NCBI GenBank assembly: GCA_018817505.1 | Contig: JAHITR010000083.1 | Coordinates: 52 to 64,051, forward strand | Origin: Candidatus Bipolaricaulota bacterium | Lineage (GTDB): Bacteria > Bipolaricaulota > Bipolaricaulia > UBA7950 > UBA9294 | DNA length: 64,000 bases | Direction: 5' to 3' | In this document: positions 1 to 64,000 of the stretch, piece by piece | How the letters are laid out: the number at the start of each line of letters is the position of its first letter | Position numbering within the stretch: the stretch's first letter is position 1 | Program-made: the position numbers and the translations under genes | Notes under the pieces: generated by a model | Database searches by the model: none | Seen by the model: the letters and a program-made list of their open reading frames with translations, nothing else | Told to the model about the DNA's origin: nothing

Positions 1-197
1 ATGGGGGTTGACCATATCGGGCTCACTCCTCCCCACATGGGCGGGCGGCTTCTCGTATCGTGTCAGCTTGAGCTATGAATGGGGAGATACATACTTGCTC
101 CCCAATCGAACTGACAAACCAGAATCTGTGTGCACCGGAGGCGTGTGTTTTTAATCGACTGCCATTGAATTCGCGCTCGCTTTGATCCATAGGACTT

Positions 198-596
198 CTA
201 AAAACCTGTCGGAGCGAAGACGAGAACAAGCAGGTAGGCGAGGACAGCTACGCCAACTCCAATGGCTATCCAGGTCGAACCTCGTCGTCGTTTGGTCCGT
301 CGCATGAGAGCGCGGCGAAGGCCGTAGAACGTATGCAGGATGAAGGTCCCAATAATCGGCAGGATCAACAGATTGTGCATATCATAGGCCACTCGCCAGG
401 TGATGAGCCCACCCGTCGCTCGGAGGACGAAATCCGGCTTGGTCATTCCGTAACCGCTTGCAATAAACAAGAACAATAGGATGGCAGACAGCCAGGCAGC
501 ATATCGATCGATTGTGACAAACACTCGCTCCATTTTGATTTGCCCCTTGGCCAGAGTCTTTCTTCGATCCATTTTCGGCATTGCCTTATCAGTCAT
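198..596 (-). CDS. small 3-TM membrane protein (possible haem-binding partner of the upstream secreted protein)
   Basis: Three hydrophobic helices with a conserved-looking His in TM2. Start moved to ATG at 596, which is preceded by GGGAGGG 5 nt upstream and overlaps the upstream gene's stop as ATGACTGA. The ORF-caller N-terminus overlaps the neighbouring gene. Confidence 0.45.
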   Translation of the reverse strand: MTDKAMPKMDRRKTLAKGQIKMERVFVTIDRYAAWLSAILLFLFIASGYGMTKPDFVLRATGGLITWRVAYDMHNLLILPIIGTFILHTFYGLRRALMRRTKRRRGSTWIAIGVGVAVLAYLLVLVFAPTGF

Positions 597-1266
597 CGGA
601 CCCTCCCGGAGTGTCGTCTTCGTCGTGTCCTGTGTGGCTCGCATCCATCGCTTCCATCACGCCACCGGAGATGTAGTTGATGGTGATGACGTTGTACCAC
701 TTGCTGTGATACGAGATATAGTCGTCTGCCGTCGGATGGAACGAGATCATGGTCATCAGGCCCATGTTCATGAATGGGGCATCTGTAGGCTCGCCCGTAT
801 TCAGCGCTCGAGAGAATTCAATGATCGTGACCCCATTTATCTCACTGCCTGCGACCTCAATGAAGCTACGCTCACCGCCATGTTGGCGATCGTCGTAATG
901 CGGGAAGTGAGCATCTCCAGGCGCAACCTGGTCTGACAGAAACGTTTCTTGGATCTCGCCGTCCACATAGCCGATCACCGTGTCGCCATGGATTGTCCCG
1001 TTGTTCGGCATGAAGTTCAGGCCAACCCATCCCGTTCCTGGAGCTACCATACCGATATACATCACATCGCCGACTGCTTGCCAGTGCAGCACCATGCCAA
1101 TCAATTCATCGTGGTACATGTGTCCGTACTCGCCATCGCTAATCACGCCATCAACCTGCGGATTGAAGAGGCCGAGGGCAGCGTCACCGGCTGCGTTTTC
1201 ACCCAAGGCGGAGATAGCTACCAGGGAAAGAAGCATCAGGGCGAGTGGTATTGCATGCTTGAGCAT
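589..1266 (-). CDS. secreted protein with N-terminal signal peptide, possible DOMON-like/haem-binding domain
   Basis: Hydrophobic signal peptide MLKHAIPLALMLLSLVAISALG. His/Met-rich. Translationally coupled to the downstream 3-TM protein. Confidence 0.35.
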   Translation of the reverse strand: MLKHAIPLALMLLSLVAISALGENAAGDAALGLFNPQVDGVISDGEYGHMYHDELIGMVLHWQAVGDVMYIGMVAPGTGWVGLNFMPNNGTIHGDTVIGYVDGEIQETFLSDQVAPGDAHFPHYDDRQHGGERSFIEVAGSEINGVTIIEFSRALNTGEPTDAPFMNMGLMTMISFHPTADDYISYHSKWYNVITINYISGGVMEAMDASHTGHDEDDTPGGSDD

Positions 1267-1497
1267 CGATCCTCCTATTAAATGGACAATACCGTCATAT
1301 TAAGAAAATTGATTGATGGATTCGTGTGCATCGCATGTTCAGGACGTGAGGGTGAGCGCGGGCAACACTCCTTCGGGTGTGAGTGAGTTGTTGCTTGTCT
1401 AGCTCCGCTCTGCTTTTGTATGCTGAGCAGCAAAGGTCCGGGCTGGCGTATCAACTCCCAGCCTGATCATCACCGTTGTATGCAAATAGGGAGAACT

Positions 1498-1989
1498 ATG
1501 AGCGGAATCATTGTCTACAGAAGCAGCTACGGCAGCACGAAGCAGTACGCAGATTGGATCCACGAAGAGACGGGCTTTCCGATGTTCGACAGCCGCGACA
1601 AGGCCATCCCATGGGATGCAGATACGGTTGTCATTGGATGTCCCGTTCTGGCGAACAAGCCGTTTCTCGTGAGCTGGATGCAAAAGAACTGGGACAAGAT
1701 GAGCGGCAAGCGGATTGTGTTGTTCACAACTTCGGGTGCCGATCCAGCCTCTGAGCCAGTCAAGGATTGGATTGATAAGGCGCTGCCTGAGAGCATGAAG
1801 GGCAAGGTGAAAGTCTTCCCCCTCGCCGGGCGGTTCAACTTCGCGGAGCTAAACGGCATGCACAAGCTAATGATGCGAATCGGGGCTGTGGTGCTGCGAA
1901 GCGAAGAGATCAAGAATCAGATCAAGCATCCGGTCGATGGCGTAGCGAGAAAGAGTCTGGCAGAACTGCTCGCGTTCGTGAAGTCGTAG
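1498..1989 (+). CDS. flavodoxin-like fold protein
   Basis: N-terminus MSGIIVYRSSYGSTKQYADWI is typical of flavodoxin domain proteins. AGGGAG SD upstream of ATG 1498. The ORF-caller start is an upstream in-frame Met. Confidence 0.55.
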   Translation: MSGIIVYRSSYGSTKQYADWIHEETGFPMFDSRDKAIPWDADTVVIGCPVLANKPFLVSWMQKNWDKMSGKRIVLFTTSGADPASEPVKDWIDKALPESMKGKVKVFPLAGRFNFAELNGMHKLMMRIGAVVLRSEEIKNQIKHPVDGVARKSLAELLAFVKS

Positions 1990-2077
1990 CGCAGAGCAAC
2001 TCAGCCGCGACAGACGATCAGAGGGAACGACTCGAACCCCGCTATCTCATCTCTGATTGCGGGGCACGCATCGTCTG

Positions 2078-2680
2078 CTACGACGTCAGCTTCTGCCCCA
2101 GTTTGTGAGCCTGCTCAAGATATCGATCAATGCCCACTTTCTCGACACCGCCGGCATACAGTGTGCCAATGAGCTTGGCGTTGAGTGAGTCGCCAATGGT
2201 GGACTTGATAAGGCTAGTGGCGTCGTCACAGAACACACGCAGAGCCGGTACGATGATGCCGCTGCTGAGGATGGCAATCGCCTGCCTCTTCACGGGGCTC
2301 CGAGGCTCTGGACATCCCTTCACGGGCCAACGACCTGCCTTGGCCATGGTCCAGCAAATGCGCTCCAAGAAGGTCTTGGTCACGGCATTGACGGTTCCCT
2401 CGAAGATGGGCACACCGAAGACGTAAGCATCCGCATCAGCCATCGTCGGGAGAATCTCCTGCATATCATCTTGGATAGCACAGTGGGCGATAGGCTTGAC
2501 TGGATCGTCCTTTCGGCAGACGCCACAGTTGCGGCAATACTGAATATCGCGATCGACGAGTGTGATTTTCTCAATCTGGGCATTGGGGGCCACGCTCTTG
2601 ACGCCTTCGATCGCACGATCGACGAGTGTGTCGATCGTGCGTGCTTTGCGATAGCTGCCCATGATTGCGACGATCTTCAC
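2078..2680 (-). CDS. isf: iron-sulfur flavoprotein / NADPH-dependent FMN reductase family
   Basis: Flavodoxin-like N-terminus MKIVAIMGSYRK plus compact Cys cluster YCRNCGVCR, characteristic of Isf-type FMN reductases. Confidence 0.6.
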   Translation of the reverse strand: MKIVAIMGSYRKARTIDTLVDRAIEGVKSVAPNAQIEKITLVDRDIQYCRNCGVCRKDDPVKPIAHCAIQDDMQEILPTMADADAYVFGVPIFEGTVNAVTKTFLERICWTMAKAGRWPVKGCPEPRSPVKRQAIAILSSGIIVPALRVFCDDATSLIKSTIGDSLNAKLIGTLYAGGVEKVGIDRYLEQAHKLGQKLTS

Positions 2681-3519
2681 GTTGCCTCCTGGTGCTCGCC
2701 CGTGAGCCGGGATCGCGTTAAACGCTTGGCCCCAAATACCAGAATGACACTGATGGATGCCAACGCAAGTGTCCCTACGGTGAGTAGGTCGCCCCTCATC
2801 TCGGCTGCCGCGTTGGCATTGGGCAGCGCAAAGATGATGAATCCGCCGGTGATACTGACATGGGTCAACACCATCATCAGCATGCTGTGCTTGGCGCTGT
2901 TATGGATCCACACCATAGGGATCGTTTGCACGATGGGAAGTAGCGCTAACACGAGCAAGATGGGCACTGCATCCCATCCATACTTGGATAAGCCCATATA
3001 GTTAATGGGCGCATGCCAGAGCGCCCACACCACGCCGAGCAGGATGGCAGAGCTCAGCGCGTTGTGCTTCCTGAGCAGCTTGGGAAGCATGAATCCTCGC
3101 CAGCCGAACTCTTCCATCACTCCTGCCAAGAGCGCGATCGGAAGGGCGAAGGCAAGCTGCCCCAGGATGTCGAGTTGTGAGAGATCCGCACCGAACAGGC
3201 CACGAACGAGGACGCTCACACCGATGATCGCAGGGATGAAGAACAGCGAGACAAGATACCAGATTGGATTCACTCGCCATCGCACAGCTCGAGAAAGCAG
3301 CTCTCGTACGCCTGCCTTGCCATCGACAAAGCGCGTAAAGATGAATCCGAACACACTCGGACTGGCCACGAAGAACACGAGCGCCACATGCACGAACTGG
3401 GGTCCCGCAATCGGATCGACAGGGACAATGGCGATGATCACCGTCATGAGAACCCAGGTCCAAAGGACAATAAAGATTGCGAAACTCAATCCAGGACGCT
3501 TCCTGATCAACGCTTTCAT
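2677..3519 (-). CDS. CPBP family intramembrane metalloprotease (CAAX protease/Abi-like)
   Basis: Motifs EEFGWRGF and WALWH (CPBP motifs 1 and 2) and multiple TM helices. Start at ATG 3519 with GGGGGAG SD. 4-nt overlap with isf. Confidence 0.7.
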   Translation of the reverse strand: MKALIRKRPGLSFAIFIVLWTWVLMTVIIAIVPVDPIAGPQFVHVALVFFVASPSVFGFIFTRFVDGKAGVRELLSRAVRWRVNPIWYLVSLFFIPAIIGVSVLVRGLFGADLSQLDILGQLAFALPIALLAGVMEEFGWRGFMLPKLLRKHNALSSAILLGVVWALWHAPINYMGLSKYGWDAVPILLVLALLPIVQTIPMVWIHNSAKHSMLMMVLTHVSITGGFIIFALPNANAAAEMRGDLLTVGTLALASISVILVFGAKRLTRSRLTGEHQEAT

Positions 3520-3719
3520 GCTGCTCCCCCTTCGCCTTCCTTCCCCGACCATACCATGAGAATATCGCTCCTGCCAATCTGGCGACGACCGATTCATGGC
3601 CTTGCGCCGGCTCTGCCTCACGACCAACACAAACGATCGAATCTGTGGGAGGAGACGAGCCGTGCCCACCGTGATTGTCTCTATCTGTGGAATGGGCTAG
3701 TGTGTCGTCGAGGTGAATC

Positions 3720-4784
3720 ATGGCGCGATTCTTTCACAAGAGTTCGGAGAAGGCAGGACAGCTGCCCGGTACGCCCGTCTACGTCGGGAGATCCAAGTCT
3801 GAGGCCGTGGCTATCGAGACATACGAGTTCGATGGCGAGGCCTTGGATTGTGCTGAGGCCGTGTCATTGGACGACGTACAAGCTCCGCAGGATTCCGACA
3901 AGACGTTGTGGGTCAACGTCGATGGCGTTCACGACGTCGATCTCGTGCAAGAGATGGGTACCCGTTTTGGATTGCATCCATTGGCCATAGAAGACATCGC
4001 CCACACAGGACAACGGCCGAAAGTAGAGGATTATGGAAGTCATGCGCTTCTCGTACTTCGCATGCTTCGATGGAACGAGTCAGACGACCAGATTGACGAC
4101 GAGCAGGTTAGCCTCGCCATAGGATCTTCGTGGGTCTTGTCGTTTCAGGAGCGCAAAGGCGATGTCTTTGATCCGATTCGTGATCGACTCAAGACGAATC
4201 GAGGACGCATTCGCAAGATGGGCGCAGATTACCTGTTGTATGCACTGGTAGATGCCATTGTCGACCATTACTTCGTGATCCTAGAGACATTGGGAGACCG
4301 GATTGAGGTGCTGGGCGAGCATATGGCAGAGGATCCGAACAAGAAGGACCTGACATCCATTCGCCATCTCAAACGAGAGCTGCTGTTCATGCGAAAGTCG
4401 GTATGGCCACTGCGCGAAGTGCTCAGTTCGTTGCAGCGGGATGGCGCAGTTTCGATTCACGAGGAGACGGCTCCCTATTTTCGCGACGTCTATGATCACA
4501 CCATTCAAATCATCGACACCGTAGAGACGTTCCGCGATATGGTTTCGGGGCTGATGGACCTCTATCTCTCCAGCATCAGCAATCGAATGAACGAAGTCAT
4601 GAAGGTGCTGACGATCATCGCCACCATCTTCATCCCGCTGTCGTTCGTGGCCGGACTCTATGGCATGAATTTTGACTGGATGCCCGAGCTGCACTGGCGT
4701 TACGGGTACTTCTGGGCGCTGGGGCTGATGACGTCGATCGGTGGCGGGATGCTTGTCTATTTCAGACGCCGCCATTGGTTTTAA
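3720..4784 (+). CDS. corA: magnesium/cobalt transporter CorA
   Basis: C-terminal two TM helices with YGMNFD (GMN motif). About 350 aa. Confidence 0.85.
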   Translation: MARFFHKSSEKAGQLPGTPVYVGRSKSEAVAIETYEFDGEALDCAEAVSLDDVQAPQDSDKTLWVNVDGVHDVDLVQEMGTRFGLHPLAIEDIAHTGQRPKVEDYGSHALLVLRMLRWNESDDQIDDEQVSLAIGSSWVLSFQERKGDVFDPIRDRLKTNRGRIRKMGADYLLYALVDAIVDHYFVILETLGDRIEVLGEHMAEDPNKKDLTSIRHLKRELLFMRKSVWPLREVLSSLQRDGAVSIHEETAPYFRDVYDHTIQIIDTVETFRDMVSGLMDLYLSSISNRMNEVMKVLTIIATIFIPLSFVAGLYGMNFDWMPELHWRYGYFWALGLMTSIGGGMLVYFRRRHWF

Positions 4785-4853
4785 ATGCGCGCGAGGGCTG
4801 GTGTTTTCAGTCAACCATGAAGCATTCTCACTCTCGTGCCCTGCCAGTCCCTG

Positions 4854-5507
4854 TCACTCCCACTCCACTTCAGTGACACCTTCGAGGTTGGAGAGGCTAT
4901 CGACTACGCTCATCGCATCAATGGCAACTCGCGTTCGTAGGCGAAAGGTGACTCGAGTCGTGCGATCCTCACTCCTGGTCATGAGCGAATGTCCGACCAC
5001 GCGAAAGCCTGCATTCGATAGGACCTCGTGACTCCTCTTCTCCGATACGGCCGTGCTGTTACCTTGTGTCCATACCACAGCCGTGTAGTAGCTCACACTC
5101 GGCAATTTCCGCACAACTCTCGCAAGCAGCGTCAACACAGCGACTGACAGTCCAGAGCTAGCGGCCGCAAGCACAAACAGGCCCTGCCCGACAAGAATTC
5201 CAATCGTCGCGGCAAACCAAATGCAAGCAGCCGTCGTGAGGCCGCGCACGACGTCATGAGATTTGACGATGACCCCCGCCCCCAGGAAGCCCACTCCGGT
5301 CACAATTCCGGCAACGGCCCGCCCGGGATCAACACTTCCGGTAAACGATTCGCCGACCATCATGACCAACGTGGCTCCCATGCACACGAGGATATGCGTC
5401 CTGAGACCTGCAGGACGTCCATGCATCTGTCTTTCCAAGCCGATCAGTCCGCCCAACAGGATCGACACAAGCAGCTTCCCAAGAGAAGCAAATTCCAATT
5501 CAAACAC
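4854..5507 (-). CDS. mgtC: MgtC/SapB family membrane protein
   Basis: LEFASLGKLLVSILLGGLIGLERQ N-terminal signature. GTG start at 5507 preceded by AAGGAGG with a 6-nt spacer. The ORF-caller's upstream ATG extension is unsupported. Confidence 0.8.
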   Translation of the reverse strand: MFELEFASLGKLLVSILLGGLIGLERQMHGRPAGLRTHILVCMGATLVMMVGESFTGSVDPGRAVAGIVTGVGFLGAGVIVKSHDVVRGLTTAACIWFAATIGILVGQGLFVLAAASSGLSVAVLTLLARVVRKLPSVSYYTAVVWTQGNSTAVSEKRSHEVLSNAGFRVVGHSLMTRSEDRTTRVTFRLRTRVAIDAMSVVDSLSNLEGVTEVEWE

Positions 5508-5559
5508 GAGGTTCCTCCTTAGCCACAGCACGTGTTGCCAAACGAAAACGTAGCCAACC

Positions 5560-6870
5560 CTACTGCCCTTCGCCTGGGATGATTGCGGCTGGCAATTCGC
5601 AATCATTCGTTGTCCGAAGCGTGGCAATGCCGATCGCTGCGGCTACAAGAAAGACGACAGATACGAGTAGTGAAACGTGATAGCCGACCCCCCGGGAGAG
5701 CGCCCCGGCGCAGATTCCGGCAGCGGATGTACTGATACCCGCGACAGCAGTATAGCTTCCCAATGCCAATCCGCGGTTTTCAGGCTTCGCAAATCGAGCC
5801 GCCAACGCAACGCCGCTCAATTGAAAAACGGCCCACGTGGCTCCGACAAGCATCATAAATGGAAGCACAGCCCACCAGGCAATGTGAACACCCGACCCTA
5901 GAGCGACAGCAGCGCCAATGAACAGGGATGACCGAATCAGCAGCGCCCCAACGTGCGCTCGCTCCCCGCCACGGCTTCTCACTCGCTGGATTGCGAACGG
6001 ATACGTGATCACGATGCCTCCGTGAAGAGCCACATAGCAGAAAAAAACCAGGGAGGCAGAGAACTCAAGCTGTTGCGATAGAACGAAAGGCAGGGGGACA
6101 GCAAAGAACGCGATTCCAGTGAACGCGAAGAACGTGCTCAGCAAGAACACGCGAACTCGTCTGCTAAGGGATTTCAGACGGCTTGGAGAAAGCCGGTGGT
6201 ACAAGTGAAGCGGACTGAACTTCCACGCTTCGGGAAGCAGATTCCCTTCAGCAATGGCAATTCCACGGAAACGCCGTCGAGTGAACGTTGCCGCGACGGG
6301 AGTGATCGTTGCCGCGGCAATTCCAGAAGCTACAAACGCAATCAAGGCGAGCAAGCCGAGCAACAGGCTGATTCCCGTTGGAATTGAGGTTCGTGCAAGA
6401 GTCCATCCGATAATCGTGCCCCCGAGAATCAAGCCTGACAGCCATCCAAATGCCCCGGACTGATTCAGCGAACCAATGCGCGACTCCCACAGAGTTTCAT
6501 CTGCCCCCTCAATGACAAGCAATACGGCCACAGAAGCATTGGCAACCCAGAAAAAGCTCAGTGCCGCGTTGTAGACCAGCAGGCCCGCAAAGGACCGCGT
6601 CAACGCGAGTCCAACATGAGCGAACCCAACCATCACATAACTCGCGATCACGAAGATCTTCCGCCGATGGGCAGCGTCAGAAAGACGTCCCCAGATGAGA
6701 CTGCCAACCACTGCAGCCAAACTTCCCAGTGTGGCGGCCAGGCCAAGCTGCTGCGCATCAAGATGAAATCCCAGACTGATCCTCAGTGGAATCAGCACAG
6801 AAGACATCCCCATGACGAGGTTCGCCAGAATCAGCGACACGTACCACCGTTGGAATCCCAGAAGCCGCAT
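5560..6870 (-). CDS. MFS transporter
   Basis: 12 predicted TM helices with MFS-like loop motifs. Upstream of mgtC, likely co-transcribed. Confidence 0.7.
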   Translation of the reverse strand: MRLLGFQRWYVSLILANLVMGMSSVLIPLRISLGFHLDAQQLGLAATLGSLAAVVGSLIWGRLSDAAHRRKIFVIASYVMVGFAHVGLALTRSFAGLLVYNAALSFFWVANASVAVLLVIEGADETLWESRIGSLNQSGAFGWLSGLILGGTIIGWTLARTSIPTGISLLLGLLALIAFVASGIAAATITPVAATFTRRRFRGIAIAEGNLLPEAWKFSPLHLYHRLSPSRLKSLSRRVRVFLLSTFFAFTGIAFFAVPLPFVLSQQLEFSASLVFFCYVALHGGIVITYPFAIQRVRSRGGERAHVGALLIRSSLFIGAAVALGSGVHIAWWAVLPFMMLVGATWAVFQLSGVALAARFAKPENRGLALGSYTAVAGISTSAAGICAGALSRGVGYHVSLLVSVVFLVAAAIGIATLRTTNDCELPAAIIPGEGQ

Positions 6871-7090
6871 GCACATCACAGTCCATTCGTGTCAGATGTC
6901 AAGCTCTCGCGAACACAATAGGCAACTCAAGCAAGTCGAGCAAGCTCTCTCTCATAGCAGGAAAGCTAGCCCTTGGTATTGTACGGATTTCTTCAGTCAT
7001 CTTGGGATTCAGGCAGAGGATGCTTGATCAGTTTCCGATGACTATTGATAACCAAAGATGTGGCGGCATGGGCATGCTGCAAACGGGGGC

Positions 7091-7126
7091 CAAAAAAACA
7101 AGCGACCGCTCTGCAGGGCGGTCGCT
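7091..7126 (-). terminator. rho-independent terminator (10-11 bp GC stem AGCGACCGCC/GGCGGTCGCT followed by a T7 tract on the minus strand)
   Basis: Perfect stem at 7101-7126 with a 4-6 nt loop. The minus-strand run TGTTTTTTTG lies at 7100-7091. The plus strand also has TGATTTTTCC after the stem, so it may be bidirectional. Confidence 0.8.
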
Positions 7127-7143
7127 GTGATTTTTCCATGGTG

Positions 7144-7197
7144 TTACTTCTTGGTGGGCTTGCTGGGGCCCTTGGTTACGTTCTTCTTGGTCGTCAT
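7144..7197 (-). CDS. 17-aa Lys/Thr-rich micro-ORF (MTTKKNVTKGPSKPTKK)
   Basis: ATG preceded by GGAGGTG (8-nt spacer). TAA stop immediately followed by an intrinsic terminator. Co-oriented 46 nt downstream of the Zn-ribbon gene. Confidence 0.45.
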   Translation of the reverse strand: MTTKKNVTKGPSKPTKK

Positions 7198-7243
7198 GTG
7201 AGCCACCTCCTTCCCTTGGTTAGGACAGGATGTAATGCGTATA

Positions 7244-7474
7244 TTAATTAAGCCGTCTGGCAAAATTCGCTCCAAAGCCCGAAGTTTCTTCGATATCCTT
7301 CTCACTCCTAGGATCCAATCTCTCCAGGTACTGGTTCTGTCGGCCATGCCCTATCAGCCACTCGCCACAACTTGGGCACACTCCAAGATCATCCCTCTCA
7401 GGACGAAAACGTATGGCCGTCTTACATGATGGGCAGACCGTCCTTCGATTCGTCCCAGGTCGCGTCTTGTTCAT
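7244..7474 (-). CDS. zinc-ribbon domain protein (CPSC-x16-CPSCG)
   Basis: Two CPxC knuckles spaced about 17 aa apart (FmdB-like zinc-ribbon geometry). AAGGAG SD. Lower GC than surroundings. Confidence 0.5.
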   Translation of the reverse strand: MNKTRPGTNRRTVCPSCKTAIRFRPERDDLGVCPSCGEWLIGHGRQNQYLERLDPRSEKDIEETSGFGANFARRLN

Positions 7475-7489
7475 CATTCACTCCTTTGC

Positions 7490-7560
7490 CTAACTTGTCA
7501 ATTTCCTAATTGACTAATTTGACAAGCAGCATTATACTTCAATCATTCCCCTTGTCAAGA
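7490..7560 (+). promoter_or_regulatory. divergent promoter/operator: TTGACT(7510-7515)-N17-TATACT(7533-7538) for the ArsR gene; TTGTCAA/TTGACAA half-sites at 7495-7501, 7519-7525 and 7552-7558
   Basis: Near-consensus sigma70 -35/-10 with 17-nt spacing. The perfect 7-bp inverted repeat overlaps the -35, and a third copy lies downstream of the -10. Confidence 0.6.
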
Positions 7561-7577
7561 GGGTCCCTCAAAAGGAG

Positions 7578-7868
7578 ATGGACATGCCAATCAAGACTCA
7601 CTCGGGCTTCTTCAAACTGCTGTCTTCACGAACAAGAATCAGGATTCTAAGGCTTCTTCTGGAGAACGATGATCTGACGGTCGACAACTTGGCATCGCGT
7701 TTGGAAGTCAGCGTCCCCACGATTTCACGTCATCTACAGCTCTTGCGTATTCAGGATCTTGTCACCTACAAGCAGGACGCGCAGATCCGCTATTACCATG
7801 TGAACAAGGAAGAGATCATTCGGGGGATCGGCTCGTTCCTCGATGATTTGGGTATCACCCTAACCTAA
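7578..7868 (+). CDS. ArsR/SmtB family transcriptional regulator (no obvious metal-binding Cys/His sites)
   Basis: Winged-HTH LASRLEVSVPTISRHLQLLRIQDLV typical of the ArsR family. AAGGAG SD. Confidence 0.75.
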   Translation: MDMPIKTHSGFFKLLSSRTRIRILRLLLENDDLTVDNLASRLEVSVPTISRHLQLLRIQDLVTYKQDAQIRYYHVNKEEIIRGIGSFLDDLGITLT

Positions 7869-7953
7869 TGGCGGGGCCGGGTTCCCTACGAAGGACATCG
7901 TCAGGGCGTTGACCTGCTGTTACACACAATCGTTTATGCAACGCGACGTCTTT

Positions 7954-9393
7954 TCACTCGGCTTTGTGTTCTCCAAGCCGAAACAGCTTCCCGGGATTGA
8001 GAATGCCATGCGGATCAAGCGCATCTTTTATCGCCTTCATGACGCGCAATTCGTCGCGTTTGGATTGCGCGAGAATGTCATTCTTCAGAAAGCCTACGCC
8101 ATGCTCCCCGCTGACTGCCCCCCCAAGTTCGACCGCCTTGAGCGCGATTTCGGTAAGTAGTTGCCTGCGCTGGACCTCCCACTGCGCATCCGTTCGATCG
8201 TTTGGTTTGAGTGGATGGGGATGGATGTTGCCGTCAGCTACGTGGCCAGCGCATGGAATCTCTGCTCGATACTTCTGGGCCATGCCGCGGATGAATCGCA
8301 TCATGGTCGGAATCTCAGTGGATGGGACAACAAAGTCCCCGCCTTCGACGGTCGGGTCAATCACGCGAAGGGCTTCCAAGCAATTGCGTCGTATTGACCA
8401 GATCTTCTCTGAAGCCCATGGATTGTCTGCCACAAAGACTTCGAGTGCACCGGCTTCCATGCACGCTTCACCCACAGGGCGGTAGGTGTCAAGCAGTGAC
8501 TCCTTGCCGGCTGCCTCGACTTGAATGATCAGGTAGGCCTCTGCGTCGTCAACTTGACTGACAACATTTCCTGTGTACGCCATGGCGTGTCGCAGGGACG
8601 CACCATCCATGAATTCGATGGCCACGGGCATACTTTGAGATGCCATGATGGCTCGTGGGACAGCAGCCACTGCGTCCTCAGTTGTGGCAAAGGGCACAAG
8701 CAGATCAGCCGTCGGTCCAGGTTGCGGGATCAGTCGAAGGAAAATCTTGGTGATGAGGCCCAATGTGCCTTCAGATCCGACCATCAATCGAAGCAAACTA
8801 TATCCGCTGGAATCCTTGCGGCGCTTGCCGCCCAGTTGCAGAACCTCACCTGATGCCAGCACGACCTCAAGTCCGAGCACATGGGCATCCGTCGCACCGT
8901 ACTTGATCACCTTGGCTCCGCCTGCGTTGCAGGCCACATTCCCGCCGATGAAGCTCGATTGAACACTCATCGGATATCCAGCGTAGAACAAGCCATCCTC
9001 GGCCACGCGGAGACAAAGGTCGTTGGTGACCACCCCTGGTTCAACCACAGCCACCATATTCTCTGTGTCGATCTCAAGGATCGCGGACATCTTCTCAAAC
9101 GACAAAACCACACCCCCAAACAGGGGGATGGCCCCCCCCGCCAGTCCACTGCCTGCCCCCCTCGGAGTCAGCGGGATGTGCCGACGATTGCAGTACTCGG
9201 CGAGGCGACTGATCTGATCCGTGTTCTGTGGCTTGACGACGATGTCAGGTTTGGCTGAGTGTCCCGACCCTGATTCATCCCTGCTATAGGGGGCCAGTCG
9301 ATCCGCATCATCGAATAGAATGTTGTTCTCGCCCACAATGCGAGCCAGCGTCATCATGTCTTCGCGGGTCACGGAACTGAATCGATCAACCAC
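7954..9393 (-). CDS. FAD-linked oxidase (GlcD/D-lactate dehydrogenase family), LctD-like
   Basis: PCMH-type FAD-binding domain with RGAGSGLAGG. Start placed at GTG about 9393 (AGGAGG SD) or ATG 9357. The ORF-caller N-terminus overlaps etfA by 240 nt. Confidence 0.7.
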   Translation of the reverse strand: MVDRFSSVTREDMMTLARIVGENNILFDDADRLAPYSRDESGSGHSAKPDIVVKPQNTDQISRLAEYCNRRHIPLTPRGAGSGLAGGAIPLFGGVVLSFEKMSAILEIDTENMVAVVEPGVVTNDLCLRVAEDGLFYAGYPMSVQSSFIGGNVACNAGGAKVIKYGATDAHVLGLEVVLASGEVLQLGGKRRKDSSGYSLLRLMVGSEGTLGLITKIFLRLIPQPGPTADLLVPFATTEDAVAAVPRAIMASQSMPVAIEFMDGASLRHAMAYTGNVVSQVDDAEAYLIIQVEAAGKESLLDTYRPVGEACMEAGALEVFVADNPWASEKIWSIRRNCLEALRVIDPTVEGGDFVVPSTEIPTMMRFIRGMAQKYRAEIPCAGHVADGNIHPHPLKPNDRTDAQWEVQRRQLLTEIALKAVELGGAVSGEHGVGFLKNDILAQSKRDELRVMKAIKDALDPHGILNPGKLFRLGEHKAE

Positions 9394-10411
9394 CCAATCC
9401 TCCTTGTCCGTCTCGCCGCTTCCTCGCGCGCAGCCGATCCAGCCAACGTGGCAGCAAGTCGGCAAGATCCGCGACAAGGCCGACATCGGCCACCTGAAAG
9501 ATCGGTGCATCAGCATCGCTGTTGATGGCAATGACTCGCTCAGCCGAAGACATACCCGCCAAGTGATTGGGCGATCCGGAAATGCCCAACGCGATGTACG
9601 TCGTCGGAGAGACCGATTTGCCACTTAGGCCTACTTGATGCGCATGCGAGGCCCAGCCCAAATCGACAGCACAGCGGGAGGCTCCCACCACACCTCCAAG
9701 ATGTGCTGCGATTTCAAACAGATCGGAGAAGCGTTTGGCTGTCCGCAGCCCCCGTCCGCCAGCGACAATCAGTTCTGCATCCTGCAAAGAAGACGCCATC
9801 GTTAGGTCCTCTTCGAATCCAAGACGGAGGACGCGCGAACCGAGAAGGCTCTCATCGATCGTCTCAACCACGATTTCGCCAACTCTGGAAGGATCTGCAG
9901 CCAGCGGGCGACGTGCTTTGGGATGCACAGTCGCCATTTGAGGGCGGTGTTCCGGGGTCTTGATCGTGGCCAACACATTGCCGCCTATGGCGGGTCGTGT
10001 CTGAAGCAGCAAACGTTCGTTTGGATCGATACTCAGCCCAGTACAATCGGCCGTTAGTCCCGTATGCAAATGGGCTGCCAAAACAGGCATCAAGGTGCGT
10101 CCCATCGTCGTTGCCGCTGCCAACAGGATTTCTGGTTGGTGTTCGCGAACCAGGCTCTCTACGATCCGGGCATAAGGATCAACTCGAAAGGTCAACAATT
10201 CGCTGTGCTCAAGGCAGCGAACTCGGTCTGCCCCATGGGCGATTAGGCTCTTGGCTGCGGCTGTGATGCCGGTCCCGACCATGACGCACTCAAGGTAGAC
10301 GTGAAGGTCATCTGCCAAAGCTCGTCCCCACGCCAACAACTCGTAGGAAACCGGATGAATACGGCCGTTGCGTTGTTCGCCTAGAACCCAAACCCCTCGT
10401 GCCACGGTCAT
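9386..10411 (-). CDS. etfA: electron transfer flavoprotein alpha subunit
   Basis: ETF alpha FAD-binding C-terminal domain (IVAGGRG). 4-nt overlap with etfB. Confidence 0.8.
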   Translation of the reverse strand: MTVARGVWVLGEQRNGRIHPVSYELLAWGRALADDLHVYLECVMVGTGITAAAKSLIAHGADRVRCLEHSELLTFRVDPYARIVESLVREHQPEILLAAATTMGRTLMPVLAAHLHTGLTADCTGLSIDPNERLLLQTRPAIGGNVLATIKTPEHRPQMATVHPKARRPLAADPSRVGEIVVETIDESLLGSRVLRLGFEEDLTMASSLQDAELIVAGGRGLRTAKRFSDLFEIAAHLGGVVGASRCAVDLGWASHAHQVGLSGKSVSPTTYIALGISGSPNHLAGMSSAERVIAINSDADAPIFQVADVGLVADLADLLPRWLDRLRARKRRDGQGGLGG

Positions 10412-11205
10412 GGAGCCCTTCTCAACGAGGTTTCCAGGTGATCCAAGGCAGCCTCCATCCCTTCGTCATTCGCGAGAAACAGCTGGGTATTTCGCTGAAA
10501 GGATGGATAGATCACCTTGACCACACGCGTCGGAGATCCAGCCAATCCAAGCAGGGATTTGTCCGCGCCAATGCCCTCGCCATCCAGGACGGTGATGTCC
10601 AATTCGTGCGCTCTCACCTTGCCCGCCAACGTCGGCAAGCGTGGTTCATTCAGTTCACGCAGTACGCAGGCCAATACGGGGAGGGGGCATGATACGATCT
10701 CCGTGCCTCCTTCAATCGCACGGCAGGCCGTAATCGTCCCTTCGTCCCATGTCAGCCTGTTAACGTAGGTGATGAGGGGCAAGCCGCACAGGGCAGCCAC
10801 CATCGGCCCGACTTGCCCTGTTTCGCCATCCGTGGCTCGTTCGCCACACAGGACAAGATCAAACGGAAAGAGCCCTCGCAATCCTTGCACAAGCGTGTAG
10901 GCAGTGGCCCAGGTATCCGCTCCGGCAAACTCACGTCCGCTGAGCAGGATGCCTTCATCACATCCCATGGCCAAAGCTTCACGAATCGCTGATCGGGCCT
11001 GTGATGGTCCCATGGACAGGACGGTAATATGGGTGGTATCAGGAGCGTTGTCCTTGATTCGTACGGCTTGTTCGACTGCGTGAAGATCGAGGGGATTGAT
11101 CGCCGAATCCATTCCCGTACGTATCATCGTGCCCGTTTCCTCGTTCAAGCGAACAGATTCCGTCGTCGGAACCTGCTTGATGAGCACCACGATACGCGCC
11201 AACAT
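10408..11205 (-). CDS. etfB: electron transfer flavoprotein beta subunit
   Basis: ETF beta fold. N-terminus MLARIVVLIKQVP. Confidence 0.8.
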   Translation of the reverse strand: MLARIVVLIKQVPTTESVRLNEETGTMIRTGMDSAINPLDLHAVEQAVRIKDNAPDTTHITVLSMGPSQARSAIREALAMGCDEGILLSGREFAGADTWATAYTLVQGLRGLFPFDLVLCGERATDGETGQVGPMVAALCGLPLITYVNRLTWDEGTITACRAIEGGTEIVSCPLPVLACVLRELNEPRLPTLAGKVRAHELDITVLDGEGIGADKSLLGLAGSPTRVVKVIYPSFQRNTQLFLANDEGMEAALDHLETSLRRAP

Positions 11206-11231
11206 TCCCCCCTCTGCAATCCGTGAGAAGA

Positions 11232-12398
11232 CTACGTGGTTTTAAATTCCTCCCACAACTTGGATACAAGCTCCGAGTCCTCCAGGAGGTTAACCGTCGT
11301 CATGGCCATGGCCTTGGCTGCAGCGAGCATGGCCTTGGCTCCCCGCTCCGAACCGGATGCTTCTGTGAACTCGCGCGAATGCCCAGCCACGTTGTCTTCG
11401 GCGATCTGCACATAGGGATGGATTCCGGGAACCACTTGTGTGACATCGCCCATGTCAGTTGATCCCATAGCATCGTCCCGTTGCGGATTGTGAGGAATGC
11501 CGCAATCGATGAGGTGCTTGAGGAACAGCTCTCCGAGAATCTTGTTTGGCTTCATCGCTTTGTAGGAGATCCCCACTTCTGAGAATGTCATCCTCGCGCC
11601 CGTGGCCAGTGCGGCTCCTTCTGCGCAATGGCGGAGCTTTTCTAGCAGTTCGTCGCGATAGCCGTTCTCTTGCGCACGAACATAAAACTCAGCTGCCGCG
11701 TATTCCGGCACAATGTTCGGCTTGATCCCGCCATGACTGATAATGCCGTGTATCCGCGCACCATCCTTGATGTGCTGGCGAAGCGCGTTGATTCCATTAA
11801 AAGTCTGAATCGCTGCGTCCAGCGCATTGATTCCTTTTTCCGGAGACGCCGAGGCATGGGATGGTTTGCCGAAGAACTCAATGTTGACTTCGGTAATGGC
11901 CAGACTCCCACGACCGACCATCGTATTGCAGGCAGGATGGAACATCATGGCAACATCGACGTCCTCAAACAGTCCGGCATCGATCATCAGGACCTTGCCT
12001 CCGCCACCTTCCTCTGCTGGCGTACCCAAGAAGATAAGCTTGCCTGGGAGCTGGGCTTTCATCGAACCGACAGCCAGCGCTGCGCCCAACCCACCGGCAG
12101 CAATAAGATTGTGCCCGCACGCGTGGCCAATTCCTGGCAAGGCGTCGTATTCGCCAAGAATGGCAATCACCGGGCCGTCAGACACTGCGGGATGCACCGC
12201 ACGGATGGCAGTAGGCAAGCCAGCCACACCCAGTTCAACGTGGAACCCTGCGTTCTTGAGTTCAGTCGCCAACAGCTTGGATGCGAAGACTTCTTCATTC
12301 TTCACTTCGGGATGTTCAAAGATCTGTTGGCTGACAACTCGAAGCTGGCTCTCGATTCGATCAACGGCGTCACGAACCTGAGGTTCTCGATTGCTCAT
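11232..12398 (-). CDS. M20D family amidohydrolase (aminoacylase/hippurate hydrolase-like)
   Basis: Metal-binding motif GHACGHN and M20 dimerisation region. Confidence 0.7.
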   Translation of the reverse strand: MSNREPQVRDAVDRIESQLRVVSQQIFEHPEVKNEEVFASKLLATELKNAGFHVELGVAGLPTAIRAVHPAVSDGPVIAILGEYDALPGIGHACGHNLIAAGGLGAALAVGSMKAQLPGKLIFLGTPAEEGGGGKVLMIDAGLFEDVDVAMMFHPACNTMVGRGSLAITEVNIEFFGKPSHASASPEKGINALDAAIQTFNGINALRQHIKDGARIHGIISHGGIKPNIVPEYAAAEFYVRAQENGYRDELLEKLRHCAEGAALATGARMTFSEVGISYKAMKPNKILGELFLKHLIDCGIPHNPQRDDAMGSTDMGDVTQVVPGIHPYVQIAEDNVAGHSREFTEASGSERGAKAMLAAAKAMAMTTVNLLEDSELVSKLWEEFKTT

Positions 12399-12413
12399 AG
12401 GGTCTCCTCATTC

Positions 12414-13115
12414 TCAAGTATTCAACGCCAAACGTAGCGCTGAGGCTACGAGACAATCCAGCGCGTCAATCCAGCAAACCGGCATGTCTTTGCCCGATAT
12501 CAGTGATATTTCTGTGCAACCGGCAATGACGGCTTCTGCGCCTTTGTCAGCCAGGCGAGCCGTAATGGATGCAGCATGGCGTTGGACTGAGGCACCAGAT
12601 CCGCCTGCCTTCACGCGGCGGATGATGTCCATCACCAATTCCTGATCCGTTTCATTGGGGGTAATCAGTTGGATGTCTCTCATCGCGCAGGCCGCAGCAT
12701 ACAGCCCTGTTCGGAGCGTTCCTGTGGTCGCGAGCAGGCCAACTTTGTGAACCGTGAGCGCCCGGACGGTCTCCACAATCATGTCTATGAACGGAATATC
12801 CACAGCTGAGCGAATCGCGTCTTTGAAGAAGTGCCCTGTGTTGCACGGCATGGTAAGGAAATCAGCCCCAGAAGCAGCCAGTCCGCGGGCCATCGACGCA
12901 AGAACTGGGCTAGGATCTGGACCGCTACCGAAGATGGCGTCCGTACGATCAGGAATGTGCGGATTGTTGTCAATGAGAATACGAACATGAGCCTGATCAA
13001 AAGCAGCAGGCGTCGCTGCCACCAGGCGTCGAAAGTATTCGATCGTCGCTGCGGGTCCCATGCCCCCAAGAATCCCGATTGTCTTGGTTGGCCTTTGTCC
13101 TTTGTATTGGATCAT
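12414..13115 (-). CDS. Asp/Glu/hydantoin racemase family protein
   Basis: N-terminus GILGGMGPAATIEYFRRLV is typical of the aspartate racemase superfamily. Confidence 0.65.
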   Translation of the reverse strand: MIQYKGQRPTKTIGILGGMGPAATIEYFRRLVAATPAAFDQAHVRILIDNNPHIPDRTDAIFGSGPDPSPVLASMARGLAASGADFLTMPCNTGHFFKDAIRSAVDIPFIDMIVETVRALTVHKVGLLATTGTLRTGLYAAACAMRDIQLITPNETDQELVMDIIRRVKAGGSGASVQRHAASITARLADKGAEAVIAGCTEISLISGKDMPVCWIDALDCLVASALRLALNT

Positions 13116-13128
13116 TCGACCTCTATTT

Positions 13129-14094
13129 CTATTCCGTATTTCGGCGTTTATACGCGATTAGGGCAGACGCAACCAAGCATGGGGGGGCGGTGTCGAGGAT
13201 GTCCGCGTAGTCAGACAGCGAGAATGCCTCAACCACAGACGGAGCACCCTTGCCGAGCAGACACACAAGCGGAGGGAGAATCTCTCGGTGATCGGCCTTA
13301 AGATCGTCCCGGGCCATCACAAACGCATCTTCGACATTCCCCCTTTCAAATGCCAACTCCAGAAGAGTCTCAAGCTGTCTCAGAAAGCTTGATTCTAGGG
13401 AACTCGCTGCCCCGTCGTCGCTCTTGGATCCATAGAATGCCCCGTAGTGCACGACATCCGCTGTGGTCACAATCGCCGTTTCATCGTCCCAGTGGTCATA
13501 CAACCAACGCCCCAACCTCTCAGCAGAATCCAATGAGCTGGTCAGAGGATGCCGTGTCATCCCGACATACATGGGAGTGACTGGCAGCGGATCCAGACGA
13601 TAGACATCGGCAGCCAAGCGCAGGATGGCATGGAACGTATCCAGCGAGAATTCATCCTTGAGCAAGTTGGCATGATCGAACCGGATTGCCGATTCCGGGG
13701 CGTCACCGAGGTCGGTCACAGAGAGCGTCCCAAAAGGCGTCATCACTCGATCGATTGCCGGAAGAAATGCCCCAGATAGGTTCGCATAGGCGGCCTCGCG
13801 TTCGGCGTGCGGCGCACAGTCGTCTGCGGCAATCCGGTACAAGGGAACGAGGGATCCGTGCATCACTCCCAAGGTAATGACCCGTTTGAATCCATGTCCA
13901 TAGAGCCACGATGCGACACGCGTTTGGAGGGGCCCCGAGTAATCGATTGCTGTGTGGGGAAATGACAGAATCATCCGAGGGTCAAACACTCCTGCGGCTG
14001 TCGTGTTCTCATCGGCAATCCGTAGCCACTCTACGATCTTGGCCCGTGTCGATGCTTCCCTCAGCTCCGCGTCGTAATACGGTTTCCAATCCAT
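13129..14094 (-). CDS. MEMO1-family (AmmeMemoRadiSam system protein B-like) protein
   Basis: Memo signature-like FPHTAIDYSGP (compare PHAGYxYSG). About 320 aa. Confidence 0.45.
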   Translation of the reverse strand: MDWKPYYDAELREASTRAKIVEWLRIADENTTAAGVFDPRMILSFPHTAIDYSGPLQTRVASWLYGHGFKRVITLGVMHGSLVPLYRIAADDCAPHAEREAAYANLSGAFLPAIDRVMTPFGTLSVTDLGDAPESAIRFDHANLLKDEFSLDTFHAILRLAADVYRLDPLPVTPMYVGMTRHPLTSSLDSAERLGRWLYDHWDDETAIVTTADVVHYGAFYGSKSDDGAASSLESSFLRQLETLLELAFERGNVEDAFVMARDDLKADHREILPPLVCLLGKGAPSVVEAFSLSDYADILDTAPPCLVASALIAYKRRNTE

Positions 14095-14184
14095 GTCGGG
14101 CCAATCCTACGCGCAACCCGAGCGACATGCCAGATAGTGATGCACGCACAAAGACAGGATAGACTGACGTCGAAAGGAGTTCCT

Positions 14185-16122
14185 ATGAAACCCGTTCAAA
14201 TCGAAGATCTCTTGGACTATCGTTTCCTTTCTTCAGTAGAGATTGCTCCCAGTGGTGACTGGGCCGCGTTCGTGGTCAAGTCCGCGGATGCTGCAAAGAA
14301 GGGCTACGATGCCGACATTTACCTCGCCCCACTCGCAGGGGGTGAGGTGCGGCGGCTTACGACTTCGGGCAAGGACGGACCCTTTATCTGGGAGGCAGCG
14401 GGAGACGTCATCTTGTTCGCCTCAAAGCGCAAGGAAGACGTCAAGGGAACTGCGCTTTATCGCATACGCATAACGGGAGGGGAAGCCGAATTCGTCGTCG
14501 AGCTTCCACACAAAGCTGAAGCGTTTCAGCTGCTCCCGGATGGTCGCATTCTGTTCACTGCACGCGTTCCACTCGACGAAGCGCCGGACCAGGATGATGC
14601 AGGAGACTACGAGGTGCTTGAAGAGATTCCGTTCTGGCAGAACAGCAAGGGATTCACCAGCCGAAAGCGCGTTCGCCTGTTCATTTGCGATCCAGCAACG
14701 CGAGAGACCAAGACATTGTCAGAGCCCGAGTTGGAGATCCAATCGTTTGATTGCTTGGAGAATCGCCTCACCTACGTTGCACGACGATTCTCAGGCATTG
14801 CAGCCACAACCAGCGAATTGTGGCTTCATGATCTCATCTCCGGAGACAGTCAGAGCCTCTCTAGGGACGAACTCGCGTTGAGCGATGCTCGATTTCTGGA
14901 TCACGAGTCTCTGCTTGTGTTGGCTTCAGACATGGCTCAATACGGACTCAGTCAGAATCGCGAATTGCTGCTTTACAACTTGCCGAATCGCACAAGCCAA
15001 AGCCTCACGCCAGGATGGGATCGCTCAGTCGGGAACTCCGTAGCCTCAGATTGCCGTCATGGCGGAGGCCCCACGCTGTGCGTCGATCAGGGATTCGCGT
15101 ATGTCACCATCACGGAACGAGCGACTTCCAAAGTCGTTCGGATCTCGCGCGATGGAACCATGACCGTCGTCGCTGACCCCAACGGCTCAGTCGATGCGTT
15201 TGCAGTGTCTCATGGCCGTATCGTTTGCGCAGAACTCCACGCAGATGCCCTCCACGAGCTGTACATCTATGACGGCGGTTCTTCACGCAAGTTAACCTCA
15301 CTGAACGAGAATGGCCTGGCCGAGAAGACCGTTTCCATGCCCGAGCCGTTTTCTGTCAAGTCTGGGAACACGACCTTGGATGCGTGGATCGTCAAGCCCA
15401 CTGCCTTTGACCCGGGCACCAAGTATCCCACAATCCTCACCATTCATGGGGGGCCACGAGGAGCGTATGGCGATGTCTTCTTTCATGAAATGCAATTCTT
15501 TGCCGCTCAGGGCTATGTCCTGATCTATACCAACCCTCGTGGATCGTCAGGTCGAGGCAATGACTTCGCCAATTTGCAGGGCAAATATGGCACCATCGAC
15601 TACGACGATCTGATGTCTGTGGTCGATGCCGCCATTGAGAGGTTCCCATTCATCGATACCGATCGCCTCGGAGTCACCGGGGGATCCTATGGTGGGTTCA
15701 TGACGAATTGGATCATCGGCCACACGAATCGATTCAAAGCCGCTGTATCCCTGCGTTCGATTGCCAACTGGACGAGCAAGTTCAACACGACGGATATCGG
15801 CTATTACTTCAACAAGGACGCCATGGGAACTGATCCCTGGGCCGATGGGGGCGCTGACAAGCTCTGGTGGCATTCGCCATTGAAATACGCAGACAAGGCA
15901 GTCACTCCGACACTGTTCATTCACTCGGAACAGGACTATCGCTGCTGGCTTGCTGAAGGCCTTCAAATGTTCACTGCGCTGCGCTATCACGGCGTGGACA
16001 GCCGGTTGGTGATGTTTAGGGAAGAGAACCACGAGCTATCACGGTCGGGGAAACCCAAGCATCGTGCACGACGGCTTCAAGAGATGCTCAACTGGTTCAA
16101 TCGATATCTGAAATCTGAATGA
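14185..16122 (+). CDS. S9 family serine peptidase (acylaminoacyl-peptidase/prolyl oligopeptidase type) with N-terminal beta-propeller
   Basis: Catalytic GGSYGG motif and C-terminal alpha/beta hydrolase with D and H. AAAGGAG SD at ATG 14185. Confidence 0.8.
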   Translation: MKPVQIEDLLDYRFLSSVEIAPSGDWAAFVVKSADAAKKGYDADIYLAPLAGGEVRRLTTSGKDGPFIWEAAGDVILFASKRKEDVKGTALYRIRITGGEAEFVVELPHKAEAFQLLPDGRILFTARVPLDEAPDQDDAGDYEVLEEIPFWQNSKGFTSRKRVRLFICDPATRETKTLSEPELEIQSFDCLENRLTYVARRFSGIAATTSELWLHDLISGDSQSLSRDELALSDARFLDHESLLVLASDMAQYGLSQNRELLLYNLPNRTSQSLTPGWDRSVGNSVASDCRHGGGPTLCVDQGFAYVTITERATSKVVRISRDGTMTVVADPNGSVDAFAVSHGRIVCAELHADALHELYIYDGGSSRKLTSLNENGLAEKTVSMPEPFSVKSGNTTLDAWIVKPTAFDPGTKYPTILTIHGGPRGAYGDVFFHEMQFFAAQGYVLIYTNPRGSSGRGNDFANLQGKYGTIDYDDLMSVVDAAIERFPFIDTDRLGVTGGSYGGFMTNWIIGHTNRFKAAVSLRSIANWTSKFNTTDIGYYFNKDAMGTDPWADGGADKLWWHSPLKYADKAVTPTLFIHSEQDYRCWLAEGLQMFTALRYHGVDSRLVMFREENHELSRSGKPKHRARRLQEMLNWFNRYLKSE

Positions 16123-16131
16123 GGTGATCCG

Positions 16132-17178
16132 ATGCAACTGGGTGGCATTCCGCGACTTTCATTGGGCGAGTTTCCGACACCGCTTCAAGAGCTGAAGAAT
16201 CTAGGCCGCATCTTGGGCGGCCCGCGAGTTTTCGTGAAGCGTGATGATCTGACCGGTCTAGGATTGGGCGGCAACAAGCTGCGCAAGCTGGAATATGCGC
16301 TCGCCGAGGCGGCAGCATCGGGGGCGACCGTTGTAATCACCGTCGGGGGTCCCCAGTCCAATCACGTGCGTCTTACCACCGCAGCCTGCAACAAGCTCGG
16401 TCTGAAAACCGTCTTGGTCATTCGCGGCAAGTTGCCCGTGAAGCCCTCCGGCAATCTGCTGATCGATCACATTCTTGGGCCTTCGGAAATCCACTACGTC
16501 GGAGCCGATGGATTCCCTGCCAAAGGAGAACTGGATCGAGTCGCGGATGAGAAGGCAAATGAGATCGCTGAGCGATTGCGCGCAGAGGGTGAGGTCCCCT
16601 ATTTCATCCCCAATGGGTGCCGCGCCATCCACGGCGCCATGGGCTATGCCAGCTGTGTCTTGGAGATGGTGAGCCAGTTTAAGGATCGACAACTGGCCCC
16701 CACCGCCGTATTCACGGCAATCGGCACATCGAGCACACATACAGGATTGGTTCTTGGCGCCCATTTGTTCACCCAAGATCAACTCAAAATCGTCGGTATT
16801 AGCGTAGCCAACGCATCAGGAGGGCTCACTGAGCGAGTCGCGAGACAACTGCAAGAGGCTGTCGATTACTTCAAGCTGGCATCGACCGTGCCCCAAAAGG
16901 CCATTGCCATTCTCGACGACTACGTCGGAGATGGGTACGGCATTCCGACGGAAGCCATGAAGGAAGCCGTGCTTCTCACGGCACGATCCGAAGGCGTATT
17001 GCTGGACCCCGTGTATACGGGAAAGGCCATGGCAGGATTGATCGATCGCGTGCGCGCTGGCGACTACACCACGGACGATGTCGTCGTGCTATTGCACACA
17101 GGGGGAACCCCCGCGCTGTTCGCCGATACGCAAATTGACACGTTCATTGATGCATCCAGCGGGACAGATAATCCATGA
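16132..17178 (+). CDS. dcyD: D-cysteine desulfhydrase / ACC deaminase family PLP enzyme
   Basis: LGGNKLRKLEY lysine motif of the ACCD/DcyD family. Confidence 0.75.
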   Translation: MQLGGIPRLSLGEFPTPLQELKNLGRILGGPRVFVKRDDLTGLGLGGNKLRKLEYALAEAAASGATVVITVGGPQSNHVRLTTAACNKLGLKTVLVIRGKLPVKPSGNLLIDHILGPSEIHYVGADGFPAKGELDRVADEKANEIAERLRAEGEVPYFIPNGCRAIHGAMGYASCVLEMVSQFKDRQLAPTAVFTAIGTSSTHTGLVLGAHLFTQDQLKIVGISVANASGGLTERVARQLQEAVDYFKLASTVPQKAIAILDDYVGDGYGIPTEAMKEAVLLTARSEGVLLDPVYTGKAMAGLIDRVRAGDYTTDDVVVLLHTGGTPALFADTQIDTFIDASSGTDNP

Positions 17179-17645
17179 AAGACCGGATCAACATCCGTCG
17201 ACTCGAACATTCAGACAGCGATCTCGGAAGCCAGACGATTCGCACCGTCAAGCACGCCGATCCCCTGGATGAAACGACGTCGTTCACCCAAGACAACATG
17301 AAGCAGTGGCTGGAGAATCCCTCCCATGTCCTTATTGTCGCGAGTCAGGATCAAGTCGGCATTGGTTTTGCTCTTGGGTACCTCCTGAATCGGATCGACC
17401 CACCTCGTCCTATGCTTTGCTTCTATGAGTTGGAGGTCGCTCCAGCATATCGCGGGCGTGGCATCGGCAAACGACTGGTTGAAGCCATGAAACTCGTGGC
17501 GCGTGACGCTCAGGCGATCAAGATGTGGGTCCAAGCCAATGGAGATAACCAAGCGGCACGCGAACTGTATCAACGGTGCGGTGGCATTGAGAGTGCGGTC
17601 CCTGACTACATCTATGTGTGGCCTGAATGGGCTGTCAACGGCTAG
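17175..17645 (+). CDS. GNAT family N-acetyltransferase
   Basis: Acetyl-CoA motif A: RGRGIGKRLVEAM. 4-nt overlap with dcyD. Confidence 0.75.
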   Translation: MKDRINIRRLEHSDSDLGSQTIRTVKHADPLDETTSFTQDNMKQWLENPSHVLIVASQDQVGIGFALGYLLNRIDPPRPMLCFYELEVAPAYRGRGIGKRLVEAMKLVARDAQAIKMWVQANGDNQAARELYQRCGGIESAVPDYIYVWPEWAVNG

Positions 17646-17867
17646 GTAGACCGATTCTACTTGCAGTCGTCAAGAGCAAAGAGCAAAAGGAGAGGCCTGA
17701 GCCTCCCCTCTTGCCATGCACCGGGTGGTGCTAGCTGTCTGTACGATTATCTTGCCATATGTCCGGATGCCTCACCCTGGAACTGGTTCCCAAATCAGAG
17801 GACAACGAGCCATGGCAGGGGGGACACAACTCCTATTTTAGACCGTATCTTGAGTGCGCGATTTCGC

Positions 17868-17909
17868 CACAACAACGAAGAAGGGGAAGCCAAGATGGCT
17901 TCCCCTTCA
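17868..17909 (-). terminator. intrinsic terminator downstream of nfnAB (13-bp perfect stem GAAGGGGAAGCCA/TGGCTTCCCCTTC, 3-nt loop)
   Basis: Perfect inverted repeat at 17880-17909 followed on the minus strand by TTCGTTGTTGTGG. Confidence 0.65.
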
Positions 17910-17931
17910 TGGCGTTGTTCCCATTCCGCGA

Positions 17932-19314
17932 CTATTTCTCAGCAAGAAAAGCATGCATCGCAACTGCTGCACGCTTGCCCGCACCCATCGCCTCAATCAC
18001 CGTGGCAGCGCCCGTGACAATGTCTCCGCCAGCATAGACGCCGGGGATACTGGTCAGCCCAGTTTCTGGGTCAGCGACAATGCTTCCCCAACGGTTCAGA
18101 TCAAGATTGGGCGTGCTCTGTGGAATGAGGGGATGGGGCCCGTTTCCGATAGCAATGACAACTGTCTCCGCCTCGATCTCGAATTCCGAACCCTCAATCG
18201 GAACCGGGCGCCGACGGCCCGAGTCGTCTGGCTCGCCTAGTTCCATCTTGATGCAACGAATGGCCCTTAGGTTTCCGTTCTCACCGATGAACTCGATGGG
18301 ATTGGTCAGCAACTGAAACTGAATTCCCTCTTCTTTGGCATGGTGAACTTCCTCACCACGAGCAGGGAGCTCATCCTCTGATCGGCGATAAACGATGAAC
18401 GACTCTTTGGCCCCCAACCGGAGCGCAGTTCGGGACGAATCCATGGCTACGTTGCCGCCGCCGACCGTGACAACCCGCTTCCCGACCTTGATCGGGGTGT
18501 CGTATTCCGGGAATCGGTACGCCTTCATGAGGTTGGTTCGCGTCAGGAACTCATTGGCCGAGAACACGCCGTTGAGACTCTCGCCAGGCACACCGAGAAA
18601 TCGCGGAAGCCCGGCACCCGTTCCGATGAACACGCTATCGTAGTCACCGTCAAGCAGATCCTGAACGGTCTGCGTGCGTCCGATGACCTTATTCACCTTG
18701 ACTTCCACCCCCATCTCGCAGAGGGCGCTAATCTCCCGCTGAACGATGTGCTTGGGAAGTCGGAATTCCGGGATTCCGTACATCAGGACACCTCCGGCCA
18801 CATGAAGCAGCTCGAAGATTGTGACCGAGTGGCCGCGCCGCCGCATTTCTCCGGCTACAGTCAACCCGGCAGGACCGGCACCAATGACGGCAATGCGCTT
18901 GCCGGTATCCGGCTCAATGTTCGCGTAGCGGGTCTCGTTCTCGGCCTCCCAATCGGCGCAAAAGCGCTCCAGTCGTCCGATGGCTACTGGCTCGAAACGC
19001 CCGGCCAGCGTACATACACCCTGGCACTGATTCTCTTGCGGACAAACGCGACCACACACTGCAGGAAGCGAGTTGTCTGTCTTGATCACTGAAATGGCTT
19101 GTCCAAATTCGCGGTTCTTGACGTGTTCAATGAATTTGGGGATGTCAATACCGACAGGACACCCCTTGACGCACGGCTCATGCGGGCATTGAAGGCACCT
19201 CTCCGCTTCTTGAACGGCTTCGTCTGGCGAATAGCCGAGGGGGACTTCGTTGAAGTTGTGGACGCGCTCGGCAGCTGGTTGCTCGCGCATCGGTGTCTGT
19301 TTCGCATGGATCAC
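17932..19314 (-). CDS. nfnB: NfnB-like (GltD/SudA family) NADPH-dependent FAD/[4Fe-4S] oxidoreductase subunit
   Basis: N-terminal 2x[4Fe-4S] Cys motifs plus two Rossmann GxGxxG/A (GAGPAG, GGGNVA). About 460 aa, paired with a PyrK-like subunit. Confidence 0.65.
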   Translation of the reverse strand: MIHAKQTPMREQPAAERVHNFNEVPLGYSPDEAVQEAERCLQCPHEPCVKGCPVGIDIPKFIEHVKNREFGQAISVIKTDNSLPAVCGRVCPQENQCQGVCTLAGRFEPVAIGRLERFCADWEAENETRYANIEPDTGKRIAVIGAGPAGLTVAGEMRRRGHSVTIFELLHVAGGVLMYGIPEFRLPKHIVQREISALCEMGVEVKVNKVIGRTQTVQDLLDGDYDSVFIGTGAGLPRFLGVPGESLNGVFSANEFLTRTNLMKAYRFPEYDTPIKVGKRVVTVGGGNVAMDSSRTALRLGAKESFIVYRRSEDELPARGEEVHHAKEEGIQFQLLTNPIEFIGENGNLRAIRCIKMELGEPDDSGRRRPVPIEGSEFEIEAETVVIAIGNGPHPLIPQSTPNLDLNRWGSIVADPETGLTSIPGVYAGGDIVTGAATVIEAMGAGKRAAVAMHAFLAEK

Positions 19315-20159
19315 TTCTCCACCCCTTCAGCCTGCTTGGCCATATAAGCATCCATGGAACATGACTCCTCATCGTGATAGTAGCCTTGTCGCAACATGAG
19401 CAGATCGAAGTCGACCTGATGCCCGTCGAATTCGGGACCATCGACGCAAGCGAATTTCGCCACGCCTCCCACGTTCACGCGACATCCGCCACACATACCC
19501 GTTCCGTCGATCATGACGGAGTTCAAGCTAACGATTGTTGGTACTGCAAACGGGCGCGTGATGTCAGCACAAACCTTCATCATGATGGCCGGGCCAATGG
19601 ACCAGACACGGTCGATCTTTCGTCCAGATTCAAGAATCTGCTTGAGCGGATCGGAGACGAATCCCTGCTTGCCGTAGGATCCATCATTGGTCATGATGAT
19701 CAATTCGTCACAGGATGAGGCAAACTCCTCTTCATAGAACATCAGGTCACGACTGCGATATCCGATGATCCCGATCACCGTATTCCCAGCTGCCTTGAGC
19801 GCTCTTACAATCGGGTAAAGAGGGGCAATGCCTACGCCTCCGCCCACACAGACTACGGTTCCGTAATTCTCTATCTCAGTCGCCTCGCCAAGTGGTCCAG
19901 CGAAATCGAGGATGCTGTCTCCCTCGTGGAATTGTTCACCCATCTCTCGGGTGCTCTTTCCCACTTCCTGGATGACCAAAGTTACGCCGCCCGTTTCGGG
20001 ATCGACGTTCACGATGGTCAGCGGAATCCGCTCGCCTTTCTCGTGCAGCCTCAGTACGATGAACTGGCCTGCCTTTCCCACCCGAGCGATGTCAGGTGCT
20101 TCAATCACATACTCGCGTATGCCGGGTCCAAGCGTTCGCTTCGTGAGAATCTTGTACAC
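19311..20159 (-). CDS. nfnA: NfnA-like (PyrK/SudB family) FAD/[2Fe-2S] ferredoxin-NADP reductase subunit
   Basis: FNR-like fold with C-terminal Cys cluster CGGCRV...C. 282 aa. 4-nt overlap with nfnB. Confidence 0.65.
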   Translation of the reverse strand: MYKILTKRTLGPGIREYVIEAPDIARVGKAGQFIVLRLHEKGERIPLTIVNVDPETGGVTLVIQEVGKSTREMGEQFHEGDSILDFAGPLGEATEIENYGTVVCVGGGVGIAPLYPIVRALKAAGNTVIGIIGYRSRDLMFYEEEFASSCDELIIMTNDGSYGKQGFVSDPLKQILESGRKIDRVWSIGPAIMMKVCADITRPFAVPTIVSLNSVMIDGTGMCGGCRVNVGGVAKFACVDGPEFDGHQVDFDLLMLRQGYYHDEESCSMDAYMAKQAEGVEK

Positions 20160-20280
20160 GATGGTTGCTCCTCCTGACTACACAAATCGGCCCTTGGTGC
20201 CGGCCGGCGCCGCATTATCGTTCACCTGCCATGGGGTCTCAACTTCTTGATCAACCGCAATTTGCGTACAATGGCTCCTT

Positions 20281-20934
20281 ATGACCCAGCGCTACTACAT
20301 CGAGACCGATGGCAGAATCTTCCTCGTCTCGCGAGATGGACGCCTTGATTTGCCCATAAAGAGCGAAATCCCCTTCGAATTCGAGATTGTTGCTCCGCTG
20401 GCTCCGTGTTCAGAGGTCGTGTTCTGTGTACCAAATCTCACGGCCCACCCATCTCATTGGATGAGCAAGGACGTTGTGCCTGTGGATCCCAACGTTACGC
20501 CTTGCGTTCGCGAAGCCGTTCATGCGACCATGCCCCGCGTGGTGACCGAAGGCGTCGTTGTCCAGAACGATTCGGTCCTGCTGCTCAAGGGAAGCCGAGG
20601 CCTAACCAAGGATCTTTGGACACTGCCCGGGGGATTCATTCGATTCGGAGAGGGGCCAGTCGATGGATTGCTTCGCGAAATCCGAGAGGAACTCCGCGTA
20701 GACGCGGAAATTGAGGATCTACTGGCTGTCCACTCCAAATTGGGTGACCATACGCTGCTTCATTGGACCGAATTCTTCTATCGAGTCACACTGCTCGGTG
20801 AGGTTTCTCCAGATCCGGATGAGATTGCCGAAGCTCGATTCTTCGAACTCGACAAGGGGGCCAGGCTCTTGGCCGACCCCCTGATGCGCGAGGTGATCGA
20901 GTCTCTCAGCGCAGGACGATTGCGCCTAGAGTAG
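20281..20934 (+). CDS. NUDIX hydrolase
   Basis: Nudix box GGFIRFGEGPVDGLLREIREELRV. Confidence 0.8.
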   Translation: MTQRYYIETDGRIFLVSRDGRLDLPIKSEIPFEFEIVAPLAPCSEVVFCVPNLTAHPSHWMSKDVVPVDPNVTPCVREAVHATMPRVVTEGVVVQNDSVLLLKGSRGLTKDLWTLPGGFIRFGEGPVDGLLREIREELRVDAEIEDLLAVHSKLGDHTLLHWTEFFYRVTLLGEVSPDPDEIAEARFFELDKGARLLADPLMREVIESLSAGRLRLE

Positions 20935-22047
20935 ATCCATCTGAATGGACAGCTGTATGTCAACGCTCCATTCCAGGTAATACGGTCTGTACTCAAGGAA
21001 CACGCCTGCAACCACATTGGCCGTATCTACAGGGGAGAGCACGAATTCCAAAACAATCCGATGCGTATCTGTGGGCAAACCTGCCCAGGTTTCTCGGGCA
21101 AAATCGTACGTCGCGTTGGCAGACAAGAAGCTGGAGATGAAATAGTCGTACGAGCCTTTGAGGTCGATGCGGTGCGTCGTCAGGATATCGGGAGAGCCCG
21201 AGAATGATCCCTGCATCAGTAGCTGCGCTGTGGGCGTCGTGGCCAATGCATAGTTGAAGGCTCCCGAGAACAGAAGGTCATTGCCGCCGCCTGAGGGATC
21301 GAGCAATTCATACCCCAATCCAATCTTCAGATCCCATCCGCAGTAGCGAGAAAAACCTTCTTCACGAATGAACCGGGTAATCTCGGAAATATCCAAGGCA
21401 TCTAGGCCGCCCAATCGAACCAATCCTGAGTTCTCTATCACCTCTTGGATCACGGCCAGCAACTCGGCCAATGATTCGTAGGATGCTGAACTTCCGATCT
21501 CCCGAGCTAGAATCTCAAGATCAACAGGGTGCAGATCATGACTGAGCGAACCTCGATCGACCAAGTAGTCGTTAATCCGCATCGCCTTCGCCAACGGGGT
21601 GACATCCGCGAATCGCCCTGTTCCGATGCCCAGATTGAATGCCAACCCAAGCTTCTGGAAGGACGAAGAGCTTTGAGACCTGGCTCCGGCAAAGGCAAAC
21701 AAGTTCTCTTCAGTCGAGAAGTACCGCTTATAGTTACCGTCTGCATTGATCTCATAGGTCGTCAGACTGTCAGCTGTCACGGTCATGTCATTGGCAAATG
21801 AGATGTCAAACCCATACTCGGGAATGTCGAACAACCGCACATACTCCACGCCAAGTTGCCCCTGATTGATGTCGCGATTCTCTAGTCCGTAGGGATCATT
21901 GTGGTATTGATACGAGAAGTTCAGCATCAAATTGGAGAGGTCCGTTTTCGGGGACCGGTAGTCGCAAAGAGGAACAGCCACTCCTGTCCATGTAAGGGCA
22001 CACAGTGCCAGCAACACAATGGCAATAGACCGGCGCATCAAGATCAC
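20926..22047 (-). CDS. secreted protein with signal peptide, predicted beta-rich (possible outer-membrane beta-barrel)
   Basis: N-terminal signal peptide and alternating hydrophobic pattern throughout. No enzymatic motifs. Confidence 0.4.
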   Translation of the reverse strand: MILMRRSIAIVLLALCALTWTGVAVPLCDYRSPKTDLSNLMLNFSYQYHNDPYGLENRDINQGQLGVEYVRLFDIPEYGFDISFANDMTVTADSLTTYEINADGNYKRYFSTEENLFAFAGARSQSSSSFQKLGLAFNLGIGTGRFADVTPLAKAMRINDYLVDRGSLSHDLHPVDLEILAREIGSSASYESLAELLAVIQEVIENSGLVRLGGLDALDISEITRFIREEGFSRYCGWDLKIGLGYELLDPSGGGNDLLFSGAFNYALATTPTAQLLMQGSFSGSPDILTTHRIDLKGSYDYFISSFLSANATYDFARETWAGLPTDTHRIVLEFVLSPVDTANVVAGVFLEYRPYYLEWSVDIQLSIQMDLL

Positions 22048-22159
22048 CTCGACCTAACCGTATCCCGAAGCGAACAAAGATCCATTGAATCGTTCCTGTG
22101 TGGGGGTGCCTGTTGTCCAACTTGGGAAAGACGGACTCCGAAATGATGCGGATCAAACC

Positions 22160-23263
22160 CTATAGCCAGTCAGGGAACAATGGAAGCTGGCGCGCGATGG
22201 ATTCCACGATACCGCCCAACCCTACGCCCAGGAGGCGAATCCCCCCTTCGTTGAGAGGCACACGATTCCTGAGCAGGTCTAGGGCCAGAGATTCAATCAC
22301 TTCAGGCGCATCCGTCCCCGTATCTAACTGCGTTTGCCGAGTAATGGTCTTGAAATTGGGATAGCGAACCTTGACCCGCACGACACGGCAAATCAGATTC
22401 TCGGCCCGTAGCGATTGGGCGACCTGCTGCACGAGACGGCACACCTCCAATTCCATCTCCTCAAGATCATCGACATCAAATGCATACGTCGTCTCGCGCG
22501 AGATCGATTTGGAGTCAACTTCACCCGAAAGCGGAGTCTCATCAATTCCCATGGCCAATTGCTGCAACCGTCGCCCCGACGCTCCCAATTCCCTAACCAA
22601 CAAGTCTGCGGGAGCCAACCTGAGATCCCTCACACGGAGCAGGCCAAGGCTGGTCAGCCGTTTGGCCGTCACCTTGCCGACTCCCCAGATCTGCGCCACG
22701 GGCAGAGGGTCCAGGATTTCGCGGATCTGGTCAGGATCAATCACTTTGAATCCGTTGGGCTTGTCCATTTCGGATCCCAATTTGGAAAGAAAGCGATTGG
22801 GCGCCAATCCAACGGAGCAGGTGAGTTTCGTTTCAGCTTGAACGTCTCGCTTGATGGTCTTTGCTGTCTGATGAATGGCCTCAAAACTGGGGCCGCGTTC
22901 CGAGAGATCAAAAAAGGCTTCGTCAAGAGAAATCGTTTCGATCGTCGGGCAAAAGCGTTTCAAGATCGTTCGGACGTGCTCGGAGATCTCACGATAGCGG
23001 TGAAAACGCGGCATCACATAGATCCCCTCAGGACAGAGCCTTCTGGCTACAGCCGTCGGCAGCGAACTGTGCACGCCATAGGGGCGAGCTTCGTAGGACG
23101 CCGTAGATACGACACCGCGCGGCCCGAGGCCTCCAACAATGACTGGCAGCCCACGGTACTCAGGATGATCCAGCTGTTCCACAGCCGCAAAGAACGCATC
23201 CATATCCAGATGCCCTATCCATCGCTCAACCGGTACATTCACAGAAGGATTCCTAGACGGCAT
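22160..23263 (-). CDS. dinB: DNA polymerase IV (Y-family)
   Basis: HLDMDAFFAAVEQ N-terminal catalytic motif. Complete Y-family domain set. Confidence 0.85.
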   Translation of the reverse strand: MPSRNPSVNVPVERWIGHLDMDAFFAAVEQLDHPEYRGLPVIVGGLGPRGVVSTASYEARPYGVHSSLPTAVARRLCPEGIYVMPRFHRYREISEHVRTILKRFCPTIETISLDEAFFDLSERGPSFEAIHQTAKTIKRDVQAETKLTCSVGLAPNRFLSKLGSEMDKPNGFKVIDPDQIREILDPLPVAQIWGVGKVTAKRLTSLGLLRVRDLRLAPADLLVRELGASGRRLQQLAMGIDETPLSGEVDSKSISRETTYAFDVDDLEEMELEVCRLVQQVAQSLRAENLICRVVRVKVRYPNFKTITRQTQLDTGTDAPEVIESLALDLLRNRVPLNEGGIRLLGVGLGGIVESIARQLPLFPDWL

Positions 23264-23793
23264 AGGGCCTCCGCAGTTGGGCCGTGACCCAGGTTGTTGA
23301 TAATTCGATAGGCAGCAGGCCCGTATTCAGGGCTGTGATGTCCGATGTCATCCGTAGGTTGCACGCACGCGAGTTGTTCGAACGAAAATGGAATCTCATT
23401 CGCACGCGCACTGTGCAAGATCATCGCCCAAGCCCATTCATAGGATTCGCGGTGACCGGCCTTCAGCGGCTGGGCCAGAAGGAGTCGCGACAGATCGTAG
23501 TGCGACAGTCCCATCCCTTTGCAGGGGCCCAAGTGGAGCCGTGCGACCTTGCTGAGCGGGTGAATGCGCTGAAGAACGGTCCCATCCAATGCTGCACCCG
23601 TCAACCCATCCCATTCCATGGCCAAATCCCTGACGAAATTGTCGGAACTTCTCAACAGATGATCACACCCGAAACAGGCTTGGTAGACCAGTTTCTGCAA
23701 ATCGCGAGCGGTCATGAGAGAATGCCGCTGGTATTCATCCGCGATGATGCCGGGCCATGTTCGTTGCGCTTGCCCTTTGTCACTCATAGTCAT
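23239..23793 (-). CDS. conserved hypothetical protein (start uncertain)
   Basis: The ORF-caller's N-terminal 71 aa are antisense to the NTPase P-loop. Start moved to ATG 23793/23787, or possibly 23715. Confidence 0.35.
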   Translation of the reverse strand: MTMSDKGQAQRTWPGIIADEYQRHSLMTARDLQKLVYQACFGCDHLLRSSDNFVRDLAMEWDGLTGAALDGTVLQRIHPLSKVARLHLGPCKGMGLSHYDLSRLLLAQPLKAGHRESYEWAWAMILHSARANEIPFSFEQLACVQPTDDIGHHSPEYGPAAYRIINNLGHGPTAEALCRLGILL

Positions 23794-23812
23794 GAGGATA
23801 GAATCGACTGAA

Positions 23813-24337
23813 ATGCAGATCAAGGAACGCGTGGCAATCACCGGTCGTCCGGGGGTCGGGAAGACGACGCTCATCGAGCGCGTCATCGAGTCTTTGCCTT
23901 TGTCTGCGGGCGGCATCGTTGGCAAAGAGATTCTTGTGTGCGGCCACCGCGTAGGCTTCAGTCTCATCGATGTGGCCACCGGCCAGGAAGGCATCCTTGC
24001 CCACATTCATCAGCGAATAGGCCCCCAGATCGGAAAATACACGGTTAATCTGGACACACTTCATCGTCTTGCCATCCCGGCCATTTATTCCGCGATTCAA
24101 TCGAAGGACTTGGTTATCATCGATGAATTCGCACCCATGGAACTGGTGTCGATCGATTTTATTCCCGCGGTTGAAGCTGCATTGGCGTCGGACAAGCCAC
24201 TCATCATTGCCACACATGCGACCCTGGACCACCCGCTTGTTCATCGGATTCGTCAGGAACTGAAGCTATTCCGCGTGAAGCTTAGCAACCGGGATCGTCT
24301 GGTCGCCGAAGTGTGTGACTATCTCAGCGGTCGCTAG
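23813..24337 (+). CDS. THEP1-type nucleoside-triphosphatase (P-loop NTPase)
   Basis: Walker A ITGRPGVGKTTL right at the N-terminus. About 175 aa, as in MJ1559/THEP1. Confidence 0.65.
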   Translation: MQIKERVAITGRPGVGKTTLIERVIESLPLSAGGIVGKEILVCGHRVGFSLIDVATGQEGILAHIHQRIGPQIGKYTVNLDTLHRLAIPAIYSAIQSKDLVIIDEFAPMELVSIDFIPAVEAALASDKPLIIATHATLDHPLVHRIRQELKLFRVKLSNRDRLVAEVCDYLSGR

Positions 24338-24477
24338 ATAGGTTCAAACCTCGCGCGAACAAAAGGCGAGTCGCTTCACAACGAACTTGGCTCAGATGAG
24401 GGGCCCCAGATCTCTGCCGGAACCGTCATCGCTGCATAGATGTATCGAGTGGACACGTCGCGCGCGTTTTGTTCGAA

Positions 24478-25428
24478 CTATCTGGCAACTTTGCTCAATG
24501 CCTGCCGGGTTGCTGCCACCAGGCCATCGACATCGAGCCCGTAGTGAGCCAGCAATGCGTCCGCATTGCCTGATTGGCCAAACCGGTCGTCGACGCCCAC
24601 GCGAACAACGGGAGTGGGAAGCTCTTCGGACAGCAGTTCACAGATGGCACTTCCCAGTCCATTGGCGATCTGGTGCTCTTCGACCGTCACAACCACGCCC
24701 GTCTTCGTTGCAGAAGCCAAGATCGTGTCACGATCCAGCGGCTTGATCGTCGAGACATTGAGCACTTCGGCAGCGATGCCACTGGCAGCAAGCACTTCAC
24801 GTGCTTCCAGGGCGACTGACACCATCAAGCCGCAGGCGGCGATGGTCACATCTGCACCTTGAGCCAAGATCTCGGCCTTGCCGAACTCGAAGGCGTGATT
24901 TTCGTCATGAATCACTGGGAACGGGGAGCGAGCCAACCGCACATACACTGGACCTTCATCGAAGGATGCGACAAACCGAATGGCACTGGATGCTTCGATC
25001 GCGTCGGCAGGAACGATCACGCTCATATTGGGGAGCACGCGCATGTTGGCAATATCTTCCAACATCTGATGGCTGGCGCCATCTTCACCGACGGTCAGGC
25101 CAGCATGCGTCGCCACAATGCGAACCGGGGTCTTTGGATAGGCCACGACTTGGCGAATTTGCTCCCACACTTTGCCCGTAGCGAACATGGCAAACGTCGA
25201 CACGAAGGGACGAAATCCGGACAGAGCTAAACCTGCCGCCGTTCCAATCATGTTCGCTTCTGCCACACCCATATTGAAGAAGCGATCCGGATGTTGGGCT
25301 GCAAACGCGTCTGTCTTCGTCGATCCTGCCAGATCCGCCGTCAGCACAACGATTCGAGGATCCTCGTAGCCCAACTTGGCGAGTGTTTCGCCATACGCAT
25401 CACGGGTTCCGCGCATTGTAGTGAACAT
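24478..25428 (-). CDS. transketolase, C-terminal subunit
   Basis: Pyrimidine-binding and C-terminal transketolase domains. 316 aa. Confidence 0.75.
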   Translation of the reverse strand: MFTTMRGTRDAYGETLAKLGYEDPRIVVLTADLAGSTKTDAFAAQHPDRFFNMGVAEANMIGTAAGLALSGFRPFVSTFAMFATGKVWEQIRQVVAYPKTPVRIVATHAGLTVGEDGASHQMLEDIANMRVLPNMSVIVPADAIEASSAIRFVASFDEGPVYVRLARSPFPVIHDENHAFEFGKAEILAQGADVTIAACGLMVSVALEAREVLAASGIAAEVLNVSTIKPLDRDTILASATKTGVVVTVEEHQIANGLGSAICELLSEELPTPVVRVGVDDRFGQSGNADALLAHYGLDVDGLVAATRQALSKVAR

Positions 25429-26066
25429 TATCGGGGGACTCCTTCCCAGTCTTTGAGAAATCGCTGGATGCCCAAGTCAGTCAGTGGATGATTGAACGCT
25501 TTCTTGAGCACGTCATACGGGACTGTGGCGATGTCAGCCCCCATCAGTGCGGAATCGAGCAAATGCCGTGGATGACGCACACTGGCCACCAGGATCTCCG
25601 TGGGGAAGACGTAGTTCTCGTAGCATTCACGAATCTCTGCGATCAGCCCCATGCCATCTGCGCCAATGTCGTCCAATCGCCCGACAAATGGAGACACAAA
25701 TGTGGCGCCACACTTGGCAGCCATCATCGCTTGATTGGCGGAAAACACGAGCGTGACGTTGGTACGAATGCCTTCGTTCGTCAGGATTTGGACGGCTTTC
25801 ATTCCAGATTCTGTCATCGGAATCTTGATGACGATGTTGTCGTGAATGGAAGCGAGTTCCTTGCCTTCAGCAACCATCTCATCAGTCTTCAATCCAATGA
25901 CTTCGGCGCTCACTGGGCCATCAACAAGTTCACAAATCTCGGCGATAATGTCACGAAATGGCCGACTCTCTTTGGCAACCAACGATGGATTGGTCGTTAC
26001 GCCGTCCACCAACCACGCCATGTCCCGAATCTCTGAAATGTTTGCGGTGTCAATGAAAAGCTTCAC
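25428..26066 (-). CDS. fsa: fructose-6-phosphate aldolase / TalC-type transaldolase
   Basis: [13 protein letters not shown]...TTNPSL signature. About 212 aa. Confidence 0.8.
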
Positions 26067-26177
26067 GGACCCTCCTTCTCACGATGGAATCTTGTCCTTC
26101 TAGTGTATCCATACGAGATGGAAAGCACCATTTCCCGTGCGCGCCAAGTTGCGTGAGACAGAGTCCCCGGCTACCGT

Positions 26178-27575
26178 TTGTGCATCATGACGAAAACAGA
26201 CTTGGCGATCATTGGCGGAGGTCCTGGAGGTTACGTCTGTGCCATTCGTGCCGCACAACTGGGATTGGAAGTCACCCTTGTCGAAGAGAAGGCGCTGGGA
26301 GGGACGTGCCTCAATTGGGGCTGCATTCCCACCAAGGCTTTGTTTTCAGCCACCAAGCTGCTCTCGCAAGCAGCAGAGGCCCAAACCATCGGAATCACCT
26401 ACGCTTCTCCCTCCATTGATCTTAAAAAACTGGCGTCCTGGAAGGACCAAGTCGTGGGCACGCTCGTTGGCGGCATTGAGACATTGATGAGCAAAAGCAG
26501 CATCGACGTCATTCGCGCACGTGGCACGTTGGCAGGCGACGGTCGTGTTGCGCTGTCCACTGGCGCAGAGCTGTCTGCCGATCACATTGTCATCGCCACG
26601 GGTTCGGATACGGTCCAGATCCCGACATTCCCGTTTGATCATCCTGCAATCTGGTCATCGGACGATGCCCTTGCGCTCACGGAGATCCCCGAGAGGCTGG
26701 CCATCATCGGCGGAGGCGTTATCGGCTTGGAATTGGCCACCATCTACAATCGTTTGGGCTCGCGTGTCCTCGTGATCGAACTTCTTCCTGAGGTCTTGTC
26801 CACCGTGGATCTTGATCGCCGTACGATCTCGACACTCAAGCATTCATTGGCAAAGAACGGGATCAATGTGCTGACGAATACGGCTGCAGAAAGCTTCAAA
26901 CAACAGGGAGAGGACGTTATCTTGCGGACCGCAGACGGGACAGAGCATGTCGTGGATCGCATTCTCGTTGCAGTGGGGCGACGGCCGAAAACTCAAGATC
27001 TTGGCTTAGCGGCCTGCGGCGTGGAAGTGGACAAGCGTGGGTTCATCCGCGTCGATGATGCGCTTCAGACAACGGCACCTCACATCTATGCCATTGGCGA
27101 TGCCGTACTGGGGCCCATGCTAGCACACAAAGCGTCATCAGATGGCATTCGAGTGGCCGAGACTTTGGCTGGGAACGCATCACATGCCCTCGACTTCGAC
27201 TTCGTTCCACAAGCCATCTTCACAGATCCGGAAATCGCCTCTGTCGGACTTTCGGAAGCCAAGGCCAAGGCATCAGGGCAGGAGATTCTGATCGGACGAT
27301 TCCCATTCGCTGCCCTTGGGAAAGCCTTGGGAATGCGCGAGCCAGAAGGCTTCTTCCAAATCATTGCCGATAGCGAGAACCACAGAATTCTTGGCGTGCA
27401 GATCATTGGTGCCGAAGCGTCTGACCTCATCTCAGAGGCAGCAGTTGCCGTGCACAGCGATTTGACACTTGAGGCCATTGCCGATGCGATTCATCCGCAT
27501 CCGACCCTTCCCGAAGGATTGAAGGAGGCAGCAGAAAATGCCTTGGGAAGGGCTATTCATACCGTCAATCGCTAG
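26178..27575 (+). CDS. lpdA: dihydrolipoyl dehydrogenase
   Basis: GGTCLNWGCIPTK redox-active disulfide. FAD and NAD Rossmann folds. C-terminal dimerisation domain with HPTL. Confidence 0.85.
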   Translation: MCIMTKTDLAIIGGGPGGYVCAIRAAQLGLEVTLVEEKALGGTCLNWGCIPTKALFSATKLLSQAAEAQTIGITYASPSIDLKKLASWKDQVVGTLVGGIETLMSKSSIDVIRARGTLAGDGRVALSTGAELSADHIVIATGSDTVQIPTFPFDHPAIWSSDDALALTEIPERLAIIGGGVIGLELATIYNRLGSRVLVIELLPEVLSTVDLDRRTISTLKHSLAKNGINVLTNTAAESFKQQGEDVILRTADGTEHVVDRILVAVGRRPKTQDLGLAACGVEVDKRGFIRVDDALQTTAPHIYAIGDAVLGPMLAHKASSDGIRVAETLAGNASHALDFDFVPQAIFTDPEIASVGLSEAKAKASGQEILIGRFPFAALGKALGMREPEGFFQIIADSENHRILGVQIIGAEASDLISEAAVAVHSDLTLEAIADAIHPHPTLPEGLKEAAENALGRAIHTVNR

Positions 27576-28839
27576 CCATTGAGCCTTGGGGTTCGCTAGC
27601 CAGTCCCACGTCGGCATTGCCTTGAGGCAAGTCATTACCATGTTCTTCGATCCTTCGAAATGCGGGGATGAACAGGCTGGTCACAGCGACTCCCATGCAA
27701 ATGATGCCGGCAACCTTGAAGAGGAAGGGTATGCCCATCGAATCGCCTATAGGACCGGCAATCGCCAAGCCAATGGGTGTGGTAAGTGAGAACAGGCTTC
27801 CCAACAACCCAAACACACGCCCCTGCATTTCCGGCGGCACCGTGGCTTGCATGATGGCGGCAATGGGAGCGTCTGTTAGGGAAATGGCGAACCCAATCAG
27901 GAACACGCATACCATTCCCAGCCAAAACAGGTTCGCAGGTGTCAGTCCCAGTACCAGGGCGGCGGCACCCAAGCCCAGCATGCCAAGAAGAATCGTATAG
28001 ACCTTCTTCTTGAAGCCTCCCCAGAGACTCAGCAGAAGGCCACCCAATAGCATGCCCACGCCAACGCACACGCTAAAGGCGCTGTATTCGGCAGCGTCAC
28101 CGCCGAAGTGATTGCGAACCAGTAGCGGGAATAGCGAGAAGGCAGGCATTAGGACGATCTTGAGAACGGATGCACCGGCGAGCAGAACGAGCATGCCTGG
28201 CCAGTGCAGAACAAATCGTAGACCATCACGAGCATTGCTGATGAATGAGCTCGTTTTGATGGCTGCGATATGTTCTTCCTTCGGCTGGGGGATGACAATG
28301 AATAGCAGCGGAATCACCGCAAAAGCGGCTGTCGCTACATCGAACAACATGACGCCGTGCAACGGCATAAGAGCCAACAACAAGGCTCCCAGCGGGGCAC
28401 CAACCAAGTTAAGCAATCCGTGAATCGTCTGGTTCAGGCCGCTGATTCGTGTGTAGTGTTTCTGTGGAACCATCAAGGTCGTGGAAGCAGCCATCGCCGG
28501 ACTATGGAACGTTTCACCAAAGGATCGCGCCAGCATCACGATGTAGACGTGCCATACTTGCATCGATCCAGACCAAAACAGGAACGCCAGCCACAGCCCC
28601 ACCAGCGCGATGAACGAGTCAGCCACGATCATGACCACACGACGATTCCACCGATCGACCAATGCACCAACGAAAGGCCCCAGAAGAATAATGGGCAAGA
28701 AGGCCACCAGCGATGCCGTTGCCAAGACAGTGGCTGAGCCCGTTTCAAGTGTGAGCCACCAAACCAACGCAAATTGAGCTGCCCGGCTTCCGACAATCGA
28801 CAGTTGCTGCCCTGTCCATATCGTAAAGAATGGGGCCAT
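27565..28839 (-). CDS. MFS transporter
   Basis: 12 TM helices. Start placed at MAPFFTIWTG. Confidence 0.65.
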   Translation of the reverse strand: MAPFFTIWTGQQLSIVGSRAAQFALVWWLTLETGSATVLATASLVAFLPIILLGPFVGALVDRWNRRVVMIVADSFIALVGLWLAFLFWSGSMQVWHVYIVMLARSFGETFHSPAMAASTTLMVPQKHYTRISGLNQTIHGLLNLVGAPLGALLLALMPLHGVMLFDVATAAFAVIPLLFIVIPQPKEEHIAAIKTSSFISNARDGLRFVLHWPGMLVLLAGASVLKIVLMPAFSLFPLLVRNHFGGDAAEYSAFSVCVGVGMLLGGLLLSLWGGFKKKVYTILLGMLGLGAAALVLGLTPANLFWLGMVCVFLIGFAISLTDAPIAAIMQATVPPEMQGRVFGLLGSLFSLTTPIGLAIAGPIGDSMGIPFLFKVAGIICMGVAVTSLFIPAFRRIEEHGNDLPQGNADVGLASEPQGSMASD

Positions 28840-28941
28840 CCACTTTCTGTTGCCCACTTCCACGGTGTCTCCTTCTTGTCTGTGCTCTTTCTGTAGATTG
28901 CCAGATGGGCCGATGCCGAGGCACCGACCCTCTGGCATGCG

Positions 28942-30267
28942 CTACTTGGCGGCTACATTCACGTGATCTACGGCAATCGCTGGGCAGAGGAGTTTGCCAT
29001 AGACCCATTCCGCAGTGTCGCCGAGTCCGATGAGCTGATCACGCAACAACTCATAGCAATTGCCGGCCAGCATGACGTTCTTCACCCGCCCAACAATCCG
29101 GCCATTCTCGATAGCAAAGGCGGCAGCGACGTTGTTTGAGAAATCGCCAGCATTCAAATTGCCTTGACCTAGACCAAGCACGCCATCGACAAGCAATCCT
29201 TTCTTGATTCCGCGAATGAGTTCGGCTTCAGACGCGTCACCCGCTCCCACGACGAGGCTGCTGATGGTTGAACTGGGACTGGGTCGAAAACTGCTTGCCC
29301 CGATCAGCCCCCCCTTGTACCCATTGCCCGTGGAAGCCACACCGGCTTGTTGGGCCGTTCTCAGATCGTAATAAAATCCGCTCAACTGGCCTTCGTCAAT
29401 CAGTGAAGTCGTCTGCGTGGGCACGCCTTCATCATCAAAGGACCCCGCGGATGCTCCCCTCACGCATCGGCCGTCATCCACCAGATTCAATCGAGAATCG
29501 AACAAACCCTGGCCAAGTTTCTCAGTCAAAGGCGACAGCTTCAGCAGTACGGACTTTCCATTCAATCCCATCATCAGCGGAAGAAGCAGAGCGAGGGTGC
29601 CAGAAGGCGTGAACACCACCGGCAACGAGCCGCTCGGAGCCGAAACGACATCACGTCCCCATTCCAAGAGCCGTCGTATCCGCTGGGTCAGATCCTCAAT
29701 GCACACGTCGCCCAAGGCTCGCACATGATGGCTGTCAGCCACTGTGAAGATGTCGCCGGACTGGGCTCTCGTCGCTTCAATCCCGATCTCAATTGAGGAA
29801 CGGGTCTCTTCAGTATCCAAACCATTGGAATTGGCAATGCGAATATGATCCGTCATCATCTCGACAGACACGCCAACCTCAAGGTTGCTGCCGTCTGCAA
29901 GCAATCGCTTCTGGATTGCCGCGCCAATCGCCACCAGTTGCTCTGCAGATGGCGGCGTTGCTTGTGAATCGTGCAGGCCGACCAGTCGCTCAATTGCGGT
30001 GTCAGGGAATGTCAGATCCGTAACGTCGCCATAGGCAGCTGTCGCCACCGCCGCTTCCACCACGGCCTCAGGACGGGCGAGATCCGTCGATGTCGAGTAT
30101 CCCAATCGCCCCTCACAGAGAACGCGAAGCGCAACTCCCTCGGTCTGCTTGGTTTTGATGACGCTCAGTCCTTCAGGATCGAACACAACGGGAAGGACTT
30201 TGCGTTGCAGATGATAAACATCTGCCTGATCAACTCTGTCGCGTGTCCTTTCTAGCAGTGGGTGCAT
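28942..30267 (-). CDS. pmbA: metalloprotease PmbA/TldE
   Basis: Peptidase U62 family, paired with tldD. Confidence 0.75.
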   Translation of the reverse strand: MHPLLERTRDRVDQADVYHLQRKVLPVVFDPEGLSVIKTKQTEGVALRVLCEGRLGYSTSTDLARPEAVVEAAVATAAYGDVTDLTFPDTAIERLVGLHDSQATPPSAEQLVAIGAAIQKRLLADGSNLEVGVSVEMMTDHIRIANSNGLDTEETRSSIEIGIEATRAQSGDIFTVADSHHVRALGDVCIEDLTQRIRRLLEWGRDVVSAPSGSLPVVFTPSGTLALLLPLMMGLNGKSVLLKLSPLTEKLGQGLFDSRLNLVDDGRCVRGASAGSFDDEGVPTQTTSLIDEGQLSGFYYDLRTAQQAGVASTGNGYKGGLIGASSFRPSPSSTISSLVVGAGDASEAELIRGIKKGLLVDGVLGLGQGNLNAGDFSNNVAAAFAIENGRIVGRVKNVMLAGNCYELLRDQLIGLGDTAEWVYGKLLCPAIAVDHVNVAAK

Positions 30268-31643
30268 TATTTGCCTCCAATCGTGACATTGCGAATTCGG
30301 ATGTGGGGAGCACCTACAGTCACGGGCAGCGGGAACTGCCCTCCCTTTCCACAGCCGCCCACACCCCCAGAGATGACGCGATCATTGCCAATAGCGTCGA
30401 TCGAGCGCATCGTCTCGAATAGATTCCCGCTGAGGACAACATTGCGCACGAGGTCGCCAATTTCACCGTTCACGATTTCGTAGGCATAGGCAGCAGAAAA
30501 CGAGAATTGCTCGAACTCCGTTTGACCACCATAGGCATCCAAAGCATAAATGCCACGTTCGACATCCTTGATCATGTCATCAAATGAGATCGGCCCATTC
30601 TCGATGTAGGTGTTTCGCATGCGCACAATCGGCTCATGTTCATAGCTGACAGCGCGTGCATTCCCAGTGGGCTGAGCGCCCATCTTGGCAGCGGTCTCAC
30701 GGGAGTGAAGCAGGGAATGGAGGTGGCCATTCTTCACAAGTGTCGTTTTAGCTCGCTTCACGCCCTCATCATCATAAGGAACATTGCCGCGTTCTCCGGC
30801 AAAAAAACCAGCATCAATCACCTGGAGCTCTGGCGGTCCGAATTCGTTTCCCAAAGCCATGATCTCCGCGAGGCGCGGGTTCTTGAACAGAAAGTCGGCT
30901 TCGCAAAAGTGCCCGAACGCTTCATGAATGAAGACCCCAGCGAGCCGTGGATCCAATAGGACCGTATGTTGTCCGCCTGGCACCGGCTTCGCATTCAGCA
31001 TGGCCACTGCACGCTGAGCAGCCATGCGTGCTTGATCTTCCATCCCCTGAACCCACTCAAATCCACCTGCCTTTCCCACGTACTCCATGCCCTGCTGAAT
31101 ATCTCCTTTCCCATCGCTGGCAGCTGCTCCAAGCATCATGGTGATGTCCGGGAGCTCCTGAACGAGATAGGTTCCTTCAGAGTTGGCATAGGTAATTTCA
31201 GAGAATCGATCAACATACTGGACTTGGGTTGAGACGATCTTGTCCGATTCTTTCATGATGAGCGTGTTGTAAGAGAGAGTCAGATCGACCTTCTCTCTCA
31301 GAGGCACGTTCCGAAAATCATGTTCCAATTCGACTCGAACCTCATCCTGCACCGTCGGAACATCGGCCAGGATGACAGGTTGACTGGCCGTTTCTCCAAC
31401 CACAGCCGCCATCTGCGTCGCCTCGCGAATATGCTCCGCAATTTTGGAAGTATCATTGAAAACAGAAATCCCCCACCCGCCGTTCTTCAAACATCGTACA
31501 ACACCGCCCAATTCGGTTGCTGACTCAAGCGTTTCCAGCTTCTCCCGCTGAAATAGCACCCGATTGAGCCAGCGTCGCTCAATGCGAATCTCCGTATAAT
31601 CCGCAGTGCTACCTGCGATGGCCTGCTTGATCGTTTGTCTCAC
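30267..31643 (-). CDS. tldD: metalloprotease TldD
   Basis: U62 family with HEAFGH-like motif. GTG start at 31643 preceded by GGGGAGG. The ORF-caller extension lacks an SD. Confidence 0.8.
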   Translation of the reverse strand: MRQTIKQAIAGSTADYTEIRIERRWLNRVLFQREKLETLESATELGGVVRCLKNGGWGISVFNDTSKIAEHIREATQMAAVVGETASQPVILADVPTVQDEVRVELEHDFRNVPLREKVDLTLSYNTLIMKESDKIVSTQVQYVDRFSEITYANSEGTYLVQELPDITMMLGAAASDGKGDIQQGMEYVGKAGGFEWVQGMEDQARMAAQRAVAMLNAKPVPGGQHTVLLDPRLAGVFIHEAFGHFCEADFLFKNPRLAEIMALGNEFGPPELQVIDAGFFAGERGNVPYDDEGVKRAKTTLVKNGHLHSLLHSRETAAKMGAQPTGNARAVSYEHEPIVRMRNTYIENGPISFDDMIKDVERGIYALDAYGGQTEFEQFSFSAAYAYEIVNGEIGDLVRNVVLSGNLFETMRSIDAIGNDRVISGGVGGCGKGGQFPLPVTVGAPHIRIRNVTIGGK

Positions 31644-31787
31644 AATGTCCTCCCCTAGCTCGCCCGAAGTCCGACTCGCTCCTGTTGCGCCCTCAATCCA
31701 CACGAGACACGCAAGAACGACACCGCCTGATGGGAAGTAGATGTACTCAGGTGAGTACGCCAACTCTCAGATGAGGTTCAGTCACGA

Positions 31788-32528
31788 CTAGATCTTGTTT
31801 TGCTTTTGGACTTCCGAATCGTCGTGGATCTTGAGAGATTCTGAGTATTCGATCAGCCCGATCTTGCAGTCGGGTCCAATCTGAATCTGCTTGCCCCGAA
31901 CGACGTCAGCCCGTGTGTTCTCAAGGTAGATTTCATCGCCTTCAATCAGGGCGGCCTCCACGTCTCCGCCCCACGAGCTGCTCAAGGCTCGCAACAGGGA
32001 GTCCAACAATCCCGCACGCTCTCTCGATCCGTAGCGCCGGATATCAATCTTTGCTCCGCCAATTTCCTGGGCGCGGCATCGTCCGCCAGGATGAATCTCG
32101 ATGCGATCTGCAGACAGCAGGCCGCCCACATCGAATCCGCCACTGGCGCGGAAAATCTCAGCCTCCACGTCGCCACTAACATGGAGCATGCCACTGACCT
32201 TGACGTATTCCGATGAGATGCTCTCTGCCGCCTTGAAAGTCCCCGAGCACTTCAACTCCTTGACCTTCACCTGCCCATTGACTTTGGCGACGCCGCTCAC
32301 TTTCATTTCGTCGGCAATGACATCTTTGTCGAATGTTCCTGTCCCTGAGACAGTCAACAAGACGACCTCACAGTGTCCGCTGACTCGTCCTGCACCAGAC
32401 ATCGTCAGATTCTCTGCATACACATCGCCAACGATCTTGCCTGCGCCGGAAATGGACACGCGGGAATAGGAGCCCCCAGTAATCACGCCCGCCCCAGTCA
32501 CACTCACGGATTTCTTCTCTTCACTCAT
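31788..32528 (-). CDS. bactofilin family cytoskeletal protein
   Basis: Repetitive SGAGK/VxGxV beta-helix repeats (DUF583). ATG 32528 with GGGAGGA SD. 8-nt overlap ATGAGTGA with the upstream gene. Confidence 0.7.
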   Translation of the reverse strand: MSEEKKSVSVTGAGVITGGSYSRVSISGAGKIVGDVYAENLTMSGAGRVSGHCEVVLLTVSGTGTFDKDVIADEMKVSGVAKVNGQVKVKELKCSGTFKAAESISSEYVKVSGMLHVSGDVEAEIFRASGGFDVGGLLSADRIEIHPGGRCRAQEIGGAKIDIRRYGSRERAGLLDSLLRALSSSWGGDVEAALIEGDEIYLENTRADVVRGKQIQIGPDCKIGLIEYSESLKIHDDSEVQKQNKI

Positions 32529-33255
32529 GCTCGTTCCTCCCTTCTTCCTGATTGACAGAGCTCTTCTTTGTTGTCTGCCCGGGAGCACAGCATGCGGCCA
32601 GATCCAATTTGACTTGCTGGAGCATGCCCGCCAGATCCACTGAGTCGATTCGCCGCAATTCGGGATCCACAATGATCTCTCCGCCCGAAATGATGATGAC
32701 ACTAATCTCCGCGGATATGCCTCCACCCGACAGTTGCTTTCGTAGCAAATAGAGTGTCTTCCCATCAACGACTGACGGATCGATATCCTCTTTGCCAATG
32801 ACACCATCAAGTGTTCGACTGGCGAGATCAATTTCCTCACTCCGAGCCGATCGCCGCAATTTCTTCAGCACCGCCAGCCGAAGCGCGTCACGAAGCGAAA
32901 GCGTGCCATCCTCGTTTTCGACGATAACGATCCCGGCAGCCTTGCCCAAATCCTCGTCAAACCACCCCAGGTGCTTGAGCTTTCCAAACGCGATCTGGAT
33001 TTTTGCATTCACGTGCTCTGAAATGACATCCGCGAGATCGTCTAGGGCGTGTTCTCCCTTCATGTTTTTGATTCTCTCGATGCGTTCAACAATCTTGTCT
33101 TCCGGGAAGAATGTCTCCTGTCCTGTGAATGTCGATCGACGAATGAACCAAACCTCGGGGATCAGTCCCTTTCTTTTCCAACGATAGAGTTGCCCGTACG
33201 AGATCCCCATCTTCTCGAGAACATCCTTTTTCGAGATCAGGTGCTCATCTTCCAT
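32521..33255 (-). CDS. DUF4004 (YhbD-like) MerR-like HTH protein
   Basis: N-terminal LISKKDVLEKMGISYGQLYRWKRKGLIP HTH. The Bacillus yhbD-yhbE-yhbF locus has the same DUF4004-bactofilin gene order. Confidence 0.55.
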   Translation of the reverse strand: MEDEHLISKKDVLEKMGISYGQLYRWKRKGLIPEVWFIRRSTFTGQETFFPEDKIVERIERIKNMKGEHALDDLADVISEHVNAKIQIAFGKLKHLGWFDEDLGKAAGIVIVENEDGTLSLRDALRLAVLKKLRRSARSEEIDLASRTLDGVIGKEDIDPSVVDGKTLYLLRKQLSGGGISAEISVIIISGGEIIVDPELRRIDSVDLAGMLQQVKLDLAACCAPGQTTKKSSVNQEEGRNEHE

Positions 33256-33288
33256 CTAGGCCTCCTTTTAAAACATCACATTGTTCGT

Positions 33289-33456
33289 TTAGCAATGACA
33301 GGGTCGTTCTTCTCGAACGACGAATTGTCTGTACTCGTCACTCGTGATCGTCGCCCTTCTCTTCAGATGTCGCGAGAAACGCCTCTCCTGTGCCTCTTCT
33401 AGAGAATGCTTGTGAATAAGTCTTGCCAGCAACTGAAGTTCGTACGTCGAGTTCAT
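33289..33456 (-). CDS. small basic hypothetical protein (55 aa)
   Basis: ATG 33456 with AGGAGGTG SD, located between the GNAT and DUF4004 genes. Confidence 0.4.
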   Translation of the reverse strand: MNSTYELQLLARLIHKHSLEEAQERRFSRHLKRRATITSDEYRQFVVREERPCHC

Positions 33457-33496
33457 TGTGTTGCACCTCCTATGAGCGTTCCATGCCAATATAACA

Positions 33497-34543
33497 TCAC
33501 ACTGTTACGTTGTCAAGTCCCGATTCGTGTTCCCTGAGTGCCTCTATCGCTTGATCGACGCTCACGCCGAGCCAATGCCAGACACTAATGTCTTCAAAGC
33601 CCTTGTCTGTCAGCGCATTCAACAAAGCCGTCTCCTGTCCGCCAACCTCAATCAGCGTCCCCTTCGAGGCGAACTTCTCAAGGTAATCACAGGCCATCTG
33701 AACCAGAGGATCGGCAAGTTCGGAACGCCAATCCGGATCGATCGACAAACGAATTTCGTGTGATCGATTGCCGGTGAGATCGGCGCGAGTGCGTAGCGTG
33801 GCCACTAGTCGGCCTTCTTTGCGGACAATCCATTGGCTGAACCTGCATCCACCAAGCTTCATGGCCCACGGTCCCAAAACGCGAATGAGCCAGGATCTGC
33901 GAAAGTCACTCTCGGCAACTGGCTTGTATTCCAACACGTGCGAAGGCGTGGTTCGCACAGACAATGCCAACCGCTCACGCCACAGGGCATACCACGCGCC
34001 TTGATCAATAGACCCCAAGCCATCGACATGCGAAGCCCGTCCTTTCTTCGTCGAGCCGCCAACGCGCCGCATCTGATGGGATGTGTGGAAGTGCGTGAAT
34101 CCAAGCGCTTGATACAATCGGTAGGCGGCGGCATTGTCTCGCCTCACTTTCAAAGTGCAGGATTCGCCGCCATGCTCTCGTATCGATTCAAAGACTCGCC
34201 CAAGCAAGCGCTTTGCCAACCCTCGTCGTTGGAAGTCGGGGTGCGTGCCTACGGCATCAATACTCCAGCAAGTTCCCTTCAACCCATCCCTGGCGAACAG
34301 CACAATCGAAGCCATGCGTCGATCTTGCTCTACAACGTATCCCAGCCGAGACAACCGCAATGCCGGGATAGCACGAGAAATCCACACGATGAGCCTCTCC
34401 ATGTTTCGTTCTCTCTTGGACTCAAGGCGGGGATCTTCTCCCATCCGCCGGTAGTCCTCAGTAAAAGCTGCTGCTTCAAGACGACATGCTTCTTCAGTAT
34501 CGTGTCCTAAACGGTACGGACGAATCGTTGCCAGCCTGTCCAT
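33497..34543 (-). CDS. GNAT family N-acetyltransferase (two-domain)
   Basis: FQRRGLAKRLLGRVFESI acetyl-CoA motif. AAGGAG SD. Strong TTGACA-N17-TAATAT promoter upstream. Confidence 0.7.
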   Translation of the reverse strand: MDRLATIRPYRLGHDTEEACRLEAAAFTEDYRRMGEDPRLESKRERNMERLIVWISRAIPALRLSRLGYVVEQDRRMASIVLFARDGLKGTCWSIDAVGTHPDFQRRGLAKRLLGRVFESIREHGGESCTLKVRRDNAAAYRLYQALGFTHFHTSHQMRRVGGSTKKGRASHVDGLGSIDQGAWYALWRERLALSVRTTPSHVLEYKPVAESDFRRSWLIRVLGPWAMKLGGCRFSQWIVRKEGRLVATLRTRADLTGNRSHEIRLSIDPDWRSELADPLVQMACDYLEKFASKGTLIEVGGQETALLNALTDKGFEDISVWHWLGVSVDQAIEALREHESGLDNVTV

Positions 34544-34715
34544 AGTCACTCCTTAAGCGCCATATAAGGTCGTTAGTAGCGCCATATTAGTATTTTAAGG
34601 GTATCTTGTCAACCCTTTATTGTGCTGGCATATTTGGCACGTGCCTGCTGGTATTGCTTTTGCGGATGTTTGGGCTATACTGAGACATGACCTTATTCAT
34701 GCTTAGGAGGGCTTT

Positions 34716-35342
34716 ATGGTTATTAAGGCACGACTCAAGCTAGTTCTTACTGCCGACAACGTCGTTGTGGCAGAATCGGATGATCCCACGATCTGGCAAG
34801 CTGCATTTCAAGCCATCCAAGGTGCGAATGTCGAACAAGTCCTGGGAGCAAAGCCCTTGAATCAGGGCGAGGATATTGCCTGGATTCCTGAGGAAGAACG
34901 CACGGCGATCTTGGCATTGGCCAGCGATCTTGGCATTGAACCGCAGGCGCTTTTGTCTGCCTGCCATCCGAGAATGATTGCTCCATACATCTTCTTGAAC
35001 AAGCGATACTGGGAGGCGTTCAAGCACCAAACTGCTGAACGTGGCCGGACCGCAGTCAGTAATGCGGTTCTTGCGATCACACTACTGCTCCTGTGGGGCG
35101 AAAAAATCAACCTCGAACGCGTGGCACTCCGTGATGGAATGGCCGTTCTCAAGACGATTTCGGCCCGAGACGAGCATGCAAGCCGCGCCGTAGAAAACTG
35201 TCCATGGCTTCAGAAGACGATGGGAAGAATTGTCCTCAATCCAGAGAAGATTTCTCGTGCGATTACTGTAGCTCAAGCTTTTTGTACGCAGACAGCTCCT
35301 GAGTGGGAGGATGAAGAGCAGGAAGACGCCCCCGATTCCTAG
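34716..35342 (+). CDS. hypothetical protein
   Basis: GGAGG SD and TTGCTT-N16-TATACT promoter in an AT-rich upstream region. No recognisable motifs. Confidence 0.4.
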   Translation: MVIKARLKLVLTADNVVVAESDDPTIWQAAFQAIQGANVEQVLGAKPLNQGEDIAWIPEEERTAILALASDLGIEPQALLSACHPRMIAPYIFLNKRYWEAFKHQTAERGRTAVSNAVLAITLLLLWGEKINLERVALRDGMAVLKTISARDEHASRAVENCPWLQKTMGRIVLNPEKISRAITVAQAFCTQTAPEWEDEEQEDAPDS

Positions 35343-35538
35343 TCTTGCAGGAGCAAATCACGATGATTCACGACCCAAGGATGCGTCCAAATTCTGAGGG
35401 CGGTGGTCCTGCCGATCCATGAACCAGGTGGCCCCAGCGAAGCCAAGCTGCCCTGCTGGGGCCAGAAGAATGGGGCGTCATCCGCAAGGCTCATTGGAGC
35501 ATTTGGACAGCCGCATGTGCCGGGTGATGATCGTCCAG

Positions 35539-37203
35539 TTACTTGCCCGGACACTGAGCGACAACCTCCGGGGAAATCCCCTTGCTACCGTAGGCCTTGT
35601 CAAAGTGAGCTGAGAACTCCTTCGCCAACTTGACTGCCCGCGCATCATAGGCTACGGGATCGTCCCACGACTTGCGCGGATCAAGCAGTTTTGTAGGAAC
35701 GTCAGGACAGGTCTTAGGAATGGATACGTGGAACTGGACATTTTCGTCATACGCCACGTTCTTCAAAGCCCCGGAAAGAGCAGCATGAACCATGGCTCGC
35801 GTCAGATCGATATCGACGCGTCCCGCTTCACCATACGGGCCACCCACCCATCCCGTATTGACGAGATAGACATCTGTGCCATGGGCGGCCAGTTTCTCTC
35901 CCAACATGCGTGCGTAGATGTCCGGATTCCTCGGCATAAACGGCTCTCCGAAGAAGCGTGAGAACGTCGTCTTGGGCTCGACAATACCGGTTTCAGTGCC
36001 CGCCAGCTTGCTCGTATACCCCATAAGGAACCACAGCATCGCTTGTTCCTTGGAGAGGCGGGAAATGGGCGGCAGCACACCATTCGCATCCGCGGTGAGG
36101 AAGAGAATCGTAGATGGATGCTCGCCAACAGAGGAGGGCTTGATATTGGAAAGATAGGCCAACGGATAGGATCCGCGGGAATTCGGAGTCAGCCGATCGT
36201 CCGTCAAATCGAAGGAGCCGTCAGGATAGATCATCGCGTTCTCGACGATCGCGCCATGCTTCTCGAAATCGTCCTCATGCATGATGGCCCGGAAGATCTC
36301 CGGTTCTTTGTTGGCGTCCAGATCAATGAGCTTCGCATAGCATCCGTTCTCGAAGTTGGCGATCCCAGCATTTGACCAACCATGTTCATCGTCGCCAAGC
36401 AGCGCACGTCGCGGGTCGGCTGACAGGGTGGTCTTCCCCGTCCCAGAAAGCCCGAGCAGTAGTGCGATATCTCCATTTGGGCCTTCATTGGCCGAGCAGT
36501 GAAGAGGTAGGATGCCTTCTGCGGGCAGCATGTAATTCATCACCGAGAACATCAGCTTCTTGGCAGAGCCGCAATAGGCCGAGCCATAGACCACGCCAAT
36601 GCGTCGATCCAAATCCATGGCAATGGTCATGGTTGACGTGCCTTTGATGCGTGGATCGATCCTCAGTCGCCCTTGATACCGAGATGGATCAAGCTTGTTA
36701 TAGGGAAGAGCGAGCAATGTGAACGGGCGGTCAAAGAACACGGATCGTTCAATGTCCTCAGGCATGGGGCGGAACATGTTGTCTGCGAACAGGGACGTAA
36801 CCGCGCGGTATGAAATGAATTTGACGGGAAGAGCATACGCTGAATCCGCACCGATGACGCGATCCAATTCATAGACGCGTTTTTTTGCGTTGAGCACGGC
36901 AAGCGCATCCTCCAAGAACATGTCGAAAGTGTCCGGATCTACTGGAATGTTGTTCGGGGAATCCCAATCGATCGTGCTCGCGCTCGCAGGACGCTTGACC
37001 GTTAGCGTATCCTGAGGACTGCGCCCCGTAGATTCCGAGGGAGTCCACGTTGCCAGTGCTCCGCCTGCCGAGACCATCGCTTCGCGTCCCTCAACGGCGT
37101 CTCGAATCAACTGCTCCCGACCGGGGTTCTTTACGATGTTCGCCTGCTCGAGAAGCTTGGCCAGTCTGCTATCGAAATCCATCATCATCTCCCACTCTTG
37201 CAT
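35539..37203 (-). CDS. pckA: phosphoenolpyruvate carboxykinase (ATP)
   Basis: Kinase-1a GLSGTGKTTLS and PEPCK-specific motifs. About 550 aa. Confidence 0.9.
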   Translation of the reverse strand: MQEWEMMMDFDSRLAKLLEQANIVKNPGREQLIRDAVEGREAMVSAGGALATWTPSESTGRSPQDTLTVKRPASASTIDWDSPNNIPVDPDTFDMFLEDALAVLNAKKRVYELDRVIGADSAYALPVKFISYRAVTSLFADNMFRPMPEDIERSVFFDRPFTLLALPYNKLDPSRYQGRLRIDPRIKGTSTMTIAMDLDRRIGVVYGSAYCGSAKKLMFSVMNYMLPAEGILPLHCSANEGPNGDIALLLGLSGTGKTTLSADPRRALLGDDEHGWSNAGIANFENGCYAKLIDLDANKEPEIFRAIMHEDDFEKHGAIVENAMIYPDGSFDLTDDRLTPNSRGSYPLAYLSNIKPSSVGEHPSTILFLTADANGVLPPISRLSKEQAMLWFLMGYTSKLAGTETGIVEPKTTFSRFFGEPFMPRNPDIYARMLGEKLAAHGTDVYLVNTGWVGGPYGEAGRVDIDLTRAMVHAALSGALKNVAYDENVQFHVSIPKTCPDVPTKLLDPRKSWDDPVAYDARAVKLAKEFSAHFDKAYGSKGISPEVVAQCPGK

Positions 37204-37601
37204 GAGGTCCTTTCAAGGACCGCCGAAGTGGCAGGATCATATCAAACAACATCTCGATTCGAAAGGCAGGGGTAGCGAGTGAACCACTGAGATCTAGTTC
37301 CGATAGGATGAAAGACCGTTTCGCTGAAAAATCCGGTGAAGTACTTCTGAATCCTACGAAGGAGGGGGAGACCTCCGATTGAACATGAATCCTTTCATGC
37401 CAACGCAATCGTCCCAGAGGTCTCCCGTCGTTACCCTGCGATACGGCTCCCTCACGGAGTAGGCTTCTTGTTGACCTGCTTGGTCTATTCTACCAAGTAA
37501 GTCTAGCGAATCCAACCATGAACGTAGAATTCCGGAGCATAGATCTTTTCAAGCTTTCAGACTATACTTGGATGTTGATCACCGAAGAAGGATGAGGAAA
37601 C

Positions 37602-38027
37602 ATGAACCCGTTTGGAGACAGAATTCGAGAATTGCGTCAGAGAGCAGGACTGACTCAGTGGGACGTTGCCAATCGCACAGGTGTCTCCAACACCTACATC
37701 TCGGCGCTGGAAAGCGGGCGCAAACCGGCGCCTCCGCATGTGATCGTGACCGCTCTTGCTGCGTGTCTTCAAACCAGTGAAGAGGCTTTGTGGAAGATGG
37801 CCCGAGCTGAGCGTGAGGAACGCCTGAAACGCCGGATCGACGGTGTGCCAACATCCCAACGAACCGCACGCGCCGTCGAGGATGGCATGAAGCCTCCTGT
37901 CGCTGATGCGTCGGAGGATCCCTTGGAAGCAGCCATTCGGACATTGAGAGATACTGCGACAGACGCAAAACAGCGTCACCGATTGGCACGGGCACTTGAA
38001 ACGCTAGCCAAGAGCTTGCTTGGCTAG
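37602..38027 (+). CDS. XRE family HTH transcriptional regulator
   Basis: RIRELRQRAGLTQWDVANRTGVSNTYISALESGRK is a canonical Cro/C1-type HTH. Confidence 0.8.
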   Translation: MNPFGDRIRELRQRAGLTQWDVANRTGVSNTYISALESGRKPAPPHVIVTALAACLQTSEEALWKMARAEREERLKRRIDGVPTSQRTARAVEDGMKPPVADASEDPLEAAIRTLRDTATDAKQRHRLARALETLAKSLLG

Positions 38028-38041
38028 GACGTAGGGGCCAA

Positions 38042-39628
38042 ATGCAACAAGGGAACGAATCTGATGGCGGGCTATCCGTCGCGCGGATCACGATTGAAAC
38101 GGCGGATTGGCAAGATGCCGGAATTGGCATTGTCATTGCGCGCCGTCCGCTCACACTGCTGGTCCCTAGCCACTTGATTGAACTCGTCGAGCAGGAACCA
38201 TCCGCTCGTATTCAAATCAATGGCGTTGTCCACGATCGTCCAAAGATTCTTCCTGTGCCGGCGCTTCAGAGAGACTATCTCTCCGTGCTCCAGTTTTCTG
38301 CAAAACATCGGCACGATCTATCGTCGGCCCAGCTACCCAGGAAAGGCGTACCGCTAGCCACTGGTCAGCCCATTCTTCTTCAGCGACTGGCTCCTGAATC
38401 CAGCACATCGGGCACAGTTGTCGATATTCGCGAGCAGGGAGACGGCAGCTCAATCATCACGGATATTAGGGTTTCTCAAGGCGACAGCGGAAGCCCGTTG
38501 ATGGTTCACGGGCAGTTGGCAGCCGTTTGCCAGGGTATGGTGCAACGCGAGGGCATAGGAAGCGCCGTTGCTGTACCTCTATCCCACGACAGCCTGGCTG
38601 AACTAAGACGACTGAAACGTCGCTATCGGGTCAACGTGATCAGCTCCCTGATTGCCGCCCTGATTGCCCTAACCCTAGCGTTCGGAGGGTTTGCCCTGTA
38701 CTCCGCGACCTTTTTCTCTTTGGCTTCGATCGAGGTCCCCGAAGACGGAAGCATGATCATCGCCAGAAACGCTGACGCGCTTACCCTGAGGCCGACTTGG
38801 AGTCGGTCGTACGGCACGCCGATACGCCGCTTCGAGGCGTTCTCATCACAAGCCGGGGGCGAGCTCGATCGCGTCGCCGTCGGCACGGGATACCAAGACG
38901 GACAAAATGGCGCATTCCATCTACTCGATGGCCACGGAAAGACGCTTTGGTCCTACTCAGTGCCGGACGGCGAATGCATCTACTCGACTGAAACTGAGGT
39001 TTACGATGGCTTTCTTGTTGATGTGATCTACATCAGTGACGTCAATCGCGACGGGGCTCAAGAGCTGTTCGTCGTGTTTGTGCATGACCATCACGAGTCG
39101 TGCAAGCTTGCAGTGTTTGACTTATCAGGGAACTTGCTCGCCGAGTACTGGCATCCAGGGTATATACGATCCCTGACCTGCGGACAGGTTGGAGAGGCCG
39201 AAGAATCCCTCGTGGTTCTTACCGCCAGCAACAACGCCATCAAGACCGAGTGGTGGAATCCGCAGACGGTGTTCGCTTTCCGAGGGCTCGACATCGCCGG
39301 TCAAGGCCCGCCCTACGTCGGCTCGTCTGAGAAGGCAGGAAAGACGTTCGGCCAGGGAACCGAGATTTGGTACTGCGTGATCGTCAACTCTGATCCGGAG
39401 AGGATCCGCGCCAAATGCGCCCAACTCGACATCCGCGATTTCGACGGAGACGGCGTCAACGAGATCCAGGCCGCGCTTACGGATAGCCGTTTCTACTATC
39501 TGGATGACTCAGGGAACCAGATCGGTGTCGCACTCGGCGATCATTACTATCGAGACTTTCCCGGCGTGGATCCTCCGGCGCTAGTCGATATCTGGACCTA
39601 CTACGATCCCCATGCAGTAGGCGATTAG
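38042..39628 (+). CDS. membrane-anchored trypsin-like serine protease with extracytoplasmic FG-GAP-like repeat domain
   Basis: GDSGSP catalytic serine motif in the N-terminal domain, which has no signal peptide and is therefore cytoplasmic. Single TM helix VISSLIAALIALTLAFGGFALY. C-terminal DVNRDGAQE and DFDGDGVNE calcium-binding FG-GAP-like motifs. Confidence 0.6.
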   Translation: MQQGNESDGGLSVARITIETADWQDAGIGIVIARRPLTLLVPSHLIELVEQEPSARIQINGVVHDRPKILPVPALQRDYLSVLQFSAKHRHDLSSAQLPRKGVPLATGQPILLQRLAPESSTSGTVVDIREQGDGSSIITDIRVSQGDSGSPLMVHGQLAAVCQGMVQREGIGSAVAVPLSHDSLAELRRLKRRYRVNVISSLIAALIALTLAFGGFALYSATFFSLASIEVPEDGSMIIARNADALTLRPTWSRSYGTPIRRFEAFSSQAGGELDRVAVGTGYQDGQNGAFHLLDGHGKTLWSYSVPDGECIYSTETEVYDGFLVDVIYISDVNRDGAQELFVVFVHDHHESCKLAVFDLSGNLLAEYWHPGYIRSLTCGQVGEAEESLVVLTASNNAIKTEWWNPQTVFAFRGLDIAGQGPPYVGSSEKAGKTFGQGTEIWYCVIVNSDPERIRAKCAQLDIRDFDGDGVNEIQAALTDSRFYYLDDSGNQIGVALGDHYYRDFPGVDPPALVDIWTYYDPHAVGD

Positions 39629-39653
39629 TCGAACGCGAACGGACGCGATGCCC

Positions 39654-40421
39654 TCACTCGCTCAGTCCAAACACGCGAATGACATTCTCGGTCGTCTGCC
39701 TGGCAATGTCGTTCATCTCAAGCCCTTTCAGATGAGCAATCTCTTCTGCAACGTACTTCACATAGGTCGGTTCATTGCGCCGACCTCTGTAGGGGATCGG
39801 TGTGAGATAGGGACAATCGGTCTCCAATAGAATGCGATCAAGCGGCACGTGCTTGATTGCGTCTCGCAACGCACCGTTCTTGGGGTAGGTCAGCGGGCCA
39901 CCGACCCCCAAATGCAGCCCAAGAGCGAGGAAATCTTCAGCCAATGCCGAATCTCCGAGAAAGGAATGCACCACGCCGCGATGCGCGGCTCCGCGGGTTT
40001 TCAAAATGGCAAGCAAATCGTCGGTGGACTCTCGGTTGTGCAGACAAATGGGAAGCGCAAGTTCCGCAGCCAAATCCAATTGCTGCGCAAACACGTCGCG
40101 CTGTCGATCCCTTGGCGACAAGTCACGATAGTAATCGAGTCCGATTTCGCCAATGCCCACGACCAAATCATCTTGGGCCAACGCTTTGAGTTCGGTCAAA
40201 GCTTCGGCATCGACAGATTTTGCGCCATGAGGATGAACGCCAACGGTTGCCCACATATTCCGATACCGTCTCGCCAGCTGTATGGCCGCAAGGCTAGAGC
40301 GGAGCGAAGATCCAATTGACAGAATTCCCAAACCCTCTTCCGAACAGCGAGCAATCACAGATGCTCGATCCGAGTCGAATGCATGATCATCCAGATGGGC
40401 ATGACTGTCGATCCATTTCAT
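39654..40421 (-). CDS. tatD: TatD family metal-dependent hydrolase
   Basis: MKWIDSHAHLD N-terminal His motif. TIM-barrel metal ligands. Confidence 0.8.
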   Translation of the reverse strand: MKWIDSHAHLDDHAFDSDRASVIARCSEEGLGILSIGSSLRSSLAAIQLARRYRNMWATVGVHPHGAKSVDAEALTELKALAQDDLVVGIGEIGLDYYRDLSPRDRQRDVFAQQLDLAAELALPICLHNRESTDDLLAILKTRGAAHRGVVHSFLGDSALAEDFLALGLHLGVGGPLTYPKNGALRDAIKHVPLDRILLETDCPYLTPIPYRGRRNEPTYVKYVAEEIAHLKGLEMNDIARQTTENVIRVFGLSE

Positions 40422-41965
40422 GACTCCAGCTCCTTCAGAACGCGTGGAAGATCGTTCAGTATATCGGAGGGCATCAGCGATCGTTCAGCATGTCCGATCG
40501 CCCATTGATCGGCAACCAGCCCGTGAATATAGGGAGAGACGATTGCTGCATCATCCAGACAGCTTCCGCCAGCAATCAATCCGGCCATCAACCCTGTCAA
40601 AACGTCTCCCGAACCGCCAGTGGCCAGTCCCGTGTTTCCCGTGGGATTGACGATCATCGAACCACAGGGCAATCCAATCACTGTCGGTCGACCTTTCAGT
40701 ACGAGATGGATCTTGTGCTTGGCGACAAACGCAGCCACCTGATCGAGTCGGCGACTATTCACATCCGTTGCTGCAGATCCGATCAAGGCAGCGAGCTCTC
40801 CCGGATGCGGAGTCAACACACTCCGCCCCGCCACGGTTGCCAGAAGGTCATCATGATCCACAAGGGCATAGAGGGCATCGGCATCAATCACCAACCGTCC
40901 CGTGTAGTTTCGAAAGACGTGTCTCACCATCTCAAGGGTTGCCACATCCCGCCCAAGACCAGGTCCGATCGCGATGACGTCGACCTGTTGAAGTGCGGGC
41001 GCCAGGCAATCAAGTCCCCAGAGACCGCTCCATCGCCCTTCACAATCCGGCAATAGCAGCGTGGTGGCTTCGGGTACGGCCGTCTGGATAACCGACGCAA
41101 TCGTCTCAGGCAAAGCCACTGTTACCCGCCCTGCGCCTGCACGCAAGGCCCCCAAGGCACAAAGGATGGCTGCCCCTGTCATCCCTTGCGATCCAGCAAT
41201 GGCCAACACGTGTCCAAACGTTCCCTTGTGACCTGTTGGCGGGCGCATGGGCAGCATGGAGGCGACCGAGGCTCGTTCCGGCACATAGGCCAGCGGTGTC
41301 ATGTGGGCAAGAACCGTCGACGGGTAATCTACATCGATTCGTTGAACGTCACCGCAGAATGCCGCTGCAGGATAGAGCCAATGGCAGGGCTTGTAGAAGG
41401 CCATCGCCAGGGTGAAATCGGCTCTGATGGCCGTTCCAAGAATCTCCCCTGAATCCGAGCCAATTCCAGAGGGCACGTCGAGACACACTCTCGTCGCAGG
41501 ACTCGCATTGACGATCTCGCAGATCTCGGCATCCTCATCCGTCAACGGCCGAGACAGTCCGCTCCCGAACAGCCCATCGAGCACGCAATCCGATGTGTTG
41601 AGTGCTTCACTGAGCGAAGCGCTATCCAAAGCCCGAATGGTCCCGGGACCTTCAGTCTGCGAGAGTCGTTCCGCCATCTGCTGCGTCAGCGAGGACAGAG
41701 ATTCCGCGCCATGACGGATCAAAACGTGAGCGCTCACGCCAGTCTGGAGAAGATATCTGGCGACCACGAGTGCGTCTCCCCCATTTCCACCAGGGCCAAC
41801 GAGGATGGTGGCGACCCTCGGTCCAAGCCGATCGAGTAGCCACTCCGCGGCATGGGCGCCCGCCGATTCCATCAGCGCTTCTGGCGAGACCCCCGAATGA
41901 ATCGACGCGCTATCCAGAGCCCGTTGCTGAGCAGCCTGAACGATCCATGGCCATGATCGTGTCAT
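40418..41965 (-). CDS. nnr: bifunctional NAD(P)H-hydrate repair enzyme (epimerase/dehydratase)
   Basis: YjeF-N (GPGGNGGDALVVARYL) and carbohydrate-kinase-like C-terminal domains. Start trimmed to avoid the miaA overlap. Confidence 0.75.
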   Translation of the reverse strand: MTRSWPWIVQAAQQRALDSASIHSGVSPEALMESAGAHAAEWLLDRLGPRVATILVGPGGNGGDALVVARYLLQTGVSAHVLIRHGAESLSSLTQQMAERLSQTEGPGTIRALDSASLSEALNTSDCVLDGLFGSGLSRPLTDEDAEICEIVNASPATRVCLDVPSGIGSDSGEILGTAIRADFTLAMAFYKPCHWLYPAAAFCGDVQRIDVDYPSTVLAHMTPLAYVPERASVASMLPMRPPTGHKGTFGHVLAIAGSQGMTGAAILCALGALRAGAGRVTVALPETIASVIQTAVPEATTLLLPDCEGRWSGLWGLDCLAPALQQVDVIAIGPGLGRDVATLEMVRHVFRNYTGRLVIDADALYALVDHDDLLATVAGRSVLTPHPGELAALIGSAATDVNSRRLDQVAAFVAKHKIHLVLKGRPTVIGLPCGSMIVNPTGNTGLATGGSGDVLTGLMAGLIAGGSCLDDAAIVSPYIHGLVADQWAIGHAERSLMPSDILNDLPRVLKELES

Positions 41966-42903
41966 CGAGTCGCCTCTTTTGCCGTTGGGAAGCCATTCGC
42001 CAGAATCTCGTCGACCACATCTTGAGCCGTGCGATTCGTGACATCGATCCAGTGCACATGCTTGTCGCGGCGGAACCACGCCATTTGTCGCCTGACGAGT
42101 TGCCACGTCCGCGCAGCCACAATGGGAACGAACTCATCGCGTGAGATCCTGCCTTCCAGGACATCGAACGCCTCGGGAACACCAATCGTCCGATAGGCCT
42201 GAACTTCCGGCGCAAGCCCCTCCTTGCGCAGCCGCTCGACTTCCTTGATCAACCCGGAATCCAACATCGAGCGAATACGCTGTTCGATGACGAACCGGTG
42301 CTTCTCTCTGTCCATGTATAGCCCGATGACTGAGAAATCTTCAGACAGCGCCTTCGCTTCAATCTGCCATTCGCTCATTGGCTTGCCTGTGGCGTGATAA
42401 ACCTCCAAAGCTCGAGTCATGCGCAGCCGGTCATTGGGGTGAATTCTCTGGGCAGCCTTCGGATCGACTGCTGCCAGTTCGCGAAACAGATCCTGACTTG
42501 GCCGCTGCTTGAGGGTCGCACGAAGGGTCTCGTCGGTGTCAGGGCCTTCAAACAATCCTCGAAGGATCGCGCCCAAGTACAACGTTCCCCCGCCCGCGAT
42601 AATCGGGCATCGATGGCGCACCCTTATCTCAGGGAGCAGTCGTTCGACGTCCATTCGGAAAGTCATCGCATCATACGCGCCGTCAATCGGCACACAATCG
42701 ATCAAATGATGGGGGATACCTTCCTGCTCACGGAGCGTAGGCTTGGCTGTCACAATATCCAAGCCAGCAAAGAACGCTCTCGAATCCGCTGAAATGATTT
42801 CCCCAGTCACGCGATGGGCAAGCTCGACGGAAACCGCCGTTTTCCCAGAGGCCGTCGGCCCCAGAATCACAAGCACCGGCAATCGGGCTTGCTGGGAACC
42901 CAT
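41962..42903 (-). CDS. miaA: tRNA dimethylallyltransferase
   Basis: P-loop ILGPTASGKTAVS plus MiaA family length. Confidence 0.85.
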   Translation of the reverse strand: MGSQQARLPVLVILGPTASGKTAVSVELAHRVTGEIISADSRAFFAGLDIVTAKPTLREQEGIPHHLIDCVPIDGAYDAMTFRMDVERLLPEIRVRHRCPIIAGGGTLYLGAILRGLFEGPDTDETLRATLKQRPSQDLFRELAAVDPKAAQRIHPNDRLRMTRALEVYHATGKPMSEWQIEAKALSEDFSVIGLYMDREKHRFVIEQRIRSMLDSGLIKEVERLRKEGLAPEVQAYRTIGVPEAFDVLEGRISRDEFVPIVAARTWQLVRRQMAWFRRDKHVHWIDVTNRTAQDVVDEILANGFPTAKEATR

Positions 42904-42907
42904 GCGA

Positions 42908-44290
42908 CTAGTCCTCAGCCAGCAAGAGTTCTCGGAATCGCTTCAATTCAGCCCTGCGTGACGGATGCTTCAGCTTTTCGATTGCCTTAATCTCAATCTG
43001 GCGGACACGCTCACGCGTGATGTTGAATTTGAGGGACACATCCTTCAGCGTTCGTGGGTGCCCATCATCCAGTCCGTATCTGAGCTTGAGAATCTCCCGC
43101 TCCCGTTCATCCAATTGATCCAATGCACGTGCAAGCTGTTCCTTGAGGAACATGCGGAACGTCTCTTTGGTCGGAGAGGGGGAAGCTGGGTCTTCGATGA
43201 AATCACCAAGCGTATCCTCGTCCTCTTCGCCAAATGGACGCTCCAGGGACGCCGTATACTGTGAGACAGATTCTACTTTTTTGATCTTGTCAATCGACAT
43301 CCCTGTCAGCTTGGACAGATCCTCTAACGTTGCCGCGGAGCCATGAGATTGGATGTATTCGCGCTTGACGCGATTCAATTCGCGAACCGTCTCGATCATA
43401 TGAACGGGCACGCGGATGGTACGTGATTGATCAGCAATCGCCCGCGTAATGGCTTGGCGAATCCACCAGGTGGCATAGGTGGAGAATTTGTAGCCTCGAG
43501 AAAAATCGAACTTCTCGACCGCCTTCATCAATCCCATGTTCCCTTCTTGAATCAAATCAAGGAACGACAACCCGCGATTCATATAGCGCTTGGCAATCGA
43601 GACCACCAATCGCAGATTGGAAATCGTCAGTTTTTCGCGGGCGACAACACCCGCTGCAATCAATCGGTCAAGTTCTGTGCGATCGGTCGTGGTGGGAAGT
43701 TCCTCTCCCAACTTCTCTTCAAAGGCCGAAGAGATCATGAGTTCAGCCGCATCCTCTCCCTTGGCCACCAGATCCTCGCATTGCGTCCTCTCAATCACCG
43801 GGAGGTCTTTCGATTTCTTGAGCCTGCCCGCAGCCTGCTTGCCGACAAAGACGGCAATGGATAGCTCAGCATAGGAGCCTATTTCCATCGCCTTGGCAAG
43901 CACAACCTCTCCTTCTTTCGTCAATAGGGGGACCTTGCCAATTTCACGAAGATAGGTCTTGACGGGGTCTTCTCGGCGAGAACTGGCCTTCCCATTGATC
44001 CAGTCCTGTCGTGCGCGCTTCACCACTCTGGATTCGGGCTTGGCTTCTTCGTCGTCCGTCTCGTCGTCAGCCTCGTCATCCTCAAGGAGATCTTCAGGGT
44101 CCGTGAGATCGTCATCGTCAAGAATCTCGATTTTATCGGCGTCTGGATCCTCGATCTTGGAACCCTTGGCCTTGGGAATCAGGTCATCCAGAATCTCCCC
44201 TGAATCCTGCTCGTCGAACAACCCCTCGGGGACGTCATCTTGTTTATGAGGCTTCGATTTCGGATCTTCCTTCTTGGCTTTGCTGCTCAT
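42908..44290 (-). CDS. rpoD: RNA polymerase sigma factor RpoD/SigA
   Basis: Acidic region 1.1, then regions 2-4 (YATWWIRQAITRAIADQSRTIRVPVHM). ATG 44290 with GGGGGAGGGG SD. Confidence 0.9.
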   Translation of the reverse strand: MSSKAKKEDPKSKPHKQDDVPEGLFDEQDSGEILDDLIPKAKGSKIEDPDADKIEILDDDDLTDPEDLLEDDEADDETDDEEAKPESRVVKRARQDWINGKASSRREDPVKTYLREIGKVPLLTKEGEVVLAKAMEIGSYAELSIAVFVGKQAAGRLKKSKDLPVIERTQCEDLVAKGEDAAELMISSAFEEKLGEELPTTTDRTELDRLIAAGVVAREKLTISNLRLVVSIAKRYMNRGLSFLDLIQEGNMGLMKAVEKFDFSRGYKFSTYATWWIRQAITRAIADQSRTIRVPVHMIETVRELNRVKREYIQSHGSAATLEDLSKLTGMSIDKIKKVESVSQYTASLERPFGEEDEDTLGDFIEDPASPSPTKETFRMFLKEQLARALDQLDEREREILKLRYGLDDGHPRTLKDVSLKFNITRERVRQIEIKAIEKLKHPSRRAELKRFRELLLAED

Positions 44291-46007
44291 GGATCCCCTC
44301 CCCCGTCGCATCCTTCGCTCGTCTCCAAGCAATGCGCAATTCAGCCTTTTCCCTTGCTAGCCTATCCCACAACTCCCAGTCCTCAGCTGTGGCGCTCCGC
44401 TTGATCATCGGATCAAGCTCCTTCAGGCGCTTCTCAATCGCCGGCAACTGCCCCATCCAGCGTTTCGCATCCTCGATAGTCTGATCGACATCAATCTCTA
44501 AAGGTGCTAATGCATAGTAGCTTGCACGACGAGCCCCCTCTTCGTCCAGGTCTCCTATCAATTCCGACAGATCAGTCATTCCGCTAGCCAGCCTCCGCGC
44601 GATGGGCCGATTGGCCTCTGAGAAGTCATCTGCGGACACCTCGAAAGCGATCTTCTCCCAACTGATCTGACCGCGAAGAACCAGCGCAAGCAGATGCTCC
44701 TCCACACCCCAGTGCATGGCAGGTTCGTGAATCGGCTCTTCGGGATCGCGAGCACGGGGGCGGCGAGGCAATTCCCTTCGAACAGATTCCACGGACAAGC
44801 CAATTAGATCCGCGATTTGTCGGTCAATTTCCTCGCGCAGTGCCGCGCTTCGTACGGATCCGTAAAACTCGCGAGCGTCTTCGAGCAAATGCTCCTTGCC
44901 GCGAATCGTCGTGACATCATGCCTAGCCTTGAGCGATTCGATGAAAAAACGATGAAAGGGTAGTGCCTCGTCAAGGATCGCCTGCATGGCCTCTGCACCA
45001 TGGGTTCGCACATATCCATCAGGGTCCTCTCCCGCTGGCAATTGGGCGACGCGTACCCCCAATCCGCTATTGTAGAGAATCTGCATGCCCCTCAGAGATG
45101 CCGCACTCCCTGCTGCGTCTTGGTCATAGCAAATCACGACGTCCTCAACGAATCGCTTCAGCAAATCGGCTTGGCCTTGGGTCAACGAAGTCCCCATGCT
45201 CCCGACAGCATGGGTGATGCCCGCTTGATGAAGGCTGAGCACATCCGTGTAACCCTCCACCAACACAGCGGCACGTGTCTCAGACATACGATCCCTCGCC
45301 CACGAGATGCCATACATCAGACGTCCCTTGTCGAACAGAGGTGTTTGCGGGGAATTCAAATACTTGGGATCTCCATCAAAGGTTCGGCCGCCAAAACCGA
45401 CAGGGCGGCCTGACAGATCGAGGATTGGAAAGATGGTTCGGTCACGAAATCGGTCATACGTGCCTTTGTCTCCCTGCACGAGGAGTCCGAGCTTCAGCAG
45501 AACATCCTCTCCCCGCCTGGAAAAAGTGCGTTTGATGTGATCCCATCCAGGCATTGCGTACCCAAGACCATATTTCAGCCAGCACGATTCTGGATAGCCA
45601 CGGCTGATCAAGTAGTCACGCGCCTTCTCTCCCGCATCAGATCGCAGATTCCTGGCAAAGGCATTGGCCACGTCGGCCATGAGTGACTTGAGCTCGTCGC
45701 GCGCGCCATCATCCGCGGCTTCAAATGACAACCCCACTTCTTCAGCCAACCTGCGAACGACTTCAATGAACGATAGACGCTCGATTTTCATGACGAAACC
45801 GATCACGTCCCCTCCTTCACCACAGCCGAAGCAATGCCACAGTCCCTTTTCGGCGCTGACTGTCATTGAGGGCGTATCGTCTTTGTGAAACGGACACTTA
45901 GCTTTATAGCCTGTTCCCGACTTCACCAGCGTGACATATCGTGAGATGATGGAAATCATGTCTAGCCGAGCCTTGAGCTCCTTGACGTCAGCACGTTGTC
46001 CTGGCAT
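44244..46007 (-). CDS. dnaG: DNA primase
   Basis: CHC2 zinc finger (CPFHKDDTPS...CFGCG), TOPRIM domain and DnaB-binding C-terminus. Confidence 0.9.
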   Translation of the reverse strand: MPGQRADVKELKARLDMISIISRYVTLVKSGTGYKAKCPFHKDDTPSMTVSAEKGLWHCFGCGEGGDVIGFVMKIERLSFIEVVRRLAEEVGLSFEAADDGARDELKSLMADVANAFARNLRSDAGEKARDYLISRGYPESCWLKYGLGYAMPGWDHIKRTFSRRGEDVLLKLGLLVQGDKGTYDRFRDRTIFPILDLSGRPVGFGGRTFDGDPKYLNSPQTPLFDKGRLMYGISWARDRMSETRAAVLVEGYTDVLSLHQAGITHAVGSMGTSLTQGQADLLKRFVEDVVICYDQDAAGSAASLRGMQILYNSGLGVRVAQLPAGEDPDGYVRTHGAEAMQAILDEALPFHRFFIESLKARHDVTTIRGKEHLLEDAREFYGSVRSAALREEIDRQIADLIGLSVESVRRELPRRPRARDPEEPIHEPAMHWGVEEHLLALVLRGQISWEKIAFEVSADDFSEANRPIARRLASGMTDLSELIGDLDEEGARRASYYALAPLEIDVDQTIEDAKRWMGQLPAIEKRLKELDPMIKRSATAEDWELWDRLAREKAELRIAWRRAKDATGEGIHEQQSQEGRSEIEAS

Positions 46008-46010
46008 CGA

Positions 46011-46577
46011 TCACCTCAGCATACGCAAGTAGGGATTAATTTGTCGTTCACAGTCAAGCGTCGTGAAATCGCCATGTCCCGGATACACATCGAAGTCGCC
46101 AGACAAGGCCACGAGCCGTTTCAAGGAGTCGGCGAGCATCTTCATCGAACCGTGCGGCAAATCAGTCCTCCCAATCGATCCAGCAAACAGCACGTCACCG
46201 ACGAACAAGGCGTCCTTAATCTTCAGCGCAATACTACCTGGAGAGTGGCCAGGCAAATGCAGGACCTCTACGCCCGGAAGCAGCTGTTCTCCATCGGCAA
46301 TGAATCGATGAATCGCAGGATGATTGGGATGCGCATGATCAACAAACGGTAGGTCATCCTGGTGCATGACAACCTGTGCCTTGGGGACGGCCCAGGCTCC
46401 ACCGATGTGATCAAAGTGCCCGTGCGTCAGCACAACCCAGTCAATCGCGCGTCCATGGATCAACGTATGCAATGCGGCCAGGTCTTCTGCGGGATCGATC
46501 AGTAACGTCGCCGAATCGAGCTCAATGAGATAGCAGTTGGTGGCCAAAGACCCCAGACAGGTCGACAATATGCGCAT
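46011..46577 (-). CDS. MBL-fold metallo-hydrolase (glyoxalase II-like)
   Basis: THGHFDHIGG motif. Confidence 0.75.
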   Translation of the reverse strand: MRILSTCLGSLATNCYLIELDSATLLIDPAEDLAALHTLIHGRAIDWVVLTHGHFDHIGGAWAVPKAQVVMHQDDLPFVDHAHPNHPAIHRFIADGEQLLPGVEVLHLPGHSPGSIALKIKDALFVGDVLFAGSIGRTDLPHGSMKMLADSLKRLVALSGDFDVYPGHGDFTTLDCERQINPYLRMLR

Positions 46578-46586
46578 GCAGGCTCC

Positions 46587-47285
46587 TTACGCTCGCGCGA
46601 TAGCCGCCGCGACGACAGTTTGCGCGCCACCCCGCTTCAGCGTTCGAGCACATTCTTCAATCGTTGATCCCGTGGTGAAGATGTCGTCCACGAGAAGGAC
46701 TCGCTCACAATCAAATGGTAACAGTCGGAATGCATCCTGCAAGTTGGTCTTTCTCTGCGCGGCGGTGAGCTGACTCTGCAATCGAGTGTTGCGCGATTTA
46801 GTCAAGAGCCGCTTCAAGGGGAGGTCGAGTTGTCGTGCGATAACGCGCGCGAGAATCTCGGCCTGGTTGAATCCGCGCGCACGGCGATCTTTCCGCGTCA
46901 TTGGGACATAGGTGACCGCATCGAAATGATGCAACTCCTGCTGCCGCATGAGCGTCGCCGCCATCTGTCGCCCCAACCAGTTGCCAACGGCCACTTCCTT
47001 CTCGAACTTGAAGATGCGCACAAGGGCGCCCCAAGATCCGCGATAGGGCCCCAAGACAATGATGCGATCGGTGGCGTGAACAGAGACACCGCAACGAAGA
47101 CATAAGTCAATCGAGGGATCGTCTAGCGGCTCGCCGCATCGTTGACAGCGGGATTCAGCGAGAGAAGGAAGTGCGGCCTCACAGCAAGAACAGATGATGC
47201 CCATGCAAGAAAGCTCGTGAGAGCATAACGCACAACGCGGAGGGAACAGGGCAGCTGTCAATACGCTTGCCAGCCGCCGCCCCAT
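46587..47285 (-). CDS. comF: ComF family protein (phosphoribosyltransferase domain)
   Basis: N-terminal Cys zinc ribbon. PRTase motif LLVDDIFTTGST. Start trimmed to avoid gap. Confidence 0.65.
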   Translation of the reverse strand: MGRRLASVLTAALFPPRCALCSHELSCMGIICSCCEAALPSLAESRCQRCGEPLDDPSIDLCLRCGVSVHATDRIIVLGPYRGSWGALVRIFKFEKEVAVGNWLGRQMAATLMRQQELHHFDAVTYVPMTRKDRRARGFNQAEILARVIARQLDLPLKRLLTKSRNTRLQSQLTAAQRKTNLQDAFRLLPFDCERVLLVDDIFTTGSTIEECARTLKRGGAQTVVAAAIARA

Positions 47286-47295
47286 GCGAAAGAGT

Positions 47296-48303
47296 CTACA
47301 GCTGCAAAGCCACGCGTAGCAGTTGGTTGGTGTAGCCCCACTCGTTGTCATAGAACGCGACCACCTTGAGCATGGTTCCGTCCACAACCGTCGTCTGCGT
47401 CAGATCCACGATGCTCGGATGCGATTCGCCAATGATGTCTGTCGAGACAAGAGGATCGCTGGAGACCTTGAGAACGCCGGCGAGCTCATTGTCAGCGTAC
47501 CGTTTGAGGACGGCGTTCACTTCCTCTGCTGTCACCGTCTGATTCATTTCGAGCGTCACGTCACTGACCGATCCTGTAGGAACAGGGACGCGGAATGCAA
47601 TTCCGTGCATTCGCCCCGCGAGCGACGGAATGACCTTTGCCGCTGCACTGGCGGCGCCCGTGGACGTCGGAACGATGTTGATGGCAGCGGCCCGACTGCG
47701 CGTCAAGGAACTGCCCATGCCATCGACAAGCTGCTGATCAGCGGTATATCCATGAATCGTCGATAGGAAGGCGTGAGCAATATCGAATTCCTTCTCCAGC
47801 ACATACATGACGGGGACGAGTGAATTCGTCGTGCAGGATGCCGCAGACACGATATCTTGATCGGCAATGGTCTTGTGATTGACGCCATAGACAATCTGCG
47901 GGATTTTCTCAGCACCCTCTCCAGAGCTTGGGACCGAAAGCAGCACGCGCTTGGCACCCGCTTGGATGTGGCGACTTGCGCCCTTGGGTCCGCTGTAGGC
48001 TCGAAAAACGCCCGTGGCCTCCACGACCAAGTCAACGTTCATCTTGCCCCACGGCAGCTGATCCGGCTCGCGCTCGGCCAAGAAGGGAATCGTCTTGCCA
48101 TCCACGCGAAGGCCGCCTTCGACCACGTCCACTGTCTTGCCATACTTGCCGTAGACGGAGTCATGCATCAGCAAATATCGCGCCATGTCTAGCTTGAAGA
48201 ATGGATCGTTGATCGCAACGATCTCAATATCCGGATTGCCAAATCCTAGCCGGAAAAAAGCCCTTCCAATTCGCCCAAACCCATTGATTGCCACTCTCTT
48301 CAT
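47296..48303 (-). CDS. gap: type I glyceraldehyde-3-phosphate dehydrogenase
   Basis: NGFGRIGR NAD motif. Active-site SCTTNS. Confidence 0.9.
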   Translation of the reverse strand: MKRVAINGFGRIGRAFFRLGFGNPDIEIVAINDPFFKLDMARYLLMHDSVYGKYGKTVDVVEGGLRVDGKTIPFLAEREPDQLPWGKMNVDLVVEATGVFRAYSGPKGASRHIQAGAKRVLLSVPSSGEGAEKIPQIVYGVNHKTIADQDIVSAASCTTNSLVPVMYVLEKEFDIAHAFLSTIHGYTADQQLVDGMGSSLTRSRAAAINIVPTSTGAASAAAKVIPSLAGRMHGIAFRVPVPTGSVSDVTLEMNQTVTAEEVNAVLKRYADNELAGVLKVSSDPLVSTDIIGESHPSIVDLTQTTVVDGTMLKVVAFYDNEWGYTNQLLRVALQL

Positions 48304-48317
48304 GGTCGATGCCTCCC

Positions 48318-48890
48318 TTAGATTTCGTTGTCTCTGACCATTCCAACAAAATACTCATGAATGCGCGTGTCATCCGTGAGTTCTGGATGAAAACTGGCCA
48401 CAAGAATGCTCGCTTCTCGCGCCATCACGCATTGTCCTTTGTAACTCGCCATCGGCCGCACAGTTGGCCCGTAGCGGGTAATGTAAGGTGCACGGATGAA
48501 AACTGCGGGCACGTCGTTGCCAATGTCTTCAATGTCAAGGAACGTTTCAAAGCTATCCACTTGCCGTCCGGAGGCATTCCGAGAGACGGTGATGTCAATC
48601 CGCCCGATGTGCCCTGATTGCCGTCCTTCAATACCCGTTGCCAGCAGAATCATGCCCGCACAGGTCCCGAACATGGGGAACCCCGAGCTCGCCATGGTTC
48701 GCAAGCGGCTCATGAACCCATCGCTTGCCAACAGCGAGATGGCTGTAGATTCCCCGCCAGGAAGAATCAGCCCGTCGAGCCCGTCGAGCCCGTCTGTTGT
48801 CTTAACCACGCGCGATTCAATGCCCAAACGACTCAAACTGGCGACATGCTCGCGTACGGCTCCCTGGAGCCCCAACACACCCACGATCAT
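48318..48890 (-). CDS. pdxT: pyridoxal 5'-phosphate synthase glutaminase subunit
   Basis: Class I GATase. GTCAGMILLA catalytic Cys. Confidence 0.85.
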   Translation of the reverse strand: MIVGVLGLQGAVREHVASLSRLGIESRVVKTTDGLDGLDGLILPGGESTAISLLASDGFMSRLRTMASSGFPMFGTCAGMILLATGIEGRQSGHIGRIDITVSRNASGRQVDSFETFLDIEDIGNDVPAVFIRAPYITRYGPTVRPMASYKGQCVMAREASILVASFHPELTDDTRIHEYFVGMVRDNEI

Positions 48891-48892
48891 GT

Positions 48893-49786
48893 TTACTGTC
48901 CGCGGTTCTGCATCATCTCGTGTTCGGGGATCGTATCAATCGCAATTCCCGACATGGCCTCACCCAGACCTTCAGACACAGAAGCAATCTTCGCTGCATC
49001 GTTGAAATGGGTCGTCGCCTCGACAATGGCGCGCGCGCGCGTCGCTGGATCGCCAGACTTAAAGATGCCACTCCCGACAAAGATCCCGTCGCAACCCAAC
49101 TGCATCATCAATGCCGCATCAGCAGGCGTAGCAATACCGCCAGCGGCAAAATTGACGATTGGCAGCCGTCCGTGTTCGCGGATGGCCAACAGCATTTGAT
49201 AGGGGGCCCCGAGATCCTTGGCCATGGTCATGAGCTCTTCTTCTGGAGCCGCAATGACTTCGCGAATCTGTTCGTTCATCATTCGCATATGCCGGACGGC
49301 TTCGATGACATTGCCTGTGCCTGGCTCTCCCTTGGTGCGGATCATCGCGGCACCCTCAGCCAATCGGCGACAAGCTTCGCCCAGATTCCGTGCGCCACAA
49401 ATAAATGGAATGGTGAAGCCCCATTTGTTGATGTGATAGTCTGGATCCGCAGGCGTGAGCACCTCAGATTCGTCAATGTAGTCCACACCCAGCGACTCAA
49501 GAACCTGAGCTTCTACGAAATGTCCGATTCGGACCTTGGCCATCACCGGGATGGTCACTGCGTCCATGATTTCTTTGACCTTGGTCGGATCGGCCATGCG
49601 AGCGACGCCGCCCTGCGCGCGAATATCCGCAGGCACACGCTCCAGAGCCATGACGGCAACGGCACCGGCCGCTTCAGCAATCTTTGCTTGCTCAGCAGTG
49701 GTCACGTCCATAATCACGCCACCCTTGAGCATTTCAGCCAAACCACTCTTGACGCGATACGTTCCCTTCTTGTCCATCGCGTTCAC
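48893..49786 (-). CDS. pdxS: pyridoxal 5'-phosphate synthase lyase subunit
   Basis: PdxS (SNZ) family (GGVIMDV..., KVRIGH...). Confidence 0.9.
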
Positions 49787-49874
49787 CCCTAGTGAAACAT
49801 GAATTTCGGGCCGATTATACCGAGCGACAGGAATGCGCGAAAGGGGAAAAACGACTACTCAACGAGCAATGGGC

Positions 49875-50699
49875 TCAGTTGTCCTTGATCCGCTGATCCG
49901 CATCCGCCCAGTTGAGCTTCTCATTCAACACGTGAAAGAATGGAGGGGAATCCGCCAATCGGATCAGATATGTGGGGATCTCGGCTCGACGAACGACCAT
50001 CTCCGTGCCCATGGGCAAATGGGAGATATAGTCACCGTCTGCGAACAATCGAACTTCCGTCTTGGCGACCACGCGAATGACTTCGTCAGGCGGGAAGATC
50101 ACCGGGCGCAGTCCCAATTTGTGTGCGGCGTGGGGCGTCGCCAGGATGCAGGCCGCCGGGGGCACAATCACTGGCCCCCCTGCTGAAAGGCTATAGGCTG
50201 TCGACCCGGTGGCTGTGGCCAGAATGATGCCATCTCCTGGGAAAGCTGCGACCACACCGTCGCCCCACGACAGTTCAATCTCGCAGAATGGCGATTCCTT
50301 CACGCCGGTAATGACGATGTCATTGAGCACGGTCCCTTCGACATCCGCTGCTCGATACGAAAGCCGCATTCGCTCTTCGATCAAGAATTGGTCACCCAAC
50401 AGCTTGTTCATGACATCGGGAAGATCTCCAATCGTCGCCTGCGTAAGGAAGCCCAGGCTTCCCAAATTGATTCCCAAGATTGGAATTGCTGTGTGGGAGA
50501 AGAAGTCAGCCGCACGCAGAACCGTTCCGTCTCCACCCAGGGCAAGGACGACAGCGCTCTCGTCATCGCCGGAAAACGGCGCCGTGATGGGGACGGCATC
50601 GATATGATGCTGTTGGCACCAAAGCTTCAAATCGGCCAGCGTCTGCAGTGCTCGGGGCTTGGTCGTGTTGGCGACGAGAAAAATGCGGGCGACATTCAT
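49875..50699 (-). CDS. nadK: NAD+ kinase
   Basis: GGDGTVL motif. About 274 aa. Confidence 0.85.
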   Translation of the reverse strand: MNVARIFLVANTTKPRALQTLADLKLWCQQHHIDAVPITAPFSGDDESAVVLALGGDGTVLRAADFFSHTAIPILGINLGSLGFLTQATIGDLPDVMNKLLGDQFLIEERMRLSYRAADVEGTVLNDIVITGVKESPFCEIELSWGDGVVAAFPGDGIILATATGSTAYSLSAGGPVIVPPAACILATPHAAHKLGLRPVIFPPDEVIRVVAKTEVRLFADGDYISHLPMGTEMVVRRAEIPTYLIRLADSPPFFHVLNEKLNWADADQRIKDN

Positions 50700-50730
50700 G
50701 CCCGCATGGTAGCGACCAATCTAATCCTCA

Positions 50731-51564
50731 TCAAGAAGGCTTGCCGCTGACGTACTTCCATCGACAGACAATGCGTTCAATCACGTCGATCACGATGTAT
50801 AGGCTGAACCCCAGCAAGGCCATCGCCAAAATGCCCGCAAACGCCTGCGGCGGGGAGTAGATATTCGAATCGATGAATGACCCCAATCCCCCACGGCGCG
50901 GGTCAAACGATCCCGTCGTTTCCGCAATGAAAAGAAAAGCCATCCCTAGACCCACGCTCACGCGCAAGCTGGTCAATATGGACGGCAATGTCGCAGGAAG
51001 TACGACGTGACGGTAAATTTGCCACCACGATGCCCCAGCAGATCTCACGCTGGTGATGTGCTCGAATTCAATCAGCTTGGCTGCTCCTCGAGCAGAAACG
51101 AGGATCTGAAAGAACAGCGCGCTGGTGACAATGGCGACCTTGACTGGATTGCCCAGTCCGAAAATAAGAAACAGCGGCAAAATGAAAGCCACCTGAGGAA
51201 TGGGATAGATGATAAAGATCATCGGCGAGACCAATTGATCGAGTCGCCGCTCATGGCCAATGAGCAACCCAAGCGGATATCCCAAAGTGAAGGCAATGGA
51301 AATGGCAAGGACGAGCCGCCATGCACTGACCCAAAAATTGCGAAACAGCGACGGCCCTAGCCGCCACATTTCATGGATGGCATGGACGGGATTGGGAAGA
51401 AACGCTCGATCCTTGACGACTTCGACAAGCGCACTCACACCCCACCAGGCAAGCAGCAACACACCGATGCTCACCAGATAGCGCACGATATGCCAGGCCA
51501 CCGTGCGGCTTCGAAAGACCCGCAGGATTCGGTTCAGTCGAGAAGGCGCCTGAGGATCGATCAT
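50731..51564 (-). CDS. ABC transporter permease (NitT/TauT family)
   Basis: Binding-protein-dependent inner membrane component fold. Confidence 0.7.
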   Translation of the reverse strand: MIDPQAPSRLNRILRVFRSRTVAWHIVRYLVSIGVLLLAWWGVSALVEVVKDRAFLPNPVHAIHEMWRLGPSLFRNFWVSAWRLVLAISIAFTLGYPLGLLIGHERRLDQLVSPMIFIIYPIPQVAFILPLFLIFGLGNPVKVAIVTSALFFQILVSARGAAKLIEFEHITSVRSAGASWWQIYRHVVLPATLPSILTSLRVSVGLGMAFLFIAETTGSFDPRRGGLGSFIDSNIYSPPQAFAGILAMALLGFSLYIVIDVIERIVCRWKYVSGKPS

Positions 51565-52292
51565 GATTCCAGTGCCTCCCGGAGTTGTCTGACTTTCTTC
51601 ATGAACGTTTCGGTTCCCCGATAGGCGAGTTCGCCCATGTCTGCATTCTCAATCACGGCCTTCACGCGCGCCGGACGTTCCGTCAACACAACGATCCGTT
51701 GTCCAAGGAATGCTGCCTCCTCAATATCGTGTGTCACCAAGACTTGTGAGAATTGATGCCGCTTCCACAGCTCAAGGAACAAATCCTGAATGCGCTCCTT
51801 GGTTAGCGTGTCCAAGGACGCGAGCGGTTCATCCATCAACATCACCGAGGGAGACGTGGACAAAGCTCGTGCGATGCCAACTCGCCGCTTCATGCCCTCG
51901 GACAGCTCAGAAGGGAATCGGTTTTTGGCACCCGCCAGCCCAAGGTCCTCCAGCACTGCGTCAGCGCTGTTGGCTGGGAATTCCTTGTGGAGAAGCAAAC
52001 TGAGATTGGCGTTTTGCAGCACGGTTTTCCATGGCAGAAGCCCAGCATTTTGAAGGATGAGGGCGACCTCCTTGCGGGGTCCAAGTACAGGAGCGTCTCC
52101 TACTTCAATCGTCCCCGCTACTGGACGATGTAGCCCAGCCACCGAAAACAGCAACGTCGTCTTCCCGCAACCTGAAGGCCCAACCAGTGCGAGGCTTTCG
52201 CCTTTTCCGATCTCAAGAGAGATGTTCTCCACAGCGCGAACGCTCTTGTCTCCCCGCCCATAGTCCACGGTGACGTTGCGAATGGAAATCAT
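51561..52292 (-). CDS. ABC transporter ATP-binding protein (NitT/TauT family)
   Basis: Walker A GPSGCGKTTLL, signature LSEGMKRRV. Start at MISIRNV removes the overlap with the SBP gene. Confidence 0.75.
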   Translation of the reverse strand: MISIRNVTVDYGRGDKSVRAVENISLEIGKGESLALVGPSGCGKTTLLFSVAGLHRPVAGTIEVGDAPVLGPRKEVALILQNAGLLPWKTVLQNANLSLLLHKEFPANSADAVLEDLGLAGAKNRFPSELSEGMKRRVGIARALSTSPSVMLMDEPLASLDTLTKERIQDLFLELWKRHQFSQVLVTHDIEEAAFLGQRIVVLTERPARVKAVIENADMGELAYRGTETFMKKVRQLREALES

Positions 52293-53299
52293 GGGATGAA
52301 TTGGAAATCGACCACGTCTTCGAACGCGGGCGCCGCAGGATAGACGTAAGCCTTTCCGTGCATCCATTGCCCGACGGAGTCGTACAGCTCCTGCGTGAGC
52401 GCGAACGGCATCTCGTAATAGGGGATCGTCAGCTCATCCAGCACTTCCTGGTTGATTGTCGTTCGATCCGCCCCCTGGAAGAAAAGTCCAAGCGCGATAT
52501 CAATTCCCTCGTCAATCAGCACGTCTCGTGGCGTGCTATTGATGCGCTCCAGAGCCTCGATATAGGCCGCATAGAATGCCTCGACAGCCTCTGGATAACT
52601 CTGCGCATAGGACGATCGAAATACGACCAGCGTGGGCAGAGGTCCGAGGTCTGACAGGTCCACGAGGATGTTCAGCGCAATCGGGGCGCGGTCTGGGGGA
52701 TGGTAAGTAGAAATGTAGGAGATGTAGGGCTCGGGAAGCATGGCTGACGGAATCGTTTGAGCGCCAAACCAAACTGCCATTTGCAGCATGTCATTGAAAT
52801 ACATCGTGCGAACAGCGTTCGCTTCGTGCCCCAATGTCTCTGAAAGATACTGATCGAGCACGTATTCGTAGTCCGAGCGATAGATCGTCCCGATGGCCAC
52901 TCCCGCGCTGATCAGAGCATCGAACGTCTGGTAGCGATACGAAGCGGGAGACAGAAGAGCTAGCCCAATGCTGTCAGTTTGAGAGCGAAGGGATGCGGCG
53001 CTGGTAATCAGAACGTCAGAACCGATGGAGGCATCGTAGATTGCTCGAGTCACGTCCGCGAATAGACCATCAATCTGATTGGCCGAGAATGCAATGCTTC
53101 GCTGTTGATTGTCGGTGATTCCAACAAGCTCGACATCCACTCCGTGGGCATCAAACAACCCCCACGCATCAGCAAAAGCAATGGGCAATGCCTCAAGCAC
53201 AGGAGGTAAACTGAATCGCAGTTTAGGCAGGCTATCCCCCAATACAGCCATCGAAAAAACGACCAAACAAATGGCCACCACTGCGGAAGTTCGTTTCAT
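52289..53299 (-). CDS. ABC transporter substrate-binding protein (NMT1/THI5-like)
   Basis: Signal peptide and periplasmic-binding fold. TTGGTC-N17-TATAAT promoter and GAGGGGG SD upstream. No TPP riboswitch-like CUGAGA element seen. Confidence 0.6.
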   Translation of the reverse strand: MKRTSAVVAICLVVFSMAVLGDSLPKLRFSLPPVLEALPIAFADAWGLFDAHGVDVELVGITDNQQRSIAFSANQIDGLFADVTRAIYDASIGSDVLITSAASLRSQTDSIGLALLSPASYRYQTFDALISAGVAIGTIYRSDYEYVLDQYLSETLGHEANAVRTMYFNDMLQMAVWFGAQTIPSAMLPEPYISYISTYHPPDRAPIALNILVDLSDLGPLPTLVVFRSSYAQSYPEAVEAFYAAYIEALERINSTPRDVLIDEGIDIALGLFFQGADRTTINQEVLDELTIPYYEMPFALTQELYDSVGQWMHGKAYVYPAAPAFEDVVDFQFIP

Positions 53300-53445
53300 C
53301 TTGCCCCCTCACCAAGGATCAAATCGCTGCAAGATTATAGCCGCCGTACGGCCATCGACCAATGATGGTCTGTTTTTCCATTCCCCTAGGCGTTTGGCTC
53401 CGATTCCTTTCTCCGTTCAATCGGATCGAGTATGATCACCGTTCT

Positions 53446-55179
53446 ATGGACAGGCTGTCTACTTGGTTGTGGCGCTACAAAGGAAGAGTTCTCGCGGGGT
53501 TAGTCTCAGTCCTATTCGTCAATACTGGAACAATCCTCGTTCCGCTCGTGATTCGTACGGCCATCGATGATCTCACTCGAGGTGAAGGCAACCTTCTTGC
53601 CAGTGGGTTGAAAATCGTCGGTCTCGCGCTCGTGGTCATGGTGTTTCGATTCTTCTGGCGCTATTTCTTTATCGGCACGTCACGACGTATCGAGCGCGCC
53701 CTTCGCTCAAAGCTCTACAACCACTATCTCAGCTTGTCAGCTTCCTTCTACAATGAGAAGAAGACCGGAGACTTGATGGCGCACGCCACCAATGACATCG
53801 ATGCTGTCCAACGGGCGTGTGGGTTTGGACTTCTCACCATTATCGATCCTCTTTTCATCATCCCGATTTCAGTCGCCATCATGATCAGCATTGACCCCCG
53901 GCTCACGTTGTACGCTGTGCTGCCCCTTCCCATATTGACCGTGTTCATGCTCGGGTTCGGACGCGCCATCCATCATCGCTTTGAGATCCTGCAGGCGTCG
54001 TACTCCGCGCTGATGGAGAAAGTCCGTGAGAATATCGCTGGAATCCGCGTCTTGAAGTCGTTCGTTCAAGAGACGGGAACTGCGGATGATTTCGCGCAAT
54101 CGAATGCACAATATTTGCGGAAGAATATGGCCCTTGTACGCATTGACGGGCTCTTTCATCCGTTCATTGAACTGATGTCGGGTGCAACGCTGGCGATCGT
54201 CCTATGGATTGGCGGCATCTCGGTGATTCGAAGCAGCATTTCACTGGGAGACTTCGTGGCGTTCACGCAGTACCTGTCGATGCTCGTCTGGCCGATGATC
54301 TCCCTGGGATGGGCCGTCAACTTGCTGCAGCGCGGCAAGGCTTCTTTGGGACGAATCAATCAGCTCTTCAGTCAGGAACCTGAGATTGCCAATCCCATCA
54401 AGCCTCGTTCGCTTTCAGGAACACGCATCGATATTCGAAATCTGACGTTCGCCTATCCAACAGCCGAAGGACGGAGCGACACGCCTGCCTTGTCTGACCT
54501 TCAACTGACCATCGAACAGGGCACAACGCTGGGAGTTGTCGGACTCACCGGTGCGGGCAAGTCGACGCTGGCCCATTTGATCCCAAGAATCTTCGATCCA
54601 CCGGTGGGAACAGTGTGCATTGGCGGGATTGATATTCGTGATATTGACATGGCCAAGCTTCGAGGTTCCATTGGCTTTGTGCCCCAGGATCCGTTCTTGT
54701 TCTCAGCGACCATTGCCGAGAATATCGCGTTTGGCAATCCGCTGGCGTCGGACGAACAGATTCGAGAGGCAGCAAGACAAGCAGGGATTCACGACGAGAT
54801 CATAGAATTCCCCGAGGGATATGACACCACAGTCGGCGAGCGCGGAATCTCGCTGTCTGGAGGCCAGAAACAGCGCGTAGCCATCGCTCGAGCGCTGCTC
54901 CTCGATCCACAGATCGTCGTATTTGATGACCCGCTATCTGCAGTCGACGCAGAGCGCGAGGAATTCATTCTCGGCTCCTTGCGCGAATTCTTCCGCGAGC
55001 GAACCTGCATCATCGTCGCCCATCGTCTGTCAGCAGTTATGAATGCCGACCGAACCGTCGTGCTGGACAGAGGGCGCATCGTCGAGCAAGGCACGCATGC
55101 ACAACTTGTCGCCCAAGGCGGCATCTATAGCCGCATCTGGCAACTGCAACAGGCTGAGAAACAGGTGACCCCATCATGA
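53446..55179 (+). CDS. ABC exporter, fused permease/ATPase subunit A
   Basis: 6-TM domain plus NBD (Walker A GLTGAGKST, LSGGQKQR). Start at MDRLSTWLWR. Confidence 0.8.
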   Translation: MDRLSTWLWRYKGRVLAGLVSVLFVNTGTILVPLVIRTAIDDLTRGEGNLLASGLKIVGLALVVMVFRFFWRYFFIGTSRRIERALRSKLYNHYLSLSASFYNEKKTGDLMAHATNDIDAVQRACGFGLLTIIDPLFIIPISVAIMISIDPRLTLYAVLPLPILTVFMLGFGRAIHHRFEILQASYSALMEKVRENIAGIRVLKSFVQETGTADDFAQSNAQYLRKNMALVRIDGLFHPFIELMSGATLAIVLWIGGISVIRSSISLGDFVAFTQYLSMLVWPMISLGWAVNLLQRGKASLGRINQLFSQEPEIANPIKPRSLSGTRIDIRNLTFAYPTAEGRSDTPALSDLQLTIEQGTTLGVVGLTGAGKSTLAHLIPRIFDPPVGTVCIGGIDIRDIDMAKLRGSIGFVPQDPFLFSATIAENIAFGNPLASDEQIREAARQAGIHDEIIEFPEGYDTTVGERGISLSGGQKQRVAIARALLLDPQIVVFDDPLSAVDAEREEFILGSLREFFRERTCIIVAHRLSAVMNADRTVVLDRGRIVEQGTHAQLVAQGGIYSRIWQLQQAEKQVTPS

Positions 55180-57263
55180 GCGACCACTTCCAGGGCGACG
55201 AGATTCTTGGGAAGGCGTTCGATGCCCAATTGATGCGCCGCTTGTTGCGCTTTCTCAAACCGTATCACGTGTTGTTCGTCGTATGCGTTCTATTGACCAT
55301 TGGATTGGCTGGAATTCAGTTGGTCATCCCCTACTTCACAAAGACAGCCATCGACAGCTTCATGACCTTGCCGCATTCTATTGTCCAGCTTGCCGAGGCA
55401 CCGACTGAAGGATTCCCGATTGATCTTGGAAACGGCAAATACTTGGTCGAGACATTGAACGTGTCTGCTGAAGCGCGCCGCGAATGGGAAGACGCCAATG
55501 CGCTGTCTGTCGAGCGCTACCTATTCATTTCCAAAACCTCGCGAAACGCCGACTATCCAGAGCGATTCCCAGACCTATTCACGCCAGTTCCCAGCGGCTG
55601 GATCGCATCCGATGCCGATCTAGGGAAGCTGCCGATCGACGAATTGGAGGCCCTGCGAGGCACGTCCATTGCCGGCATCATACGGCTGGCACTCATGTTC
55701 TTGCTGGCACTGCTTGCACAGTTCGTGTTCGGTGTCTTCCAGGTGTACTTGCTGCAATATACGGGGCAACGCGTGATGTACGACATGCGGCAAGAGATCT
55801 TCGCGCACGTGCTTCGACTTCCCCTCAAATTCTTCGACCATGCCCCGGTGGGAAGACTGGTGACCCGAGTCACCAGCGACGTGCAAGCGATCAACGAGAT
55901 GTTCACCTCGATGTTGGTGAATTTGTTCCGCGATGCCTTCCTCATTTTCGGCATCATGGTCGTCATCTTTCGCTTGGATTGGCGATTGGCTCTGGCGATC
56001 TTCGCCTTCTTCCCTGTGATCGTGTTCGCCGCATGGCAGTTCCGTAACCGAGTTCGAACGGCGTACCGCGAAGTGCGCAAGCAAATCGCCCGCTTGAACG
56101 CCTATCTCCAGGAATCCATTTCCGGCATGCGGATCATCCAGGTGTTCGTCCAGGAACACAAAGCCAACGAGCGGTTCGACGAGATCAATCAGTCCAAATA
56201 TGTGGCGGATATGCGTCAGTTGATCACGTTCGCCGTGTTCCGCCCGTTGATGAGTTTCCTCAGCTCATTTGCCATCGCGCTGGTCATTTGGTATGGCGGA
56301 TTTAACGTTCTACGTGGGAGCCTATCATTGGGAGCGCTCACGGCATTCATTCAGTACGTGCGGATGTTGTTCGAGCCGGTTCTCCGCCTGTCTGAAGGAT
56401 ACAACGTCCTCCAGGGAGCGATGGCCTCCTCCGAGCGCATCTTCCGCCTACTGGATGAACCCCAGGAGGATCCCGGCCGCGGGATAACCCCTGAGTCATT
56501 CCGGGCAAGGATCGAATTCAAAGACGTCTGGTTCGCTTATGACAACGAAGATTGGATCCTGAAGGGCGTTTCGTTCATCGCAGAGCCGGGGCAACATGTG
56601 GCCATAGTTGGCCCCACAGGGTCCGGGAAGACAACCATCATCCGCATCCTTCTGCGCATGTACCCTATCCAAAAGGGGCAAATCCTGATCGATGGCGTCC
56701 CTCTTGAAGAGTTTGATCTGTCCTATCTCCGAGCCCAGATGGCCGTCGTGCTGCAAGACGTGTTCATGTTCTCAGGTGACATCATGGACAACATCAAACT
56801 GCGATCGGCGATCCCAGAGGAAACGGCAATGGAGGCTGCCAGATTCGTGAATGCAGATTTTGTCGAAGCGCTTCCCGATGGCTATCACACCGAAGTGAAG
56901 GAACGCGGAGTCACCCTATCTGTCGGCGAACGGCAGTTATTGTCATTCGCACGCGCGGTCGCATTTAATCCCAAGATTCTCGTCTTGGACGAGGCAACAG
57001 CGAGCATTGATTCACATACAGAAAGCCTCATCCAGAATTCGCTGCGCAAAATCATGCAAGGACGAACATCGATTGTAATTGCGCATCGGTTGTCCACAAT
57101 TCGGGAGGCTGACAATATCATCGTTCTGCATCTTGGCAAGCTCCTAGAACAAGGAACACACGACGAGTTACTCGATCTAGGCGGGTTGTATGCGGCGCTT
57201 CACAATCTCCAGTTCTCCGAGTCCAGCACAGCTGGATTCGACGAGATGAGCATCGAGACATAG
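55176..57263 (+). CDS. ABC exporter, fused permease/ATPase subunit B with enlarged first extracytoplasmic loop
   Basis: NBD (GPTGSGKTT, LSVGERQ). About 100-aa insertion between TM1 and TM2. 4-nt overlap with subunit A. Confidence 0.8.
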   Translation: MSDHFQGDEILGKAFDAQLMRRLLRFLKPYHVLFVVCVLLTIGLAGIQLVIPYFTKTAIDSFMTLPHSIVQLAEAPTEGFPIDLGNGKYLVETLNVSAEARREWEDANALSVERYLFISKTSRNADYPERFPDLFTPVPSGWIASDADLGKLPIDELEALRGTSIAGIIRLALMFLLALLAQFVFGVFQVYLLQYTGQRVMYDMRQEIFAHVLRLPLKFFDHAPVGRLVTRVTSDVQAINEMFTSMLVNLFRDAFLIFGIMVVIFRLDWRLALAIFAFFPVIVFAAWQFRNRVRTAYREVRKQIARLNAYLQESISGMRIIQVFVQEHKANERFDEINQSKYVADMRQLITFAVFRPLMSFLSSFAIALVIWYGGFNVLRGSLSLGALTAFIQYVRMLFEPVLRLSEGYNVLQGAMASSERIFRLLDEPQEDPGRGITPESFRARIEFKDVWFAYDNEDWILKGVSFIAEPGQHVAIVGPTGSGKTTIIRILLRMYPIQKGQILIDGVPLEEFDLSYLRAQMAVVLQDVFMFSGDIMDNIKLRSAIPEETAMEAARFVNADFVEALPDGYHTEVKERGVTLSVGERQLLSFARAVAFNPKILVLDEATASIDSHTESLIQNSLRKIMQGRTSIVIAHRLSTIREADNIIVLHLGKLLEQGTHDELLDLGGLYAALHNLQFSESSTAGFDEMSIET

Positions 57264-57443
57264 AAGCCGCTTCTCGTGTTCCGAGAGAGTCGTCCTACGA
57301 TGCGTTCCTCGGCAGACCGGCATTTTAACCCACATTCACATGGCTTCTGTGGTAACGTCTGTCACATCCGAGCCCGACGCTCGTTCACTCGAAGCCCTTC
57401 CCATGCCCTACGCTGTCCAGCCGAATCAGGAGATCATGGAAGC

Positions 57444-59048
57444 ATGAATCGAGGAACAGGTCACACACACTCAGGGGCGCATCACTCGTTGGCGCGTTGT
57501 GGCGCGATCGCTGGTCTGTCCCTGAGTGTGCTTGTCCTTCTGACTGGCTGCATCTTCGCTCCCAACCTCCCGCCCACGGCTCGAATCCTGGCCGATGTGC
57601 TAGAGGGTCAGCCTCCGCTCACCGTTCAATTCGATGGCACCCAATCAACAGATGAGGACGGCATTGTCAGTAGCTATCAGTGGTCATTCGGCGAAGGCTT
57701 GCCCTCGCAAGCAATGCGCCCAAAACACGTCTACATGTTGCCCGGCGAATATACGGTCATGCTGACTGTGACCGACCACGACGGAGCTTCGAATTCCGCG
57801 GCCATCACAGTGAAGGTTATCGCGCCCAATTCGGCGCCAGTCGCCGTCTTCTCCTACACACCCACAGCTGTTCTCCCCCAAGAAACCGTCCAATTTGACG
57901 CTTCTGAATCTCTCGATGGAGACGGATGGATCACCACGTATCAATGGGAGTTTGGGGATGGCGCCGTAGCAGAAGGCCAGTCAGTGGATCATCCATACGC
58001 CACTCCTGGAAGCTACACCGTGGTTCTCCGTGTGGTCGATGACGATGGCGCTATCGGCACGCGGCAATCGGAGATTCTTGTCATTGATACCAACCAAGCG
58101 CCCCAGCCTCGGATTGAAGTGTCCTCCAAGGCCCTGGATCCCGGCGATTCCCTTCTCTGTAGTGCGAATGGATCATTCGATCCTGACGGCGAGATCGTGT
58201 CCTACGAGTGGGATTTTGGCGACGGAACGCGCACGCAAGGAACTCCAGCCAGCCATACTTACGCGGCAGAGGGCACCTATCGAGTGACGCTGACAGCGAC
58301 GGATGATCTGGGAGCCAAGCAAAGCGCAGTGCAAACCATCTCTGTGGGCACCCCAACTGCACCGCCTATTCCCGACCCCGATCCTTCGGATTCCATTTTG
58401 TGCAAGTACACATGGAACTACGGAGGGACACGATCTCTCTCGCTTTCGATCCCGCAAAGTCTTGCTGACTACTACCGGGGTCTGTCACGCGACGTATGGA
58501 GTGAGGACGGCTATTCACGATTCGTCCTTGACCCCAAAGATGATGCGCTCATGATCCAGCTTCGCGATGCCCTGCTCCTCAACAACAGCTATCAAGCCAC
58601 CATCGAGAACGCACTTGCGTTTGTCCAAAAAGCCGTTTCCTACCAACTTGACCCCGCAGGGTTTGAATACCCTCGCTATCCAGTAGAGACCCTCATTGAC
58701 CGCGTGGGCGACTGCGAAGACTCCGCAATTCTCTACGCCAGTATCGTCCGGACGTTTGGCTATAGCGCTGGCGCATTGCTGGTATCTGTAGACACAGATG
58801 GCGATCAAGTGATGGATCATATCGTCGTGTTCGTTCGTGTCGCCGATTGCTTCATCGAAGCGCACCCCGATCGCAGCTTGTGGACGATCTCGGGAAAGAC
58901 GTATGCATTCGCCGAGACAGCCATTTCCGGTGGATACTTGGCTTTGGGCATCGATCCGTGGGGGATTGAGCAGGAGGATATTCACGATATCTGGGATGTC
59001 GGGGGATCCACACACGCGCTCAACGCAACAAGGCTCATCGCACCCTAG
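57444..59048 (+). CDS. lipoprotein with three PKD repeats and C-terminal transglutaminase-like (Cys-His-Asp) domain
   Basis: Lipobox LLTGC. Three repeats of ~85 aa with PLTVQFDGTQSTDEDG.../ETVQFDASESLDGDG.../CSANGSFDPDGE... C-terminal GDCEDSAILYAS...DHIVVFV resembles a transglutaminase/papain-like core. AGGAGA SD. Confidence 0.55.
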   Translation: MNRGTGHTHSGAHHSLARCGAIAGLSLSVLVLLTGCIFAPNLPPTARILADVLEGQPPLTVQFDGTQSTDEDGIVSSYQWSFGEGLPSQAMRPKHVYMLPGEYTVMLTVTDHDGASNSAAITVKVIAPNSAPVAVFSYTPTAVLPQETVQFDASESLDGDGWITTYQWEFGDGAVAEGQSVDHPYATPGSYTVVLRVVDDDGAIGTRQSEILVIDTNQAPQPRIEVSSKALDPGDSLLCSANGSFDPDGEIVSYEWDFGDGTRTQGTPASHTYAAEGTYRVTLTATDDLGAKQSAVQTISVGTPTAPPIPDPDPSDSILCKYTWNYGGTRSLSLSIPQSLADYYRGLSRDVWSEDGYSRFVLDPKDDALMIQLRDALLLNNSYQATIENALAFVQKAVSYQLDPAGFEYPRYPVETLIDRVGDCEDSAILYASIVRTFGYSAGALLVSVDTDGDQVMDHIVVFVRVADCFIEAHPDRSLWTISGKTYAFAETAISGGYLALGIDPWGIEQEDIHDIWDVGGSTHALNATRLIAP

Positions 59049-59215
59049 AGCTTCTGTGCGCTACGCGAGGCGATTCAGGCCAATCGCGACACACTTCTCT
59101 GTGAAACGCAGTTGCAGCAGCCATCCAATAGCATCCAAGAAGCCCCGTTCAATCTATTCTTTGTAGGAAGAAAGGATACCGTGTAAAATAGACGCTGAAA
59201 CGAGGTGAACTCCCG

Positions 59216-60220
59216 TTGATTCAGTATGTCGTCAAGCGGATTCTCGCAGTCATTCCCGTATTCATCGCTGTTGCCTTCATCTCGTTTAGCCTGGTGTCCC
59301 TATACCCAGGAGACTATTTTACGATCGCAAAGATGGGGGCCGCGCTCGCAGGGCAGGATCCCCAGGCCGTTCATACGGCGCTTCGAATTCAAGCGGGCAT
59401 TGACAAACCGTTTATTGTGCAGTTTTGGATCTGGCTTGTCGGCGTTGTCACCAAGGGAGATTTCGGCGCCTCCTTCTCAGGGGCATCGGTCACCCGGCTG
59501 TTGTTCTCACCGCAATCGGGGCTGCAATGGACACTGGTCATCACTGGCGGTAGCATGCTCCTCGCATGGGCGTTTGGAATTCCGCTGGGCATCCTTTGCG
59601 CTGTGCAACACAAGAAGTGGTCGGACATCGCCATTTCAGCCGTTGCGTACTTGGGAATTTCGATTCCTGCATTCACCATGGCTCACCTGTTCTTTTGGAT
59701 CATGTACAAATTCATCAATCCGCTGATCATCTCCGGTGGCGTATGGGGATTGGTTCACTACGATCTCGTCAACGCGCCGATGTCGCTGACGAAATTCCTC
59801 AGCTATATTTACCATCTCATGCCTGCCTTCATCATTGTCGGTGCGCCGATGTTCGCGACCGTCGTGCGTCACATGAAGGTGAACATGATGGATGCCTTGC
59901 CCAAGCAGTACCTTGAGACAGCACGAGCCAAAGGAGTTTCCGAAATTCGCGTGGTCGTGAAACATGCTGCACGCAATGCGCTCAATCCGCTGATCAGCAT
60001 CGCCGGTATCATGCTGCCCACCCTGATCACGGGATCGATCCTCTGCGCCAGGATCCTCGGGCTTCCCTCATTTGGCATGGTTTTCATCAACGGCATCGCC
60101 CGCCAAGATCAGCACTTGCTCACGGCCGCACTTCTTTTCTATTCCAGCCTTCTAATCGTTGGAAATCTCATCGCTGATCTGTTACTGGTCGTGCTGGATC
60201 CGCGCATTCGTTACACCTAG
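59216..60220 (+). CDS. ABC transporter permease, DppB/OppB type (orphan)
   Basis: N-terminal ILAVIPVFIAVAFISF and C-terminal IADLLLVVLDPRIR are typical of DppB. TTG start with AGGTG SD. No partner permease, ATPase or SBP adjacent. Confidence 0.65.
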   Translation: MIQYVVKRILAVIPVFIAVAFISFSLVSLYPGDYFTIAKMGAALAGQDPQAVHTALRIQAGIDKPFIVQFWIWLVGVVTKGDFGASFSGASVTRLLFSPQSGLQWTLVITGGSMLLAWAFGIPLGILCAVQHKKWSDIAISAVAYLGISIPAFTMAHLFFWIMYKFINPLIISGGVWGLVHYDLVNAPMSLTKFLSYIYHLMPAFIIVGAPMFATVVRHMKVNMMDALPKQYLETARAKGVSEIRVVVKHAARNALNPLISIAGIMLPTLITGSILCARILGLPSFGMVFINGIARQDQHLLTAALLFYSSLLIVGNLIADLLLVVLDPRIRYT

Positions 60221-60338
60221 TCGTACCCTCTCCCGAGGAGGATCTCCTGCGCCTTGTCGCCCGATCCATCGTTTTGTACTCCCGTTGTCAGCCTAATCGA
60301 CAATCTGAGATTTCCTAATACCTGTTCACTGGCGTCTA

Positions 60339-60431
60339 GTCAATTGTTTTCTTTATTGACAACGTATTACACGTTCCATATTTCTTGACATAGGTGTGCT
60401 CAATCCATATAAACGGAAGGGTAGAAGGAGG
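60339..60431 (+). promoter_or_regulatory. strong sigma70 promoter TTGACA(60385-60390)-N17-TATAAA(60408-60413) with upstream inverted repeat GTCAAT-N10-ATTGAC and AAGGAGG SD
   Basis: Consensus -35, 17-nt spacer, 5/6 -10, in an AT-rich 216-nt gap. SD at 60425-60431. Confidence 0.6.
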
Positions 60432-60436
60432 CGAAC

Positions 60437-60922
60437 ATGAGTCTGTTTGATCGAACAGCATTCATTGAGAAGGTGCAGACGGCCTTCGCAAATGTCGAGA
60501 AGCTTCTTGGAAGTGGAGACGCTTTCGACTATGAGGAGGTTGCACTGTTCAGCGGAATCGTCAATGGATACGAAGAACACGTGGTTTTTCTCCCATTGAC
60601 ACAATCCTCTGTATCTTATCATTTGCAGCGGACACTGGGAGACACAAAGTCCTGGGCAGATATCAGTTCCCTCCCGCTGTACGGGTTCTATGTGCTGTCC
60701 CCAACGAATTGCATCAATTACCTAAGGATGGACACAGCCTATCTCGTACGCGCCATATCATGGGATCGTGCAGAAGTCGTGAATAGCGAAGGCGAAGTGG
60801 CAAGAATGTTCGCCTCGTGGGCTCGCAGAGGAGAGCCCGCGAAGGCCTACTTCACGTTTAGGGGAAACGCGGAATTCCATTCCGATACATGTTGGACGAC
60901 GACCACAAACCAGGTAGGGTAG
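60437..60922 (+). CDS. hypothetical 161-aa protein (partner of the PIMT-like methyltransferase)
   Basis: Strong promoter and SD. Lower GC than flanks. Stop TAG is 3 nt before the start of the downstream methyltransferase. Asn-Gly site and Thr-rich C-terminus HSDTCWTTTTNQVG. Confidence 0.5.
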   Translation: MSLFDRTAFIEKVQTAFANVEKLLGSGDAFDYEEVALFSGIVNGYEEHVVFLPLTQSSVSYHLQRTLGDTKSWADISSLPLYGFYVLSPTNCINYLRMDTAYLVRAISWDRAEVVNSEGEVARMFASWARRGEPAKAYFTFRGNAEFHSDTCWTTTTNQVG

Positions 60923-60925
60923 GTC

Positions 60926-62125
60926 ATGAGCACCCGAGTGTCCGTTCCAAGTGACTACATAGGTTCGATTACGGCCAATCCTGGATCGCTGCCAGAACCG
61001 ATTCGGAATGCTCTTCTGTCCGTGCGAAGACATCGCTTTCTCGATGGATGGTTTCGCATGGAGTTTGACGAGTCCCAGCCAACTTTTCTTCGCGTCGATT
61101 TCGACAAGGACGCGCCGTCTGCCGAGCAATTGTCGGTCATCTACTCAGATCAACCCCTGGTCACTGCACATGACCGCGTGTTTCCGACAAGCTCCACGTC
61201 CCAACCCTCGCTGGTTGCTGGCATGCTTCAGCATCTTGATGTCGTTCCTGGGATGCGCATTCTCGAGATTGGCACGGGGACAGGATACAACGCGGCGCTG
61301 CTTGCCGAGCTGAGTGGCGGAGCCTCCAACGTATTCACGATCGAGTGCCAACAAGACGTCGCCGACAAGGCCAGAAGATTCCTGATCGAAGAGGGATATG
61401 AGGGCATTCATGTGATTTGCGGCGATGGGTTTCATGGAGTCGCTGAAGGAGCCCCCTATGATCGACTCATCGCTACAGTAGGCTGCTCGGACATTTCTCC
61501 TCACTGGCTGGAGCAGCTGAAACCTGATGGCATCATGCTCATCCCTCTGACCCACGGGTTCTCAGATCCCCTCACTCAACTTGTCCAGGACCCGCACGAT
61601 CCAACCTGCGCTGTCGGGACCATCGTGGATCGATCCGCGTTCATGAAGATCCGCGGTGTTCTTGAATGGGGGAACCCTTGGAGCACGTTTATCGTTCACG
61701 GATTGCCCTCTGAGCCTGAGTGGTGTCGTCCACTTCCCGAGTCCTTGAGCGTACCTGACTCAGCCCATCATCCAATCTCCGCGGGCAATCACTGGAGCTT
61801 CCATTTCTTCCTGGCTCTTTGTTCACGGGAATTGTGGTACGACAACAGGGGATATGGCCTTGCAGATCCTGGAAGCAACAGTGTTGTGATGATGACGGCC
61901 AGGGGTATTGAGGCGTTCTCTGCGACCGGGGATGTCAACACCTGTGCGCATCTCTACAGTCGACTTCTGTCGATTCATCGAAAATGGGTCGATCTTGGAT
62001 ACCCCGCTCCCGCCGACTACTCGTTGCGGTTGTCACCCAAGGATCGGTTCGATTCCCTCACGGATCTCACGAGAGAATGGGTGATCGAACGACCACGATT
62101 CCTGGAGAGAATTGGCTTGGCGTGA
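60926..62125 (+). CDS. protein-L-isoaspartate O-methyltransferase (PIMT)-like SAM methyltransferase with ~190-aa C-terminal extension
   Basis: PIMT pre-I region VRRHRF. Motif I ILEIGTGTGYNAALLAEL, motif II VICGDG, motif III YDRLIATVG. Length 399 aa, versus about 210 for canonical Pcm. Confidence 0.65.
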   Translation: MSTRVSVPSDYIGSITANPGSLPEPIRNALLSVRRHRFLDGWFRMEFDESQPTFLRVDFDKDAPSAEQLSVIYSDQPLVTAHDRVFPTSSTSQPSLVAGMLQHLDVVPGMRILEIGTGTGYNAALLAELSGGASNVFTIECQQDVADKARRFLIEEGYEGIHVICGDGFHGVAEGAPYDRLIATVGCSDISPHWLEQLKPDGIMLIPLTHGFSDPLTQLVQDPHDPTCAVGTIVDRSAFMKIRGVLEWGNPWSTFIVHGLPSEPEWCRPLPESLSVPDSAHHPISAGNHWSFHFFLALCSRELWYDNRGYGLADPGSNSVVMMTARGIEAFSATGDVNTCAHLYSRLLSIHRKWVDLGYPAPADYSLRLSPKDRFDSLTDLTREWVIERPRFLERIGLA

Positions 62126-62229
62126 GCGTTCCATTTCAAGGGCGCTTAACGAACTCACCTCTATCAAGGACGAGGAATGGGCGACAAGCAACGCTGGGGC
62201 GGACGCCAGGCCGACGCGCACAGCACATT

Positions 62230-63057
62230 TCACCGCATGGGATCGACATGCTTTCGCCACAGATCGAGGGTGTAGTAGAACGGATCAACAACCTCCAAAT
62301 CGTAATCCCTGAAGAACCCATTGACATTCTTCACATCCCGAACGAGTAGATCGAAAGCATCATCGTTGTACCGAGGGTCGACGGATTGAGGAAAGTCAAT
62401 GATGACGATGTGATCATCGACGTAGAGCATGTTGTAGGCAGAAAGATCGGCGTGAACGCGATGCTGAGCTAGGAACAACTCAACGTTCCGGAGAATCTGC
62501 TGGTAGATCGTGGTTACTTCTCCCGCGTCCAGCGTGACATTCACCAGGACAGGCGCAGGAGCCCGCTCGTCCCCGAAATACTGCATAAGGATCACCGGCC
62601 CTTGGCGCTCAATGGGCTCAGGGACATCGGCGTGCGCTTGGTACAGCAGGGTCATCGTTCGCATTTCGTGGGCGATCCACGCACTGAACTTGTGTACCCG
62701 ACCGCGCGCCGTCTTCTTGCCAAGCGCACGCAATGTCCGGGCGTCGGGGCGCGCTCCCCGCTCACGCCCCTGTTGATAGACAGCATCGTTCTTGAAGCTG
62801 CGTCGCTCGACGGGGCGATAGATTTTTGCGGCAATCAACTCGCCGCCCAAGGATTCGTGCGCACGGCAGCAGTAAACAACTGCCTCTTTCCCCGATTTGA
62901 TGGGGCGTATGACCTCGGCGATCAGCCTGTCTTCGATCAAGGGCTCCAGATGTGCGAGCAACACCTCTTCGACAGTCTTTTCGTCCTCTTCAATAGAACG
63001 CACGCCTCGAAGCTTCTCCTCCTCAGGATCAATGTCATCGAGGCGCTGATTCCTCAT
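62230..63057 (-). CDS. RIO-type atypical serine protein kinase
   Basis: ATP-binding KSGKEAVVY and catalytic VHADLSAYNML match RIO1/RIO2 motifs. ATG overlaps the upstream gene's TGA (ATGA). Confidence 0.6.
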   Translation of the reverse strand: MRNQRLDDIDPEEEKLRGVRSIEEDEKTVEEVLLAHLEPLIEDRLIAEVIRPIKSGKEAVVYCCRAHESLGGELIAAKIYRPVERRSFKNDAVYQQGRERGARPDARTLRALGKKTARGRVHKFSAWIAHEMRTMTLLYQAHADVPEPIERQGPVILMQYFGDERAPAPVLVNVTLDAGEVTTIYQQILRNVELFLAQHRVHADLSAYNMLYVDDHIVIIDFPQSVDPRYNDDAFDLLVRDVKNVNGFFRDYDLEVVDPFYYTLDLWRKHVDPMR

Positions 63058-64000
63058 GAGGCAGGGGTCTCCGAAAGGACCGCGTGTACTCCCTTCAGCC
63101 AATCGATGATCTGGATCTGCTGAGGACATGCTCGCTCGCATTGGCCGCAGGCCACGCACTGGTCGGCACGGCTTTCCGGCTTCATGAACTGGTTATAGGA
63201 GCGCTTGGCGCCATCCTCATCTTCGTACATCTTGAATTGGTTGTAGATTCTGAAGATGTTGGGAATCGCCACGCCGCTTGGGCAAGGCATGCAATATTTG
63301 CAGTCCGTGCAGGGAATGGGAGACAAAGATCTGTAGGCCTCGCTGACGCGGTCGACCAAATCCAATTCAGCAGCTGAAAGTGTTCCCACGCCCGACTTCA
63401 TGGCGCTGCGAAGATTCTCCTCCACATGCAGCATCTCCGTCATGCCCGACAACAGCAGCGACACTTCGGGTTGATTCCACACCCATTGCAGCGCCCAATC
63501 GGCTTGCGTTCGTCGCGTGGGCGAATCGGCCCATAAATCGGCGACAGCCTCAGGAGCGGGACGTGTCAGCGAGCCGCCGCGCAAAGGCTCCATCACGACA
63601 ACGGCCATTCCTTTGGCGGCCGCATAGCGCAGTCCTTCACGCCCAGCTTGGAAATCCGTGTCCATAAAGTTGTACATGATCTGACAGAACGTCCAATCAT
63701 GTGCATCAACAATCGACTTAAACATCGGCAACTCGTCATGGAAGGAAAAGCCGAGGTATCGAATCTTGCCGCTGGCGATGGCCTTCTTCGACCACTCAAT
63801 GACACCGAGATCTCTCAGATTCGGCCAATAGGTCTTGTTCAGAGCGTGCAGCAGATAAAAGTCGATGTGATCCGTCTGTAGGTTGGCCAGCTGGATATCC
63901 AAATGCTTGTCGAAATCGGCCTCCTCTTTGATCAGCCATGACGGCATCTTGGTGGCCAATTTCACCTTCTCGCGATAACCATCTTGAAGGCACCGGCCAA
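63054..64000 (-). CDS. aldo/keto reductase fused to C-terminal 2x[4Fe-4S] ferredoxin domain (5' end outside the window)
   Basis: AKR-fold motifs (IDFYLLH, MEPLRGG) and C-terminal CxxCxxCxxxCP ferredoxin motifs (CTDCKYCMPCP, CVACGQCERACP). The ORF runs to the window edge. Confidence 0.6.
   Translation of the reverse strand, partial: GRCLQDGYREKVKLATKMPSWLIKEEADFDKHLDIQLANLQTDHIDFYLLHALNKTYWPNLRDLGVIEWSKKAIASGKIRYLGFSFHDELPMFKSIVDAHDWTFCQIMYNFMDTDFQAGREGLRYAAAKGMAVVVMEPLRGGSLTRPAPEAVADLWADSPTRRTQADWALQWVWNQPEVSLLLSGMTEMLHVEENLRSAMKSGVGTLSAAELDLVDRVSEAYRSLSPIPCTDCKYCMPCPSGVAIPNIFRIYNQFKMYEDEDGAKRSYNQFMKPESRADQCVACGQCERACPQQIQIIDWLKGVHAVLSETPAS

What the first reader, a model, noticed from the sequence alone, without database searches (positions are those of the whole stretch)
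7091..7577. Low-GC ArsR-operated mini-operon: Zn-ribbon protein plus a 17-aa Lys/Thr-rich micro-ORF with its own terminator
The region from about 7140 to 7580 is clearly lower in GC than its surroundings. It contains an ArsR-family gene with a near-consensus promoter (TTGACT-N17-TATACT). Three TTGTCAA/TTGACAA half-sites form a perfect palindrome over the -35, with an extra copy downstream. Divergently transcribed are a 76-aa CPSC...CPSCG zinc-ribbon protein and, 46 nt further, a micro-ORF MTTKKNVTKGPSKPTKK. The micro-ORF has GGAGGTG 8 nt upstream of its ATG. Its TAA is followed directly by a GC-rich 10-bp hairpin plus T7 tract, a textbook intrinsic terminator. The signal quality suggests the peptide is genuinely expressed. 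I cannot match it to any known small-protein family. The ArsR lacks the usual metal-sensing Cys/His sites, so its inducer is unclear.
Basis: partly seen in the sequence, partly recalled or inferred. Interest (0 to 1): 0.6.

Follow-up and report, generated by a model that had tools for sequence, protein, structure and literature searches.

The report
Conserved lysine-rich microprotein stress operon
The 17-codon reading frame is a real, unannotated gene for a tiny, strongly positively charged peptide that uncultured Bipolaricaulota-type bacteria keep next to a cysteine-free ArsR-type regulator, usually at the head of their hsp20-groES-groEL chaperone operon and beside magnesium channels.

Summary
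The micro-ORF is real. I fetched about 90 loci through the ArsR orthologue, from metagenomes and from MAGs (metagenome-assembled genomes). Almost every locus with enough upstream DNA carries the same unit: GGAGGTGG, 5-6 nt, ATG or GTG, 16-28 Lys/Thr/Pro/Ser/Ala codons, then a strong hairpin. The set holds 58 distinct peptides with a mean charge of +7.7. The frame shows purifying selection (pN/pS 0.54, against about 1 in the other frames). The unit survives where the Zn-ribbon gene is absent or decayed, and it is tandemly duplicated in four loci.

Its -10 overlaps the arsR -10.

The proposed TTGTCAA-N17-TTGACAA operator is not conserved. What is conserved is an array of 8-nt-phased boxes.

In most relatives the same transcript appears to run on into hsp20-groES-groEL, and arsR is followed by corA. 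The window copy has lost that link. It ends in a true U-tract terminator ahead of MFS-MgtC genes.

Best reading: a stress or heat-shock-type operon under a non-metal ArsR-like repressor, whose microprotein acts as a soluble polycation. That function is inferred, not shown.

The parts
7584..7868 (+). ArsR/SmtB-family winged-helix regulator, 94 aa, with no Cys and no canonical metal site
   Evidence: Pfam HTH_5 4e-11. NCBIfam HTH_metalloreg 73 bits, above the cutoff of 55. Alignment A4 shows no Cys and an invariant PT(I/V)SRHLQLLR recognition helix. Closest solved relatives are HlyU, NolR and SmtB. Its 90%-identity cluster (representative P0004, 100% identical) also holds MBU1049511.1, Candidatus Bipolaricaulota.
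7510..7538 (+). arsR promoter, TTGACT-N17-TATACT
   Evidence: 10 of 12 matches. The -35, read as TAGTCAA on the other strand, and the -10 are conserved in all 64 distinct loci aligned.
7531..7558 (-). Perfect sigma-70 promoter TTGACA-N16-TATAAT for the Zn-ribbon/micro-ORF transcript; its -10 overlaps the arsR -10
   Evidence: 12 of 12 matches. CTC-TTGACAAG-N16-(A)GTATAAT is nearly invariant in 64 distinct loci. It is the only such promoter in the 64-kb window.
7486..7525 (-). Candidate operator / 5'UTR array of five 8-nt-phased boxes: TTGTCAAA|TTAGTCAA|TTAGGAAA|TTGACAAG|TTAGGCAA
   Evidence: The alignment of 59 distinct loci gives the consensus cTGCCCAn|nTAGTCAA|nTGCGCAA|nTnnnCAA|nCTGCGCAA, followed by GGAG. 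Six loci carry an exact 8-nt insertion. Boxes 3 and 5 change together between clades. Binding has not been shown.
7244..7474 (-). 76-aa Zn-ribbon protein (CPSC...CPSCGEWL) with a disordered tail; the core is LysW-like
   Evidence: AF2 core pLDDT is about 70-84. The top Foldseek PDB hits are LysW chains, with probability 1.0 and E about 0.02. hhalign against LysW gives probability 88%. The gene is absent or decayed in several orthologous loci.
7208..7230 (-). Imperfect pyrimidine/purine hairpin (TCCT.GTCC-loop-GGGA.AGGA) that covers the 5' part of the micro-ORF SD
   Evidence: RNAfold predicts it in most units. However, its energy is close to the shuffled controls, and the pair counts are no better than the slid controls. 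Status: inconclusive.
7204..7210 (-). Shine-Dalgarno GGAGGTG of the micro-ORF, 6 nt before the ATG
   Evidence: GAGGTG is invariant in 60 aligned units.
7144..7197 (-). Micro-ORF encoding MTTKKNVTKGPSKPTKK (17 aa, net charge +7); member of a new microprotein family
   Evidence: 61 distinct homologous units and 58 distinct peptides of 16-28 aa. pN/pS is 0.54 against 1.05 and 0.87 in the other frames. No Pfam or NCBIfam match.
7092..7126 (-). Intrinsic terminator: 9-bp GC stem AGCGACCGC/GCGGTCGCT, loop CCTGCAGA, then TG + T7
   Evidence: z = -3.4. A strong hairpin follows every one of the 61 units. The U tract is seen only in the window's low-GC clade.
3720..6879 (.). Context genes: CorA (3720-4784, +), MgtC-family (4854-5627, -), MFS transporter (5560-6879, -)
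   Evidence: Pfam and NCBIfam. CorA, MgtC and MFS genes recur beside the module in different arrangements.

Best explanation
This is the window's copy of a conserved stress locus of Bipolaricaulota-type bacteria.

Regulator. A Cys-free ArsR/SmtB-fold winged-helix protein is transcribed from TTGACT-N17-TATACT. It is inferred to repress itself and a back-to-back, perfect-consensus promoter on the other strand. The inferred binding site is the conserved 8-nt-phased box array, which lies over its own -35 and in the first ~45 nt of the divergent transcript.

Output. When the repressor is released, the divergent promoter, two perfect SD sequences and a 3' hairpin should give a burst of two products. 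One is a LysW-like Zn-ribbon protein. The other is a 17-aa peptide of charge +7, one of a family of 16-28 aa peptides containing about 36% Lys. In most relatives the same transcript appears to continue through the hairpin, which there lacks a U tract, into hsp20-(x)-groES-groEL, and arsR is co-directional with corA. The signal is therefore most likely heat or proteotoxic stress, or a related cation stress.

Window copy. The chaperone genes are no longer downstream, and the hairpin has acquired a T7 tract. The unit is now a self-contained two-gene operon ahead of MFS-MgtC.

Peptide function. The microprotein is translated and acts as a soluble, disordered polycation. My preferred mechanism is charge neutralisation and stabilisation of RNA, ribosomes or DNA when Mg2+ or temperature is limiting. 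This would run in parallel with the CorA/MgtC Mg2+ genes and with the protein chaperones.

What is shown (comparatively):
- the gene is real and under purifying selection;
- the promoter architecture is conserved;
- the module is linked to hsp20-groESL and to corA.

What is inferred:
- repression by the ArsR protein;
- the inducing signal;
- co-transcription with the chaperone genes;
- the peptide's molecular target.
For: The micro-ORF is real:
- The unit is present in essentially every ArsR-orthologue locus with enough upstream DNA. There is one clear exception, L082.
- GAGGTG and the start codon are invariant in 60 aligned units.
- Synonymous ACN, AAR, CCN and GGN changes and Ser AGC/TCC switches are visible in the alignment.
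- pN/pS is 0.54 over 21 independent pairs: 62.3 synonymous changes over 278 sites against 110.7 non-synonymous over 910 sites. My own two-proportion test gives z of about 4.2. The other two frames give about 1.
- The composition is K/T/P/S/A with almost no hydrophobic or acidic residues.
- The unit is retained where the Zn-ribbon gene is absent (L013, L065) or decayed (L069, L072, L093).
- SD-ORF-hairpin units are tandemly duplicated in L039, L066, L051 and L077.
- In L007 the Zn-ribbon stop and the micro-ORF start overlap as ATGA.

It is not a leader peptide:
- It is intact in L007, L009, L019 and L020, where the next gene is convergent.

Promoters:
- Both divergent promoters are conserved in 64 distinct loci.
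- They are the only sigma-70-like sites between groES and corA in L011 and L038.

Stress link:
- Hsp20 or GroES lies directly downstream on the same strand in about 25 distinct loci. This includes the distant clade with 52-57% ArsR identity.
- CorA lies 11-167 nt after arsR in about 13 distinct loci.
- No CIRCE (HrcA operator) or HAIR (HspR operator) is found in any locus.
- Mg2+ transport is already linked to survival at high temperature in Salmonella: O'Connor et al. 2009, as cited in PMC7136397.

Window terminator:
-, and z = -3.4.
Against: - No expression, binding or peptide data exist. All evidence is comparative, from metagenome contigs of one lineage.
- The operator cannot be pinned down. 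The recognition helix is invariant, while the box sequences differ between clades.
- The hsp20-groESL link is absent from the window itself. The window copy may therefore respond to something else.
- Co-transcription through the hairpin is inferred only from the lack of consensus promoters.
- pN/pS of 0.54 is only moderate. Purine-rich AAG runs could also be under RNA-level constraint.
- Short alternative frames are often open too.
- The polycation/nucleic-acid function has no direct support. CorA and MgtC neighbourhood could partly be inherited synteny.
- A conserved His6 plus acidic residues leave a non-canonical metal site possible.
Confidence: 0.6

Rival explanations
1. Leader peptide / translation-coupled attenuator. 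The micro-ORF exists only so that a ribosome terminating 9-17 nt before the hairpin modulates hairpin formation. That would set read-through into hsp20-groESL, or into MFS-MgtC in the window. The peptide itself would have no function.
For: - The ORF is always followed at a short, fairly constant distance by a strong hairpin.
- In most loci stress genes follow on the same strand with no promoter of their own.
- Leader ORFs precede Mg2+ transporter genes in enterobacteria (mgtL, mgtP; from my own knowledge).
Against: - The unit is intact where the next gene is convergent: L007, L009, L019 and L020.
- The whole SD-ORF-hairpin unit is tandemly duplicated in four loci.
- No alternative antiterminator pairing was seen.
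- Peptide composition and N- and C-terminal motifs are conserved, with pN/pS below 1.
- There is no link to lysine metabolism.
Confidence: 0.13
2. Divalent-metal homeostasis module of the SmtB/SmtA type. The ArsR protein would sense Co2+, Ni2+, Zn2+ or Mg2+ through a non-canonical site. It would control CorA and a small metal-binding Zn-ribbon protein. The chaperone neighbourhood would be secondary.
For: - ArsR/SmtB family membership.
- Divergent arrangement with a small 4-Cys protein, as in smtB-smtA (from my own knowledge).
- corA lies immediately downstream of arsR in about 13 distinct loci, and MgtC or CorA is nearby elsewhere.
- His6 is nearly invariant, and conserved Asp/Glu residues are present.
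Against: - There is no Cys and no alpha3N, alpha5 or alpha5c ligand set.
- The Zn ribbon has only its four structural Cys, and it is dispensable in several loci.
- The most constant partners of the regulator are the micro-ORF and hsp20, not a transporter.
Confidence: 0.15
3. The conserved element is an RNA, not a protein. It would be a purine-rich, hairpin-terminated small RNA or mRNA-stabilising cassette, possibly recognised by a protein through the conserved GGAGCGG...CCGCTCC stem and CCCTGCAG loop. The ORF would be incidental or only dual-function.
For: - Stem and loop sequences of the 3' hairpin are conserved more than a generic terminator needs.
- The region just upstream of the SD is also conserved.
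- Short alternative frames are frequently open.
Against: - A perfect SD lies at optimal spacing from an invariant start codon.
- There is an excess of third-position substitutions (46:50:77), and pN/pS is below 1 only in this frame.
- Ser AGC/TCC switches occur.
- Amino-acid composition is conserved across highly diverged nucleotide sequences.
- There is no Rfam match.
Confidence: 0.07
4. An acidic/basic two-component pair. The Zn-ribbon protein, through its acidic C-terminal segment, would sequester or deliver the basic peptide, in an antidote/toxin-like or carrier/cargo-like relationship.
For: - The two genes are adjacent, and translationally coupled in L007.
- Most Zn-ribbon homologues end in an acidic FDESDEWE..L.DEI helix.
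- The LysW-like fold resembles a protein that works through an acidic surface.
- In the L084 clade the Zn-ribbon protein itself carries a basic TKKSKNAAK tail.
Against: - The peptide occurs without any Zn-ribbon gene in L013 and L065.
- The window's Zn-ribbon tail is not acidic. It ends ...FGANFARRLN.
Confidence: 0.05

Closest known systems
SmtB-SmtA and other ArsR/SmtB autoregulated divergent loci
   Same: A small ArsR/SmtB-fold regulator is transcribed divergently from a small Cys-containing protein gene, across a compact promoter/operator region.
   Different: The regulator has no Cys and no alpha3N or alpha5 metal ligands. The partner is a 4-Cys Zn ribbon, not a metallothionein. The conserved cargo is a Lys-rich microprotein and, in most relatives, hsp20-groESL.
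Non-metal ArsR-family regulators (HlyU, NolR, SdpR, BigR)
   Same: HlyU and NolR are the best solved sequence relatives (E 1e-14 to 1e-12). Like them, this protein lacks the classical metal sites.
   Different: Identity is low. No thiol switch is possible because there is no Cys. The target genes are different.
Bacterial and archaeal heat-shock repressor systems (HrcA-CIRCE, HspR-HAIR, CtsR, RheA, archaeal Phr)
   Same: A dedicated repressor gene sits next to hsp20/groESL-type genes, which are driven from a strong vegetative-type promoter with an operator close to the transcription start. This would be negative control of chaperone genes.
   Different: The protein fold is ArsR/SmtB. No CIRCE or HAIR element is present. 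The operon starts with a Zn-ribbon gene and a microprotein gene. The regulator is co-transcribed with corA. The heat response itself is untested.
LysW/ArgW amino-group carrier proteins
   Same: The Zn-ribbon core is the top structural match, and the profile match has probability 88%. Most homologues have an acidic C-terminal extension.
   Different: The window protein has no C-terminal EDWGE or terminal Glu. No LysX/ATP-grasp or lysine/arginine biosynthesis genes are nearby. The genomic context is a stress locus.
Very small basic ribosome-associated proteins (bTHX, bL37, bS22) and H1-like S/T-P-K-K tails
   Same: Similar length and charge, and xPxK / TPKAA-type motifs (comparison from my own knowledge).
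   Different: No sequence-family match. The peptide is encoded in a repressor-controlled stress operon rather than with ribosomal genes. Ribosome or DNA binding is untested.
Small proteins and leader ORFs of Mg2+ transport loci (MgtS, MgtR, mgtL, mgtP)
   Same: A tiny ORF is genetically linked to CorA/MgtC-type genes.
   Different: MgtS and MgtR are hydrophobic membrane peptides, whereas this peptide is fully hydrophilic. Unlike mgtL and mgtP, it persists where there is no downstream gene to attenuate.

Membership tests
ArsR/SmtB family transcription factors | Winged helix-turn-helix HTH_5 domain of about 90-120 aa | tested here: met
   Pfam PF01022 4e-11. NCBIfam NF033788 at 73.1 bits, above the cutoff of 55. 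PDB profile hits to HlyU, NolR, SmtB and CzrA.
ArsR/SmtB family transcription factors | Metal- or thiol-sensing site (alpha3/alpha3N Cys, alpha5 Asp/His/His/Glu, or reactive Cys pair) | tested here: not met
   Alignment A4 of 11 orthologues has no Cys at all. The only conserved His residues are His6 and His50, the latter in the recognition helix.
ArsR/SmtB family transcription factors | Binds an operator in its own or a divergent promoter and is released by an effector | not testable with these tools
   Only a conserved box array between the divergent promoters can be shown.
Intrinsic (Rho-independent) terminator | GC-rich stem-loop immediately followed by a U tract | tested here: met
   Window 7126..7092 has a 9-bp stem with 7 GC pairs, then TG + T7, with z = -3.4. 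The hairpins printed for most high-GC relatives are not followed by a U tract.
Leader-peptide transcription attenuator | Regulated structural genes downstream on the same strand, and an alternative antiterminator pairing | tested here: not met
   In L007, L009, L019 and L020 a convergent corA follows the hairpin. No alternative pairing was evident in the folds.
HrcA-CIRCE / HspR-HAIR heat-shock control | CIRCE (TTAGCACTC-N9-GAGTGCTAA) or HAIR (CTTGAGT-N7-ACTCAAG) operator near the chaperone genes | tested here: not met
   No match in any fetched locus with up to 4 (CIRCE) or up to 2 (HAIR) substitutions.
RNA thermometers (ROSE, fourU, Hsp17-type) | Imperfect hairpin that sequesters the SD, supported by covariation or a family match | tested here: inconclusive
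   A pyrimidine/purine hairpin is predicted in most units. Its energy is close to the shuffles, and the pair counts are no better than the slid registers. No Rfam hit.
LysW/ArgW amino-group carrier protein | Zn-ribbon globular core | tested here: met
   The Foldseek top six hits are all LysW chains, with probability 0.97-1.0. hhalign gives probability 88% over 33 columns.
LysW/ArgW amino-group carrier protein | C-terminal acidic tail ending in Glu (EDWGE) and a neighbouring LysX-type ATP-grasp ligase | tested here: not met
   The window protein ends ...FGANFARRLN. No ATP-grasp gene appears among the called neighbours of L004, L008, L009, L011 or L013.
Annotated small-protein families (Pfam, NCBIfam, including small ribosomal proteins) | Profile match of the peptide | tested here: not met
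   Six homologous peptides of 21-28 aa gave no hit at E up to 1. The 17-aa window peptide is below the tool's 20-aa minimum.

The most novel reading that the evidence does not exclude
The 16-28-aa Lys/Thr/Pro peptides would be a previously unrecognised class of stress effector. On this reading they are a genetically encoded, massively inducible polycation. It would be released from an ArsR-fold heat-shock repressor together with sHsp/GroESL and CorA. It would substitute for, or reinforce, Mg2+ and polyamines in stabilising ribosomes, RNA or DNA at high temperature. Its sequence-conserved 3' hairpin might serve as an autoregulatory or stabilising target. This would also make the ArsR-like protein the master chaperone-gene regulator of Bipolaricaulota, in place of HrcA or HspR.
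Probability: 0.25. Interest if true: 0.85.

Novelty: new variant of a known kind. Interest (0 to 1): 0.62.

Why it matters
- Gene callers never report 17-codon genes, so this family is invisible in every annotated MAG. Yet it is the most constant partner of the regulator. It outlasts the Zn-ribbon gene, and it sits at the head of the main chaperone operon of a candidate phylum that has no cultured model.
- If the inference holds, it gives three testable things:
  - a new microprotein family with an unusually clean comparative signature;
  - a candidate heat-shock regulator of the ArsR fold, acting through a distinctive pair of back-to-back consensus promoters;
  - a genetic link between protein chaperones, Mg2+ channels and a polycationic peptide.
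- That link bears on the long-standing question of how cells protect ribosomes and nucleic acids, not only proteins, during heat or cation stress.
- The promoter/repressor pair is also a compact, potentially very strong inducible expression cassette.

Tried and rejected
- Rfam on the region, on the whole window and on six relatives found nothing at the 5'UTR, the micro-ORF or the hairpin.
- Pfam and NCBIfam on six homologous peptides gave no hits.
- Tandem Repeats Finder on the promoter region returned nothing. The 8-nt phasing is visible only in the multi-locus alignment.
- The SD-sequestering hairpin / RNA-thermometer idea did not hold up. RNAalifold gave -0.45 kcal/mol. Mean energy was -13.6 against -12.3 for shuffles. 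Pair counts were no better than the slid registers. I left it as inconclusive.
- CIRCE and HAIR searches gave no hits.
- A search for further operator-like sites, further strong-SD short ORFs, or hsp20/groESL elsewhere in the window found none.
- My automated scoring of U tracts after the hairpins merged neighbouring stems and was unreliable. The U-tract statements rest on reading the sequences.
- The 67-aa extended ORF (7347..7144) is rejected. The upstream extension is closed by in-frame stops in half of the units, and it overlaps the Zn-ribbon gene.
- ORF openness alone is weak evidence, because short alternative frames are often open too.
- Four literature searches found no description of this module or peptide.
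Distribution in cultured species is therefore unknown.
Full report
**Observation**

Reading both strands of 6600-8300 confirms nearly every sequence feature in the finding.
- An ArsR-family ORF lies at 7578/7584-7868 on the + strand. Pfam HTH_5 scores 4e-11. NCBIfam HTH_metalloreg scores 73 bits against a cutoff of 55.
- A Zn-ribbon ORF lies at 7474/7477..7244 on the - strand.
- The micro-ORF lies 46 nt further on, at 7197..7144, and encodes MTTKKNVTKGPSKPTKK.
- GGAGGTG (7210..7204) sits 6 nt before its ATG.
- A 9-bp GC stem (7126..7101) is followed by TG and T7 (7098..7092). It starts 17 nt after the TAA.
- The 60 nt after the stop codon, which hold this hairpin, fold 3.4 sd better than dinucleotide shuffles.
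- GC of 7140-7580 is 0.488 against 0.552 for the window, the 2nd percentile. Most of the dip comes from the 0.406 intergenic region.
- TTGTCAA (7495-7501), TTGACAA (7519-7525) and TTGTCAA (7552-7558) are all present.
Its -10 overlaps the -10 of the arsR promoter. The third 'half-site' is its -35.
- In the whole 64-kb window this is the only such promoter pair and the only strong-SD (Shine-Dalgarno) short ORF.

**Is the micro-ORF real?**

The Zn-ribbon protein has only three relatives findable by word index. The ArsR protein has many. I used the look-up of encoding contigs, one genome scan and one metagenome scan seeded with an ArsR alignment. Together these gave about 90 loci.

In the DNA upstream of the ArsR orthologue, essentially every locus with enough sequence carries the same unit. 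The unit is (A/G)GAGGTGG, then 5-6 nt, then ATG (GTG in a few), then 16-28 codons, a stop, and a strong hairpin beginning 9-17 nt later. There are 61 distinct units and 58 distinct peptides. Examples:
- MTTKKPASKGPSKPTKK
- MTTKKSTTKGPNKPGTKK
- MATKKSKKSTKKTPKAASKKGR
- MGKTVNKAAKKSPKAAPKKGR
- MGTTQKGPAKPTKKSPKKK
- MRAQTTKKPDKKTPKRPKSGCSK

The composition is K 36%, T 17%, P 11%, S 9.5% and A 9%. Mean net charge is +7.7, with almost no hydrophobic or acidic residues.

Coding signatures:
- Between close relatives the changes are third-position ACN, AAR, CCN and GGN changes. Serine switches between AGC and TCC at a homologous position.
- Over 21 phylogenetically independent pairs, pS is 0.224 and pN is 0.122, so pN/pS is 0.54. 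My own two-proportion test gives z of about 4.2. The other two frames give 1.05 and 0.87.

Arguments for a product rather than a by-product:
- The unit stays intact where the Zn-ribbon gene is absent (L013, L065) or decayed (L069/71, L072, L093).
- The whole SD-ORF-hairpin cassette is tandemly duplicated in L039, L066, L051 and L077.
- In L007 its ATG overlaps the Zn-ribbon stop as ATGA.
- It persists in L007, L009, L019 and L020, where the next gene is convergent, so nothing can be attenuated.

Caveats:
- Short alternative frames are often open too.
- The purifying selection is only moderate.
- One locus, L082, lacks the unit within the DNA available.

No Pfam or NCBIfam family matches six homologous peptides of 21-28 aa. 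No Rfam family matches the region.

**Promoters and operator**

An alignment of 64 distinct intergenic regions shows several elements to be almost invariant. These are CTC-TTGACAAG-N16-(A)GTATAAT, and TAGTCAA, which is the -35 of arsR read on the other strand.

Downstream of the -10 lies an array of 8-nt-phased boxes. The consensus is cTGCCCAn | nTAGTCAA | nTGCGCAA | nTnnnCAA | nCTGCGCAA, followed by GGAG. Six loci carry an exact 8-nt insertion. Boxes 3 and 5 change together between clades: TGCGCAA twice in most loci, TAGRCAA twice in the window's clade. In the window the array reads TTGTCAAA|TTAGTCAA|TTAGGAAA|TTGACAAG|TTAGGCAA (7525..7486, minus strand).

It is not conserved as a palindrome elsewhere. 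The array is the natural operator candidate, because it covers the arsR -35 and the first ~45 nt of the divergent transcript. Its exact logic is unresolved, and binding cannot be tested here.

**Context**

A tblastn map of all loci changes the picture. The dominant arrangement is groEL <- groES <- (x) <- hsp20 <- micro-ORF <- Zn-ribbon <-|-> arsR -> corA.
- Hsp20 or GroES lies directly downstream of the micro-ORF in about 25 distinct loci. This includes the distant clade with 52-57% ArsR identity.
- corA lies 11-167 nt after arsR in about 13 distinct loci.
- In L011 and L038 the divergent pair are the only sigma-70-like promoters between groES and corA.
- In the sequences printed, the hairpins of these high-GC loci are not followed by a U tract.
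- No CIRCE (HrcA operator) or HAIR (HspR operator) is present anywhere.
- Other loci carry an MFS transporter with or without MgtC downstream (window, L006, L008, L004, L016 and others), or a convergent corA.
- The window has CorA at 3720-4784, an MgtC-family gene at 4854-5627 and an MFS gene at 5560-6879. It has no hsp20 or groESL.

The window copy therefore looks like a derived version. The chaperone genes are gone, and the hairpin has become a genuine U-tract terminator.

The window ArsR shares a 90%-identity cluster with MBU1049511.1 from a Candidatus Bipolaricaulota MAG (metagenome-assembled genome); the cluster representative is 100% identical to it. The closest Zn-ribbon homologue is also from that phylum.

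**The proteins**

The ArsR family here has no cysteine and none of the canonical alpha3N or alpha5 ligand sets. Its nearest solved relatives are the non-metal HlyU and NolR, and then SmtB.

The Zn-ribbon model is only moderately confident, with pLDDT 61.6 overall and about 70-84 in the core. Its top six PDB fold matches are all LysW amino-group carrier chains. A profile comparison with T. thermophilus LysW gives probability 88%. The LysW hallmarks are absent: there is no EDWGE tail and no neighbouring ATP-grasp ligase. I therefore call it LysW-like in fold only.

**Mechanism**

I commit to the following model. An ArsR-fold repressor holds down both back-to-back promoters. On stress it is released. 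The signal is most likely heat or proteotoxic stress, possibly cation stress. A consensus promoter, perfect SDs and a stabilising or terminating hairpin then give a burst of the Zn-ribbon protein and the polycationic microprotein. In most relatives sHsp and GroES/EL are produced from the same transcript, and CorA from the other strand.

The peptide's charge, its disorder and its xPxK / TPKAA motifs point to nucleic-acid or ribosome binding. So does its repeated pairing with Mg2+ genes, which are linked to survival at high temperature in Salmonella (O'Connor et al. 2009, cited in PMC7136397). It would act as a polycation and complement the protein chaperones.

Gene reality, promoter conservation and gene linkage are shown comparatively. 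Repression, the inducing signal, co-transcription and the peptide's target are inferred.

**Rivals**
- Leader-peptide attenuator. Argued against by the loci with convergent downstream genes and by the tandem duplications.
- SmtB/SmtA-like metal module. Argued against by the missing ligands and by the dispensable Zn ribbon.
- RNA-only element. Argued against by the frame-specific selection, although the conserved stem GGAGCGG...CCGCTCC and loop CCCTGCAG remain unexplained.
- Acidic/basic two-protein pair. Argued against by the loci that have no Zn-ribbon gene.
- SD-sequestering hairpin or RNA thermometer in front of the micro-ORF. This is predicted, but it is not distinguishable from the controls.

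**Novelty and verdict**

Four literature searches and the family libraries give no prior description of this module or peptide. I rate it a new variant of a known kind: a repressor-controlled stress operon that contains a genuinely new microprotein family. Interest is 0.62. The comparative signal is unusually clean, and the chaperone and Mg2+ linkage is striking. The function is untested, and the organisms are uncultured.

Noticed in passing
window 7531-7558 (- strand) and 7510-7538 (+ strand): Back-to-back divergent promoters share overlapping -10 hexamers: TATAAT on one strand and TATACT on the other, offset by 2 bp. The arrangement is conserved in all 64 distinct loci. Only one RNA polymerase could occupy the -10 region at a time.
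   Followed up: partly
L039 191-403, L066 1907-2109, L051 593-856, L077 778-1032 (all - strand): The whole SD-microORF-hairpin cassette is tandemly duplicated. The two copies have diverged. For example, L051 and L077 carry a 26-28-aa variant ending ...TPYRAPSQQGK.
   Followed up: partly
window 7109-7116 (hairpin loop); also L004, L006, L007, L009, L016, L030, L033, L043, L044, L053, L069, L075, L093: The loop of the 3' hairpin carries a conserved (G)CCCTGCAG motif across clades with only 62-75% ArsR identity. In the main clade the stem GGGGAGCGGGC...GCCCGCTCCCC is conserved in sequence. This is more than a generic terminator needs, and I have no explanation for it.
   Followed up: no
L051, L055, L057, L061, L062, L068 (5'UTR between the -10 and the Zn-ribbon SD): There are exact 8-nt insertions, each adding one more CTnnCAAn box to the box array. 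This suggests the array evolves by whole units.
   Followed up: no
L084-L092 (ArsR 52-57% identity): This distant clade has a different operon head: a small membrane-like protein, then one or two LysW-like Zn-ribbon proteins, then the micro-ORF, the hairpin and hsp20. One of the Zn-ribbon proteins has a basic RRRTKKSKNAAKERKNA tail that resembles the microprotein.
   Followed up: no
L007 476-479: The Zn-ribbon stop codon and the micro-ORF start codon overlap as ATGA, which implies translational coupling.
   Followed up: yes
L069/L071, L072, L093, L020: The Zn-ribbon gene is frameshifted, missing, or has its first Cys replaced, while the micro-ORF and the promoters remain intact. Selection therefore appears stronger on the 17-23-aa gene than on the 76-aa gene.
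   Followed up: partly
L011 3572-3994 (- strand): A conserved 140-aa ORF with no Pfam match sits between hsp20 and groES in the L011-type loci.
   Followed up: no
L004 about 4370-4460: The DNA between the terminator and MgtC seems to retain a remnant of the C-terminal end of the MFS gene found at this position in the window and in L008. This suggests a deletion. I did not verify it by alignment.
   Followed up: no
L011 1-162 and 7968-8134: A second ArsR-like gene lies about 5 kb from the module, cut by the locus end. Two tRNA genes lie downstream of corA.
   Followed up: no
window 7101-7143 (+ strand): The same hairpin also scores as terminator-like on the + strand (stem, then GTGATTTTT). No + strand gene ends there, so any bidirectional function is doubtful.
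   Followed up: no

Follow-up and report, generated by a model that had tools for sequence, protein, structure and literature searches.

A conserved Candidatus Bipolaricaulota gene pair of an XRE-family regulator and a one-pass S1 protease looks like a serine-protease version of BlaR1/BlaI signalling

The window, a 64,000-nt stretch of a Candidatus Bipolaricaulota contig, carries on its forward strand a two-gene unit in which a gene for an XRE-family regulator is followed closely by a gene for a larger membrane protein. The first-pass annotation, made from the sequence alone, had placed a 141-aa XRE gene, 14 nt and a 528-aa gene in this order, and the ORF list gives exactly these coordinates. 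The intergenic gap reads GACGTAGGGGCCAA.

37602..38027, + strand: gene for the XRE-family regulator, 141 aa (ORF; Pfam; 103 homologues).
38028..38041, + strand: 14-nt spacer with a weak RBS, AGGGG, forming the operon junction (sequence; homologous loci).
38042..39628, + strand: gene for the 528-aa one-pass membrane protein, with a predicted cytoplasmic S1 protease domain, a TM helix and a predicted extracytoplasmic beta-propeller (ORF; homologues; AF2).

We found 51 homologues of the 528-aa protein, at 40-100% identity, and the named homologues of the regulator are all from Candidatus Bipolaricaulota; both families occupy the same narrow phyletic range. The spacer in relatives is mostly 2-16 nt long, with 3 nt in L048 and a 1-nt overlap of the genes in L041. 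Since each gene has dozens of homologues in which the arrangement is preserved, the pair is real and not a product of chance: it is a conserved, unannotated module.

The smaller protein belongs to the XRE family, with a five-helix Cro/C1-type HTH recognised by Pfam (HTH_31, E=2.2e-14, 54 bits against a cut-off of 27; HTH_3, E=5e-10, 39.6 bits against a cut-off of 23; residues 4-61), by the helices of the AF2 model and by Foldseek, in which the HTH domain matched DdrO, SinR, C.AhdI, P22 c2 and the N-terminal domain of CapH. CapH was likewise the best match in PADLOC (E=6e-11), a match limited to the generic HTH. The protein divides as follows.

37611..37772, + strand: HTH DNA-binding domain, aa 4-57 (Pfam; AF2; Foldseek), with helices at 4-15, 19-26, 30-38 and 46-55 (AF2, pLDDT >90).
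37779..37862, + strand: family-specific extension, aa 60-87, made of helix alpha-5 (LW..A..ERE.RL..R, spanning 60-79) and, just after it, the motif G81-x-P83-T-S85-x-R87 (alignments; AF2).
37863..37919, + strand: variable low-confidence linker, aa 88-106, Pro/Ser/Ala-rich in the alignment, with pLDDT <50 at aa 89-104.
37920..38021, + strand: conserved C-terminal helical hairpin, aa 107-140 (AF2 helices 107-118 and 122-140).

Within the extension, W64, A67, R71, E72, L75, R78, G81, P83 and S85 are invariant in an alignment of 48 sequences and also among 27 locus-derived partners, and this segment is a candidate docking or cleavage element. The hairpin, in which L132, L135, L139 and a KQRR motif are conserved, is probably an oligomerisation element. 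With a conserved tail beyond the HTH and a disordered linker, the protein is built like known protease-cleaved repressors such as DdrO and CapH. We rejected a LexA/CI-type self-cleaving repressor: Peptidase_S24 gave no match in the XRE protein, the tail of which consists of the linker and the two-helix hairpin.

The N-terminal part of the 528-aa protein is a protease domain, for which the first-pass annotation had pointed to a serine motif of chymotrypsin type.

38075..38584, + strand: chymotrypsin-fold (HtrA-like) serine protease domain, aa 12-181 (invariant residues; profile; Foldseek).
38171-38173, 38273-38275 and 38486-38488, + strand: codons of the catalytic residues H44, D78 and S149, respectively (alignment to DegQ).
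38480-38497, + strand: GDSGSP, aa 147-152 (sequence).

The motif is where it had been read, and the His/Asp/Ser triad that was to be checked by structure prediction is present. H44, D78, G147, S149 and G150 are invariant in 32 sequences and are also kept in distant relatives, and C163-Q164-G165 is a signature of this protease family. The domain has the double beta-barrel, the His-Asp-Ser order and the GxSG motif of clan PA/S1, with a weak single-protein Pfam score that lies below the cut-off (Trypsin_2 on the 528-aa protein alone, E=4.8e-4, 21.3 bits against 27.6). A phmmer search of PDB sequences with the whole protein returned nothing meaningful and only the domain profile matched, aligning H44, D78 and S149 to the His, Asp and Ser of DegQ (E=2.7e-5). 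The AF2 model of the protein has a mean pLDDT of 88.3, and Foldseek matched the protease fold to HtrA, DegP and DegQ at ~1e-7 to 3e-8, to V8 protease with a TM-score of 0.62 and to the HtrA1 protease domain with a TM-score of 0.65. The protease call is confirmed by family alignment, profile search and structure model. PADLOC, PHROGs and NCBIfam hold no model for it.

A protease fold can also serve without cutting, and the domain might act as a binding scaffold that holds the XRE protein at the membrane, as in anti-sigma-type sequestration, and releases it without cleavage. RsgI9 (PDB 7sjy), an anti-sigma factor and one-pass transmembrane signalling protein matched by Foldseek at E ~1e-7, carries an S1C-like domain as an extracellular sensor and binds a sigma factor with its cytoplasmic part, which is the reverse of the orientation and role in the pair described here. 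Trypsin and caspase domains serve as non-catalytic modules in other bacterial systems (PMC7159879). The His, Asp, Ser and GxSG of the present family are nevertheless invariant in members and distant relatives, which argues for selection on catalysis, and we regard a pure scaffold as very improbable.

Between the protease domain and the C-terminal domain lies one helix that crosses the membrane.

38585..38710, + strand: continuous helix, aa 182-223, made of a basic juxtamembrane segment, ELRRLKRRYR, and the single TM helix (AF2; hydropathy).
38630-38707, + strand: TM core, aa 197-222, with a hydropathy maximum of 2.24; the sole TM segment.

This agrees with the single TM helix claimed at first pass, and the claim that the N-terminal ~190 aa have no signal peptide also holds. 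An in-frame stop precedes the start codon of the 528-aa ORF, with no earlier start codon between them, which closes off any upstream extension; the N-terminal residues are polar (MQQGNESDGG...); and in the AF2 model the protease barrel begins its first strand at aa 13. Together these leave no room for a signal peptide. The N-flank of the TM helix carries six K+R and the C-flank none, and all 32 homologues have one TM helix, with a mean of ~5.4 K+R on the N-flank versus ~0.7 on the C-flank. The homologous propeller lies behind a kinase-TM in P0135, P0141, P0157 and P0166 and behind signal anchors in others. By every signal available, namely hydropathy, charge bias and homology, the protease domain is predicted to be cytoplasmic, and none of them places it outside.

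The HtrA family (DegS, DegP and DegQ; S1C) is the closest relative of the protease domain in fold and in sequence, with His, Asp and Ser aligned, and DegS, itself anchored in the membrane, sets off a change in transcription when it cuts a regulator, as in DegS/RseA signalling (PMC7593790). HtrA proteases are extracytoplasmic and have PDZ domains and N-terminal anchors or signal peptides, whereas the Bipolaricaulota domain is N-terminal, predicted to be cytoplasmic and marked by its own C163-Q164-G165 signature. No PDZ domain was matched in the 528-aa protein at E up to 1, its C-terminal part being the TM helix and the propeller. HtrA membership was rejected because PDZ is lacking, the protease is N-terminal to the sole TM helix and the two enzymes are predicted to lie on opposite sides of the membrane. 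The same facts bear on the reading in which topology is reversed, so that the N-terminal protease is exported as an HtrA-like envelope enzyme and the XRE gene is unrelated. That the closest solved folds (DegP, DegQ, DegS and HtrA) are all extracytoplasmic speaks for it; the missing signal peptide, the closed route to an upstream extension, the positive charge on the N-side of the TM helix in 32 of 32 members, the propeller's homology to domains behind signal anchors and kinase-TM, and the lack of PDZ speak against it. Bacteria, moreover, are not expected to export an N-terminal domain of ~195 aa in folded form when it lacks a signal sequence. We consider an exported protease highly improbable, the least probable of the readings weighed here.

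The first-pass annotation had described the C-terminal ~300 aa as a domain with two Ca-binding-like motifs and had suggested structure prediction as a check for a beta-propeller. The two motifs are present, and the AF2 model of this part is all-beta, in keeping with a propeller.

38720..39556, + strand: predicted FG-GAP/VCBS-type beta-propeller, predicted extracytoplasmic, aa 227-505 (AF2, pLDDT mostly >90).
39038-39064 and 39437-39463, + strand: DxDxDGxxE loops DVNRDGAQE (aa 333-341) and DFDGDGVNE (aa 466-474), respectively (sequence).

D333 and E341 are invariant in the family alignment, and D337, G338, D466 and D470 are near-invariant. FG-GAP and Beta-prop_CGLA stay sub-threshold in the 528-aa protein; precomputed matches are present in 15 of the 51 homologues. 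Relatives that share only the propeller match FG-GAP_3 strongly in 34 of 53 cases, and match Beta-prop_CGLA and FG-GAP as well. The ectodomain is the most conserved domain of the protein, with a mean pairwise identity of 51% versus 44% for the protease. Elsewhere the same propeller is joined to caspase, CHAT, nSTAND1 and kinase domains.

Linkage of the XRE and protease genes across genomes had been proposed as a check, and it is conserved. An XRE homologue lies directly upstream of the protease gene in 29 of 31 informative loci (25 of 26 non-redundant), and the pairing persists in non-syntenic loci, where the flanking genes differ. The XRE gene also adjoins relatives in which the C-terminal region is not homologous (P0072) or the ectodomain is of LRR type (P0088 and P0093); the pairing follows the protease-TM module, not the ectodomain. 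In the reverse test, divergent XRE members were followed by protease-TM genes in two of three cases, and the gene after the remaining one, L052, encodes an unrelated secreted protein. Close relatives share the context pckA / pair / tatD-nnr-miaA-rpoD. The flanks of non-syntenic loci are heterogeneous (MBL-fold, LRR and LVIVD surface proteins, PmbA/TldD), and no third conserved partner or target gene was found in them. The GC content of the locus is unremarkable. Tandem paralogues and broken copies of the module exist.

Some loci depart from the one-to-one arrangement. Full triads without an adjacent XRE gene occur in L033/L034, a divergent family member, and in three of the six distant relatives (P0075, P0076 and P0083), so the XRE protein is not the sole possible substrate, or it acts in trans there. 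In L021, L031 and L050, two protease paralogues in tandem follow a single XRE gene. Both kinds of exception would suit an XRE protein whose role is confined to local regulation or autoregulation of the operon, with a membrane-anchored cytoplasmic protease that responds to an extracellular signal by acting on itself or on other substrates, for example proteins near the membrane or in the cytosol. So would the joining of the same propeller to caspase, CHAT and kinase domains, the substrates of which are not transcription factors, and so would the commonplace that XRE genes adjoin the genes they regulate. Such a role sits less well with the conserved family-specific XRE tail (GxPTSxR, linker and hairpin), which stays with the protease-TM module though the ectodomain is swapped, with the shared narrow phyletic range of the two families, and with the lack of a third conserved gene linked to them as a possible substrate. 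We find the purely local role doubtful, and still give it real weight.

Propeller relatives bear caspase, CHAT and nSTAND1 domains, which are of the kind usual in conflict systems (Kaur et al. 2020, PMC7159879) and bring in another reading, a conflict, defence or toxin-antitoxin-like module. In it the XRE protein would restrain, through transcription or by direct action, a damaging protease effector triggered when the surface sensor detects a phage or competitor. The CapH match, the XRE-first order that resembles antitoxin-toxin pairs, and the tandem paralogues and broken copies are in keeping with it. The CapH match covers the generic HTH only, however, the protease has no PADLOC or PHROG match, and the ectodomain, as the most conserved domain, is not diversifying. 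With the housekeeping context in close relatives and the unremarkable GC content also against it, we judge a conflict role improbable.

The DNA upstream of the XRE gene offers a candidate operator and a promoter-like element.

37470..37503, unstranded: conserved element GTTGACC-N5-GGTCTATTCTACC, core 37482-37494, overlapping an imperfect inverted repeat, 37473-37484 / 37492-37503.
37540..37568, + strand: promoter-like TAGATC-17 nt-TATACT, with an RBS, GAGGA, at 37594-37598 (read from sequence).

Matches of the core to GGTAGANTCTACC with <=2 mismatches occur in 10 of 25 loci, versus 0.22 expected from shuffles. Relative to the XRE ATG they lie between -105 and -142, most of them between -105 and -125, and in L012 the element is a perfect palindrome. 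This enrichment among related loci is suggestive of an XRE operator and/or a divergent promoter. The form TAGACC...TATACT recurs across syntenic loci, a comparison that is suggestive of a promoter upstream of the XRE gene. A strict scan for sigma-70 promoters and terminators over 37150-39750 called nothing.

Among the characterised systems closest to the pair is BlaR1/BlaI, in which a membrane protein with an extracytoplasmic sensor and a cytoplasmic protease is encoded next to the small dimeric repressor that it cleaves (PMC7593790). The Bipolaricaulota pair has the same logic and layout as BlaR1/BlaI and MecR1/MecI (M56), with cleavage here a candidate step. In BlaR1 the enzyme is a zinc metalloprotease (HExxH) set between TM helices, of which there are several, the sensor binds penicillin, and the partner is a winged-helix protein of the BlaI/MecI type, whereas the present pair has an S1 serine enzyme, one TM helix, a predicted FG-GAP propeller and an XRE partner. 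We found no match to Peptidase_M56 or to a transpeptidase domain in the pair, and BlaR1/MecR1 membership was rejected for want of M56.

The precedent for an XRE repressor inactivated by a protease is IrrE/DdrO (PMC12828697). In IrrE(PprI)/DdrO, ImmA/ImmR and CapP/CapH (COG2856/M78), a dedicated protease encoded nearby inactivates an XRE repressor made of an HTH and a C-terminal oligomerisation part, and the Bipolaricaulota HTH domain has DdrO and CapH among its closest matches. The M78 enzymes work in the cytoplasm as soluble zinc metallopeptidases and respond to intracellular cues (such as DNA damage or ssDNA), in contrast to the membrane-anchored serine enzyme with an outside-facing domain described here. 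Peptidase_M78 matched neither protein, and PADLOC gave no match to capP, only that of the XRE protein to capH through its HTH; ImmA/IrrE/CapP membership was rejected because M78 is lacking.

PknD-type one-pass receptor Ser/Thr kinases follow the same plan of cytoplasmic enzyme, TM helix and extracellular propeller, and the four kinases noted above carry a homologous propeller; their output domain is a kinase, not a protease. To our knowledge they have no dedicated XRE partner.

We found no S1 sensor-protease described as a partner of an XRE protein in Pfam, NCBIfam, PADLOC, PHROGs or the literature searched. Within these sources the first-pass annotation was right that the pair is not a described family, and also in treating it as an analogue of the BlaR1 and ImmA families, to neither of which it belongs. 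Its reading of the architecture stood up to the three refuting checks it had listed, on topology, triad and linkage. It looks like an undescribed serine-protease version of BlaR1/BlaI signalling, and is best read as an S1-protease variant of sensor-protease/repressor signalling.

Specifically, we propose a two-gene transmembrane signalling cassette in which the protease cleaves an XRE repressor, a reading to which we give just short of an even chance. The propeller would face outward and bind a ligand, probably an invariant one, and the continuous juxtamembrane/TM helix would couple it to the cytoplasmic HtrA-like S1 protease, the 141-aa XRE protein being the co-transcribed cognate transcription factor. 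A signal at the propeller may change the state or the oligomerisation of the cytoplasmic protease, upon which it would cut the XRE protein in or beside the motif and linker (aa ~80-106). Such a cut would part the DNA-binding domain from the hairpin and inactivate the regulator, so that the cassette and other targets would be transcribed differently. We infer the cleavage from the linkage and from the substrate-like architecture of the XRE protein; its site, the repressor role, the part of the hairpin in oligomerisation, the signal and the regulon are putative.

The ectodomain is a propeller in the 528-aa protein and LRR or beta-helix in relatives. A broader proposal, which we hold somewhat more tentatively, is that these proteins form a hitherto undescribed class of one-pass 'protease-coupled receptors', with a swappable ectodomain and an S1 protease that has a cognate XRE repressor (GxPTSxR-linker-hairpin) as its substrate. 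The class would be a third way to signal through a cleaved repressor, beside the M56 and M78 metalloproteases, and would be modular like two-component or ECF sigma/anti-sigma pairs, and would have undergone paralogue expansion in Bipolaricaulota.

If the protease does cleave the XRE protein, the pair would provide a serine-protease route that carries an outside signal straight to a transcription factor without phosphorylation, apart from the BlaR1-type and IrrE/ImmA-type metalloproteases. The module is compact, with two genes and one TM helix, and modular, the ectodomain being swapped for LRR or beta-helix in relatives, which makes it attractive for the study of sensor-module shuffling and as an uncomplicated part for synthetic signalling. 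Should the XRE protein do no more than regulate its own locus, the architecture would still be new, with an HtrA-like protease in the cytoplasm joined to a propeller outside the cell. The proposal also assigns a function to a 'hypothetical protein' that is conserved within an uncultivated phylum's core genome.

The first-pass annotation had described an XRE regulator gene followed 14 nt later by a gene for a membrane protein with a GDSGSP serine motif and two Ca-binding-type loops. The ORF positions and the gap match the window exactly, and the motif and both loops are present in the 528-aa protein:

37602-38027, + strand, XRE-family HTH gene (ORF, 141 aa)
14-nt intergenic spacer of the pair, sequence GACGTAGGGGCCAA
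38042-39628, + strand, protease-TM-propeller gene (ORF, 528 aa)
aa 147-152 of the 528-aa protein, GDSGSP motif
aa 333-341 of the 528-aa protein, DVNRDGAQE loop
aa 466-474 of the 528-aa protein, DFDGDGVNE loop

The pair is flanked by pckA (-) and tatD-nnr-miaA-rpoD (-), and its GC content is unremarkable. An identical protein is annotated as 'hypothetical protein' in a Candidatus Bipolaricaulota MAG, and 50 more homologues have 40-65% identity, all named ones being from Candidatus Bipolaricaulota. Upstream of pckA, a 208-aa ORF (34716-35342, +) encodes a conserved unknown protein with no match in Pfam, NCBIfam, PADLOC or PHROG; counterparts 77-88% identical occupy the same position in four related loci (L003, L007, L008, L010). 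The nnr-like NAD(P)H-hydrate repair ORF (40418-42106, -) and the miaA ORF (41962-42903, -) overlap by 145 nt, and the GTG start listed for the former (562 aa) is probably over-extended.

The 528-aa protein has no match in NCBIfam, PADLOC or PHROG, and its Trypsin_2 match on the single sequence is weak (E=4.8e-4, under the Pfam cut-off), so that family-level evidence was needed. Aligning 32 full-length members showed H44, D78 and G147-x-S149-G150 to be invariant and C163-Q164-G165 to form a nearly invariant family signature. When the PDB was searched with a profile of the N-terminal domain, E. coli DegQ was matched (E=2.7e-5), with H44, D78 and S149 aligned to ..LTNNHVI, ..DIALLQI and GNSGG, which hold the catalytic His, Asp and Ser. 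Non-catalytic sequestration of the XRE protein is a very improbable mode of action. AlphaFold2 modelled the protein confidently (mean pLDDT 88.3): the N-terminal domain (aa 13-179) is rich in beta structure, a single unbroken helix spans aa 182-223, and the C-terminal domain (aa 227-505) is all-beta. Foldseek matched the N-terminal domain to HtrA, DegP and DegQ (E about 3e-8 to 1e-7), to the HtrA1 protease domain (TM 0.65) and to V8 protease (TM 0.62 over 202 columns).

The protein has one hydrophobic segment (core aa ~197-222), and exactly one TM segment was found in 32/32 members, in agreement with the single helix first described. Across these members, 3-8 Lys+Arg (mean about 5.4) fall in the 15 residues on the N-side of the segment, against 0-3 (mean about 0.7) in the 15 on the C-side. 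The polar N-terminus passes directly into the first barrel strand of the model, and the ORF starts at the first start codon downstream of an in-frame stop, making a hidden N-terminal extension or signal peptide impossible. In four proteins from the profile search (P0135, P0141, P0157, P0166) the propeller lies behind a cytoplasmic Ser/Thr kinase and a TM helix. A kinase domain is necessarily cytoplasmic, and since it precedes a TM helix and the same propeller, the propeller should be extracytoplasmic and the protease domain cytoplasmic. Charge bias, single TM segment, polar N-terminus and propeller placement in relatives agree and argue strongly for this topology; the reverse orientation is scarcely credible. 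HtrA is the nearest relative by homology, but its defining extracytoplasmic location and PDZ domain (none found in a Pfam search) are both absent, and this protease is therefore not a canonical HtrA.

We retrieved 40 related loci, of which 31 were informative, covering the protease gene's 5' end and a sufficient stretch of DNA upstream of it. An XRE homologue lies directly upstream on the same strand in 29 of these 31 (25/26 without duplicates), typically 2-16 nt away and with a 1-nt overlap in L041; only L033/L034, the most divergent member of the family, departs from this. In close relatives the pckA/pair/tatD context is preserved, more distant loci retain the pair among unrelated flanks, and no third consistently linked gene was found among the loci compared. 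The profile search also returned proteins that share the protease-plus-TM module alone and carry LRR, FG-GAP or beta-helix ectodomains. All six examined keep the triad; the same XRE subfamily is directly upstream in three (P0072 and the LRR variants P0088 and P0093), and P0075, P0076 and P0083 are without one. In the reverse direction, we started from the three XRE members that diverge most among those on long contigs: protease-TM genes lie downstream of two, in one case as two tandem paralogues, and the gene following the third encodes an unrelated secreted protein. The XRE thus tracks the protease-TM module and not the ectodomain, in a coupling that is not absolute. Members with an intact triad but no XRE next to them speak for the main rival explanation, in which the XRE does no more than regulate the operon and the protease acts on other substrates; we consider this rather unlikely.

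In some genomes a single XRE precedes two tandem protease-TM-propeller paralogues; a single paralogue (737 aa) among them has an additional C-terminal extension:

L021, 420-1961 and 2325-3839
L031, 3782-5341 and 6001-7518
L050, 4561-6774 and 6789-8363
L022, also a tandem pair

Some copies are broken and may be pseudogenes or assembly errors: L016 (1962-3515) has an in-frame stop inside the protease domain, L051 (4507-6112) is split into 351- and 175-aa ORFs, and L035, a 1.7-kb contig, holds pckA, the protease gene reduced to its C-terminal third, and tatD, without an XRE. In the distant relatives P0094, P0096 and P0117 the protease-TM module is internal (residues ~275-595 of 649-1371-aa proteins), giving N-terminal extensions of 270-390 aa, with no HTH fusion among Pfam matches. 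In several non-syntenic loci, large surface-type proteins (LRR, LVIVD beta-propeller with PPC, PKD) are transcribed divergently from the XRE; they are possible regulon members, in a pattern inconsistent across loci:

L020, 336-3676, - strand
L051, 337-3663, - strand
L048, 1285-2715, - strand

The MAGs of L003, L004, L005 and L006, labelled Candidatus Atribacteria or 'uncultured Thermotogae', probably carry wrong bin labels: their loci are syntenic with the window at 42-90% protein identity (housekeeping genes 51-90%, e.g. rpoD 80-90%).

The 141-aa protein is clearly an XRE-family HTH protein, as proposed (HTH_31, E=2.2e-14, residues 4-61). Each of its 103 homologues is about 140-155 aa long, and the named ones come from the same phylum. 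Past the HTH, an extension reading 'LW..A..ERE.RL..RI.G.PTS.R' (near-invariant W64, A67, R71, E72, L75, R78, G81, P83, S85) leads to a variable Pro/Ser-rich stretch and a conserved amphipathic C-terminus. In the model (pLDDT 83.8), aa 60-79 form a long helix alpha-5, with the GVPTSQR motif directly behind it; then come a low-confidence linker (pLDDT below 50, aa 89-104) and a C-terminal helical hairpin (aa 107-140). The cleavage-inactivated repressors DdrO, CapH, ImmR and BlaI share this build of DNA-binding domain, flexible linker and small helical C-terminal element; of these, DdrO and CapH rank with the closest matches, via the generic HTH only. Many XRE genes also have a conserved element 105-142 nt (mostly 105-125 nt) upstream, a perfect palindrome in L012:

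37482-37494, conserved upstream element in the window, GGTCTATTCTACC

The element may be an operator or a divergent promoter, its conservation being only suggestive because the loci are related. The window at 37470-37517 reads GTTGACC-N5-GGTCTATTCTACC, then ATCCAAC 15 nt on; the minus strand reads TTGGAT-17 nt-TAGAAT, plausibly a divergent promoter toward pckA, with which an XRE operator could overlap.

In an exhaustive profile search (1516 matches at E up to 1e-3) the propeller emerged as a module common to many proteins, often directly behind signal anchors and also in company with caspase, CHAT, nSTAND1 or histidine-kinase ATPase domains. It is the most conserved domain (mean pairwise identity 51%, versus 44% for the protease) and is therefore not under diversifying pressure. 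Housekeeping synteny, this conserved ectodomain and the lack of defence-database matches all speak against a defence or toxin-antitoxin-like module, an improbable reading.

The analysis shows the pair's architecture, its topology signals, the conservation of the catalytic residues and the linkage; we infer XRE cleavage, its site, a repressor role and a ligand. The reading that we favour, tentatively and at slightly under an even chance, makes the two genes a transmembrane signalling cassette: the propeller, facing outward, would sense a ligand, the signal would travel along the unbroken juxtamembrane/TM helix into the S1 domain in the cytoplasm, and this domain would cut its cognate XRE within or close to aa 80-106, parting HTH from hairpin. 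Such a cassette would functionally resemble the BlaR1/BlaI and IrrE/DdrO-type sensor-protease/repressor pairs, and the annotation's likeness to BlaR1/ImmA-type systems, with S1 in place of a metalloprotease, held up in topology, triad and linkage. The pair belongs to none of M56, M78 and S24. A 2020 review of regulated proteolysis assigns the sensor-protease/repressor role to M56 and M78 metalloproteases only, and lists as S1 enzymes only periplasmic DegS and DegP (PMC7593790); Kaur et al. 2020 (PMC7159879) cover trypsin and caspase effectors of conflict systems, with no XRE/S1-protease pair among them. We found no equivalent system in the literature searched for S1 sensor-proteases paired with XRE proteins; the annotation, too, had not recognised the pairing as a described family. 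In part, then, the evidence supports an S1-protease version of a known sensor-protease/repressor kind, confined so far to Bipolaricaulota.

Follow-up and report, generated by a model that had tools for sequence, protein, structure and literature searches.

In imiditide and pamtide clusters, a PIMT homologue and its substrate gene make up the whole cluster (PMC13001092, PMC10787088). The WXXXGXP motif is typical of RiPP-associated PIMT homologues (PMC13001092; bioRxiv 10.1101/2023.04.07.536058); together with the C-terminal domain it mediates substrate recognition in these enzymes (PMC13001092). In the PAMT clade the substrate gene typically adjoins the enzyme gene, and ∼70% of the 9,408 surveyed PAMTs have no assigned substrate (PMC10787088). 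The original prediction for the locus described here overlooked these two-gene clusters and took its parallels from lanthipeptide, lasso and ATP-grasp systems.

The locus belongs to a Candidatus Bipolaricaulota bacterium and lies in a 64,000-nt stretch of contig JAHITR010000083.1 (‘the window’; all features below that have a strand are on the forward one). As predicted, an ORF of 161 aa, gene A (60437..60922, ATG start), is followed after 3 nt by an ORF of 399 aa, gene M (60926..62125). A and M are a conserved two-gene operon of Bipolaricaulota, with one sigma70-type promoter and a Shine-Dalgarno sequence before A. The intergenic region upstream of A (60221..60436, 216 nt) is indeed AT-rich: its GC of 0.463 is in the lowest 1% of 216-nt windows (the mean of the stretch is 0.552). 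No plausible short Gly/Pro/Asp-rich precursor ORF was found in it. Read directly from the letters, the promoter consists of a −35 element TTGACA (60385..60390) and, after a spacer of 17 nt, a −10 element TATAAA (60408..60413), matching 11 of 12 consensus positions; the automatic promoter scan missed TATAAA, since it accepts only T as the sixth base of the second hexamer. The Shine-Dalgarno sequence AAGGAGG (60425..60431) is located 5 nt before the ATG of A, where it had been claimed. Across five related loci TTGACAT, the −10 ATATA and AAGGAGG are invariant while the flanking bases vary. The upstream inverted repeat of the original prediction is weak in the window (a perfect 8-nt pair 66 nt apart and a 13-nt pair at 77%), but relatives show a clearer one, ACGTAT-N4-ATACGT, just 5′ of the −35 element. 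An in-frame stop at 60422–60424 excludes an N-terminal extension or signal peptide of the window's A.

M belongs to the SAM-dependent carboxyl O-methyltransferases; it is cytoplasmic and has the two-domain build of the PAMT / T. maritima PIMT type. All four PIMT motifs attributed to it (RHRF, ILEIGTGTGY, ICGDG and YDRLI) were found; ILEIGTGTGY (aa 112–121, 61259..61288) is the SAM-binding motif, and its residues E114 and G116 are invariant among 59 family members. The Pfam model PF01135 (PCMT) matches residues 71–220 with 117.7 bits against a cut-off of 20.3, and the PIMT fold with a Gly-rich SAM-binding motif places M in the PIMT/PCMT superfamily. The C-terminal ∼190 aa, thought at first to be uncharacterised, are a known PAMT / T. 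maritima-type domain which is also present in relatives that lack A. By predicted structure elements this domain covers about aa 260–399 (61703..62122), and the elements of residues 266–356 follow the order described for PAMT C-terminal domains (PMC10787088). It includes a WXXXGXP motif, W354-V-D-L-G-Y-P360 (61985..62005; like the SAM-binding motif, read from the sequence), with W354 invariant in 59 relatives and G358 substituted in a few. The element order, this motif and the 301 residues that align to the two-domain structure 1DL5 assign M to the PAMT clade. M has no signal peptide.

M differs from the single-domain Pcm of ∼210 aa in its length of 399 aa and its C-terminal domain, and it scores below the housekeeping Pcm equivalog cut-offs of TIGR00080 (98.9 vs 159 bits), NF001453 (121 vs 188 bits) and NF010549 (119.9 vs 282 bits). 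The comparison of RiPP-system models with Pcm models that had been proposed as a check gave a divided answer. M is nearer the former, with 175.1 bits for TIGR04188 and 161.2 bits for TIGR04364 as against 99–121 bits, but these scores are below the curated cut-offs of 380 and 320, and the matches (profile positions 9–240 of 363 and 27–182 of 394, respectively) are confined to the N-terminal half of M. A PADLOC search with M returned only a generic PCMT-domain match (mad2). We saw no surE, the typical cluster partner of housekeeping pcm, beside M, its neighbours being the permease gene, A, RIO1 and an aldo-keto reductase gene. There was no second PCMT match within the 64-kb window, in a scan whose pattern (GYN) is blind to canonical Pcm.

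The claim that A belongs to no recognisable family stands: Pfam and NCBIfam searches produced no match even at E ≤ 1, and a PADLOC search produced nothing. The family is rare, with 29 representatives among 1.84 billion proteins. The predicted structure of A is confident and globular (pLDDT 91, pTM 0.88), showing a compact and well-folded domain in which many polar residues are invariant, and a comparison with solved folds gave no match. A has no CxxC motif. A Sec-type, cleavable-looking signal peptide is present in 47 of 72 A clusters, in some of them with a lipobox, and is absent from the window's copy.

The invariant residues of A are D31, N43, H148 and N158-Q159. In the alignment of 112 unique sequences the most conserved Asp, D31 (D31-Y32 codons, 60527..60532), is kept in 111; in the predicted model H20-23 and E36-42 flank the ordered loop that holds it. 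N43 (N43-G44 codons, 60563..60568) is likewise kept in 111 and is followed by G in 98, D in 9 and R in 2 sequences. The original prediction had pointed to IVNGYEE as an isoAsp hotspot; the motif is there, but its Asn-Gly is modelled as a two-residue turn joining strands 36–42 and 45–54, a family-wide hairpin turn. D150, the second proposed site close to the C-terminus, shows no conservation. Distant homologues of A exist without adjacent M, one of them on a phage contig, and they conserve D31, N43, H148 and N158-Q159 just as well, as they do D28 and the Asn-Gly turn. No conserved Asp is therefore specific to the enzyme-linked sequences, and no modification site in A can be singled out. A PHROGs search with the phage-borne homologue found nothing, nor did a scan of viral contigs with the Bipolaricaulota A alignment. 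Three long multi-stretch matches to the A profile (P0205, P0207 and P0208) are repeat proteins and were discarded as spurious.

The survey of relatives bore out the expected synteny. In all 36 informative A-ascertained metagenome loci M lies immediately downstream of A on the same strand (4 further loci are uninformative because they break off no more than about 110 nt from A), and A is directly upstream in 10 of 13 distinct M-ascertained loci; with both ascertainments pooled, A adjoins 34 of 37 non-redundant M genes. A is kept directly 5′ of M in relatives down to ∼41% M identity. The gene 5′ of A changes between loci (permease, GH31, acetyltransferase, ADI or an IstB-like gene), and so does the context 3′ of M (RIO1, DUF885 or AP endonuclease), while the A–M junction stays constant. 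The stop-to-start gap of 2–13 nt in annotated loci implies that A and M are translationally coupled. In second-tier full-length relatives of M (from Actinomycetes, Dehalococcoidia, Chloroflexota and one cyanobacterium) the upstream genes include neither A nor a common partner.

The near-constant adjacency suggests, short of proof, that M chemically modifies A. The reading that we prefer, tentatively and with somewhat less than even confidence, treats A as a protein-sized client of M, in analogy to imiditide and pamtide systems. A of this subfamily was never seen without M, a pattern expected of a partner depending on M. M would recognise A via its C-terminal domain and methylate A either on a single Asp side chain or on an isoAsp arising at the Asn43-Gly44 hairpin turn; the methyl ester could then collapse to a succinimide (aspartimide), which may persist or open to isoAsp/Asp. 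Most lineages have an A with a Sec signal; there, modification would occur in the cytoplasm and be followed by export, as with bufferin precursors. For bufferins, cytoplasmic modification of Sec-signal precursors encoded just 5′ of their enzyme is established (PMC12452194). In the window's lineage A may have lost its signal peptide, and would be modified and stay cytoplasmic.

Several observations weigh against A as a client, besides the lack of a modification site that stands out and the restriction of the linkage to one phylum. The proven PAMT substrates are 30–75 aa peptides, cyclic peptides or Zn ribbons, whereas A is a folded domain of 160 aa; the closest solved relative of M is described as a PIMT, an isoAsp repair enzyme; and M persists without adjacent A in three lineages with its constraint unrelaxed. 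With still less assurance we regard it as possible that in A a PAMT-type enzyme has its first client of protein size, mostly Sec-exported: a novel-fold domain turned site-specifically to aspartimide/isoAsp by M in the cytoplasm before export.

The strongest alternative, which we judge only somewhat less probable than the client reading, is that A and M share an operon without any enzyme–substrate tie: M would be a housekeeping long PIMT, and a cassette of promoter and A gene would have been inserted 5′ of it ancestrally, the adjacency persisting because M is now transcribed from A's promoter. The linkage evidence comes from one phylum, and so shared descent and dependence on a single promoter could keep the genes adjacent without interaction. 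The composition of the locus agrees with such an insertion. The AT shift is limited to A and the intergenic region: of the two genes said to have lower GC, A does (0.508, in the 5% tail; 0.486 in its 5′ half) and M does not (0.554, the median of 1200-nt windows). The order of permease, RIO1 and aldo-keto reductase genes around M is kept even where A is missing. Given its genomic GC and conserved synteny, M is a core gene and not a horizontally acquired islet; horizontal transfer of M was rejected on these grounds, and for M the proposal of a two-gene module gained by horizontal transfer does not hold.

The same alternative gains from the three independent lineages (L010, L012 and L016) that keep M without adjacent A. 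Searches with tblastn for remnants of A in these three and in L020 and L029 gave nothing better than E 0.05. M has survived the three losses with no sign of relaxed constraint: at 84 conserved columns the A-less M proteins have 5, 6 and 9 mismatches, compared with a mean of 3.9 ± 2.5 and a maximum of 11 for A-linked M. (An apparent short PIMT in Acetothermia JdFR-48, L029, proved to be a frameshifted long form.) The methyltransferase is accordingly not dedicated solely to its partner, contrary to what had been proposed. In addition, distant A homologues stand alone, the invariant residues of A are independent of the presence of M, and export is predicted for most A proteins, while M lacks a signal peptide. 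In E. coli, pcm lies in one operon with the lipoprotein gene nlpD, and the two are not known to be enzyme and substrate. What a merely shared operon explains less well is the adjacency itself, found in 36 of 36 informative A-ascertained loci and held down to ∼41% M identity while the genes 5′ of A and 3′ of M were replaced, as well as the tight 2–13 nt spacing and the fact that in M's own clade the neighbouring gene is often the substrate (PMC10787088). The reading of A as a client accommodates the A-less lineages by giving M an additional, A-independent role, because M is retained and constrained where adjacent A is gone; most simply this role would be general isoAsp repair like that of the T. 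maritima enzyme.

It is improbable that A, without being a substrate, partners M as an adaptor, regulator or inhibitor and tunes its activity or specificity toward other proteins. The asymmetric linkage, with M occurring without A but A of this subfamily never without M, would fit such a role, as would translational coupling and the compact, predicted well-folded structure of A with its many invariant polar residues. However, the signal peptides of 47 of 72 A clusters, some with a lipobox, would put A and M in different compartments, and A-like proteins occur without M.

Imiditide precursors are often unannotated 30–75 aa ORFs beside the PIMT homologue (bioRxiv 10.1101/2023.04.07.536058), but we consider a classical imiditide/pamtide cluster, with such a short peptide near M as the substrate and A irrelevant, very improbable: the short ORFs in 60200–60440 and 62110–62240 overlap other genes or lack Gly/Pro/Asp/Lys-rich or CxxCxGxG character, so that none is a plausible precursor, the permease gene and the M ORF of the A-less L012 are only 33 nt apart, and M scores far under the RiPP-system model cut-offs.

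The A–M pair is strictly coupled and phylogenetically deep, and its candidate client is well folded. It would also offer a direct, cloneable test of whether PAMT-type enzymes modify proteins besides peptides; deliberate aspartimide or isoAsp formation in full-size proteins has only scattered known precedents. If A is a client, imiditide chemistry would no longer be confined to short peptides but would reach secreted proteins, as well as a deep-branching uncultured phylum. If the two genes merely share an operon, the result matters less but still counts: M would represent a new long PIMT at family level that is core to Bipolaricaulota, and A would found a new protein family, with no known fold and with secreted, cytoplasmic and phage-borne members.

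Among described systems, imiditides and type I pamtides (NmaA-NmaM, SpaA-SpaM) resemble A–M in having two genes, a C-terminal recognition domain and the WXXXGXP motif; their substrate gene lies beside the enzyme gene, as the candidate substrate gene A lies beside M. The arrangement, with A upstream and a gap of 3 nt, fits their layout. Other RiPP enzymes are absent in both cases (PMC13001092, PMC10787088): as the original prediction stated, there are no lanthipeptide, lasso or ATP-grasp genes nearby (among Pfam-assigned genes at 55–64 kb), and the related loci L001–L011 likewise have no ATP-grasp ligase or lanthipeptide synthetase gene. Imiditide precursors are linear, about 30–75 aa, Gly/Pro/Asp/Lys-rich and mostly from Actinomycetota. 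A, in contrast, is a folded domain of 161–210 aa with ordinary composition and usually a Sec signal peptide, from Bipolaricaulota, and M, unlike imiditide enzymes, acts as a core gene. The window's A, 161 aa and predicted globular, has neither the type I pamtide composition nor two CxxCxGxG motifs. In cysimiditides / type II pamtides the substrate of the PAMT is a folded hairpin whose centre holds the target Asp, and the invariant Asn-Gly of A is predicted to lie at the tip of a hairpin; unlike cysimiditide precursors, A has no CxxCxGxG zinc-ribbon, its hairpin residue is Asn rather than Asp, and it is about three times larger.

The best PDB sequence match of M is Thermotoga maritima PIMT (PDB 1DL5; E 5.7e-28, 27% identity), a PAMT-clade member with W-x-x-x-G (PMC13001092). 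M exceeds it by 80 residues, with an extra beta-hairpin (41–58) and three extra C-terminal strands, and the literature considered mentions no coupled upstream partner of the T. maritima enzyme. The proposed PAMT substrate in FHA-VWA clusters is, as in the reading of A as a client, a neighbouring protein and not a short peptide (PMC10787088). That proposal targets a disordered N-terminal region, long and Pro/Gly-rich, in a ten-gene cluster, whereas A is compact and globular and belongs to a two-gene unit. The enzymes of bufferins (MNIO with a DUF2063 partner) and their Cys oxidation are unrelated to M, and the likeness is one of logic only: the precursor gene is directly 5′ of that of a cytoplasmic modifying enzyme, a Sec signal peptide replaces the leader, and some of the precursors are protein-sized (PMC12452194).

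The gene pair occupies window positions 60437-60922 (gene A, encoding a protein of 161 aa) and 60926-62125 (gene M, encoding a PIMT homologue of 399 aa and starting 3 nt past the A stop), with coordinates and lengths as originally described. The 216-nt spacer 5′ of A has a GC content of 0.463, compared with 0.552 for the whole window, which places it in the lowest 1% of same-size windows. It contains a −35 element TTGACA (60385-60390), a −10 element TATAAA (60408-60413) 17 nt further on and a Shine-Dalgarno sequence AAGGAGG (60425-60431). The promoter is absent from the consensus-scan list because that scan accepts only −10 hexamers ending in T. When the window is aligned with four related loci, TTGACAT, the −10 ATATA and AAGGAGG are invariant while the surrounding bases vary, and on this invariance we regard the promoter as genuine. 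A longer A is excluded by an in-frame stop at 60422. Both genes had been described as lower in GC than their surroundings; this holds for the spacer and for A (0.508; 0.486 in its 5′ half) but not for M (0.554, the window median). In three relatives (L001 ∼4452-4467, L093 and L094) a palindrome, ACGTAT-N4-ATACGT, stands immediately next to the conserved −35 element. Its counterpart in the window (60363-60384) is degenerate; the palindrome may be an operator.

Protein A was said to belong to no recognisable family, and indeed no match was found in Pfam, NCBIfam or PADLOC. A word-indexed search yielded 13 clusters of homologues and a profile search 62, while an HMM search run exhaustively over 1.84 billion representative proteins gave only 29 matches; three of these are repeat proteins and were rejected as spurious. 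Another, P0183 (382 aa), is an apparent A-M fusion whose junction resembles a frameshifted A C-terminus, which makes an artefact of sequencing or assembly more probable than a natural fusion. The AlphaFold2 model of A is confident (pLDDT 91.1, pTM 0.88) and shows an antiparallel sheet preceded by two helices at the N-terminus. Invariant or near-invariant residues among 112 unique sequences include D31-Y32, N43, E47, C92, G143-N144, H148, C152 and N158-Q159, the last pair being separated from the C-terminus by one or two residues in most members and by a short extension in a few. The Asn-Gly proposed as an isoAsp hotspot, N43-G44, is present; however, it forms the two-residue hairpin turn between strands 36-42 and 45-54, and since Asn-Gly is a favoured turn sequence, its position has a structural explanation.

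Forty-seven of the 72 A clusters carry an N-terminal segment of ∼27 residues with a basic start and a hydrophobic core, often with AxA directly before the conserved F-D/N-R, and some distant members have a lipobox; export is therefore predicted for most A proteins. The window's subclade starts with MSLFDR, directly at the mature N-terminus, while in L093 and L094 signal-peptide codons lie between the common ATG/Shine-Dalgarno context and SPLFDR. That context is shared by window 60437, L093 2841 and L094 3001; in the latter two a 27-codon signal peptide comes next, in the window SLFDR comes at once. The signal peptide was cleanly gained or lost inside a clade of 67-68% identical proteins.

M scores 117.7 bits against Pfam PCMT. 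The best NCBIfam models, TIGR04188 (ATP-grasp-system methyltransferase, 175 bits) and TIGR04364 (FxLD-system methyltransferase, 161 bits), do exceed the housekeeping Pcm models (99-121 bits), as a RiPP-type assignment would have it, but M falls below the curated cut-off on every one of them and the two leading matches are restricted to its N-terminal half. Of the solved structures, the T. maritima PIMT (1DL5, 317 aa) is the closest in sequence. The C-terminal domain, described as uncharacterised, proved to be of a known kind. It contains a WXXXGXP motif (W354-VDL-G-Y-P360), with W354 invariant in 59 relatives; among RiPP-associated PIMT homologues this motif is linked with recognition of the substrate (PMC13001092; bioRxiv 10.1101/2023.04.07.536058). 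M is therefore a member of the PAMT, or T. maritima-type, clade, outside both curated RiPP subfamilies and outside the housekeeping equivalogs. Residues 92-214 also match the PADLOC model mad2 (mads_2; E 7e-21), most likely reflecting the common PCMT-type methyltransferase domain; no further defence genes were seen near M. Bipolaricaulota also have a second kind of long PIMT homologue, more distant (36-42% identity with M) and occurring without A; it is found at L029 3947-5103 (Candidatus Acetothermia JdFR-48), where it is frameshift-split into ORFs of 257 and 145 aa, and at L020 2769-3980.

The linkage was surveyed both through A and through M. A metagenome scan with the A alignment found 40 loci. 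In 36 of them the next gene downstream, on the same strand, is M; the contigs of the remaining four stop within ∼110 nt of A. In the M-ascertained set (the window plus L001-L017, M profile score >470 bits), A sits directly upstream of M at 10 distinct loci and is missing there at three (L010/L011, L012 and L016), with no A remnant detected by tblastn. The three A-less M genes fall into three different clades of A-linked genes in a neighbour-joining tree, which indicates three independent losses of A. L012 keeps the gene order of the window (permease, M, RIO1, aldo-keto reductase), 33 nt standing at the place of A, and L016 is syntenic with the A-bearing L006. At 84 conserved columns the A-less M proteins have 5, 6 and 9 changes (3.9 ± 2.5, maximum 11, in A-linked proteins), thus no detectable relaxation. 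M is therefore a vertically inherited core gene, and the proposed horizontal acquisition fails for it. The A-M junction stays at 2-13 nt while flanking genes differ between lineages. No A lacking M has come to light in this subfamily, whereas M can dispense with an adjacent A.

Relatives come from MAGs labelled Bipolaricaulota, Bipolaricaulia or Acetothermia, some submissions being labelled Thermotogae/Thermotogota; local synteny is common to all, whatever the label. Protein A itself is 100% identical to a hypothetical protein on a 106-kb contig of a Candidatus Bipolaricaulota MAG. According to a 2026 preprint (bioRxiv 10.64898/2026.08.26.747336), Bipolaricaulota have lost YbeY, the proposed former of the conserved isoAsp in ribosomal protein uS11, and their uS11 is truncated; isoAsp biology is thus unusual in this phylum in a second, apparently unrelated respect.

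Two other genes of the window deserve comment. The RIO1 kinase ORF (62230-63159, − strand) is over-extended at its 5′ end: the 275-aa L001 homologue aligns to 62230-63057, and the true start would then, as in L001, overlap by a few nt the stop of the upstream aldo-keto reductase/4Fe-4S gene, which itself runs off the window end. The product of the ORF at 57276-59048 (590 aa) combines three PKD domains with a weak transglutaminase-like domain at the C-terminus. This ORF is flanked by an ABC exporter gene and by a BPD_transp_1 permease gene that stands alone, with no binding-protein or ATPase partner in adjacent genes.

Distant A-family members are unlinked to M. After the gene for P0192, which has a lipobox, come trpF-like and PfkB genes, with no PCMT within 3 kb. 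A few nt past P0186 and P0188 lie weakly similar small ORFs (L134 724-969 and L135 799-1011; 70-81 aa, ∼30% identity, common R-x-E-W ... G-x-V-x-x-N ... R-G-x-I-T) that may represent a different conserved partner. P0194 (159 aa, without a signal peptide; L136/L137 3001-3480, and L139, IMGVR_UViG_3300017989_000148) is found on ∼52 kb phage contigs with an excisionase-like gene and a terminase large subunit (phrog_675, E 6e-63), and also on two IMG/VR viral contigs. Amid small unknown ORFs, its gene precedes the terminase gene by 1.8 kb, and M is absent there. These M-less homologues retain D31-Y32, N43 (except P0194), E47, H148 and N158-Q159. The invariant residues therefore belong to the fold or function of A itself and cannot be taken to mark an M target site.

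PAMT-clade enzymes methylate one Asp of a usually adjacently encoded substrate, giving a methyl ester, then aspartimide, then isoAsp/Asp, and in imiditides and pamtides the whole cluster is enzyme plus substrate gene (PMC13001092, PMC10787088). The most likely reading, which we hold tentatively, treats A as a protein-sized client of M that would undergo modification in the cytoplasm, before being exported in most lineages; M would also retain a general role. Cytoplasmic modification of Sec-signal precursors encoded directly upstream of the enzyme is established for bufferins (PMC12452194). The main rival, only somewhat less likely, is that A and M are merely operon mates, an A cassette with its promoter having inserted upstream of a housekeeping long PIMT, and adjacency being preserved because M depends on that promoter. 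The restriction of the AT shift to A and spacer, the free-standing A homologues, the different predicted compartments of A and M, and the independence of M from A all agree with such an insertion; against it stands a linkage that has stayed strict across deep divergence and repeated replacement of the flanking genes. That A is a non-substrate partner of M is improbable, being disfavoured by the signal peptides of A, and a hidden short precursor as the substrate of M is very improbable, as no plausible ORF was found.

No description of the A-M pair was found in the searchable literature. In one survey ∼70% of 9,408 PAMTs were left unassigned, and one protein-level target, FHA-domain proteins, was proposed (PMC10787088). 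The enzyme type of M and the logic of adjacency are known already; the partner, A, differs from every known substrate in size, fold and predicted export.
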